DNA of 38,775 bases from Candidatus Sulfobium sp. (GCA_037380845.1 JARRRI010000018.1:4034-42808), one strand, 5' to 3'; shown: positions 1-38,775, counted from the first letter of the stretch. Notes: generated by a model not told the origin, from the letters alone. Numbers and translations are program-made.

Positions 1-191
1 GAACAGTAAAATGGTTCAATGATAGCAAAGGCTTCGGCTTCATCACGAATGATGACGGAAGTGAAGCTTTTGTCCATCACACGGCAATCCAGGGTAACGG
101 CTTTAAGAGTCTTACCGAGGGCGACAGAGTCAGCTTTGACACCGAAAAAGGTCCGAAGGGCCCAAAGGCTATCAATGTCGTTAAACTGTAA
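1..191 (+). CDS. Cold-shock protein (CspA family), 5' end outside window
   Basis: Frame from nt 3 reads [62 protein letters not shown] with RNP1 (KGFGFI) and RNP2 (FVH). TAA at 189-191. Not in the ORF track. Confidence 0.97.
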
Positions 192-203
192 TTAACAGGG
201 GAG

Positions 204-229
204 AGGTCCCTTCCGTCCCGAAGGGACCT
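204..229 (+). other. Stem-loop between csp and the downstream ORF
   Basis: AGGTCCCTTC (204-213) is the perfect reverse complement of GAAGGGACCT (220-229). There is no U-tract, so it may be a stabiliser or attenuator rather than a classical terminator. Confidence 0.6.
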
Positions 230-244
230 GCTCATCAAGGAAAG

Positions 245-616
245 ATGAACAACAGCGTCTACAACAGAAGGAATACAGTGAGGCGGGAGAGGCAGCAGCA
301 GAAGCTCGATTCGGGCTCCCTGAAAGCCCGGTTCCCTGAGGTCGCCTCTGTCGTCATAAACATGACTTACAGCCAGCAGGGTCTGCAAAAACCATTGCCC
401 CGTATCGTCAATTTCTTTCCCGACAGTCAGGCGTTCTTCAGGATAGACTGCCTGCACAGGGAATGCGTCGCTGGAGGCTTCGATCTAACCCGGGTTATCA
501 CCGAAATGATAAGAGACCGGAGGAAGACAGCGAAAGGAGATCTCAGCTGTGAAGGCGATTATCCTTCCGCCGGCCACTCGGTAATTGTCTATGAAGTTGC
601 CATACAATACATCTAG
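245..616 (+). CDS. Hypothetical protein, possible metal-binding (C-x4-C ... C ... H)
   Basis: 123-aa ORF with AAGGAA upstream of the ATG; DCLHREC and SCEG..GH motifs. Confidence 0.7.
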   Translation: MNNSVYNRRNTVRRERQQQKLDSGSLKARFPEVASVVINMTYSQQGLQKPLPRIVNFFPDSQAFFRIDCLHRECVAGGFDLTRVITEMIRDRRKTAKGDLSCEGDYPSAGHSVIVYEVAIQYI

Positions 617-842
617 ATGTCCTTTTAGTCAGCATAACAAGAGTTCGCAATAGCCGGGACAGACGTAAGAAAGTTATCGCCGGCAAAGAAAGCTGCCTGC
701 CCCCTAAAGCGTGCCGGGATTGTATTCAGCCGCTTTCTGTTTCCCTCATATCCCGGATATTCGATTCTTGTTCCACGACCGGCAGAAAGCTGCCAGGGCG
801 TGTTAAGACGAGGGAAAGCGCAGTCTTCAGAATAAAACAACA

Positions 843-886
843 TGTGATCCGAATCACTGTCTTTCCAACGAAGAAAAGATTATCCT
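843..886 (+). promoter_or_regulatory. CRP/FNR-family box plus -10 element for the MshEN gene
   Basis: TGTGA-tccgaa-TCACT at 843-858. TATCCT at 881-886, 6 nt before ATG 893. Confidence 0.5.
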
Positions 887-892
887 CATAAC

Positions 893-1705
893 ATGAAGCT
901 TGGCGAAGCACTGATAGAGGCGGGCCTGATAACAAGACAGCAACTGGATGTAGCGCTCGAGCGACAGACGATGCTCGGCGGCAGGATCGACACAAACATT
1001 GTTGAACTCAGGTTTCTGAGCGATGAGGCACTCACACGCTTCCTTGGCAAATTTCTTCGGCTCCCCATTGTCACTACCGAGGCGCTCCGTTACATACCTG
1101 CCGAAGTCATCAGGATCGTCGGCAGAAAGATGGCGGAGAATTACATGATCATCCCCTTTGCCCTGGAAAGACAGAAGCTTCATGTTGCAATGCTCAATCC
1201 GAAAAATATAAGGGATATCGATAATCTCCGGTTTACTACCGGCTATGAAATTATTCCCTATGTCATAACCGAGTCGCGTTTACTTCATGCCCTTGAAAAA
1301 TATTATGGGATCAAACGGGAGACCCGGTATATCAGTCTGAAAGACAGGTTTGATCCCGACGCGGGGACGGATGACCTTTCGGAAAGGATTGAGAGGATAT
1401 CCGGGGAAGCTATCGGAAAGGCTGCTGATAAACGACCCGCGCAGAGATATTCAGAACCGGAAAAAGCGTTGAAAGGGGCTGAGCCCGGGCTCATAGAAGC
1501 GCTGCTGCTTAATGCGATGTACACCGCTAAGCTGTTTTATCGGCAGCAGGGTTTATCTCCCGATGACGGGTCGATAGAAGATGAGGTGCTCGCGGCCTGG
1601 GCGCGCCTGTCAAAGAAATCAAGCCGGGAAGAGGAAGAAGGACCGTTTTCTCTGGCTGACAGTCCCGGGGCCGGACAGTTGCCCGGCCGCGGTTCAGGCG
1701 GTTAA
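893..1705 (+). CDS. MshEN / T2SSE_N (GspE/PilB N-terminal) domain protein without ATPase
   Basis: N-terminus KLGEALIEAGLITRQQLDVALERQ matches the MshEN motif RLGxxLxxxGLITxxQLxxALxxQ, followed by IIPF..LHVAMLNP of T2SSE_N. No Walker A motif. Confidence 0.85.
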   Translation: MKLGEALIEAGLITRQQLDVALERQTMLGGRIDTNIVELRFLSDEALTRFLGKFLRLPIVTTEALRYIPAEVIRIVGRKMAENYMIIPFALERQKLHVAMLNPKNIRDIDNLRFTTGYEIIPYVITESRLLHALEKYYGIKRETRYISLKDRFDPDAGTDDLSERIERISGEAIGKAADKRPAQRYSEPEKALKGAEPGLIEALLLNAMYTAKLFYRQQGLSPDDGSIEDEVLAAWARLSKKSSREEEEGPFSLADSPGAGQLPGRGSGG

Positions 1706-1894
1706 GAGCAAAAGTCTTCCCTGCTTTACCTCCACCACCTCGACATCGAAGTTCGGGGTCTTACCGGTCAGCGGATAGTTGAAGTCTATGACGACGGGGT
1801 CTTCTTTGATCCCGACCGGGATGTGTTGGCCGTCTTTCCCGTGCGCAAGCAGCGTCATCCCTGCCTCCGGCGTTAAGTCGGCCGGAAAGCGGCT
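1694..1894 (-). pseudogene. C-terminal remnant of an FKBP-type peptidyl-prolyl isomerase (SlyD/FKBP16-like)
   Basis: Minus frame reads SRFPADLTPEAGMTLLAHGKDGQHIPVGIKEDPVVIDFNYPLTGKTPNFDVEVVEVK (compare SlyD VDFNHPLAGKTLNFDVEVV). In-frame TGA immediately upstream (1895-1897); N-terminal half absent. Confidence 0.8.
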
Positions 1895-2109
1895 TCATCT
1901 CATGTCGCAGGCGGATAGAACCTCGTTATCCGATACGGCGCGTCGCAGCGTGCTTGCCGGTGTTTTCCCTTTTAATGACGGTTGGGCTCCCGGCCGATGT
2001 CTGCCGCTGGTATGCCTGTTCTACGGACCGCCTCCCGGCTCCGTTTTATCGACAGTGGCCCGGACACGGTCAGCCATGCCCCCGGGCGGGAAAAATGGTA
2101 ATATACCCC

Positions 2110-3165
2110 ATGCATTTTTTTGAATTCATGTATTATCTGGGCTTTTCGGCCAGAAAACATCATTTACTCAGAAACCGGAAACGCCTGCCCCACAAGGTCA
2201 TCAGCATCGGAAACATCACCGTGGGCGGTACGGGTAAAACGCCCGCCGTGATGGCCGTTGCCGGAGAGGCGATGAGGCGGGGTTTTATGCCTGTGATTCT
2301 TACGAGGGGATACAGGGGAAAAGGTAAGGCCCCCTGTTTTGTGACCACCGGTAACGGACCGCTCCTGCCGGTCGGCGAAGCGGGAGATGAGCCGTTCCTG
2401 ATGGCAGACAGGCTGAGGGGAGTCCCGATAGTAAAGGGGCCTGACCGGTATGAAGACGGCATGTTCGCGCTGCATGCTCCGCAGTCTCCTCTCATTAATC
2501 CGCCGGGAGAAATAGTCTTTCTCCTCGATGACGGGTTCCAGCATTTTCGCCTTTACCGTGACAGGGATGTCGTCCTGGTCAACGTTGCAGACCCCTTCGG
2601 CAGAAACCTCCTCCTGCCTTTCGGGAAACTGAGGGAGCCGCCGCAGTCCCTGAAGAGGGCGGATATTATTGTTATTACCAAGAATGAAATCGGGGAGGAC
2701 AACTCGATTTCGCAATGCGGCACCCTGGTTAAGAAATTGAGGAAATACAATTCCGGAGCCCCGGTCTTTCACGCGGCACACATGCCCGTCGCCTGGAGGC
2801 TGGGCTCGGGAGAGAGAAAAGATGTCGGATGGATCTCCGGGAAGAAGGTCTTCGGCTTCTGCGCGCTCGGCGACCCTCTTTCCTTCAGGCGGACTCTCAC
2901 TTCTGCCGGCGCGATTGTCGCAGGATTCAGGGCCTGGAGGGACCACTTCTCTTACGATGAAGCGGACGTCCGCAGGATCATGACGGAGGCCGAAAAATGC
3001 GGCGCGGAGTGGATTGTTACTACCGAAAAAGATATAATAAAAATCAGAAACCGGGATTTGGCGGGTTCTCTTCTTACCGCCGAGATCCGGTTTGCAGCTG
3101 ACGACGGTTTCTACGAAGAGTTGTTCAGTTTTCAGAAGCAGATTCCCGAGGAGGACGATACGTGA
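2110..3165 (+). CDS. lpxK: Tetraacyldisaccharide 4'-kinase
   Basis: VISIGNITVGGTGKTP P-loop, GDEP, LDDGFQH, LLPFGKLRE, TTEKD motifs. ATG 2110 is preferred over TTG 1954. Confidence 0.95.
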   Translation: MHFFEFMYYLGFSARKHHLLRNRKRLPHKVISIGNITVGGTGKTPAVMAVAGEAMRRGFMPVILTRGYRGKGKAPCFVTTGNGPLLPVGEAGDEPFLMADRLRGVPIVKGPDRYEDGMFALHAPQSPLINPPGEIVFLLDDGFQHFRLYRDRDVVLVNVADPFGRNLLLPFGKLREPPQSLKRADIIVITKNEIGEDNSISQCGTLVKKLRKYNSGAPVFHAAHMPVAWRLGSGERKDVGWISGKKVFGFCALGDPLSFRRTLTSAGAIVAGFRAWRDHFSYDEADVRRIMTEAEKCGAEWIVTTEKDIIKIRNRDLAGSLLTAEIRFAADDGFYEELFSFQKQIPEEDDT

Positions 3166-3563
3166 TCAACTATATAAATGTTAAGAGCAGGGCTAGAACG
3201 GAGTTCATCGACATAACCGAGAAAATCCAGGATGCGGTGAAGGAAGCGGGCATCGTGAGCGGTGTCTGCCATATTTATGTCCCCCATACCACGGCTGCCG
3301 TAACGATTAACGAGGGCGCGGACCCCAGTGTGCAGCGGGATATCCAGGCCCTCCTGACCAGACTCGTCCCTTTTGAGGGAGACTATCACCACAAGGAGGG
3401 CAATGCTTCAGCCCATATCAAGGCCACGGTGGTAGGCATTTCCCAGAATGTATTCATAGATGAGCGGCGGCTTGTCCTCGGCACCTGGCAGTCCGTATTC
3501 TTCTGCGAGTTCGACGGCCCGAGACACCGCCGGGTAGCCCTCAAACTCATAAGCGACAAGTAA
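3162..3563 (+). CDS. yjbQ: YjbQ/UPF0047 family (secondary thiamine-phosphate synthase)
   Basis: PHTTAAVTINE, GNASAHIK, LGTWQ, EFDGPR motifs. GTGA overlap with the lpxK stop. Confidence 0.93.
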   Translation: MINYINVKSRARTEFIDITEKIQDAVKEAGIVSGVCHIYVPHTTAAVTINEGADPSVQRDIQALLTRLVPFEGDYHHKEGNASAHIKATVVGISQNVFIDERRLVLGTWQSVFFCEFDGPRHRRVALKLISDK

Positions 3564-3621
3564 ACCGGCTTCCGCTGGCCGGGTAGCCCGTACAAACTTC
3601 TATCGGAGGCGCCGCCATCAA

Positions 3622-4458
3622 GTGCCGGACGAAGGGACCTTTGACGAACTCTCCTATCTGAGGAAAGAGGTAAGGCGGCTCAGACAATCGCTGAACCTTC
3701 TGACCCCCGGTCTCGATGTCATGCTGAAGAGAAGGGGTTTCCGCATTTTCAAGAAAGAACCGTCGGAATTTCTGCTGGCCCCGGGGCCGGAATTGGAGGA
3801 CGAGTATTATGCCATGCTCGGGAAATATTCCTTCCGGCTGTTTCTTCGCGACGTCATCAAACATCAGGATTTTTTCACACTCGGGGATGTGACCCGTTAT
3901 GCGACTTCGGGGGTGACCGCAGAATATATCAAATACCTGAAGCGTGCCGGCCTCATCAGGCCAGAGGGGGACGGGTTCGTACTCAACCGGCGGGTGAAGA
4001 GCTTCGGGGAAACCCTTGAATGGTACGTTTCCGGCATACTCCGCAGAGAGTTCGGCGCCGAAGCAATCTGGGGCGTGAAGTTCAGGAGACCCAATGTCGG
4101 CGGCGACTACGACGTGATCGCAAAGTTTGACGGCTCAATTTTCTACGCGGAGGTGAAGTCTTCTCCCCCGAAGCAGATATACGACAACGAGATCACGGCG
4201 TTCTTCGACAGGGTCCTGGACCTTTCACCGGAAATAGCCGTCTTCCTCATGGACACGGAACTGAGAATGAAAGACAAGATCGTCCCGATGTTCGAAGAGG
4301 AGCTGAAAAGAAGGTCGGTCAGGGCCGGCGTCCGCAGGGTGGAAAAAGAACTCTTTCAGGCCGGCGACAGAATATTTATAATAAACTCCAAAGACAGCAT
4401 CGTACGGAACATTGAGACGGTGTTTGACAGGTACTTCAGAAAGTTCAACGGGATCTGA
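3622..4458 (+). CDS. Hypothetical protein with wHTH-like region and PD-(D/E)xK nuclease-like domain
   Basis: GETLEWYV ... GGDYDVIA ... YAEVKS fits the E..D..ExK restriction-endonuclease-fold motifs. Confidence 0.7.
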   Translation: MPDEGTFDELSYLRKEVRRLRQSLNLLTPGLDVMLKRRGFRIFKKEPSEFLLAPGPELEDEYYAMLGKYSFRLFLRDVIKHQDFFTLGDVTRYATSGVTAEYIKYLKRAGLIRPEGDGFVLNRRVKSFGETLEWYVSGILRREFGAEAIWGVKFRRPNVGGDYDVIAKFDGSIFYAEVKSSPPKQIYDNEITAFFDRVLDLSPEIAVFLMDTELRMKDKIVPMFEEELKRRSVRAGVRRVEKELFQAGDRIFIINSKDSIVRNIETVFDRYFRKFNGI

Positions 4459-4574
4459 AAGGCAAGGCCGTTAATAATTTCTATCCCGTTTAAGGTTTAG
4501 TATAATAGTCCCTAGGACCTGCTGAGGCCTCAGAGCATTACATCCCCGTAAAATTTATTCAAGAAGGAGGGCAG

Positions 4575-5930
4575 ATGAATATCAAGTATTTAGGCAGCGC
4601 CATCAGTATCGGAAAGGAAGGGGTCGAAATAAAGGACCGCGGAACTCTTTCGTCCCTCATGGACGGACTCATCTATGAAGCCGTATTTTCGGAAGGAGAA
4701 AGAAAGAAGGACCTCCTCACGCTGGTAAAGGAGATAGCCAAGGCCTGCGGGGCCGTCCCGGCGTCTATCCATGACCTGTACGAGGAGATGGGGAGGAATT
4801 ATCCCGGCTTTACCGTCCCGGCGATCAACATCAGGGGCCTCACTTACGACGTCGCGAAGGCGATTTTCAGGAAGGCCCTGGAGAAGAAGGTGGGGGCGCT
4901 CATATTCGAGATAGCGCGCTCCGAGATCGGATATACAAAGCAGAGACCCCTGGAGTATGCCGCGGTCGTTCTGGCCGCAGCCGTAAAAGAGGGATTCCAG
5001 GGGCCGGTGTTTATCCAGGGCGATCACTTCCAGCTGGTGAGGAAACATTTCCTCAGCGACCCCGATGCGGAAACGGGATATATAAAGGGTCTGATACAGG
5101 AGGCTGTAGAAGCCGAATTTTACAACATCGATATCGATTCATCCACACTCGTCGATCTTGATAAACCGACCATAAAAGAGCAGCAGAGGCCGAATTTCGA
5201 GAAGACGGCGGAACTCGCCGCCTTCATCAGGGAGATACAGCCCTCCGGCGTTGATGTCTCCATCGGGGGAGAGATCGGAGAAATAGGGAAGAAAAACAGT
5301 ACGCCGGATGAGATGAAGGGCTATCTCGACGGTTTCAGGGAAACCTTCAAGGGTGGCAAGGGGCTGAGCAAACTGAGCGTGCAGACCGGCACCTCCCACG
5401 GCGGTGTTGTCCTTCCGGACGGGACACTGGCGAAGGTGAAGATTGATTTCGAGACGCTGCGGCAGCTTTCGGATCTTGCCAGAAAGGAGTACGGCCTTTC
5501 GGGTGCAGTTCAGCATGGCGCCTCGACACTGCCTGAAGAGGCGTTCCATATGTTCCCCGAGACCGGGACATCCGAGGTCCATCTGGCCACCGGTTTCCAG
5601 AACATAATCTATGACAGTTCCCACCTTCCGGCGTCTTTCAGGGATGAAGTCTACGACTATATCAAGACGGAATTCGCCGGGGAGAGAAAGGAAGGTCAGA
5701 CCGAAGAGCAATTTATATACAGTACGAGAAAGAAGGGCTTCGGGGTCCCCAAGAAAAAATGGTGGGACCTTGGAGCCGATATAAGGGAGCCGATCATGAA
5801 GGAACTGGAGAAGAAGTTCGATCTGCTGTTTACCACCCTCAGGGTCGGAAACACGACGGACATCGTGGGCAGGACCGTGAAACCGGCCGCCATAAGAAAA
5901 GAGCTTCCTGAAGATATTCTGGAATCGTAG
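4575..5930 (+). CDS. Class II fructose-bisphosphate aldolase family protein
   Basis: PAINIR, QGDH, GEIGEIG, GTSHGG, VQHGAST motifs. RBS AAGGAGG; TATAAT at 4501-4506. Confidence 0.9.
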   Translation: MNIKYLGSAISIGKEGVEIKDRGTLSSLMDGLIYEAVFSEGERKKDLLTLVKEIAKACGAVPASIHDLYEEMGRNYPGFTVPAINIRGLTYDVAKAIFRKALEKKVGALIFEIARSEIGYTKQRPLEYAAVVLAAAVKEGFQGPVFIQGDHFQLVRKHFLSDPDAETGYIKGLIQEAVEAEFYNIDIDSSTLVDLDKPTIKEQQRPNFEKTAELAAFIREIQPSGVDVSIGGEIGEIGKKNSTPDEMKGYLDGFRETFKGGKGLSKLSVQTGTSHGGVVLPDGTLAKVKIDFETLRQLSDLARKEYGLSGAVQHGASTLPEEAFHMFPETGTSEVHLATGFQNIIYDSSHLPASFRDEVYDYIKTEFAGERKEGQTEEQFIYSTRKKGFGVPKKKWWDLGADIREPIMKELEKKFDLLFTTLRVGNTTDIVGRTVKPAAIRKELPEDILES

Positions 5931-5936
5931 GCGGCG

Positions 5937-5979
5937 GCCCCTCCCTTCTCCTTTATCTCCGGAAGAAGAAGGGAGGGGC
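5937..5979 (+). terminator. GC-rich hairpin after the aldolase (terminator or REP-like)
   Basis: GCCCCTCCCTTCT (5937-5949) pairs with AGAAGGGAGGGGC (5967-5979). Confidence 0.6.
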
Positions 5980-6059
5980 AATTCTCATTGACTTCATGAC
6001 ACCTCTTTCTTATTCAACCGCTTTCCCACGCGCTGAAAAGAGACTTGGACCTCAAATTC

Positions 6060-6090
6060 GTCATACCCGGGATTCTTGATCGGGTATCCA
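6060..6090 (+). repeat. REP-like palindromic element, copy 1
   Basis: GTCATACCCG-GGATTCTTGAT-CGGGTATCCA; related copy at 22903-22930. Confidence 0.55.
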
Positions 6091-6261
6091 ATCTGCCTGA
6101 AAACCTGTATCCCGGTTATTACCGTGCTTTCTTCGCCTGAGGCGGATAAATTTTATTGCCCCAATCATCAATACCACTTTTTTGGACGAGCTCGAAAAAG
6201 CTGGTATCATATGAAAATGAAGATCTCCGCGGAAAGACTTATAGAGTCTCGTGGCAACACG

Positions 6262-6291
6262 CTTGACATGAAGTTACTAAAGTAATATCAT
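6262..6291 (+). promoter_or_regulatory. Sigma70-type promoter of dnaJ-hspR-clpB with overlapping HAIR-like HspR operator
   Basis: TTGACA (6263-6268), 17 nt, TATCAT (6286-6291). CTTGACA-N7-ACTAAAG (6262-6282) versus HAIR consensus CTTGAGT-N7-ACTCAAG. Confidence 0.7.
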
Positions 6292-6328
6292 AGAAGGTGA
6301 CGAATAAAACTGATTCCAAGGAGCTGAA

Positions 6329-7423
6329 ATGGCGCCGTCCGTGAAAGATTATTACGAAATACTCGGTGTAAGCAAAGGTGCTTCCCAGGACGAGATAAAA
6401 AAGGCCTTCAGAAAGCTGGCGCGCAAGTATCATCCCGACCTGAACCCGGGGGACAAGAACGCGGAGTCCAAATTCAAGGAGATCAACGAGGCATACGACA
6501 TACTGGGGGATGAGAAGAAGAGGGCCGAATATGACCAGTATGGTCGTTCGCCGTTCGAGGCTGGAGGACCCGGCTTTGATTACCGAACCTATACGTCCGG
6601 GGGCGGGTTTGACTTCGGGGGTGGCGCCGACATCTTTTCGGACCTCTTCGGAGGAGGAGCCCGCGCTGAAACCATGGATCTGAGAGGGCCCGACCTCGTT
6701 ATGTCGCTTGAGCTTTCCCTGGAAGAAGCCTTCTCAGGGGTGGCAAAGCCCATCACCTTTAACAGGGATATTACCTGCAAGGCTTGTTCCGGAACGGGAG
6801 CGGAGACATGGCAGCAGTGTGACAAATGCAAAGGCACAGGGCGGATCGCCTCATCAAGGGGTTTTTTCAGAATGGCCCAGAGCTGCCCCGCCTGCGGCGG
6901 GACGGGCAGGAAAATAACGAAGTACTGCAGCAGCTGCGGGGGCAGGGGGAAGGTCATGCACACCGAGTCAATCAAGGTCAAGATACCCGCCGGAGTCGAC
7001 AACGGATCCAGGATCAGGGTAAGGGGGAAGGGCGGCGCGGGCCAGGGCAGCGGACCTGCAGGCGACCTCCAGATCGAGGTGACGGTCAGGCACCACCCTT
7101 TCTTCACCAGAAAGGGGGACAATATACACCTTAACCTGCCGGTGACATTGGGCGAGTCCGCCCTGGGGGCCAAGATAGAGGTCCCGACGATCGACGGGGT
7201 CGCAGCCATGACGGTCCCCCCGGGGACACAGGGAGGGCAGAAATTCAAGCTGACCGGCAAGGGTTTCCCGAATACAAAGACGGGCAGAAGAGGAGACCAG
7301 TTCGTGGAAATAAAAATAGCCGTTCCGAGGGAAATCCCCCAGAAGGCGAAAGATGCGATAGCCGAAATAGAGCGTCTCTACAAGGAATCGCCCAGAAAGG
7401 GGATGGTGAGACCCCGTGAATAA
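6329..7423 (+). CDS. dnaJ: Molecular chaperone DnaJ
   Basis: J domain with HPD, G/F-rich linker, four CxxCxGxG repeats, C-terminal domain. Confidence 0.97.
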
Positions 7424-7769
7424 GAGAGACAAGGAACAGCCCCTGTTTATGATCAGCGTTGTAGCCCGGATGCTGCGCGTCCATCCGCAGACATTGAGGC
7501 TCTATGAAAAAGAGGGATTGATCAGCCCGCGCCGCACCAGGAAGCAGAGGCTCTATTCGGAGAGGGACGTAGAGAAACTGGACCTCATTCTGCAGCTGAC
7601 GAGGGAGCTGGGGGTAAACAAGGCCGGAGTGGACATTATCCTCAGGATGAGGCACAGGATGGAAGTCATGCAGCGGGAGATGGAGGATATGATGCAGTTC
7701 CTTGAAGAGGAAGTACGAAAGGATTTTCAGGAAAAGTTGAAAAAGGAACTGACCGAAGAAGAACAGTAG
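7416..7769 (+). CDS. hspR: HspR heat-shock repressor (MerR family)
   Basis: [34 protein letters not shown] MerR HTH; located between dnaJ and clpB. Confidence 0.88.
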
Positions 7770-7778
7770 GAGGACGCA

Positions 7779-10415
7779 ATGGATAAATTTACGATAAAAA
7801 GCCAGGAGGCGATACAAAACGCGCAGGCCCTGGCCGAGAGAAAAGGACAGCAGCAGATCGACGTCGAACACCTCCTGTGGGTGCTGCTTGACGACGAGGA
7901 AGGTGTCGCGGCCCAGATACTGAAGAGACTGGGGACCAATATCGGCATGCTGAAGAGAGATGTCGAAGAGGCCGTGGACAGGATGCCAAAGGTAGTGGGT
8001 GCCACGCCCGTCGGCCAGATATACGTCTCGCAGCGTCTCAAGGAGGTCTTCGAAAGGGCCCAGAAGGAGGCCGAACACCTCCAGGACGAATTCATAAGCG
8101 TCGAGCACCTTCTGCTGGCAATATTGTCGGCGGGAGGCGCGGCATCGGATCTGCTGAAGCGTTACGGCGCAGAGGCCGACAAGATGCTCGGGGCGATGCG
8201 GGAAATCCGCGGGAGCCAGAGGGTAACCGACGAAAACCCCGAAGAGAAATACCAGGCGCTGAAGAAGTACAGCAAGGACCTCACCGGGCTGGCTTCGAAG
8301 GGGAAGCTCGACCCGGTCATAGGAAGAGACGAGGAGATAAGGAGGATCATCCAGGTCCTTTCGAGGCGTACCAAGAACAACCCCGTACTTATCGGCGACC
8401 CGGGCGTAGGAAAGACGGCGATAGCCGAGGGCCTTGCCCAGAGGATAGTGGCCGGCGACGTACCCGAAACACTCAAGGAAAAGAAGGTGGTTGCGCTTGA
8501 CATGGGCGCTCTCATTGCGGGATCGAAGTTCCGCGGAGAATTCGAAGAGAGGCTCAAGGCCGTCCTCAAGGAGATTGAAGAGGCCGAGGGTAAAGTAATT
8601 CTTTTCATCGACGAGCTTCACACCCTGGTGGGGGCCGGCGCCGCCGAGGGCGCAATCGATGCGTCGAACATGCTCAAGCCCGCCCTGGCAAGGGGCGATT
8701 TAAGGTGTGTAGGCGCTACCACCGTCGGGGAGTACAGGAAATATATCGAGAAAGACCCCGCCCTTGAAAGGAGATTCCAGCCGGTCCTCATAAAGGAACC
8801 GAGTGTCGAGGATACCATTTCAATCCTCAGGGGACTGAAGGAAAAATATGAAGTCCATCACGGCGTAAAGATAAAGGACGCGGCCCTCATATCGGCCGCT
8901 GTGCTGTCCCACAGGTATATAACCGACAGGTTCCTCCCGGATAAGGCGATAGACCTGATCGACGAGGCTGCCTCGAAACTGAGGATGGAGATCGACAGCA
9001 TGCCCGTCGAGCTCGACGAGATCGAGAGGAAGCTCAGACAGCTGGAAATAGAAAAACAGGCGGTCATGAAGGAAGACTCGAAGGAGGCAAAGGACAAGCT
9101 TGAAAAACTGAAGAAAGACATGTCCGAACTCCAGGTGAGGCGCGACGAACTGAGAGCCCACTGGCTGAGCGAGAAAGAGATCATTACCAGGATCCGCGGC
9201 TACAAGCAGCAGCTGGAAAAGACGAAGACCGAATCGGAAAAGGCCGAGAGGGAAGGCGACCTCGGGAAGGCAGCCGAACTCAGGTACGGAAAACTCCTCG
9301 ATTTGCAGAAGGCCCTTGAAAAGGAAAACGCTCAACTGCTGGAGGCCCAGGCCAAAAGGAAGATGCTCAAGGAAGAAGTGGACGAGGAGGATATAGCCGA
9401 GGTGGTGTCGAAGTGGACAGGGATCCCTGTTTCGAAGATGCTGGAAGGGGAGTCGCAGAAACTCCTGAAGATGGACGACCGTCTCCGCATGAGGGTCGTC
9501 GGTCAGGATGAAGCCATTACAGCCGTTTCCGACGCCGTAAGGAGGGCACGCGCGGGGATACAGGACCCCAACCGGCCGATCGGTTCCTTTATCTTTCTGG
9601 GGCCGACCGGGGTCGGAAAGACCGAGCTTGCGCGGGCGCTTGCCGAATTCCTGTTCGACGACGAAGACGCCATGATACGGATCGACATGTCCGAATACCA
9701 GGAGCGGCATACGGTATCGAGACTAATCGGGGCGCCCCCCGGCTATGTCGGCTATGAGGAGGGCGGACAGCTGACAGAGGCGGTCCGGAGAAGACCCTAT
9801 TCCGTTGTCTTGTTCGACGAGGTGGAGAAGGCCCACCCGGAGGTCTTCAATCTCCTTCTCCAGATGCTGGACGACGGGAGGCTCACCGACAGCCACGGAA
9901 AGACCGTGGATTTCAGGAACACTGTCGTCATCATGACATCGAATATCGGCAGTACGCATATTCACGAAATGCTGACCGAGAGGGCAAAGAGCCCGCTGGC
10001 CTATTGGGCGGAGACCGATAATTCCCTGAAGGAAAAGGTAATGGACGACCTGCGGAGTTTTTTCAAGCCGGAATTCCTGAACCGCGTGGATGAGGTCATC
10101 ATCTTCAACCCGCTGACAAAGGAACTCCTCAAGCAGATCGTGGAGATACAGGTACGGAGAATGAAGAGGTTTATCAAGGAGAAGAACATAGACATCGAGC
10201 TGACCGACAGCGCGAAGGAGCACTTCGCCGAGGTGGGTTTCGACCCCGTATACGGGGCCCGGCCCCTCAAGAGGGTGCTCCAGAAGATGATACTCAACGA
10301 ATTGGCCCGGAAGATTCTTGAAGGGACATTCACGGACGGCGATACGGTGGAAGTGGATTACGAAAACGGGAAGATCGTCTTCAACAAGGTCGTTGCAGCC
10401 GAGGTTGTTTCCTGA
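7779..10415 (+). CDS. clpB: ATP-dependent chaperone ClpB
   Basis: Two AAA+ modules ([16 protein letters not shown]), coiled-coil M domain, [16 protein letters not shown]. Confidence 0.98.
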
Positions 10416-10419
10416 TACC

Positions 10420-10452
10420 AAAGGGGCGGGAAAACCCCGCCCCTTTTATTTT
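10420..10452 (+). terminator. Rho-independent terminator of clpB
   Basis: AAAGGGGCGGG, short loop, CCCGCCCCTTT followed by TATTTT. Confidence 0.9.
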
Positions 10453-10769
10453 CATCTGGAAATATTCATATTGCCGAACCATCGAGATCCTCCTATACTG
10501 CCTGAGACATCACCATACCACGCACAGCCGAGCCCGAAAACCATAATGGGAATCATGTTGTAGATTCCAACCAGTCGGTCTTTTCTGTCTTGCGGTGTCT
10601 GACTGAAAGGCCGCAGTTATCGACCGATGCAGCTCACCGAGACTTTGTCCTGTAACATGCGCGGCGCCAGGGACACAATGAATACTTTGCTTCAGTCGGT
10701 CTTGGCCTTCCCCGTCGTTGCCCGCGGTTGTTTGCGGCACGAACCCGGTGGGACGGGAAATCCAGGCAG

Positions 10770-11756
10770 TTAATCGCGGGCAAGAGCAACGACATCGTCG
10801 GCGCATCCCCACGAGAGAGTGACGCCGGCACCGCCGTGGCCGTAATTATGGATCAGGCGTTTCGCCTCCGGCATGTCTTCGGCCTCAAGTCTCACCACAG
10901 GGCGAGCGGGGCGCAGACCAACCTTTACCAGTTGGATATCTCTCTTGGCAACATCGGGAAAGAAGGCACCGCACCTCTTAACGATGTCAACCGTTGTTTC
11001 AGTGAGGGGGGTTCTGTCGTAAAGGTTCTCCTGGGCTGTACCCCCGAGTATGGTGTTGTCACCGCGAGGTACGATGTAGGTTACCCCTTCGGCATCTAAC
11101 AGAATTGTCCGTTCGATGGTACGTGGTATTTGCACGACTTGTCCGGCAATGGCATACACGCTTTTGTCCTTGATGCCTCCGATATCCCTCGATCCAAGGG
11201 CGGAACAGTTGACGACAAGGTCATGCCCGGCAAAGGCTTCATCGACTGACCCCACCTTTCTCAGGGTGATGTTGCCATAACCTTCAAAGGTCCTCCGGAG
11301 GTACTCGAGATACTTCGGCATCTCCACCATCCAGGTCCGAAATGAAAAACCATACAAAAACTCGTCGGGCAAATCGCCCTCAAAGGCTTCTTCCAATTCC
11401 TCTCTGGTCATTCTGCGAAGAGTCGGAACCACTGCCGACCACTCGGGAGTTTTGGGATAATTTCGGAAGACGGAAAGAAGCCGACGCTCTGCAACACCTG
11501 CTTTTGCTCCCGATTCTGCGGCAATTCGCGCGAATTGATCAAAAGTAACTTTTCCCCACCGCACCACCTGGTCAGGCGGGCCAACGATATACGGTTCCCA
11601 GAAGGCAGCTGCTGTTGCGGAGGTCGTCTCTTGCGGATCTTCCTCTGTCCAGATTTCAACGCGGTGACCGTTCTCGGCAAGACGGATGCCTGTGGTGAGA
11701 CCAGAAACTCCAGCGCCAATTACAAGTGCGGAAAAGGGGACAGATTTATTTTTCAT
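10770..11756 (-). CDS. D-amino acid oxidase family FAD oxidoreductase
   Basis: VIGAGVSG Rossmann motif, TSxxAAAFW, TYIVPR, GLRPAR, HNYGHGGAGVTLSWGCA (DAO signature). Confidence 0.92.
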   Translation of the reverse strand: MKNKSVPFSALVIGAGVSGLTTGIRLAENGHRVEIWTEEDPQETTSATAAAFWEPYIVGPPDQVVRWGKVTFDQFARIAAESGAKAGVAERRLLSVFRNYPKTPEWSAVVPTLRRMTREELEEAFEGDLPDEFLYGFSFRTWMVEMPKYLEYLRRTFEGYGNITLRKVGSVDEAFAGHDLVVNCSALGSRDIGGIKDKSVYAIAGQVVQIPRTIERTILLDAEGVTYIVPRGDNTILGGTAQENLYDRTPLTETTVDIVKRCGAFFPDVAKRDIQLVKVGLRPARPVVRLEAEDMPEAKRLIHNYGHGGAGVTLSWGCADDVVALARD

Positions 11757-12148
11757 CTACCTGCATGATCGCCTAAGGACGGCGGATGAGCTGCCTGCGA
11801 TCGGATGACCCAAAAAACGGGATTTAATTTTCACAGTCTCAAAAATAGTTCTTTCCTCCTTTTTGGGGTCATTGGCTCGGTCCGACCCCGGACTCCGCGA
11901 AAGATCAGCTCTGGATAGAAGCTTATAAAATGCTTCTTTCCATGGCGGTTTCTTCCCTACGATCCACCTTTATTAGTTATCGCTTGAAATATACACAATG
12001 TTCTACGCTTCTGCAACTGTTTGTTTCGGGAAGGAGATGAAAATTTGACCAATACGCTGAACAACTTCGCCGGGGCTATAGTACGGGACAAACTGCTCGT
12101 TCCGGAAAGAAGATCGGCCGCCGCAACCTTCCTTCCTGTAAACAACAC

Positions 12149-12177
12149 TTGAACACCAGTCAGGGGCAATGTACACT
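12149..12177 (+). promoter_or_regulatory. Sigma70-type promoter upstream of the FmdB gene
   Basis: TTGAAC (12149-12154), 17 nt, TACACT (12172-12177). Confidence 0.5.
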
Positions 12178-12214
12178 ACTATCAGAAATAGCTATGGCTG
12201 ACTAGGAGGGGGAT

Positions 12215-12382
12215 ATGCCAGAATACGATTATGTTTGTCTTAGTTGCGGCAAAGAGTTTGCTGTATTCTTTTCGTTCAAAGAACTCGAAGCAAATCCTGT
12301 TGTAAAATGTCCTGAGTGTAAGAGTGACAAGGTGAAAAAGAAAATTACCGGCTTCTTTGCTAAGACAAGCAAGAAGTCGTAG
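12215..12382 (+). CDS. FmdB-family zinc-ribbon protein (55 aa, below ORF-track cutoff)
   Basis: MPEYDYVCLSCGKEF...KCPECKSDKVKKKITGFFAKTSKKS*; RBS AGGAGG. Confidence 0.9.
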   Translation: MPEYDYVCLSCGKEFAVFFSFKELEANPVVKCPECKSDKVKKKITGFFAKTSKKS

Positions 12383-12408
12383 ATTCATTTTCTTCCTGAA
12401 GGCTGGCG

Positions 12409-13090
12409 TTAGGCTGAAAAATGAAATAAAATCCGGGAGGGGATCATGAGAACGATCCCCAAAGACCTTGCCTTGGTGGCAATCATCATGGGCTTAGAGT
12501 GTTGTCACGAAATCACTAAGGAGGAAAGGATGTCATGACGTCTGCTATCGACCAAGTGCTGGAAAGAAACCGGAGATATTCTGAAGGCTTTAACCAAGGT
12601 GGCCTGCTAGGAAGGCCGACCCGTCTTAGGCTTGCAGTAGTAGCCTGTATGGACTGTCGACTTCACGTATCAAAACTGTTGGGTTTGGAATTGGGAGATG
12701 CTCATATTATTCGGAACGCGGGTGGCATCGTGACGGAAGATGTATTGCGGTCGCTGATCGTCTCCTGCCATGTTGCAGGAACCCATGAGGTCATGATCAT
12801 CAACAACACAACGTGCGGGATGCTCACCTTCAAGAACGAGGAACTGGCGGCGAAGCTGCAGCAGGAAACAGGAAAGGTGCCCGTCGCGCCCGCTCACTTC
12901 TATGCCTTCACCGATTTGAAGGAAAACGTGCGCCTGCAGATGCGCAAGGTAAGGTCACACCCTTGGATACCGGAAGACATCCTGGTGCGGGGATTCATAT
13001 ACGATGTAGACAGGGGGCGGCTGACGGAGGTATCAGCCTAACAAAGCACTCTAGCCGATGCCTAAAGAGAGGCGCGGCTGAGCTTCATCG
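12409..13090 (+). mobile_element. Integron gene cassette carrying a beta-carbonic anhydrase
   Basis: Begins at G|TTAGGC (12408-12414) and ends in an attC whose inverse core GCCTAAC (13036-13042) is the exact complement of that start. Confidence 0.75.
12535..13041 (+). CDS. Beta-class carbonic anhydrase (clade D-like); Zn-ligand His appears replaced by Asn
   Basis: ACMDCR, RNAGG, IINNTTCGM (canonical HxxC), VRGFIYDVDRGRL. Confidence 0.9.
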   Translation: MTSAIDQVLERNRRYSEGFNQGGLLGRPTRLRLAVVACMDCRLHVSKLLGLELGDAHIIRNAGGIVTEDVLRSLIVSCHVAGTHEVMIINNTTCGMLTFKNEELAAKLQQETGKVPVAPAHFYAFTDLKENVRLQMRKVRSHPWIPEDILVRGFIYDVDRGRLTEVSA

Positions 13091-13096
13091 TTAATC
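13036..13096 (+). mobile_element. attC recombination site (61 bp)
   Basis: R'' GCCTAAC, spacer AAAGC, L'' region CTC(T)AGCCG pairing with L' region CGGCTGAG, short terminal stem GCCT/AGGC, R' GTTAATC. The gene stop TAA lies inside R''. Confidence 0.85.
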
Positions 13097-13363
13097 CCCA
13101 ATTCAAGTGGTAATCTGCAAAAGTTTCGCTTCGCAATACCTGTTAGTTCGTCGGTGTTAACAACACGAGTCGATGAAAATCGTGATCAGTCATCTTGAGT
13201 GGTCTGCGGGTGAAACTTTCTCTCGGCATTTCGCACCGAAGAAAGTGAGCTTTCAAAGATTCTCATGGGGCATGATCATGCACCGAAAGCAACAGGTCTT
13301 TCCAAGCAACGCCGCGATCGATATGGCCACACTGATGAAATCTAAACGGACGTCCCCCGAACC

Positions 13364-13833
13364 TCATGAAACGATGTTCGTAACGTCCGGCACCCGCTTT
13401 TTACCATGTTTAACAACGGCGGCCAGGAATGTCGACTTAAAGGCCTGACGGTCATGGCTGCCCTGAAAGGCGGAAGTTTCTCCAATGCTCCAACAACCTT
13501 CCCCAGTGCGCGGTGGCTGAGCATTTTCGGATCATCAAAGATGAGATCAGCCAGCTTGCCCCGTTCCACAGCCATGGCGATCCTCTGCTCGAAAACTGAC
13601 TCGGGAACCAGCACTCTCTGTGGTCGGGGTCTCATTGTTACAGCACCGGTCTTGCAGACCGTGCTGCAGACGCCGCATCCGAGGCAGAAATTTTCAGAGC
13701 GCACAGCCCATTTCTTCTTCTTCTGCCCCTCCGTTTTTTCTTCGATCCCGATAGCGCCCACCGGGCATGCTTTTACACATAGACCGCAACCTTTGCACTT
13801 TGAGAGGTCCAGATCGGAGACCCAGTTTGATAG
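13364..13833 (-). pseudogene. C-terminal half of a 2x[4Fe-4S] dicluster protein, 5'-truncated and frameshifted
   Basis: SNWVSDLDLSKCKGCGLCVKACPVGAI ... CLGCGVCSTVCKTGA. In-frame stop just upstream; an apparent 1-nt loss near 13438 moves the tail STFLAAVVKHGKKRVPDVTNIVS* into another frame. Confidence 0.8.
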
Positions 13834-13841
13834 GATCGTTC

Positions 13842-13927
13842 ATGTCGGGGATAGGACGTGCGATGGCGGTGGGTATCCGCACCACGTTCTTCAAAGAGGC
13901 AACAATCGGGAAGCAGTCTTTTTCGAA
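13842..13927 (+). pseudogene. N-terminal fragment of a REP-associated tyrosine (Y1/RAYT) transposase
   Basis: ATG 13842 gives MSGIGRAMAV, then a 1-nt shift gives GYPHHVLQRGNNREAVFFE, matching the RAYT N-terminal motif PHHxxQRGNNR. Confidence 0.8.
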
Positions 13928-14272
13928 AGCGCGAATTGTAACTTTCTGGGCCTTTCCATCTGCCGTCACGTTGTGACCTATCTCATAGTTGCTGACAATC
14001 GCAAGGTCGCTTCCAACCGTGATCCGCATGTCCTCGGGTTCTACCTGACCACCAAGTTTCAAGGCTGCCTGTGTCTGCCAGTCCGCCAATACGTCCTGCC
14101 AACCGAGACTAAAGCTACCTCCAGGGCCCATATAAGTCACATCATCCTTATGCGACCACACGTCTTTCATTGGCTGCAATTCACCAGTAAACATCGCATT
14201 AAGAGCAGAGTAGAATTGCTCTGCCGCCAGACGCACCCCTTCTATGTCCTTTTCCGTGAGCTGTTTCTTCAT
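13928..14272 (-). pseudogene. SnoaL/NTF2-like protein, 3'-truncated
   Basis: AAEQFYSALNAMFTGE..VWSH..VTYMGPGG..GWQDV..DLAIVSNYE..VTIRA, then runs into the antisense transposase fragment; the final strand of the fold is missing. Confidence 0.75.
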
Positions 14273-14417
14273 CTTTGACTCTCCCTGCCGGGGTCAGGTC
14301 GCGCACTGCTTGCTGACGAGAATATCTGCGGCTTGCCCCCGGGACTTTTTTTGTCAGACCTTTTCTTCTCAAAAAGTACCTTTTAAATCGGCGATCTTAC
14401 AGAAGAGTTTACGTCCA

Positions 14418-14852
14418 TTACATCTGCGCAATGAACTTTATCTCAATCAACTGTTGAGGTAAGGCCAAACGCGGCGTTACAAGTATTGTGCTGGAAACTT
14501 CCGGTTTTTCTGACCTGTATGCCTCTTTTCTTACCGGTCCCGCGACGGCAAACGCTGCATCCATATCCGTCACGTAGAGTACCTCCTCAATGACGTTGTC
14601 CAAAGTTGCGCCGTAAGAGTTCAAAATCTTCTCGGCATTCTTGTACGTTTGCCGCATCTGAGTTTCCATGTTCGAGTGATCAAGGATCTTCCCATCATCG
14701 TCAATAGGGGCGGGCCCTACGATATTTCCTTCCTCATCGTGACTCAGTTGCCCGGATACGTAGATCACGCCGCCAACTTTCACCGCTTGCGCATAACCGT
14801 AAGCAGCTTCCCATGGCATCCCGTGACTCCTGGCGTCTTTAATTATACTCAT
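14418..14852 (-). CDS. Rid (YjgF/YER057c/UK114) family protein
   Basis: YAQAVKVGGVIYVSGQ, LYVTDM, LIEI. The position of the catalytic Arg of RidA reads Ser (PEVSST), so it is likely a Rid4-7 type. Confidence 0.9.
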   Translation of the reverse strand: MSIIKDARSHGMPWEAAYGYAQAVKVGGVIYVSGQLSHDEEGNIVGPAPIDDDGKILDHSNMETQMRQTYKNAEKILNSYGATLDNVIEEVLYVTDMDAAFAVAGPVRKEAYRSEKPEVSSTILVTPRLALPQQLIEIKFIAQM

Positions 14853-14956
14853 TGTCTTCTTCCTCCCAGGTGTATGCAGGTCTTACCTAAGCAAACTTGC
14901 ATTTCCGAAAAAGCAGTGAGAGTAATCAGAGATAGATACTCTTTAACATCTGATTT

Positions 14957-14985
14957 AAGCATAGCAGGATTATGCTTCTTGTCAA
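14957..14985 (-). promoter_or_regulatory. Promoter of the Rid gene with an embedded palindromic operator
   Basis: Minus strand TTGACA, 16 nt, TATGCT with TG extension. AAGCATA-N7-TATGCTT at 14957-14977. Confidence 0.55.
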
Positions 14986-15164
14986 TGCATGCATCCAAAG
15001 ATCAAATAGTAATGACAGACGAATGCCTCAATCATTGCAGCAAATGTCTTACCGATAAATCTGAATTTCTTCAAAAGTGCATGCCGGTCTCCGGCGCGGG
15101 GCTCTCCAGTACGGTGTGTTATAATGTCTAAAGTCATGATTTTAGAATAAAGAAAGGAGGCAAT

Positions 15165-15662
15165 ATGGAGACAAAAGACGAAAAAGAAGTCGAATCTCTT
15201 GAAGGTTCGCTGGAAGGATACAAGGAAAAGATAGCCCCGGTCAATAAAGGTTGGATTACATGGGACAAGGACCTTATCTTCCTCGGCAGGACCCCGAGGG
15301 GGTACGAACTGGACTTCGACGCTCAGGCCCAGTGGGGATGCATTCCGACCGAGAGCCTCCTGCTGAGCGTGGCGGGATGCATGGCGATCGATTGTGTCTC
15401 GTTTCTGAAAAAGATGAAGGCGGAGATCACGAAGTTCAGGGTCGATATAGCCGGCGAGAGAAACCCCACTCCTCCCCAGTATTATAAGCGAATCGAGATG
15501 ACGATCAATATCGCTGGCACGGGCATAACTCCGAAGAAGATGGACCGGGTAATCTCCCTCTCGCAGGAGAAATACTGTTCCGTCTACCACTCCCTAAGAA
15601 AGGACCTGGAGGTCAACGTCTCCTACAATATCGAAGAGGCCGGAAAAGAATCTGAGAGCTGA
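15165..15662 (+). CDS. OsmC/YhfA family protein
   Basis: PTESLLLSVAGCMAID and EKYCSV Cys pair; RBS AAGGAGG; extended -10 TGtTATAAT at 15117-15125. Confidence 0.9.
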   Translation: METKDEKEVESLEGSLEGYKEKIAPVNKGWITWDKDLIFLGRTPRGYELDFDAQAQWGCIPTESLLLSVAGCMAIDCVSFLKKMKAEITKFRVDIAGERNPTPPQYYKRIEMTINIAGTGITPKKMDRVISLSQEKYCSVYHSLRKDLEVNVSYNIEEAGKESES

Positions 15663-15690
15663 CCGGCTGAAGGCTTGCAGCTGAAAATTC

Positions 15691-18366
15691 TCACTCCTTG
15701 CGCCTCCGGGCCCAGGCCCCGCCGGCCAGGAGGGCCGCGACCACAAATAATCCAAGGACAATGAAGAAGAAGGTCTGGGGCTCCAGTCCGGGCTGAACGA
15801 TCTTTCCGCGGTCTACCCCGTTCAACTGGAGAATGTACGCCTCCAGGTTTGCTATCTCCTGCTGGGTGAGCGAACGGCTGTCGCCCCAGGCCGGCATATG
15901 CAGGGCGGGATGCGGCCCTTCCGGTGTCGACCCGTGCTGGATGATCTTGTCGATATGTTCAACAAATACCTTGGGGTCGGGACTGTAGAGTTCCCTGTCG
16001 ATGGGGTTGAGCGGCGGAACCTTGCCGTCCTTCGATCCCGGATTCGGAACATTGTCCTTTCCGTCCGGCCCGTGGCAGGAAACACACTCCTCCTTGTAAA
16101 GGGAAGCGCCGTTTTCGGCACTGCCTATGATGAAAGCGGACTTGCCCACCTGCTCCTTCAAGGCTTTTTGCTCAGGCGGCGGCCCCGAAGGACCTCCCGC
16201 CGATGAAGGAGGCTGCTCCCCGGCTTTGGGCGGTTGAGCAGATTTCTCGGGTTTCTCGGTTTCGGCCTGTTTGGCAGGCGCTTGCTGTTTCTTCCGGGCC
16301 TGCGGGCTTCCTGCCGGCGAAGGAGCGGCGGATCCCGAAGGAGACTGGCCGGACAGGCTCTTGAGGTAAGAGGCGAGAGAGTTCACGTCTTCCTTGCTCA
16401 ACCCTGAAAAAGAAGGCATTATCGAGTTCGGGAAATGGGATTTCGGGTTCCTTATCTGGTCTTCTATCCACTTCCTGTTCCTGTCCTTCAGGGTGTCGCC
16501 GGAAAGTTCCGGGTCGACTGTCCCTCCCTTGCCGTTTATTTTGTGACAGCCGCTGCATCCCTGCGACTGAAAGAGCTCCTTCCCCTTTTTTATATGCGAT
16601 GCGTCCTGGTCCGACCCGGCCGGGTCCTTCGAATCCTGCTCCGATGACGCGGCGGCCGCCGGGTCAGGCGACGACCGTCCGACCATGCTCATCAGGTAGG
16701 AGACCAGGTCGTCGATGTCTTCCTTGCTCATCCCTGAGAAGGAGGGCATCACGGAATTGGGAAAGTGTGACTTCGGGTTTCTTATCTGGTCTTCTATCCA
16801 CTGCCTGCTCTTGCCCTTGAGCGTGCCGCCGGAAAGCTCGGGTCCGACCGACCCTCCCTTCCCGAATACCTTGTGGCAGCCCGTGCATCCCTTTGACTGG
16901 AAGATCTGCTCACCCTTCTTTATCCCCGGTGACTTCCGGCCTGCTTCAGAGGGTGCAGGCGACGCCTCGGGTGCGGGCGCCTCACCCTCTGCAATACTCA
17001 TCAGATAGGAGACCAGGTCATGGAGGTCCTTCTTGCCCATGGAGGTAAATTCGGTCATCCCGGTGTTGGGACCCATGCTCGGGAAGTGAGAACTGGAACT
17101 GGTAATCTGGTCCATGAGCCACTTTCGGCTCTTGCCCTTGAGGGCCTCCGCGGTGAGTTCCGGGCCCACCGAGCCGCCCTTGCCGTGGACCTTGTGGCAC
17201 CCCCGGCACCCGCTCTTCTGAAAGACCTTCTCGCCTCTCTTCGCCTCCGGAGACATCCTGGGAGCAGCCTTTTTCTCTTCCGTCTTTTTCGCTTCCTTCT
17301 TCTTTCCAGTTGCCGGCTGTGCAAGCCCGGGGCTGAGATAACCTATTATGGAAAGCGTTACTATAAGGCCCGCGTAAAGGACGAGGCAGGCCATGGCAAA
17401 AGGACGGTGAAAAGGGTTCCTCTTCGGATTTCTGTCTATGAGAGGAACGATTATCAGAAGCAGGACGAATACCGCCGGAACACCCGCTGCACCGACCGGC
17501 TCAAGGGGGCCCTTGAAATATTTGAGAGCCTGGTAGATGAAGAGAAAGTTCCATTCCGGCTTGGGTACATATGTCGTGTTTATTGTATCGGCCATGCCGG
17601 CATAAGGCACGGGGAAGTAGACTGAAAGGGCGATCAGCGCCAGAAGGACGACAGTGGCCACCGTAAGGTCCTTGAACGCCTGGTCTGGCCAGAATGGACC
17701 GGTCTTTTTCTGTTTTTCCCTGTCCCACGGACCGGCGACCCCGGAGGTCCTGAAGGAAGCGATATGCATGCCTATCAGGAGCGCCAGGATAGGGACGAAT
17801 ACGCCGACGTGGAAGGCGAAGAAACGTGAGAGGGTAAGCTGGGTCATCGTCTGACCGCCCCGCATGATTATCTCCAGCAGGTTCCCTATAATCGGCACCT
17901 CACCCGCGATGCTGGTGCCCACCTCCCCGGCATAATATCCCTTCTGGTCCCAGATGAGGGGGGCGCCGGTGAAGCTCAGAGCCATCGTTGTCAGAAGCAG
18001 GGCGATCCCGATGAACCAGGTAAGCGGCGTTTTCTTGTACGCGCCCCAAGTGTAGACCCGTACCATGTGCAGGGCGACAAGGAAGACCATCGCGCTTGCA
18101 CCCCAGTAATGCATGTTGTGGACGAGCCAACCGAAGGGTACCTGCGTCCGGAGATAACTGACGCTGTTATACGCATGGTCCGTGGTGGGTACGTAATAGA
18201 AGAGCTGCAGGATGCCGGAAGCCACCTGAAGTGCGAATATCATCAGGATGGAGCTGCCGATCGTATAGGCGAAGCTCGACCCTCCCGGGATGTCCTCCTT
18301 CAGCAGGAGGTCCCTGAGCTGATAGAAGGGCCATCTGTCGGTAAACCATTTCACCAGCCGGTTCAT
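15691..18366 (-). CDS. Cytochrome b (b6-like) + subunit IV + four class I cytochrome c domains fusion
   Basis: Heme b His pairs spaced 13 and 14 residues, WDQ, PFWP, PEWN Qo motif, then CRGCH, CTGCH, CSGCH, CVSCH and a C-terminal TM helix. Confidence 0.93.
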   Translation of the reverse strand: MNRLVKWFTDRWPFYQLRDLLLKEDIPGGSSFAYTIGSSILMIFALQVASGILQLFYYVPTTDHAYNSVSYLRTQVPFGWLVHNMHYWGASAMVFLVALHMVRVYTWGAYKKTPLTWFIGIALLLTTMALSFTGAPLIWDQKGYYAGEVGTSIAGEVPIIGNLLEIIMRGGQTMTQLTLSRFFAFHVGVFVPILALLIGMHIASFRTSGVAGPWDREKQKKTGPFWPDQAFKDLTVATVVLLALIALSVYFPVPYAGMADTINTTYVPKPEWNFLFIYQALKYFKGPLEPVGAAGVPAVFVLLLIIVPLIDRNPKRNPFHRPFAMACLVLYAGLIVTLSIIGYLSPGLAQPATGKKKEAKKTEEKKAAPRMSPEAKRGEKVFQKSGCRGCHKVHGKGGSVGPELTAEALKGKSRKWLMDQITSSSSHFPSMGPNTGMTEFTSMGKKDLHDLVSYLMSIAEGEAPAPEASPAPSEAGRKSPGIKKGEQIFQSKGCTGCHKVFGKGGSVGPELSGGTLKGKSRQWIEDQIRNPKSHFPNSVMPSFSGMSKEDIDDLVSYLMSMVGRSSPDPAAAASSEQDSKDPAGSDQDASHIKKGKELFQSQGCSGCHKINGKGGTVDPELSGDTLKDRNRKWIEDQIRNPKSHFPNSIMPSFSGLSKEDVNSLASYLKSLSGQSPSGSAAPSPAGSPQARKKQQAPAKQAETEKPEKSAQPPKAGEQPPSSAGGPSGPPPEQKALKEQVGKSAFIIGSAENGASLYKEECVSCHGPDGKDNVPNPGSKDGKVPPLNPIDRELYSPDPKVFVEHIDKIIQHGSTPEGPHPALHMPAWGDSRSLTQQEIANLEAYILQLNGVDRGKIVQPGLEPQTFFFIVLGLFVVAALLAGGAWARRRKE
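16355..17245 (-). repeat. Intragenic tandem triplication of a cytochrome c domain
   Basis: CxxCH motifs at 17194-17208, 16873-16887 and 16543-16557 (321 and 330 nt apart). Copies 2 and 3 share WIEDQIRNPKSHFPNSxMPSFSG. Boundaries approximate. Confidence 0.85.
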
Positions 18367-18374
18367 AGCCCTCC

Positions 18375-18905
18375 CTATACCCGGACCTTTTTGGATATAC
18401 CCACTTTAAACCGCTCCCACTCGACGTAGAGCACCCCGTTTTCGATCTTATGGGGCAGCGTGTCCAGCGGGCGGGGGGCCGGACCGCCGATGACCTTGCC
18501 GTTGATGGTAAACACACTTCCGTGGCAGGGGCATTCGAAATGATTAGTCTGCGCATCCCATTTGTAATGGCATCCCAGGTGAGGGCATATGGGGGAAAAA
18601 ACCGTGTAGTCAGACTCCGAATGCCTGATGACCCAGACCGAGCGAGTTACCTCCTGATGTAAAAACGCATCGGACGAGCGCATCTGAAAAGCCATGTCTT
18701 TCGGCTGCATGGCGGCCAGGGAGGTGACGTCGCCCACTTTGCTCCAGTGCAGTTTCTTAAGGGGTGCCTTCGTAATAATGGCCCTGATATAAGGAACCCC
18801 GAGGACCACTCCGTTCAGGAATGCGAAAACGCCGATGACGACCTTGAAGAAATTCCTTCTCGAGACGGTCTTCTCATCCTGGTCTTTGTTAGAAACCTCG
18901 TCCAT
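18375..18905 (-). CDS. Rieske iron-sulfur subunit of a Rieske/cytochrome b complex
   Basis: Tat motif SRRNFFK, TM helix, CPHLGC and CPCHGS boxes, GPAPRPL. Confidence 0.95.
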   Translation of the reverse strand: MDEVSNKDQDEKTVSRRNFFKVVIGVFAFLNGVVLGVPYIRAIITKAPLKKLHWSKVGDVTSLAAMQPKDMAFQMRSSDAFLHQEVTRSVWVIRHSESDYTVFSPICPHLGCHYKWDAQTNHFECPCHGSVFTINGKVIGGPAPRPLDTLPHKIENGVLYVEWERFKVGISKKVRV

Positions 18906-18994
18906 AAGACCTCCCTGATATTCGTTGCCGGGCTAGAAGACAAGAAATCACAGCGCAGGGCCGTGAACCGAAAAGACGAAAGTCTTTATTTACC

Positions 18995-19022
18995 AGCTTA
19001 GCATACAATTCCCGGGAGTCAA
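18995..19022 (-). promoter_or_regulatory. Promoter of the Rieske/cytochrome b operon
   Basis: Minus strand TTGACT, 16 nt, TAAGCT with TG extension. Confidence 0.45.
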
Positions 19023-19046
19023 GAGAGAAAAATCTTCCCTCGCGCT

Positions 19047-20849
19047 TCACCCGGCCGTCAGGGCGACCGCCGCCGTAATGAGCGAGAGGTGAGTAAGCCC
19101 CTGGGGGAAATTGCCCAGCATCCGGCCGGTTGCCGTATCGTATTCCTCTGAAAAGAGACCGAGGTCGTTCCCCGTACCGACCACCCTGTTGAACACAGCC
19201 TCCGCTTCCGGCCTCCTCCCCTGGCGGGCCAGACACTCGGCAAGCCAGAACGAACAGGCAAGGAAAACCCCCTCTCTGCCTTCAAGGCCGTCGTCATCGG
19301 CTGCATAGCGGCGCAGCAGTCCGTCTTCGTAAATGTCTTCCATGACAGCATCGACGGTCCGTACCATGCGTTCGTCCCTGTAATCCACAAACCCGCTGAG
19401 CGGCAGAAGGAGAAGGGCGGAATCCATGCGGGGCAGTTCGAAGGCCTGGATAAAAATGCCCCTTTTCCTGTCATATCCTTTTTCTTCTATTGCGGAACGT
19501 ATCTCGTCGCACGCCTTGCGCCAGTCATTCAGCGGCGCCTGCCGGCCTAGCTTCCCGGCCATTTTGACACCCCTGTTGATGGCGGACCAGCACATCGCCT
19601 TGGAATGGACAAAATGACGCGGCCTGCCTCTCATCTCCCAAATTCCCCGGTCGGGATTGTGCCACAGCCTGGCGGCCGAGTTGACCAGTTCGACCAGAAA
19701 TTCCCAGTAATCATCGTCCGGGGACTGCCCCATTGTATGCCACCTCCAGGCGAGGTCCATGAGTTCTCCGTAAACGTCGAGCTGCATCTGCCCTTCAGCC
19801 GCATTTCCTATGCGCACCGGCTTTGAGCCCCTGTACCCGTCCAGCTCCGGAATGTCCAGCTCGGTAAGACGGCGTTCTCCGCCCACGCCGAAGAGGATCT
19901 GGAGTTCCTCCGCGCTTCCCGCCGCACTGCGCTCGACGAACCGGCGGAACCCGTCGGCCTCCTTGTGATAGCCCAGCTCCCAGAGGGAGCGGAGAGTGAA
20001 AGCCGAGTCCCGTATCCAGGTGAACCGGTAGTCCCAGTTCCGTGAGCCGCCGAATGCCTCGGGCAGAGAGGTGGTGGGTGCCGCGGCGATAGCGCCGGTG
20101 GGTGCGTTCGAAAGTCCCTTCAGGACTACGGCCGACCTCCTCACCATCTGTTCGTAAGGGCCGTCGATCCTGCCCTCTGAAGACCATGCCCGCCACCAGT
20201 CAACCGTCTCGTCGAGCCGGCGGTCAAGCTCCGAAATTCCGGGGACACTGATCAGTCCTTCATCGAGATGTTCGGGCTTGCGGTACAGGATCGAGATACG
20301 CCTCCTCTCCCCTTTTGAGACCATGCAGGAGCCGGCTATGTCATGACGGTGTTTAAGCGCCATCGGGAAGTCGCCAGAGATCAGAAGACCGTCGCTTCCG
20401 CCGATGGCGATGAAGTGGTTGTCGCCCCTTTTCCGTATCCACGGCTTCACGGCGCCGTAGTCGAGCCGCGGGGAGACGGTAAGGTCGACTTTCACACTTC
20501 CCCGCAGGCCCTCCACGATCCGCAGGATCTGCCGGTGAGGGTTATGTTGTCCGCCCCTTCGCATCGGGAAACAGTCGAAAACTCTTACCTCGCCGTCAGA
20601 CGTCCTGAAGGTGGTTTCAAGAATGAGCGTGTTCTCGATATATTTTCGGGATGTCTCAAAGCCCGCTGCCGGAACGATCTGGCAATAGCCGCCCTTCTCC
20701 CAGTCCAGGATGCGGCCGAAACAGCTCTTGGAGTCAACCCGCGGCATGCAGCACCAGTCGATGGATCCCGTTTTCGACACCAGCGCAGAAGAGTGGCAGT
20801 CTGCTATGAAGCCGTAGTCTTCTATAGGGGGATAAACGTCACTGTCCAT
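19047..20849 (-). CDS. Glycoside hydrolase family 15 (trehalase/glucoamylase-like)
   Basis: GSIDWCC, AAPTTSLPE, RNWDYRFTWIRD, GIWE, FSEEYD, GNFPQ motifs. ATG 20849 chosen as start. Confidence 0.93.
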   Translation of the reverse strand: MDSDVYPPIEDYGFIADCHSSALVSKTGSIDWCCMPRVDSKSCFGRILDWEKGGYCQIVPAAGFETSRKYIENTLILETTFRTSDGEVRVFDCFPMRRGGQHNPHRQILRIVEGLRGSVKVDLTVSPRLDYGAVKPWIRKRGDNHFIAIGGSDGLLISGDFPMALKHRHDIAGSCMVSKGERRRISILYRKPEHLDEGLISVPGISELDRRLDETVDWWRAWSSEGRIDGPYEQMVRRSAVVLKGLSNAPTGAIAAAPTTSLPEAFGGSRNWDYRFTWIRDSAFTLRSLWELGYHKEADGFRRFVERSAAGSAEELQILFGVGGERRLTELDIPELDGYRGSKPVRIGNAAEGQMQLDVYGELMDLAWRWHTMGQSPDDDYWEFLVELVNSAARLWHNPDRGIWEMRGRPRHFVHSKAMCWSAINRGVKMAGKLGRQAPLNDWRKACDEIRSAIEEKGYDRKRGIFIQAFELPRMDSALLLLPLSGFVDYRDERMVRTVDAVMEDIYEDGLLRRYAADDDGLEGREGVFLACSFWLAECLARQGRRPEAEAVFNRVVGTGNDLGLFSEEYDTATGRMLGNFPQGLTHLSLITAAVALTAG

Positions 20850-21006
20850 TGCCCTTTTCTCCTCAATCTTAAGGTTAGTATCACCTCGGCGTGTTGTCAA
20901 CCTTGACTGGGCCGGCACGGCCGGGGAGGGGCAGGGAACAAGGTTGATATCCCGCGTGCTGTGTTAATATAGAGAGGGTTCGGTTTGCTCCCTGTGAGGA
21001 GATAGA

Positions 21007-21750
21007 ATGAGCAAGAAAATTCTGCTGGTCGATGACAGTCACACCTTCCTTATGTATGTTGGGCTTCTGCTGAAGAGGCTGGGCTTTACCGTTATCCCCG
21101 CCGAAGACGGGGTGGAGCTGCTGGCGCTCCTGAAACTGAGAAACCCGGACCTCGTAATGGTAGACGTCGAGATGCCGCTGATGGACGGCCTCAAGGCGCT
21201 CAAGTATATAAAAGAGGACAAAGAGACTTCGCACATACCGGTCGTCATAGTTACCGCGGATTCGAACAGCGCGACCATTGAAAAATGCAGGAGTCTGGGA
21301 TGTTCCGGCTATCTTCAGAAACCAATAAAAATCGACAGATTGCATGAAACACTCCAGCAGTGTTTCTTTTCTCATAAGGGGGCGTACAGGAAATACCTGA
21401 GGGTCTCCTATCGCGAAATGGTGACAGTCACCGCAGGAGGGCGGCAGCGTGAGTTCCTCGCGGAAACGCTCTCTGAAGGCGGCATATACATAAGGGACGA
21501 AAACCCGCCGAAGGTGGACGAAACGGTTGAGGTGTCACTGCCGCTGGCCGGCGATGGCCCGGTCAGCGTGAAGGGCACGGTGATCTACAGGAAGGAAAAG
21601 TACGGAGATTTTTCGAGCACCCCGCCGGGCATGGCCGTCGCCTTCATCGATGTCGGAAAGGACGTGGCCGCGCGGCTGAAGGGACGCGTAGAGAGCCTGC
21701 TGGCGGGAGATCTGCTGGCAGAACAGAGGGAAACGGTCATCAAACGCTAG
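21007..21750 (+). CDS. Response regulator receiver + PilZ domain protein
   Basis: LLVDD, MVDVEMP (phospho-Asp), T and KP of the REC domain; RKYLR and TLSEGG of PilZ. Confidence 0.9.
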   Translation: MSKKILLVDDSHTFLMYVGLLLKRLGFTVIPAEDGVELLALLKLRNPDLVMVDVEMPLMDGLKALKYIKEDKETSHIPVVIVTADSNSATIEKCRSLGCSGYLQKPIKIDRLHETLQQCFFSHKGAYRKYLRVSYREMVTVTAGGRQREFLAETLSEGGIYIRDENPPKVDETVEVSLPLAGDGPVSVKGTVIYRKEKYGDFSSTPPGMAVAFIDVGKDVAARLKGRVESLLAGDLLAEQRETVIKR

Positions 21751-21998
21751 GATGCCGCATCCGAATCTCTTTTAAAGAAGTTCTCAAAAAATGATCCTTC
21801 CCCGGCTGAAGACCCGCCAAAATTGCGGAGCCCGGCTCCGACAACAGGTTTGTCGTCATGACAGCCGGAAAAGACCCGACCAATCGTTTTTTGGTTTTAT
21901 GGTTCTGCAGGGTATAATGAAAGACGGGGACCGGCGCGGACATTTGCTGAAGGTTTCAGGGCCGGAACTACCTGGAGAGATATGAAGGGCGGTCTGCG

Positions 21999-22775
21999 AT
22001 GAGAGGGTCGTTTCCCGGGAAAAAGTATTTTTACGTATTCTTTGCCGTTGTCATTCTGCCGGTTGCGGTATTCGCGGCGGTCATATACTGCAGGGGAGAG
22101 GCATCGGGAGCGGAAAGCAGCGCATTTGCAGAGTATCTCAAAGTATCCCGCGATCCCCTGGCCGGACCGTTCACGGTCGAAGAGGGACTTTCCCCGGGGA
22201 AATTACTGGTCGCCTCCAGGAGCATCGGGGACCCCAGATTTCGGGAGACCGTCATCCTTCTGGTCAGGTATGATTCCAACGGCGCAATGGGGCTGATCCT
22301 GAATCTGCCGACCGGCATAACCCTGTCTTCAGCCCTTCCGAAAATCAGTGAACTGCGTAAAAGCAACGACAAGGTGTTCATCGGCGGGCCTGTCGGAAGC
22401 GATCAGCTGTTCCTGCTCATCCGGACGGACAAGGCCCCTGAAGGGTCTTTTCGCGTTTTCAAAAAAACATATTTAAGCACCAGCGTAAAGACGCTCAAGC
22501 GTATGGCCGTCGCCCGGAAGAAAGGGGAGAGGTTCCGGGCTTTCGCCGGGTATGCGGGATGGAGCCGGGGACAGCTGCAACGTGAGGTGGCGGCCGGAAG
22601 CTGGCACGTGATGGAGGCCGGGGAAAAACTCATTTTCGATAAAGAACCTTCGGCCCTCTGGCAGGAGCTGATCAGCCGCCGTTCGGGGATCATGGTAAGG
22701 TTCCTGCCTGGTGAAGACACTGTCGTTCCCGGTTTCCGGAGCGACCGGAACCATTCTTCCCTTAATCCAGGTTAA
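21999..22775 (+). CDS. YqgE/AlgH (DUF179) family protein with N-terminal hydrophobic extension
   Basis: GKLLVA, DPRFRETVILL, GAMGLILN, FIGGPV, GYAGWSRGQL motifs. Confidence 0.9.
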   Translation: MRGSFPGKKYFYVFFAVVILPVAVFAAVIYCRGEASGAESSAFAEYLKVSRDPLAGPFTVEEGLSPGKLLVASRSIGDPRFRETVILLVRYDSNGAMGLILNLPTGITLSSALPKISELRKSNDKVFIGGPVGSDQLFLLIRTDKAPEGSFRVFKKTYLSTSVKTLKRMAVARKKGERFRAFAGYAGWSRGQLQREVAAGSWHVMEAGEKLIFDKEPSALWQELISRRSGIMVRFLPGEDTVVPGFRSDRNHSSLNPG

Positions 22776-22902
22776 AAATCATTGACGCCGCATTTCCGGC
22801 ATCCCGGTAATGGCCTGCCCGGTGTTCCTGAAAACGTGAAGCATCCCGGAATTAAGCCGGCACCGCCGGGTCCTGGGTAAATGGGTCAGGTTGAAAATGA
22901 TT

Positions 22903-22930
22903 GTCATACCGCGGTCCGATCGGGGAATCC
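22903..22930 (+). repeat. REP-like palindromic element, copy 2 (degenerate)
   Basis: GTCATACCGCGGTCCGATCGGGGAATCC resembles 6060-6090. Confidence 0.45.
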
Positions 22931-23153
22931 GCTATTGAAAATTATCACATACCGGCCCACCGCCTGTCTTGTGTCCGGTTGAGTTAATCGGTGCGGGAGA
23001 GTTAAAATAAGGGGGCGAGGGTCGCAGTAAGGCAATCGGGGAGACATCATCCCCGCCATCGGGCTCCTTTTAAGGAAGGCGCCCCGAAATCAGTCTATCC
23101 AGGAGGTGGCAAATGCTCGAAGGCAAATCCTGCATTTCAGGGGACGTCACTTA

Positions 23154-23675
23154 GTGGTATCGAGGAGGACCTTTATAAAAACCCTCGTAAGTGCCGCAGT
23201 ATTCTACCCCGTGAGCAGGGCCTTTGCGATGCGGAGGCCCGACAGGTCGCTCAATATGTATAATATACATACCGGCGAGAGCCTCGACATCACTTACACC
23301 GTTGACGGCAGGTACGACGTCGACGCGCTGGATAAAATCAACTATCTTCTGAGATGCCATTACACGGACAAGGTAAAGACCATCGACCCGGGGGTCCTTG
23401 ACCTGCTTTGCGAAATAAAGGACAGGATCGGAGCTGGCGAGCAGATAAGGATTATCTCCGGATACCGCTCACCGGTGTATAACGAATACTTGCGCAGTAT
23501 CGGCAGGCATGTGGCAAAACACAGTTATCACATGCGTGGACAGGCCATTGATTTTACGTTTCCGGGCTTCAGGAACAGCAACCTCTCCCGGGTTGCAAAG
23601 TCTTTCCACGTCGGGGGGGTGGGTACATATAATGAATTCGTTCACATTGATACCGGACCCGTCAGGTACTGGTAG
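23154..23675 (+). CDS. YcbK/DUF882 (peptidase M15, MepK-like) Tat-exported protein
   Basis: SRRTFIK Tat motif, NIHTGE, ISGYRS, SYHMRGQAID, FVHIDTG. GTG 23154 preferred over 23106. Confidence 0.9.
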   Translation: MVSRRTFIKTLVSAAVFYPVSRAFAMRRPDRSLNMYNIHTGESLDITYTVDGRYDVDALDKINYLLRCHYTDKVKTIDPGVLDLLCEIKDRIGAGEQIRIISGYRSPVYNEYLRSIGRHVAKHSYHMRGQAIDFTFPGFRNSNLSRVAKSFHVGGVGTYNEFVHIDTGPVRYW

Positions 23676-23738
23676 GTCTGACATTATTCAGGCCGGCCTT
23701 CCGGTTTGAAGTTTAATGCATTTCCAAGGAGATTTATC

Positions 23739-24389
23739 ATGGGCAAAGAAGAAGGCATGAAGACGGAACTCCTGCAGGCCATAATCGAATATGTGAGAAA
23801 CAACCATAAAGAGGACATCGACAAGGCCTACGATTATTTCTGGGACGAAGAAGACCCGGCCGATCTCTTCAAGGGGACCGCTCTGGAGCTCGGATTCATC
23901 AATTTTGAAGACTGGCTTCTGTTCGATTACAAGGTGGGCGGTAAACAGACTTTCATCGATATCTATCTCGGGAAAAACGAGGGACTGAAGGAAGAAGAGG
24001 CCGCGATCCTCAATAGAATGAGGGATTCGGTACTGAGCATGTATGAAGTTGTTTCCGTTTCAAAGGACAAGAGGGTCGTGCTTAAAGACCTTCTTCTGGG
24101 CGACGAGTACAGTGTGAGAGACAAGGCCCTGACGAGGGGGCTTAACAAGGGTGACGTCTTCGCAACGAGGCTCCTGAACCTGGACGGCAAACACGTCATG
24201 AGCGTCTGCGTATACCCCTTTACCGCGGGCCAGAAAAAGGATGTCCTGACCACCGTGGACAAGCAGTTTGCCCGCTACAGGAAGACGGTCAGGCAGGACG
24301 GCGAAATGAGGGATTACCTGAAAGATTATGGGGACATCTTTAATCTCACCTGGATGCACCACTGTCTCAACCCGGCCGGGAAGTCATGA
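23739..24389 (+). CDS. Hypothetical protein
   Basis: Long ORF with genome-like codon usage; RBS AAGGAG before ATG 23739. Confidence 0.8.
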   Translation: MGKEEGMKTELLQAIIEYVRNNHKEDIDKAYDYFWDEEDPADLFKGTALELGFINFEDWLLFDYKVGGKQTFIDIYLGKNEGLKEEEAAILNRMRDSVLSMYEVVSVSKDKRVVLKDLLLGDEYSVRDKALTRGLNKGDVFATRLLNLDGKHVMSVCVYPFTAGQKKDVLTTVDKQFARYRKTVRQDGEMRDYLKDYGDIFNLTWMHHCLNPAGKS

Positions 24390-24426
24390 GGACCTGATTC
24401 CCCGGACCGTCCACGCATGACCTCCC

Positions 24427-25308
24427 ATGGGAAGAGATTATTCTTCATTTCCGCCTATAGGAATATCGGCCTATTCCGACTTTTATGATGTGCCGGAAAG
24501 AAGGGTCTGGGGCGATTACTGGTTAAAGGAAAACCTGATACGGGAATTCACAAAGGCGGGCTACCCCGTCGATAATGCCTCTCCGAAGGTTCTTCTGCAC
24601 CTTTTCGGAGAGCCCCTGGAAAGCATTCCTTCCCATACCCATAACATTCTCTGGGTCCACAGTCATCCTGACTGGATCAGCCCTGAAATCCTGGGGAAAT
24701 ACGACAAGGTCTACTGCATCTCGAAGCTCTTCACCGAAAAGATCCGGCGGTCGGGGTTTGAAGCGGAATGGCTCATGATACCGACAGGCATGACGCCTGA
24801 GGAAGCGGAAATAAGGTACGATATAGTCTTCGTCGGCAACACAAAAAAGGGGAAGGCAAGAAGGATAGTCAGCGATATGGGTAGACCGCCCTTCCGTGTA
24901 AAAATATGGGGATGGGGATGGAAGGGGCTGATTCCCGATGAATGGTACGGAGGGGTTTACTACGAACACGGCATGCTCGGGAAGCTTTATTCTTCTGCCA
25001 GAATTGTTCTGAACGACCACCACGAGGATATGAGGAGGGAGGGTTTTATCAATCCCCGGATCCTTGATGTGCTTGCCAGCGGGGGGTTTGTCATATCCGA
25101 CCGGGTAGAGGGCATGGAAGGCATCTTCGCGGGTTCGGTGCCTTCGTACGAAAGCGGAGAAGAGTTGCGCCGGCTGATTGATTTCTATATGACGGAGGAA
25201 GGCGGGAGGGAGGCGCTGAGCCGGAAGGGCCGGGAAATAGCCGCGCGGTACACTTGCCGGCGGGCCTGCGCCGGGATCATAGGACATATAGCCGCGTCTC
25301 TGGCATGA
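24427..25308 (+). CDS. Glycosyltransferase (GT-B, CgeB-like)
   Basis: YDIVFVGN, KIWGWGW, LYSSARIVLNDH, NPRILDVLASGGFVISD. Confidence 0.85.
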   Translation: MGRDYSSFPPIGISAYSDFYDVPERRVWGDYWLKENLIREFTKAGYPVDNASPKVLLHLFGEPLESIPSHTHNILWVHSHPDWISPEILGKYDKVYCISKLFTEKIRRSGFEAEWLMIPTGMTPEEAEIRYDIVFVGNTKKGKARRIVSDMGRPPFRVKIWGWGWKGLIPDEWYGGVYYEHGMLGKLYSSARIVLNDHHEDMRREGFINPRILDVLASGGFVISDRVEGMEGIFAGSVPSYESGEELRRLIDFYMTEEGGREALSRKGREIAARYTCRRACAGIIGHIAASLA

Positions 25309-25365
25309 CCCCGGTCTCCTCTTTGTCCGCTAGTGGGGAAATGCCTTTTTTGCTAAAGTATTACC

Positions 25366-26112
25366 ATGAATGAAGACGGGGGGAGCACGAAGACCGCCGG
25401 AATAATAATCATCGGGAATGAAATACTTTCCGGGAAGGTGCGCGATTCGAATTCCTTCTACCTCGCCTCCGAATTAAGGTCGCTGGGAGTGAAGCTGATG
25501 CGGATAACCGTGATACCCGATGAAATCGGGATAATAGGCAGCGAGGCGGCGATGTTTTCGCAGACCTACGACTACGTGTTCACTGCAGGAGGGGTCGGTC
25601 CAACTCATGATGATGTGACGATGGCGGGCATAGCGCACGGGTTCGGGATAAAGCTGATTGTTCACCCCGCTCTCGAACAGCGGTTCAGGCGGCGCTACGG
25701 TGATGGCTGCAACGAGGCCATAATGAAAATGGCGGTTGTGCCGGAGGGGACGCATATAATCACCCACGAGGGGATGCGCTTTCCGGTGATGACTTTCAGG
25801 AACATCTTTATCCTGCCCGGCATACCCGAATACCTGAGGGAAAAATTTACAGTCATAAAAGAGAGGTTCAGGTCCTCCTCTTACTGCCTCAGAAAGTTCT
25901 TCATAAACGCCGATGAATCGGACATCACGGCCGTTCTCAATTCCGTGGTCTCGGAAAATCCCGATGTATCGTTCGGCTCTTATCCCGTTGTCGGCAACCC
26001 CGAATACAAGGTGGTGGTGACGGCGGAATGCAAGTCGGATGACCTGCTGGGTAAGGCGGTGAAGGCGCTTGAGGGGAGGCTCCCCGAGGATATAGTCGTA
26101 AGGATCGAATAG
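25366..26112 (+). CDS. CinA N-terminal / molybdopterin-binding-domain protein (no PncC domain)
   Basis: IIIIGNEILSGKVRDSN, GGVGPTHDDVT, LPGIP, GSYP. Confidence 0.9.
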   Translation: MNEDGGSTKTAGIIIIGNEILSGKVRDSNSFYLASELRSLGVKLMRITVIPDEIGIIGSEAAMFSQTYDYVFTAGGVGPTHDDVTMAGIAHGFGIKLIVHPALEQRFRRRYGDGCNEAIMKMAVVPEGTHIITHEGMRFPVMTFRNIFILPGIPEYLREKFTVIKERFRSSSYCLRKFFINADESDITAVLNSVVSENPDVSFGSYPVVGNPEYKVVVTAECKSDDLLGKAVKALEGRLPEDIVVRIE

Positions 26113-26128
26113 CTGACGCGGGTACCGC

Positions 26129-26683
26129 ATGGGACACAAGAGAATCCTGGGAAAGACAACGGACTTCATAACGGGGCGCGAGATCACCGATACCGACGAC
26201 GAGAGATACCGCCAGAAGCTTGCGCGGTTCCTGGTCGAAAAGAAAGGCTATGAAAAAGAGGATATCGGGGTGAAACTGAAACTGGAGATGTCCATCGAAA
26301 AGAGGACGGTCATTTCCATGGTGGATCTTGTCGTCAGGGTGGGGGGCAGGAATTTCATGGTTATAAGATACGGTCCGGGGTCGATCGTCACGCGGGAGCG
26401 TCCCTCTCTCGCGTCAGCGCGGCTACTTGGGACTTACCAGGTGCCTTTTACGGTGGTGACCAACGGAGAAGACGCCGAGGTCCTGGACACCGACTCGGGG
26501 GAAGTAATCGGGACGGGCCTCGAATCCATACCCGACAAAAAGGAAGCGCTGGAGCGTCTGGACCACGTCACCTTCCGGCAGCTGTCACCGGAGAGGATCG
26601 AGGCCGAAAAGAGGGTCCTTTCGGCCTACGACTGGCTCGAACACTCCCTGGAATGCGACGACGACTGGTGCGCAACGGAGTAA
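26129..26683 (+). CDS. Stand-alone type I restriction HsdR N-terminal-like domain protein
   Basis: ERYRQKLARFLVEKKGY, VDLVV, VVTNG motifs; no hsdM or hsdS nearby. Confidence 0.75.
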   Translation: MGHKRILGKTTDFITGREITDTDDERYRQKLARFLVEKKGYEKEDIGVKLKLEMSIEKRTVISMVDLVVRVGGRNFMVIRYGPGSIVTRERPSLASARLLGTYQVPFTVVTNGEDAEVLDTDSGEVIGTGLESIPDKKEALERLDHVTFRQLSPERIEAEKRVLSAYDWLEHSLECDDDWCATE

Positions 26684-26736
26684 CTCCCCCTTCCCCCCTC
26701 TTATCTGAAGAGGGGGTGCCGGAGGCGGGGCGTTAT
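26681..26736. repeat. REP-like nested hairpin between convergent genes
   Basis: CCCCCTCTT-ATCTG-AAGAGGGGG core flanked by TAACTCCCC ... GGGGCGTTA. Confidence 0.55.
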
Positions 26737-26796
26737 CGCTGAGTCTATCCTTACCTTAGAAGAAGGCGCCTTTACTGTTCCCCGTCCCAGCTGTTC

Positions 26797-27546
26797 CTAT
26801 TTTCCTGAGACTGGCTGCAGTTTCGGCATGGGCGTCTTCCCTTCGGACAGGACATCCCCCTTGATGCCTATGACCACTTCGCGGTACGGGAGGTCCTTCT
26901 TTGACGCCTGGATCGCCTGCTTCACCAGGTATGACAGACCGCCGCAGCAGGGTACTTCCATCCTGAGCACGGTGACGCTCCTGATCGAATTTCCGGCTAA
27001 TATTTCGCTCAGTTTCTCGTAATAATACTGGGCGTCGTCGAGTTTCGGACAGGCGATCAGCAGCTTTTTCCCCCTGACGAACCTGCTCTGGAAATTCGGG
27101 GTAGAGAAGGCTGTGCAGTCGGCCGCCAGCAGGAGGTCGGCATCCTCAAAATAAGGGGCCGTAGTCGCGACCAGCTTCAACTGGACCGGCCAGTTGGTGA
27201 GTTCGGACCTGGCCTCGGCCACCGCCGCGGGCGTTTCACCCCTTTCTGAAAAATCGATGGGCCTTGTGCCCGGGCATCCGTGGAATTCCGCCTTCTTCGT
27301 TTTGACCGCCTCCATGTGTTTGTGTGTGGCCTCTTCGTCAAAGGGGTCGGACTCCCTCTTCACAACAGACAGGGCCCCGGTGGGACAGCTGCCCAGGCAT
27401 GCCCCGAGGCCGTCGCAGTAAATCTCCTTTACCAGCTTCGCCTTGCCGTCCACGATCTGAAGCGCCGATTCGACGCAGTCCACAACGCACTGGCCGCAGC
27501 CGTTGCACTTGTCTTCATCAATGTTTATGATATCTCTCAATGCCAT
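26797..27546 (-). CDS. 4Fe-4S ferredoxin-domain protein (family often linked to hcp)
   Basis: CNGCGQCVVDC, CDGLGACLGSCP, GCPG, WPVQL, AADC, ACPKLD, MEVPCC. Confidence 0.88.
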   Translation of the reverse strand: MALRDIINIDEDKCNGCGQCVVDCVESALQIVDGKAKLVKEIYCDGLGACLGSCPTGALSVVKRESDPFDEEATHKHMEAVKTKKAEFHGCPGTRPIDFSERGETPAAVAEARSELTNWPVQLKLVATTAPYFEDADLLLAADCTAFSTPNFQSRFVRGKKLLIACPKLDDAQYYYEKLSEILAGNSIRSVTVLRMEVPCCGGLSYLVKQAIQASKKDLPYREVVIGIKGDVLSEGKTPMPKLQPVSGK

Positions 27547-27581
27547 TTCGCACCTCCGGATGATTTCCTGATTCTTGATTT

Positions 27582-27623
27582 AGTATAGAAGATGTGGGGA
27601 AGGCTTTCTATGATCTATATCAT
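27582..27623 (-). promoter_or_regulatory. Class II FNR/Dnr/HcpR-type promoter of the Fe-S gene
   Basis: ATGAT-N4-ATCAT palindrome (27610-27623) centred at -41.5 when TATACT (27582-27587) is taken as -12..-7. Confidence 0.65.
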
Positions 27624-27740
27624 CCGGACTTGTTTCAGAGGGACGACGGCGACGCCGTTTCCGGACTCGGGAGAAAAGGGACATCGGGCAGCGGCCGGTC
27701 AGCTTTGGTCAGGGGCCGCCGCCCTGGCGGCAACCGAAGG

Positions 27741-28055
27741 TCAGTGAACTTTAGCCAGCCTCCGTTTCTCGGCAGCATACGCCTTTTTGCCGGCATCGAA
27801 AGAGGCTGAGACAAGCGATCTCCTTTCACTGAAGTAATCCCTTGCCTTCCTTGCAGAGCCGGTCATTTTATCTCTGCCGCGCAGCGTGTAGCACTGGGCA
27901 CGATCCTTCACGTCGCCCGCATACCGGCCGATCCTGTGCCTTGTCTCCTTGCCTGACCCCGGGGCGAAGAGCAGAGCCGTACCCGTCCCAGCCAGGCTGC
28001 CGAGAATAAATGTCGCGGACTTCATGAACTTATTATGTCTGTGTCTTGTGAACAT
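27741..28055 (-). CDS. YtxH domain-containing protein
   Basis: FILGSLAGTGTALLFAPGSGKETR motif; RBS AAGGAGG before ATG 28055. Confidence 0.88.
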   Translation of the reverse strand: MFTRHRHNKFMKSATFILGSLAGTGTALLFAPGSGKETRHRIGRYAGDVKDRAQCYTLRGRDKMTGSARKARDYFSERRSLVSASFDAGKKAYAAEKRRLAKVH

Positions 28056-28242
28056 TGTTTTCCTCCTTTCTGCTTCATTTACTTCTCCTATAAAAATATT
28101 ATTGCGGGTTTCGTAAATTAGCAACTATGTAATGAGTGGAAGAAGCCGTCTGTATGACCAGAATTGAACCGTTTGCCGCGGAAATGCCCTGAAATCAGGT
28201 AATAGCTCGCTCTGGCTCAGGTTTGAAGGTTGTGAGACCGAA

Positions 28243-29889
28243 TCAGAGCGGCCTCCATGACCGCCTGTCGCTTTCAATCAGCCTGCAGGCATCCGACGGG
28301 CCTTCCGAGCCGGCTTCATAATTCGGGAACTCCCGGGGGTCCGCCCCGGCTTCCAGTTTTTCCAGGAGAGGCGTCAGCAGAGCCCAGGTCTGCTCCACCG
28401 CGTCCTGCCTCACAAAGAGCATCTGGTCCCCCTGCATGCAGTCCAGAAGGACGCGATCGTAATCACCGAGGGAAAAGACCTTCTGGTAGGCAAAATCCAT
28501 GTACACCGGGGCGAGGCAGACCTTGGTGCCCGGTCTCTTGCCTTCAAAGACGATGCTGATCCCCTCGTCAGGCTGCACCCTGATGACCAGGGTGTTCGGT
28601 TCTATGCGCTCCTCCAGCGTCTTTGCAAACATCAGATGGGGCACCTGTCTGTAGTGGATGGATATCTCCGCCTTCTTCCTCTTCAGCCGCTTGCCTGAGC
28701 GGAGATAGAAAGGCACCCCGTTCCATCTCCAGTTGTCGACGTGGACCTTGAGGGCCGCAAAGGTCGGTGTTACCGAGGCGGCGGAGATCCCGGGCTCCTC
28801 CCTGTAAGCCCTTGCCCTGCCGCCCATGACCTCGCCCGGGCCGTACTGCCCCAGAACGGCGAAGTCGCCGGGTCTGTCCAGGGGAAAGGGCCTGATCGAA
28901 CGGAACAGCTTGACCTTCTCATCCCTCACGCTTTCCGCTTCGAACGCAGACGGCGGTTCCATCGCCGTCAGGGCAAGGAGCTGGAAGAGGTGGTTCTGAA
29001 ACATGTCCCTGATGACCCCGGCCTTCTCGTAGTAGCCCGCCCGGTGCCCCACGCCGATAGTCTCCGAGACGGTTATCTGCACGTGGTCCACGTAGCGCCT
29101 GTTCCACAGCGGTTCGAAGATCGAGTTGGCGAACCTGAACATGAGTATGTTCTGGACCGTCTCCTTTGCAAGGTAATGGTCGATGCGGTATATCTGGTCC
29201 TCCCTGAACGGCTTCCGCAGGACTTCATTCAATCTCTTCGAGGAATCGAGGTCCCAGCCTATCGGCTTTTCGACAACGATCTGGACATTCCTCCCGCCCG
29301 CCCGCGAAAGACCGGAAGCTGCTATGTTGGACGCGATCGGTTCATAGATCCCCGGAGGAACGGCGAGATAGTAAATCCGCTTTCCCGACAGGCGGTATTT
29401 CTTTTCGAGGGCGGCGATCTTCCCCTTAAGGGAACGGTAGTCATCCTTCCGCCCGTAATCCAGCGGCAGATAGTACAGTCTGCCGGAAAACCCGCTCCAT
29501 ATGTCGTCCCTGAAATCATGCGGGAATGCGCCCTTCACGGCCTCCCGCATCCCGGCGCGGAAGTCCGGGTTCTTCATCTGCGACCTTGCCGTGCCGAGGA
29601 TAAAGAAATTCTCCGGCAGAAGCTTGTCCCTGTAAAGCCGGTACAGGGAGGGCAGCAGCTTCCGCTGCATGAGGTCACCGGAGGCGCCGAAAACGGTCAT
29701 GCCGAACGGTCCCGGGATTTCGATCTGGCAATTGTCGACCGTCCGGTAAGCCGGCTCAATGCCTGCAGTCCCGCAGGCCGCCGTTATTTCTTCTTCTGCC
29801 ACGGCACTGTCCTTCGCCCTTTCATATTCTTCCGCCTTGAGTACATAATTCCTTTTAACATAATTCCCGGTCCCGCGCAATCGGTCCAT
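28243..29889 (-). CDS. zwf: Glucose-6-phosphate 1-dehydrogenase
   Basis: FGASGDL, EKP, RIDHYLAKE, RDMFQNH, RWNGVPFYLRSGK. Start may lie further downstream. Confidence 0.97.
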   Translation of the reverse strand: MDRLRGTGNYVKRNYVLKAEEYERAKDSAVAEEEITAACGTAGIEPAYRTVDNCQIEIPGPFGMTVFGASGDLMQRKLLPSLYRLYRDKLLPENFFILGTARSQMKNPDFRAGMREAVKGAFPHDFRDDIWSGFSGRLYYLPLDYGRKDDYRSLKGKIAALEKKYRLSGKRIYYLAVPPGIYEPIASNIAASGLSRAGGRNVQIVVEKPIGWDLDSSKRLNEVLRKPFREDQIYRIDHYLAKETVQNILMFRFANSIFEPLWNRRYVDHVQITVSETIGVGHRAGYYEKAGVIRDMFQNHLFQLLALTAMEPPSAFEAESVRDEKVKLFRSIRPFPLDRPGDFAVLGQYGPGEVMGGRARAYREEPGISAASVTPTFAALKVHVDNWRWNGVPFYLRSGKRLKRKKAEISIHYRQVPHLMFAKTLEERIEPNTLVIRVQPDEGISIVFEGKRPGTKVCLAPVYMDFAYQKVFSLGDYDRVLLDCMQGDQMLFVRQDAVEQTWALLTPLLEKLEAGADPREFPNYEAGSEGPSDACRLIESDRRSWRPL

Positions 29890-30064
29890 TTGCGCCTCTC
29901 CCGGACCTCCGGGTATCCGCGGCTGTCATGAAACCGGAGTAAACAGTTTTTTGATCATCCCCGCCTTTCCGATAGAATGTAGAAATAGAGACCGTCATCT
30001 TGGGACGGATAACAGCCGGGCCGGCGAGACCCGGCTACAAACCTTCACCGTAAATGAGGACACC

Positions 30065-30976
30065 ATGAAGAAGATAGAACTGCTGGCTTTGAGGACAATA
30101 CCCGAGATCAAACCCGGCGACGACCTGGGAGAAATGATCTCGCTGGCCGCCGGGAAAGAAACCGGCCCCCTCCTGGACAGGGACATCGTCATTGTCACCA
30201 TGAAGGTCGTCTCCAAGGCCGAGGGTTGTCTTCTGCAACTCGACAGGATCAACCCCTCTGAAAGAGCCGGTCGCATCGCGGCAAAGACCGGCAAACCCGC
30301 CCGGCTTGTCCAGGCTATTCTGGACCACAGTGAAAAGGTCCTGGGGGTGGTCCCTTTGTATAAACTGATCGCAGAGGGAATCGTCGATCCCGGGATTTTT
30401 TCCGGCAGGCCCGAACAGGCTATGGAACTGATAAGGCATGACCCCGCCTTCCTGATAACGGTCGACAGCCGGGGCGAAGTTTACAGCGATGCGGGCGTGG
30501 ACACTTCCAATCACCCGGAGGGCATTGCGAGTTATCCGCCTGCCGATCCGGACCGTTCGGCCGGGGAGATCCGGCAGAGCATCAGAAAATGCGCCGGCGC
30601 GGATGTTGCTGTCGTAGTTGCGGATACCGAACTTTTCTTCATGGGCACGGTCGACGTGCCCAGGGGAGTTTCAGGCGTGCCTTTGCGTTCAAAGAGATTT
30701 GCCTGTGAGGACCTCTTCAACAGGCCGAAGTACGGCGGAGTCGACGCCATCGCCTTTGAGCTTACGGCAGCGGCAAGCCTGCTCTTCGGGCAGACGAACG
30801 AGGGGGTGCCGGCGGTTATCGTCAGGGGCTGCGACTACGGGATGACAGATGAGGTTGAACTGGGTCTGAATATTTCCTCGGCCAGGAGAGCCCTGAAGGA
30901 AATCGTGGAGGCGTCCGTCAGGCTGCGCCTTTCGGAATATCCCGACAGGTTCCGCCGTCTCTTCAGAAACGACTGA
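30065..30976 (+). CDS. Coenzyme F420-0:L-glutamate ligase (CofE)-like protein
   Basis: IPEIKPGDDL, KVVSKAEG, AGVDTSN, PADPDRSA, ADTE, AAASLLFGQTNEGVPAVIVRG. RBS GAGGA before ATG 30065. Confidence 0.85.
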   Translation: MKKIELLALRTIPEIKPGDDLGEMISLAAGKETGPLLDRDIVIVTMKVVSKAEGCLLQLDRINPSERAGRIAAKTGKPARLVQAILDHSEKVLGVVPLYKLIAEGIVDPGIFSGRPEQAMELIRHDPAFLITVDSRGEVYSDAGVDTSNHPEGIASYPPADPDRSAGEIRQSIRKCAGADVAVVVADTELFFMGTVDVPRGVSGVPLRSKRFACEDLFNRPKYGGVDAIAFELTAAASLLFGQTNEGVPAVIVRGCDYGMTDEVELGLNISSARRALKEIVEASVRLRLSEYPDRFRRLFRND

Positions 30977-31082
30977 CAGCCATATTCAGGATTTCTCCTT
31001 CGATACCGGCAGCCCCGTTTTTCTGCTATCCTTTAAGAAAAAGGAGGCTGGGGATTGCCGGAAAAAATAGCGTGAAGGCCTT

Positions 31083-31562
31083 ATGGCCGGACAAGGTGAA
31101 ATAATGTCGGGACTGAGGTTTGCTGGCAGGTTACTCGCCGGCTTCGTCGCCGGTTTCTTTGCTACCCTGATTTTCCACCAGTTGACGCTGGCAGTGCTGT
31201 GGGTGGTCGGCGTGGCACCATTCGGGCCTTTCTCGATGGCTGCAACCCGGCCCTTCGGAGTGCCCGCGGTCATCTCCCTGGCGTTCTGGGGCGGCGTCTG
31301 GGGTATTTTATTCGCGGTGATCGAACGGACCTTTCCGCGCCGGGGCTACTGGCTGACGATATTTCTGTTTGGCGCCATTTTCCCCTCGCTGGTCGCTCTT
31401 CTGGTGGTGCTGCCTCTCAGAGGCCGGCCTGCCGGGGGCGGATGGCACATACCACTTCTGGTGACGGCTGTCCTGGTCAACGGGGCCTGGGGCATCGGTA
31501 CCGGTCTGATCTTCAAAGCCCTTTCGCCCCGGTCCGGCGGACACCGTAGCCCACGGCCCTGA
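31083..31562 (+). CDS. Hypothetical integral membrane protein (about 4 TM)
   Basis: Hydrophobic segments; PFGVPAVISLAFWGGVWG, VNGAWGIG. Confidence 0.8.
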   Translation: MAGQGEIMSGLRFAGRLLAGFVAGFFATLIFHQLTLAVLWVVGVAPFGPFSMAATRPFGVPAVISLAFWGGVWGILFAVIERTFPRRGYWLTIFLFGAIFPSLVALLVVLPLRGRPAGGGWHIPLLVTAVLVNGAWGIGTGLIFKALSPRSGGHRSPRP

Positions 31563-31821
31563 AGCTTGGGATATATGAAATCCCGTTCCTCACGGCAGTC
31601 CTGCTATGGATCATCTCCTGCAACGCCTCATTGTGGGCGGTCGCTTCGCCTCCCGGGGGCAGCTTGAAATCGGGCATGTTTCGGCATATGGCTGCAGTGC
31701 AATAAAGACTCTTTCGGGCCTTTTTTCAGTTTAACACTCGCCGCTGATTTATTTCATCGGAGCGGGTTCCGGACACTTTGGCAGGCGGCAGGATGTGTTA
31801 GATTAAAAGAAAGGCATAATC

Positions 31822-32823
31822 ATGATTAACCGAAGGGAGTTTGTGATAGGCGCCTCGGCGGTGATGCTTTCCATGTCGGGTCTCCACGGAAATGAACCCG
31901 CGGCAGGCGGCCTGCCGGGCAGGCCTGAAGGGCAAAAATCAGGCCGTGTCGCCCTGGTGCGCACTTCCGACCGGACGCACGGCGTAGAAAAGGCCGTAGA
32001 CCTCCTCGATATAAACCCTGTGAAGGGGAAGCGGGTGCTTATAAAGCCCAACTACAATACCGCCGATCCTTATCCCGGCGCCACACATAACGATACCCTG
32101 GTCAGTCTGATCGGCCAACTCAGGCGGATGGAGGCGGCGTCATTGACGATAGGAGAGCGGAGCGGACCCCCGTCCACGGCGAGTGTCATGGAGGAAAAGG
32201 GCATCGGCAGCATCTGCAGGGAGCATGATGTCGGACTGATCAATTTCGAAGATCTGCCCCCGGGGGAATGGATCAGGATGAGGCCGGAGCAGAGCCACTG
32301 GAACGACGGCTTCGATGTCGCCGGACCGGTGCTTGACGCCGAATGCGTGGTCTCCACCTGCTGCCTGAAGACCCACGGATACGGCGGGGTCTTCACCATG
32401 TCATTGAAGCTTTCTGTCGGCATCACCCACAAACGGAACATGACCGAACTCCACTCGTCGTTCCGGTCCATGCGTAAGATGATCGCCGAGATAAACCAGG
32501 TGTATTCACCGTCCCTCATAGTGCTCGACGGTATTGAGGCCTTTGTCGACGGTGGTCCCATGACGGGGAAGAAGAAGCGGGCGGATGTCATTCTTGCGGG
32601 TACCGACCGGATCGCGGTAGATGCGGCCGGTCTTGCGGTCCTCAAGGAGCTGGGCAGCAACAGGGCGATCATGGGGAGGAAGATCTTCGAGCAGGAGCAG
32701 ATCGCCAGGGCCGTTGAGCTGGGCCTCGGCGTGAGCAGGCCCGGGGACGTGGAACTCGTTACCGGCGATGACAAAAGCAGGGCCTATGCCGGGAAACTCA
32801 AGGACATACTCCTTCAGGGCTAG
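31822..32823 (+). CDS. DUF362 domain protein with Tat signal
   Basis: NRREF Tat motif, VLIKPN, LKTH..TMSLK, DRIAVDA. Confidence 0.88.
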   Translation: MINRREFVIGASAVMLSMSGLHGNEPAAGGLPGRPEGQKSGRVALVRTSDRTHGVEKAVDLLDINPVKGKRVLIKPNYNTADPYPGATHNDTLVSLIGQLRRMEAASLTIGERSGPPSTASVMEEKGIGSICREHDVGLINFEDLPPGEWIRMRPEQSHWNDGFDVAGPVLDAECVVSTCCLKTHGYGGVFTMSLKLSVGITHKRNMTELHSSFRSMRKMIAEINQVYSPSLIVLDGIEAFVDGGPMTGKKKRADVILAGTDRIAVDAAGLAVLKELGSNRAIMGRKIFEQEQIARAVELGLGVSRPGDVELVTGDDKSRAYAGKLKDILLQG

Positions 32824-33010
32824 CCCGGATTATTCATGAAATGTGGCAGACGCGAAAGGACACAGTATTTTCGCTCATTCCCGGTCGTTACGACCTCCGA
32901 GGAACTTGCCCTTTTATTTTGGGATACACAGCGTCTGAATATCGGGCAAGTAAAACCGCTCAAACACTATGTCCTTTCGCCATGCAGGAAAATTTGTGAA
33001 TAAAGTGGGA
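32823..33010. mobile_element. MITE-like element with long imperfect terminal inverted repeats, flanked by TA
   Basis: Left end GCCCGGATTATTCA...GCGAAAGGACACAGT; right end (reverse complement) TCCCACTTTATTCA...GCGAAAGGACATAGT. Inner ACTTGCCC/GGGCAAGT pair. TA at 32821-32822 and 33011-33012. Confidence 0.7.
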
Positions 33011-33249
33011 TAGCCTTCACCCCTTCGGTTCGACCGCCCATGTATCCCTTGCTCTTTGAAACACAGTCGGCGTCCATTCGCCGCCGGAAGAAATCTCCCG
33101 AAAACAGGCTGACCACTGCTTTATAGCGGAATTTAAGGCAAACTTCTGGTGCAATGAAGCTGGAATCACCGATTAACCCGCTGACCTGACTGTACAGGCG
33201 TCATGTGATACACTGGTAACAGAGCGTGGAATGCTCCAGGAGGATAGGG

Positions 33250-34371
33250 ATGTCTGAACTTTTCGAGCGCAGCGCAATAAGAGGGATGGAGCTGGCAAAC
33301 CGGTTCGTACGGTCTGCCACATGGGAGGGGCTTGCGGCAGGGGACGGCGCGGTCACTCCGAGGCTGACGGAAATGATGGTTGAACTGGTCCGGGGAGAGG
33401 CCGGCCTGATCATAACGAGCTATGCCTTCGTCAGCCCGGAGGGCAGGTCGAATCCCACCCAGATCGGCGCCTGCGACGACGGTCTTCTTCCGGGACTCGC
33501 CGATATGGCCCGCGCGGTGCATGCGGCTGGAGGGAAGATTGCATTACAGCTGGTCCATGGGGGATGCGCGTCAAACCCCGGAGTCACCGGCCTTGGACCC
33601 CTTGGACCTTCGGAGGGGACCAGGGAAGGCATGCTCAGGTGCCGGGCCGCGTCCGGAGAGGATATCGCGAGGATCATCTCCGACTTTGCCGGGGCGGCAG
33701 CCAGGGCGAAACAGGCGGGGTTCGACGCGGTGCAGCTCCATGCGGCCCATGGCTTTCTGCTGAGCCAGTTCCTGTCGCCCGCGTTCAACGGCAGAACGGA
33801 CGATTACGGCGGTTCGCCGGAAAACCGTGCGCGGCTGCTGCTTGAGGTGGTGCGGGCAGTCAGGGAGGCGGCAGGTCCGGCGTACCCGGTTCTGGTAAAG
33901 ATCAACTCCGAGGATTTCCTTGAAGGGGGCATGACGCGTGAAGAGTCGGTGGAGGTTTCCGCCATGCTTGAAAAGGCCTCCGTGGACGCCATAGAGATTT
34001 CGGGAGGGACTGTGATATCCCCCGAAAAATTATCTCCCGTCAGACCGGGCAGGCTGCAGACTCCGAGGGAGGAGGTATTCTACAGGGAGGCCGCGGAGCT
34101 TTACAGGAAGAGGGTGTCCGTTCCGCTTATCCTGGTGGGGGGCATCCGGTCATTTGAGGTGGCAGAGGGACTGGTGCGCGGAGGGACCGCCGACTACATA
34201 TCGATGAGCAGGCCGCTCATATGCGAGCCGGCTCTGGTGAGGCGCTGGAGGGAGGGCGACCGCCGCCGTTCGGAATGCGTCTCGGACAACGCTTGCTTCA
34301 CGCCGGCCTCAGAGGGCAGGGGCATCTACTGCGTTACCATGCAGAAGAAGAGGAGCAAAGCCGGCGCATAA
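33250..34371 (+). CDS. NADH:flavin oxidoreductase (Old Yellow Enzyme family)
   Basis: NRFVRSATWE, QLVHGG, GFDAVQLHAAHGFLLSQFLSP, DDYGGSPENR, SRPLICEP. Confidence 0.93.
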   Translation: MSELFERSAIRGMELANRFVRSATWEGLAAGDGAVTPRLTEMMVELVRGEAGLIITSYAFVSPEGRSNPTQIGACDDGLLPGLADMARAVHAAGGKIALQLVHGGCASNPGVTGLGPLGPSEGTREGMLRCRAASGEDIARIISDFAGAAARAKQAGFDAVQLHAAHGFLLSQFLSPAFNGRTDDYGGSPENRARLLLEVVRAVREAAGPAYPVLVKINSEDFLEGGMTREESVEVSAMLEKASVDAIEISGGTVISPEKLSPVRPGRLQTPREEVFYREAAELYRKRVSVPLILVGGIRSFEVAEGLVRGGTADYISMSRPLICEPALVRRWREGDRRRSECVSDNACFTPASEGRGIYCVTMQKKRSKAGA

Positions 34372-34410
34372 GAGCCGGGCCATGCGTCATCCGGCCTGAA
34401 AACGGTTTCA

Positions 34411-35451
34411 TCACTTTCCGTCCGCACAGGCCAGGAAGGCCTCTGCGTTGGGCAGCGGCGTATCGGGCGGCAGGTCGCAGGAAGGCATGAGTATGAACCC
34501 TTCCTGCGGATCGGAAACGGCGGCCAGGCAGTCCGAAACAGAAGCGCATATCGATGCCGGGTCGCCGCCGGCTATCGTGTTTACGGCATCGACATTGCCG
34601 GCCGTTACGGCCTTCCCGCGATAAAGATCGTAGGTCTCCCCTATCGACACGCTGGCATCGACCGAGATGCAGTCTGCGTGTGTTGCCGCATAGAGCGGAA
34701 GCTGCGGTCCTATGGCTCCGCACTGGTGAAGGATACTGCGGACGCCCCGGTCCCGTGCCCAGTCGAAGAGCCCGCGCTCATAGGGCAGGACTATGTCCCG
34801 GTACAGGTCGTCGGGGATGAGGGTGACCGCGCCGTCCGGTACGGCGATGCCGTCGATCAGGCCGCGAGCCAGGAGCGCTTCGAAGAAGGACTGGGAGAGA
34901 CGGACGCCAAGTCCGCAGACCTCCCGGACAAACTCCGTGTCTGATGTCGTTTTTTCCTTCAGCAGGTTCCAGTCGCAGAGGATCATGCCCCAGGCAAATG
35001 GCCCCCAGGACGTGGCGCAGAGGAAGCGGTCCCCAAGCCGCTGTCTCAATACGGCCATCATATCCACCAATGCCAGCGTATGAGGGGAGCTGCCGATATC
35101 TATCTCCCGGAGCGAGCGGGCGTCCCCCGTCTTCTCAATAAGCGGGAAGGAGAGAAGAGGCGCCTGCTCTTCCTTGAAGGCGAGGTGGCCGCCGACCGCC
35201 TCCGCGGGAAAGGTGTTGAGCCCAGAGCCGGCAAAGGCGATGTCCGTATCCAGCCCGCCCAGGAAGCCGCCGAGCCTCGCCCCGAACCCTTCAGGGTCTT
35301 CGAGGAGCCCCCCGATCTTCAGGCCGGCCTGACGGTAGGCCCAGCGGCCGGCACCGTACAGCGCCCTGGGGATGCGTACGCTCCTTTTTCCCTGGAATAC
35401 CCTTATGATACCTTCCCGCCTATGACGAGCATCAGGCCGCAGTCGGGGCAC
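34411..35451 (-). CDS. Uroporphyrinogen decarboxylase / MtaA-CmuA methyltransferase family protein (start uncertain)
   Basis: GPF, ILHQCG, ISVD, AGNVD, FILMPSCDLPPDTP (HxC...C Zn ligands). No ATG near the expected N-terminus; the GTG at 35451 is a guess. Confidence 0.8.
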   Translation of the reverse strand: MPRLRPDARHRREGIIRVFQGKRSVRIPRALYGAGRWAYRQAGLKIGGLLEDPEGFGARLGGFLGGLDTDIAFAGSGLNTFPAEAVGGHLAFKEEQAPLLSFPLIEKTGDARSLREIDIGSSPHTLALVDMMAVLRQRLGDRFLCATSWGPFAWGMILCDWNLLKEKTTSDTEFVREVCGLGVRLSQSFFEALLARGLIDGIAVPDGAVTLIPDDLYRDIVLPYERGLFDWARDRGVRSILHQCGAIGPQLPLYAATHADCISVDASVSIGETYDLYRGKAVTAGNVDAVNTIAGGDPASICASVSDCLAAVSDPQEGFILMPSCDLPPDTPLPNAEAFLACADGK

Positions 35452-35888
35452 TCGGTGTCGCCTGCCGAAACAGGGGAACCGCATGCCGGGCACCTGCCCT
35501 GGTTTGCCAGTTCGTTGGAGGCGCGGATCTCGGGATGCATTTCCATGAAATATCTCTCGATTCGCTCCTGCGCCCGGTCGACATCCTGCGGCGAGACGAC
35601 CAGCCGGCATTTGTCACCGCAGCAGCTTTTCGTGCAGCCGGCATCGGAACGGACGGTGCAGGGGATGCCCGAGTCGATCAGGACGCCGTGAAGTTCACCC
35701 ATCCATTTGAGATCGCCCTCCCTGACCGGGACTTCGTTTTCGATGGCCTTCGCCATGAGCCGTCTCTTCTCTTCCTGCGCCCTCTGGTACTCCTCCGGCA
35801 GGAGGAGTACCGCCCCGCAGTCCGCGCATTTCTCGATATGCGGAAAGTACTCGGCCTCGCAGTCAGGACATATCTTATATTGTTCCAT
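35403..35888 (-). CDS. Multi-zinc-ribbon hypothetical protein
   Basis: CPDC..CADC at the N-terminus, central CTKSCC..C, CPAC..CPDC at the C-terminus. Confidence 0.85.
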   Translation of the reverse strand: MEQYKICPDCEAEYFPHIEKCADCGAVLLLPEEYQRAQEEKRRLMAKAIENEVPVREGDLKWMGELHGVLIDSGIPCTVRSDAGCTKSCCGDKCRLVVSPQDVDRAQERIERYFMEMHPEIRASNELANQGRCPACGSPVSAGDTECPDCGLMLVIGGKVS

Positions 35889-36020
35889 GGCCCGGAGCCG
35901 GGGAAGCAGGAAAGGTTATGTTAACGGTCATGCCGATATATTAGCAGATCAGGGATGGCAAGGGGGAGGCCCCCTCTTTTTTGAGTTGGAATGAAAGAAA
36001 AGTCCTGCTGCCCGGGTTGC

Positions 36021-36233
36021 CTATTCTTCTGTCATGACCTTCAGTACGGCCGGGACCGGTCGCTTGTCTTCCAGTGAAACCGGCGTCTCGCCCTTCCCGG
36101 CCACGGCCGGCCTGCCGCAGTGAAGGCAGGTCTTCATCTGGCAACCCCTGTCGAAGGTGACCCTCACAAAGTATTCATGCCTGTTGATCCTGCACTTGAG
36201 AATACGAATGATACTATTGATCTTTTCCCTCAT
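36021..36233 (-). CDS. 70-aa Cys/His microprotein downstream of the riboswitch
   Basis: RBS GGAGG before ATG; C-x4-H ... C-x4-C-x2-C pattern; lies directly 3' of the riboswitch terminator. Confidence 0.7.
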   Translation of the reverse strand: MREKINSIIRILKCRINRHEYFVRVTFDRGCQMKTCLHCGRPAVAGKGETPVSLEDKRPVPAVLKVMTEE

Positions 36234-36284
36234 TGCCCCCCTCCGTCCATCTTTCCGTTATCAATCCGGGCTGCAGGGGTCCTG

Positions 36285-36332
36285 AAAAAATAAAACGGCC
36301 GCGCAGCCTGGTTACCCTTCGGCAGCGCGGCC
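36285..36332 (-). terminator. Riboswitch expression-platform terminator
   Basis: Minus strand GGCCGCGC ... GCGCGGCC followed by GUUUUAUUUUUU; the 5' arm overlaps the aptamer 3' strand. Confidence 0.8.
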
Positions 36333-36399
36333 ATCATGTCGATGCAGATCCGTCGCTTTCCGCCCCCTCCTCACGAAGGGTTCGGCATTATCGGGGAAT
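36312..36399 (-). ncRNA. GEMM-I (c-di-GMP-I / c-AMP-GMP) riboswitch aptamer
   Basis: Minus strand AUUCCCCGAUAAUGCCGAACCCUUC-GUGA-GGAGGGGGCGGAAAGCGACGGAUCU...GAUGGCCGCGCUGCCGAAGGGUAA: P1, GNRA-capped P2, GGCGGAAAG junction, P3 and CUGCCGAA as in Geobacter-type GEMM-I RNAs. TTGACA at 36435-36440 upstream. Confidence 0.88.
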
Positions 36400-36491
36400 C
36401 TCTGTCGTTAGATATAGCAGACAGAAACGCCCCCTGTCAAGTCAATTTTCAGTACCATCGGGTCGGAGTCAAAGGAGGGAAGCCAGGCCTG

Positions 36492-36677
36492 CTACTTATC
36501 ACTCTCGTAATCAATTTTCTCATAACAGCCGGCCGGACACCCGCGGCATGTCCCGGCAAGAAACGAAAGGTCCTTTTTCTCCTCCGGGAGCTTGCAGTGG
36601 CGTAAATGCTCCTTAGCCTCCCCGGTTGCTCGCTGCAAGATGTTGAATTTCTTCCCACAACGCGGGCACTGTTTCAT
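36492..36677 (-). CDS. 61-aa Cys-rich hypothetical protein
   Basis: CPRC, HxxHC, CxxCxxxC; GAGG RBS and extended -10 TGcTAAAAT upstream. Confidence 0.55.
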   Translation of the reverse strand: MKQCPRCGKKFNILQRATGEAKEHLRHCKLPEEKKDLSFLAGTCRGCPAGCYEKIDYESDK

Positions 36678-36796
36678 ATCGACCTCTTCAGTTATATTTT
36701 AGCATAAGGGATAACGCCGGGAATCCGGGCAGGGGAGGGGTGCAGGGAACGAGATCGGCACGCCGCGTATAAACAGGTTAATCACTGCCGCCGCAT

Positions 36797-37531
36797 TTAC
36801 CTGAGCACTTTCCCGTCCATCACAAGACCTGTAATCATTCCTTTTCCATCTTTCCCGAGAGAAACCTCGACCCTTAAGTCTCTTGCGTTCCGGCTGGCCT
36901 CTATCGCTCTGCCTTTGCCTTCTTCGACGAAATAACTTTCGATACCGTACTCGACCGAGAGCTGCCTGAAGTCCGTTGCCTTCACATCCTCTATAACAGC
37001 CCGGAGCGGCTCGCCTGTGTAGCACCGGGGCTTATAGCTCGGGGCCTCCTTCATCTGCATCAGGACATTCCCCCGTTTGTCGAGACAGAAGAGGACGCCC
37101 TCGCCTTTGTCAAACCCGCCGAACCACCGGGGCCTGAGCAGGCGGACGCTGCCCGAGTCGTCTCTGACCGAAACTTCCCAGCGCCGGGCCCGCGTCTCGT
37201 TTCGGACCCGCCCCTGTATAAACTTCCCGCCTGCAGGCGGCACGGCGCTGACTGATACCGCTTTATACGTACCGTCAGGTTCGCCACCCAGGCCCACATA
37301 TACCACATCATTGGGCTTCATCCCGGGCTTTGCACCGAGGGTGTCAAGGTCGAGGTTCGTGATTTCGTAGCGCAGATTGACGTAGTCTCCCCTGAAGATG
37401 TCCCTCGGGTCCACCGGCGCGGTCCGCAGGAGTATCCGGTAGCCCGTGTTTACCCAGTGCTGCCTATAGGCGATCATCCCCGTAAGGAGGAATACCTGAA
37501 GCATCACGATTACGATGAATTTTACCTTCAT
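36797..37531 (-). CDS. GDYXXLXY domain-containing membrane-anchored protein
   Basis: PVDPRDIFRGDYVNLRY, YGIESYFVEEG; N-terminal TM. Confidence 0.92.
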   Translation of the reverse strand: MKVKFIVIVMLQVFLLTGMIAYRQHWVNTGYRILLRTAPVDPRDIFRGDYVNLRYEITNLDLDTLGAKPGMKPNDVVYVGLGGEPDGTYKAVSVSAVPPAGGKFIQGRVRNETRARRWEVSVRDDSGSVRLLRPRWFGGFDKGEGVLFCLDKRGNVLMQMKEAPSYKPRCYTGEPLRAVIEDVKATDFRQLSVEYGIESYFVEEGKGRAIEASRNARDLRVEVSLGKDGKGMITGLVMDGKVLR

Positions 37532-38760
37532 CAGACCTCTTCCGCAGGATTGAATGCCGCAAGTATCTTTCTCCGCTTCCTCTCAAGCAGTACCCCTCCA
37601 AAAAGCAGTATGATCCCGCCCATGATAAAAAATACGGACCTCGGGAGGAGTTTCCAGAAGAAATCGAAATACCGGGCTATGACATCCAGAACAAAGAAGA
37701 GAAGGCCGATATTAACATAGGCTGTGTGCCTCCTCATATAGCCAAGGACCATTATACCGATTATTGCCAGCGCATAAATAATATTCGAGGCGAGTGTGAT
37801 CACGTTTACTGTGAGTGCATGCCGCGGGTCGTAGGGCACCCTCTTGACGAAGAACATGAGCGAAACGGTCATTGCCATCAGAAATACAAGCGAGATCATC
37901 TCGGGAATCCAGCCCTTTTCTTTTGCTCCCGATAATGAATAAAGAATGCCTGATATCAGAAACATGCCGACTATGCCTGCGTAAAACATGATGAGGCCTT
38001 GCGAGCCGAGGGACGCCCGGAAAACGTCAAAGGTAAGTACATAGCCTGCGGAGAACGTGAGCAGGCCCCCCAGGACAAGATAGGGGCCCGACAGCTTTCT
38101 TAAAGGACCGGAACCCCTGTGCATAAGGCCGACGGACCAGAGCGAGATGCCGCTTGCAAGATATAGTGTTACAAAGGGAAGGATATTGCCGTAAGCCAGG
38201 GATATCCGAAAACTGGATTCCATTCCCAGCCAGATCAGCAGGTCGATGATCGCAAGGGTGAGGATCGTCCTGAACCCGAGGAGATATGCCAGGGGAAGCA
38301 CTCCCAGCCCCCACATGAGCGGGCCATTCGGAAAGTGAACGGTTATGTTGTATATCTGGGCGATCAGAAAGATGCCCGCGCCGAAGATTATGGACCCCAG
38401 AAGGATCAACGCCGCCCCGGCCTTCGGAAAGCTTTCTCTGTCGTAGCGAAGATAATAGCCGAGCCCGTAGCTGCAAAGCATTGAGGAAAAAATTATGCCG
38501 AGCTTGCCCCACCTCGGAATTTCCGACCAGTTCGCCGCCACAAAAAGGATCACTCCCACGCCGATCAGGATTGATCCCAGTATGGTGATTGTGGTGACGA
38601 GCCTCCCCGGCCCGGCCTTTTCGTCGGCCTCCTCCAGGAGCCGGTACCGCCCCAGGATCTTCTCCTTCTGCTCAGGGGTGATAATGCCTTCCCTGAGCCA
38701 GGCTTCAGTCTCCTCTTTAAGTTTCCGGTGGAATGAGAAGTTTTGTTCTGAAGGCCGCAT
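37531..38760 (-). CDS. DUF2157 domain integral membrane protein
   Basis: W.REGIITPEQ, FVAANW, GAGIFLIAQIY; TGATG overlap with the GDYXXLXY gene (known pairing). Confidence 0.9.
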   Translation of the reverse strand: MRPSEQNFSFHRKLKEETEAWLREGIITPEQKEKILGRYRLLEEADEKAGPGRLVTTITILGSILIGVGVILFVAANWSEIPRWGKLGIIFSSMLCSYGLGYYLRYDRESFPKAGAALILLGSIIFGAGIFLIAQIYNITVHFPNGPLMWGLGVLPLAYLLGFRTILTLAIIDLLIWLGMESSFRISLAYGNILPFVTLYLASGISLWSVGLMHRGSGPLRKLSGPYLVLGGLLTFSAGYVLTFDVFRASLGSQGLIMFYAGIVGMFLISGILYSLSGAKEKGWIPEMISLVFLMAMTVSLMFFVKRVPYDPRHALTVNVITLASNIIYALAIIGIMVLGYMRRHTAYVNIGLLFFVLDVIARYFDFFWKLLPRSVFFIMGGIILLFGGVLLERKRRKILAAFNPAEEV

Positions 38761-38775
38761 ATTATTGTGGTTTAT

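Follow-up and report, generated by a model that had tools for sequence, protein, structure and literature searches.

The locus considered here raises the question of whether a riboswitch of the GEMM-I class controls the synthesis of a very small Cys/His protein, and, if so, which second messenger it responds to and whether the small protein is indeed its target. We analyzed a 38,775-nt stretch of DNA from Candidatus Sulfobium sp. (referred to as the window), which corresponds to C18:4034-42808 of a 3.18-Mb assembly consisting of 104 contigs. The host is a Thermodesulfovibrionales-like member of the Nitrospirota, not a Geobacter species. Sequencing runs with matching DNA are marsh and salt-marsh metagenomes, and none of the 15 runs listed is an RNA run carrying the locus. 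A first-pass annotation of the window had proposed a complete unit on the minus strand, composed of a TTGACA promoter element, a GEMM-I aptamer, an intrinsic terminator sharing one arm with the aptamer, a Shine-Dalgarno (SD) sequence and a small C-x4-H...CxxC ORF, and each of these elements could be located.

The promoter was read directly from the minus strand and comprises a -35 box (TTGACA, 36435..36440) and a -10 box (TATATC, 36411..36416) with an 18-nt spacer, or alternatively CTATAT with a 17-nt spacer; the TTGACA/TATATC pair was not reported by a consensus promoter scan. An identical TATATCTAAC string is found in a paralogous copy on contig C9. Of the 15 GEMM-I copies in the genome, 13 have TTGAC[AT] in the 90 nt that precede them, most often at a distance of 45-50 nt. 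Downstream of the promoter lies a complete aptamer of 79 nt (36317..36395, minus strand, model positions 1-80) of the c-di-GMP-I clan, with two helices and a GNRA (GUGA) tetraloop. When the whole window was scanned with cmscan, RF03167 (c-di-GMP-I-GGC) was the sole Rfam family to exceed its gathering score, with an untruncated match of 66.5 bits (cut-off 59, E = 9.6e-14). The Rfam c-di-GMP-I model proper, RF01051, whose use had been recommended as a check, gave 60.6 bits against a cut-off of 35 at G000:C18:40351-40429, which equals window positions 36318-36396. The RNA exceeds the curated cut-offs of both models, as expected for the GEMM-I aptamer that had been claimed, and within its well-known class it is unremarkable, with a textbook mechanism.

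The expression platform is an intrinsic terminator (36285..36332, minus strand, located by folding), whose stem of 8+3 bp (36332-36297) is followed by a U-tract, GUUUUAUUUUUU, at 36296-36285. This hairpin has a folding energy of -29.5 kcal/mol (z -3.59), and equally good folds arose in 2 of 200 shuffled sequences. Its 5' arm (36332-36321) lies wholly within the 3' part of the aptamer (36395-36317), and in the MFE fold of the 131-nt leader the terminator is present and the second aptamer helix is displaced. By this strand overlap the platform competes with the aptamer, as in c-di-GMP-I riboswitches, and the mutual exclusion of the two structures that had been suggested before is borne out. Since the 5' arm of the terminator is inside the aptamer, ligand binding should turn transcription ON, which is the natural reading of the arrangement. 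A crude rule detected a hairpin overlapping the aptamer 3' end, together with a T-run 19-29 nt downstream, in 9 of the 15 genomic GEMM-I copies; thus, the ON-switch design seems to be the norm in this genome. Beyond the terminator, an SD sequence (GGAGG, 36240..36244) stands 6 nt before the ATG at 36233, from which the 70-aa ORF (36021..36233, minus strand) extends with its two half-motifs, C14-x4-H19 and C36-x2-C39.

Three positions of the aptamer bear on its ligand. According to the RF03167 covariance model alignment, model position 10 is a G (36386), position 37 an A (36359; G is conserved at this column in the RF03167 consensus), and position 75 a C (36322), all on the minus strand. From the consensus and the Vc2 numbering, we take these to be the putative equivalents of G20, A47 and C92 of Vc2. 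The earlier assignment of nt 36386 as a G at the position of the specificity base G20 agrees with the alignment, and the ligand-contact set of a c-di-GMP-I riboswitch (G20/A47/C92) is present as G, A and C. It has been described that one of the two guanines of c-di-GMP is read at its Hoogsteen edge by G20, that the other is Watson-Crick paired to C92 (PMC6140456, PMC5888326), and that the A47 backbone contacts the ligand (PMC5888326). With G/A/C at the contact positions, the aptamer therefore belongs neither to the true 'GGC' variants nor to the cGAMP (A20) type. Its predicted ligand is most likely c-di-GMP.

We also examined the other GEMM-I copies and the GGDEF enzymes of the genome. RF03167 matched 15 sites at E <= 0.001 (nine above its cut-off) and RF01051 matched 15 (14 above its cut-off). 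Of the 15 copies, 13 have G at position 10 and two have A; position 37, judged by eye from the alignment, is A in all of them. The only A20 copies, which would be of the cGAMP type by that criterion, are C17:44464-44543 (minus strand), which precedes a 449-aa multiheme cytochrome-like ORF, and C83:10-58 (minus strand), a contig-end fragment. Genes behind the other GEMM-I copies include those for cytochrome-like proteins, lipoproteins and oxidoreductases. Two ORFs come after the GEMM-I copy at C27:20831-20909 (plus strand), the first of 53 aa with many Glu/Lys repeats and the second of 315 aa; the 53-aa ORF may be another small-protein target.

Besides the aptamers, 14 GGDEF-domain matches were found in the genome. 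A 439-aa GAF-GGDEF protein (L060:347-1666, minus strand; G000:C30) has Ser in place of the canonical Asp in ...GH..G[D/S] and keeps GGDEF rather than GGEEF. Ser at this position is reported as the Hypr signature, and its co-occurrence with GGDEF as the 'Goldilocks' combination (PMC6456294); GSU1937 is a modified-motif enzyme (PMC8835794). A HAMP-GGDDF protein (L061:627-1952, plus strand; G000:C22) likewise has Ser at the Hypr position. The search for a Hypr-type GGDEF enzyme that the first-pass annotation had advised has thus produced a candidate, the GAF-GGDEF protein, and the organism may make cGAMP as well. Such synthesis would fit the two A20 aptamers but not the aptamer at 36317-36395.

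The protein end of the unit required more sensitive searches. With the 70-aa sequence alone, a word-indexed search recovered just the protein itself (one of one candidate), and no Pfam family applies to it. Searching 201 genomes of the order with the single protein gave four weak matches (E 0.002-0.008), which were dropped as chance; none of the four loci has a GEMM-I. When DNA similarity was examined across the family (54 genomes), many matches were confined to the aptamer, and only two reach the ORF, one on C9 (query 1-281, 76% identity) and one on G212:C317 (query 59-328, 75% identity). In the latter genome, of the same genus, a 48-aa homolog is intact and preceded by an SD sequence of its own (E 8.1e-29). 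A 47-aa homolog is present in G204, a genome that belongs to a different genus of this family (E 5.2e-7, two-sequence profile). The two-sequence profile also retrieved five further small proteins among 1.84 billion representatives. Profile searching of these representatives yielded 14 matches at E <= 0.001. Half of these, seven, are genuine small relatives. The remaining seven, which are long or repetitive proteins, were set aside; the one inspected (P0008) is an ankyrin-like repeat that matches RHE..VRL. When the length was left unrestricted in a profile search of the same 1.84 billion representatives, no fused forms were seen. Finally, 17 clusters at E <= 0.01, out of 157 candidates, were retrieved from a 5.8-billion-protein set by an eight-sequence profile. 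All 17 are unnamed or 'hypothetical', and one member is named from a Nitrospirota MAG.

Family members are 44-107 aa long as called, the longer ones with doubtful N-terminal extensions. Among 17 aligned sequences, C14, H19, R24, C36, C39 and G40 are invariant, M1, N17, R18 and Y21 are nearly invariant, and the position of C31 varies (C/H/Q/Y). Moreover, the reading frame is open in all 17 clusters, and the conservation of the ORF on which the first-pass annotation had made its proposal depend is evident. Comparison with the G212 homolog gave a dN/dS of 0.58 over 46 codons, with 16/12/16 differences by codon position, which suggests weak constraint at this distance. The ORF is judged to be protein-coding mainly because of the family-wide invariants, a stronger argument than dN/dS. 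It represents a real but very rare gene family: of 317 genomes in the order, three have a member at E <= 1e-5 (the window's own counted). As far as these searches reach, the family is undescribed, with no Pfam, NCBIfam or PDB relative. Contigs from four marsh-metagenome runs showed no differences in the ORF, the variant letters coming solely from paralogous aptamers. Two other loci were left out of the family, namely a metagenome locus (L054) with C-x4-H...C-x2-C inside a longer frame and no Pfam match, and a Herbiconiux locus (L056), whose match over 15 residues was treated as chance.

As for the structure of the protein, AlphaFold2 with 17 sequences predicted a helix (residues 2-16), a beta-hairpin (21-27/31-36) and a short strand (42-45) at low confidence (pLDDT 62.8); the prediction from 8 sequences was also of low confidence (pLDDT 52.1). 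The model places C14/H19 at the helix end and C36/C39 in a knuckle, an arrangement compatible with one zinc site. The pattern Cys-x4-His...Cys-x2-Cys-Gly is most simply read as a single putative zinc site that joins the N-terminal helix to the beta-hairpin knuckle. Foldseek searches against BFVD and PDB returned nothing at E <= 0.001, and the best BFVD matches were small uncharacterised phage proteins (E 0.03-0.07). Sequence profiles found nothing below E 0.28 in PDB and nothing below E 0.014 in NCBIfam, and matches in PHROGs were weak only (phrog_2670 in 3 of 8 members, best E 0.0033).

The protein had also been said to be reminiscent of DUF1660-type motifs. DUF1660 (PF07874, a prophage protein family) matched the N-terminal ...C-x4-H... 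part of subfamily members below its cut-off of 21.4 bits (18.6 for P0016, the best, and 15.2 for another). A separate comparison gave matches for 2 of 8 members (best E 0.019), and DUF1660-bearing clusters were among the feature and structure neighbours in the ESM Atlas. The resemblance holds to this extent for the relatives and fails for the 70-aa protein itself, which gave no DUF1660 match at E <= 10 and may be called DUF1660-like at most. DUF1660 was absent from all 401 genomes of the phylum searched, and none of the papers searched names it.

We then asked whether the riboswitch travels with the gene. At the C18 locus, riboswitch and ORF are both intact. The same is true of ORF and terminator in G212, where a GEMM-I of 52.7 bits lies directly upstream of the homolog; conservation is lost in the 5' part of that aptamer, which includes the P1 strand and the G20 position. 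The copy most similar to C18 is C9:13300-13573 (76% identity over 281 nt); its ORF is broken, in that the start is lost, frameshifts have occurred and Trp replaces Cys39. The riboswitch is kept there with a broken ORF, so that the RNA has outlived the protein at this locus. The C9 cassette (C9:13300-13870) has the best aptamer score of the genome (72 bits), its promoter and terminator are intact, and the next intact ORF after it is a 150-aa lipoprotein-like one. At the G204 locus, which is identical to the metagenome locus L053, the ORF stands alone and has a TTGACT promoter to itself. Of the four distinct homolog loci for which DNA was available, two (G204/L053 and L052) showed no GEMM-I at E <= 0.01. 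The microprotein gene of the subfamily without a riboswitch lies about 600 nt upstream of an SRP RNA gene (Bacteria_small_SRP, 71.3 bits), as observed for L037 (819-916, minus strand) and L053 (3196-3293, plus strand).

Additional hints came from the way in which two metagenomic members, P0003 and P0015, had been called. Both bear N-terminal extensions beginning with MAALPK, which is an in-frame reading of the aptamer end ...AUGGCCGCGCUGCCGAAG..., and when these extensions alone were compared with the whole genome by tblastn, their best matches lay on the end of the aptamer and on the terminator at C18 and C9 (E 0.12, 0.084, 0.024). The long N-terminal extension of P0017 was considered as a further translated aptamer; tblastn placed it on no riboswitch, and it was not counted. 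The riboswitch link thus recurs in part, in one subfamily (...GC.LKTC.HCG...), at C18, C9 and G212 and, by inference, in P0003 and P0015; it is missing from two other subfamilies. The first-pass annotation had asked whether homologs keep the riboswitch, and the answer is positive for one subfamily (C18, G212) and negative for G204/L053 and L052.

The surroundings of the unit were inspected as well. A GC hairpin (AGGGGG/CCCCCT, 35960-35979) lies between two minus-strand genes and has a T-run on the plus strand only; it therefore reads as a plus-strand terminator, which might terminate antisense transcription or represent a one-sided remnant, no plus-strand gene being evident there. A clear minus-strand terminator was not found after the microprotein ORF, so the downstream genes may share riboswitch control. 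These are a gene for a 161-aa protein (35403-35888, minus strand) that has a zinc ribbon at each end (Zn_ribbon_3, 29.7 bits), followed by a URO-D-like gene. On the other side, a 61-aa CxxC...CxxC ORF (36492-36677, minus strand) has weak zinc-ribbon matches only. The microprotein and its two Cys-rich neighbours would make three putative zinc proteins in a row. Just upstream, an overlapping gene pair (36797-38760, minus strand) encodes a protein with a GDYXXLXY match (112 bits) and a membrane protein of the DUF2157 type (147 bits).

Other explanations of the locus concern either the target or the ligand of the riboswitch, so that a rival of one kind does not exclude a rival of the other. With respect to the target, the riboswitch may be real and the ORF a decaying or dispensable passenger, the regulated genes being the downstream genes for the 161-aa double zinc-ribbon protein and the URO-D-like protein. 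Such a situation is what the C9 paralog looks like, with its intact riboswitch, frameshifted ORF and subsequent 150-aa lipoprotein-like ORF, and it would agree with the dN/dS of 0.58 against G212, with the patchy distribution of the family (3 of 317 genomes of the order), and with the hairpin at 35960-35979, whose T-run is on the plus strand only and which leaves no obvious minus-strand stop. However, the Cys/His pattern is invariant and the frame open across 17 clusters, the ORF has a strong SD, in G204 subfamily members are found alone with a promoter of their own, and the 161-aa gene may have its own promoter-like site (a putative TTGCCA...TATATC, read from the sequence). On balance, we regard the passenger explanation as unlikely.

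With respect to the ligand, the aptamer could sense 3',3'-cGAMP, or both cGAMP and c-di-GMP, like the Geobacter GEMM-Ib riboswitches. The genome offers some encouragement in its two GGDEF-type proteins with Ser at the Hypr position (GAF-GGDEF, with GGDEF and not GGEEF, and HAMP-GGDDF) and in the A at position 10 of 2 of its 15 aptamers. In addition, the pair beside position 10, as seen by eye in the alignment, is flipped to C-G in all genomic copies except C5 and C83, and thus also in the aptamer under study, a feature that the first-pass annotation took to be Geobacter-like. Nevertheless, position 10 of the aptamer under study is G. The reports on these RNAs describe cGAMP-sensing GEMM-Ib aptamers as having A at the G20 position (PMC6140456), an A20G change in the GEMM-Ib scaffold of the Gmet_0970 cGAMP aptamer as making it c-di-GMP-selective (PMC6456294), and wild-type Vc2, with G20, as binding cGAMP only at 10 uM in comparison with picomolar c-di-GMP, which is about a million-fold worse (PMC6140456). 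Recognition of cGAMP is accordingly quite improbable for this aptamer, and of the 'c-di-GMP or dual recognition' once predicted for it, the first half is upheld by the G at the G20 position and the dual half finds no support, given the c-di-GMP selectivity that A20G confers. A true c-di-GMP-I-GGC variant, possibly with a ligand other than c-di-GMP, is still more improbable. RF03167 is indeed the best-scoring Rfam family (66.5 versus 59 bits), but its distinguishing column, the G of model position 37, is A in this aptamer and in all 15 genomic copies, the parent RF01051 is also far above its cut-off, and the 6-bit advantage of RF03167 is most simply explained by a common scaffold. Because the distinguishing nucleotide is absent despite the passing score, the aptamer was not filed as a GGC variant in the presumed sense of that name.

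Our preferred reading, which is probably correct, is that the locus contains a c-di-GMP-induced, terminator-based ON switch driving a zinc-binding microprotein. The locus would form a self-contained transcription unit, in which a sigma-70-type promoter drives a GEMM-I riboswitch. In the absence of ligand, the 3' strand of the second aptamer helix would pair with downstream sequence to form the terminator, and transcription would stop before the gene. With c-di-GMP bound, this strand would be held in the aptamer, no terminator would form, and RNA polymerase would enter the 70-aa gene, which has a strong ribosome-binding site. The presumed product is a soluble zinc-binding microprotein, which would be made only at high c-di-GMP levels; any regulatory role of it would come on top of this. 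The proposal in the first-pass annotation that the protein is an undescribed second-messenger effector does not stand up in the same way: it was pure conjecture, two of the four homolog loci are without the riboswitch, and the C9 paralog lost its ORF and kept its riboswitch.

A bolder reading, which we consider doubtful, would be that promoter, aptamer, terminator and ORF form a cassette that duplicates and decays as a unit, and that the protein is a zinc-binding c-di-GMP output in Nitrospirota, distantly derived from DUF1660-type phage proteins and binding a larger partner. This idea arises because there are two copies in the genome, one in a congener, and two deduced from metagenomic proteins. 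If true, it would provide a second, independent and inducible case of second-messenger control via a microprotein. More generally, riboswitch regulons point to genes controlled by second messengers, and here they flag an unnamed microprotein family, whose members are often mis-started by gene callers, sometimes inside the aptamer itself. The results also extend GEMM-I-rich regulons to marsh-sediment Thermodesulfovibrionales-like Nitrospirota, in which 15 copies, some with G20 and others with A20, occur alongside a candidate GGDEF enzyme of the Hypr type.

Compared to RF01051 c-di-GMP-I riboswitches with a terminator platform, the RNA shows the same full-length match, the GNRA (GUGA) tetraloop, the G/A/C contacts and the shared strand. 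It differs from them in the pair beside the G20 position, where a compensatory change has put C-G in place of G-C, and also in its host, a Nitrospirota MAG, and in its presumed target, which is a microprotein gene instead of a pilus, cytochrome or adhesin gene. RF03167 (c-di-GMP-I-GGC) is the best-scoring model (66.5 bits), but the diagnostic G at position 37 is A here. The Geobacter GEMM-Ib 3',3'-cGAMP riboswitches (Gs1761, Gmet_0970) are ON switches acting via intrinsic terminators, as is predicted here, and in both cases multiheme cytochrome genes are found behind several of the copies. They differ in the specificity base, which is G in the present aptamer and A in theirs. Copies are numerous in both, with 15 in this genome and 17 described for G. 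sulfurreducens (PMC6456294).

A small protein as such is not a new kind of target, in spite of what had been supposed, since a precedent behind a class I riboswitch has been described in C. difficile (PMC13724677). According to that account, the 58-aa proteins of the CD1980.2 family have their genes immediately after class I c-di-GMP riboswitches, which work through premature termination, and they are membrane-associated, repressed by c-di-GMP and promote sporulation (PMC13724677). The family is described there as having several paralogous riboswitch-plus-ORF copies, some riboswitch-less paralogs and one truncated copy, and it is reported to be without homologs outside C. difficile (PMC13724677). 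If the 70-aa protein is a c-di-GMP-induced regulator, the two cases together would make microproteins a recurrent output of c-di-GMP riboswitches. Compared by description only, the microprotein of this study is predicted to be induced and to carry a Cys/His metal site, whereas the CD1980.2 proteins are repressed and membrane-associated.
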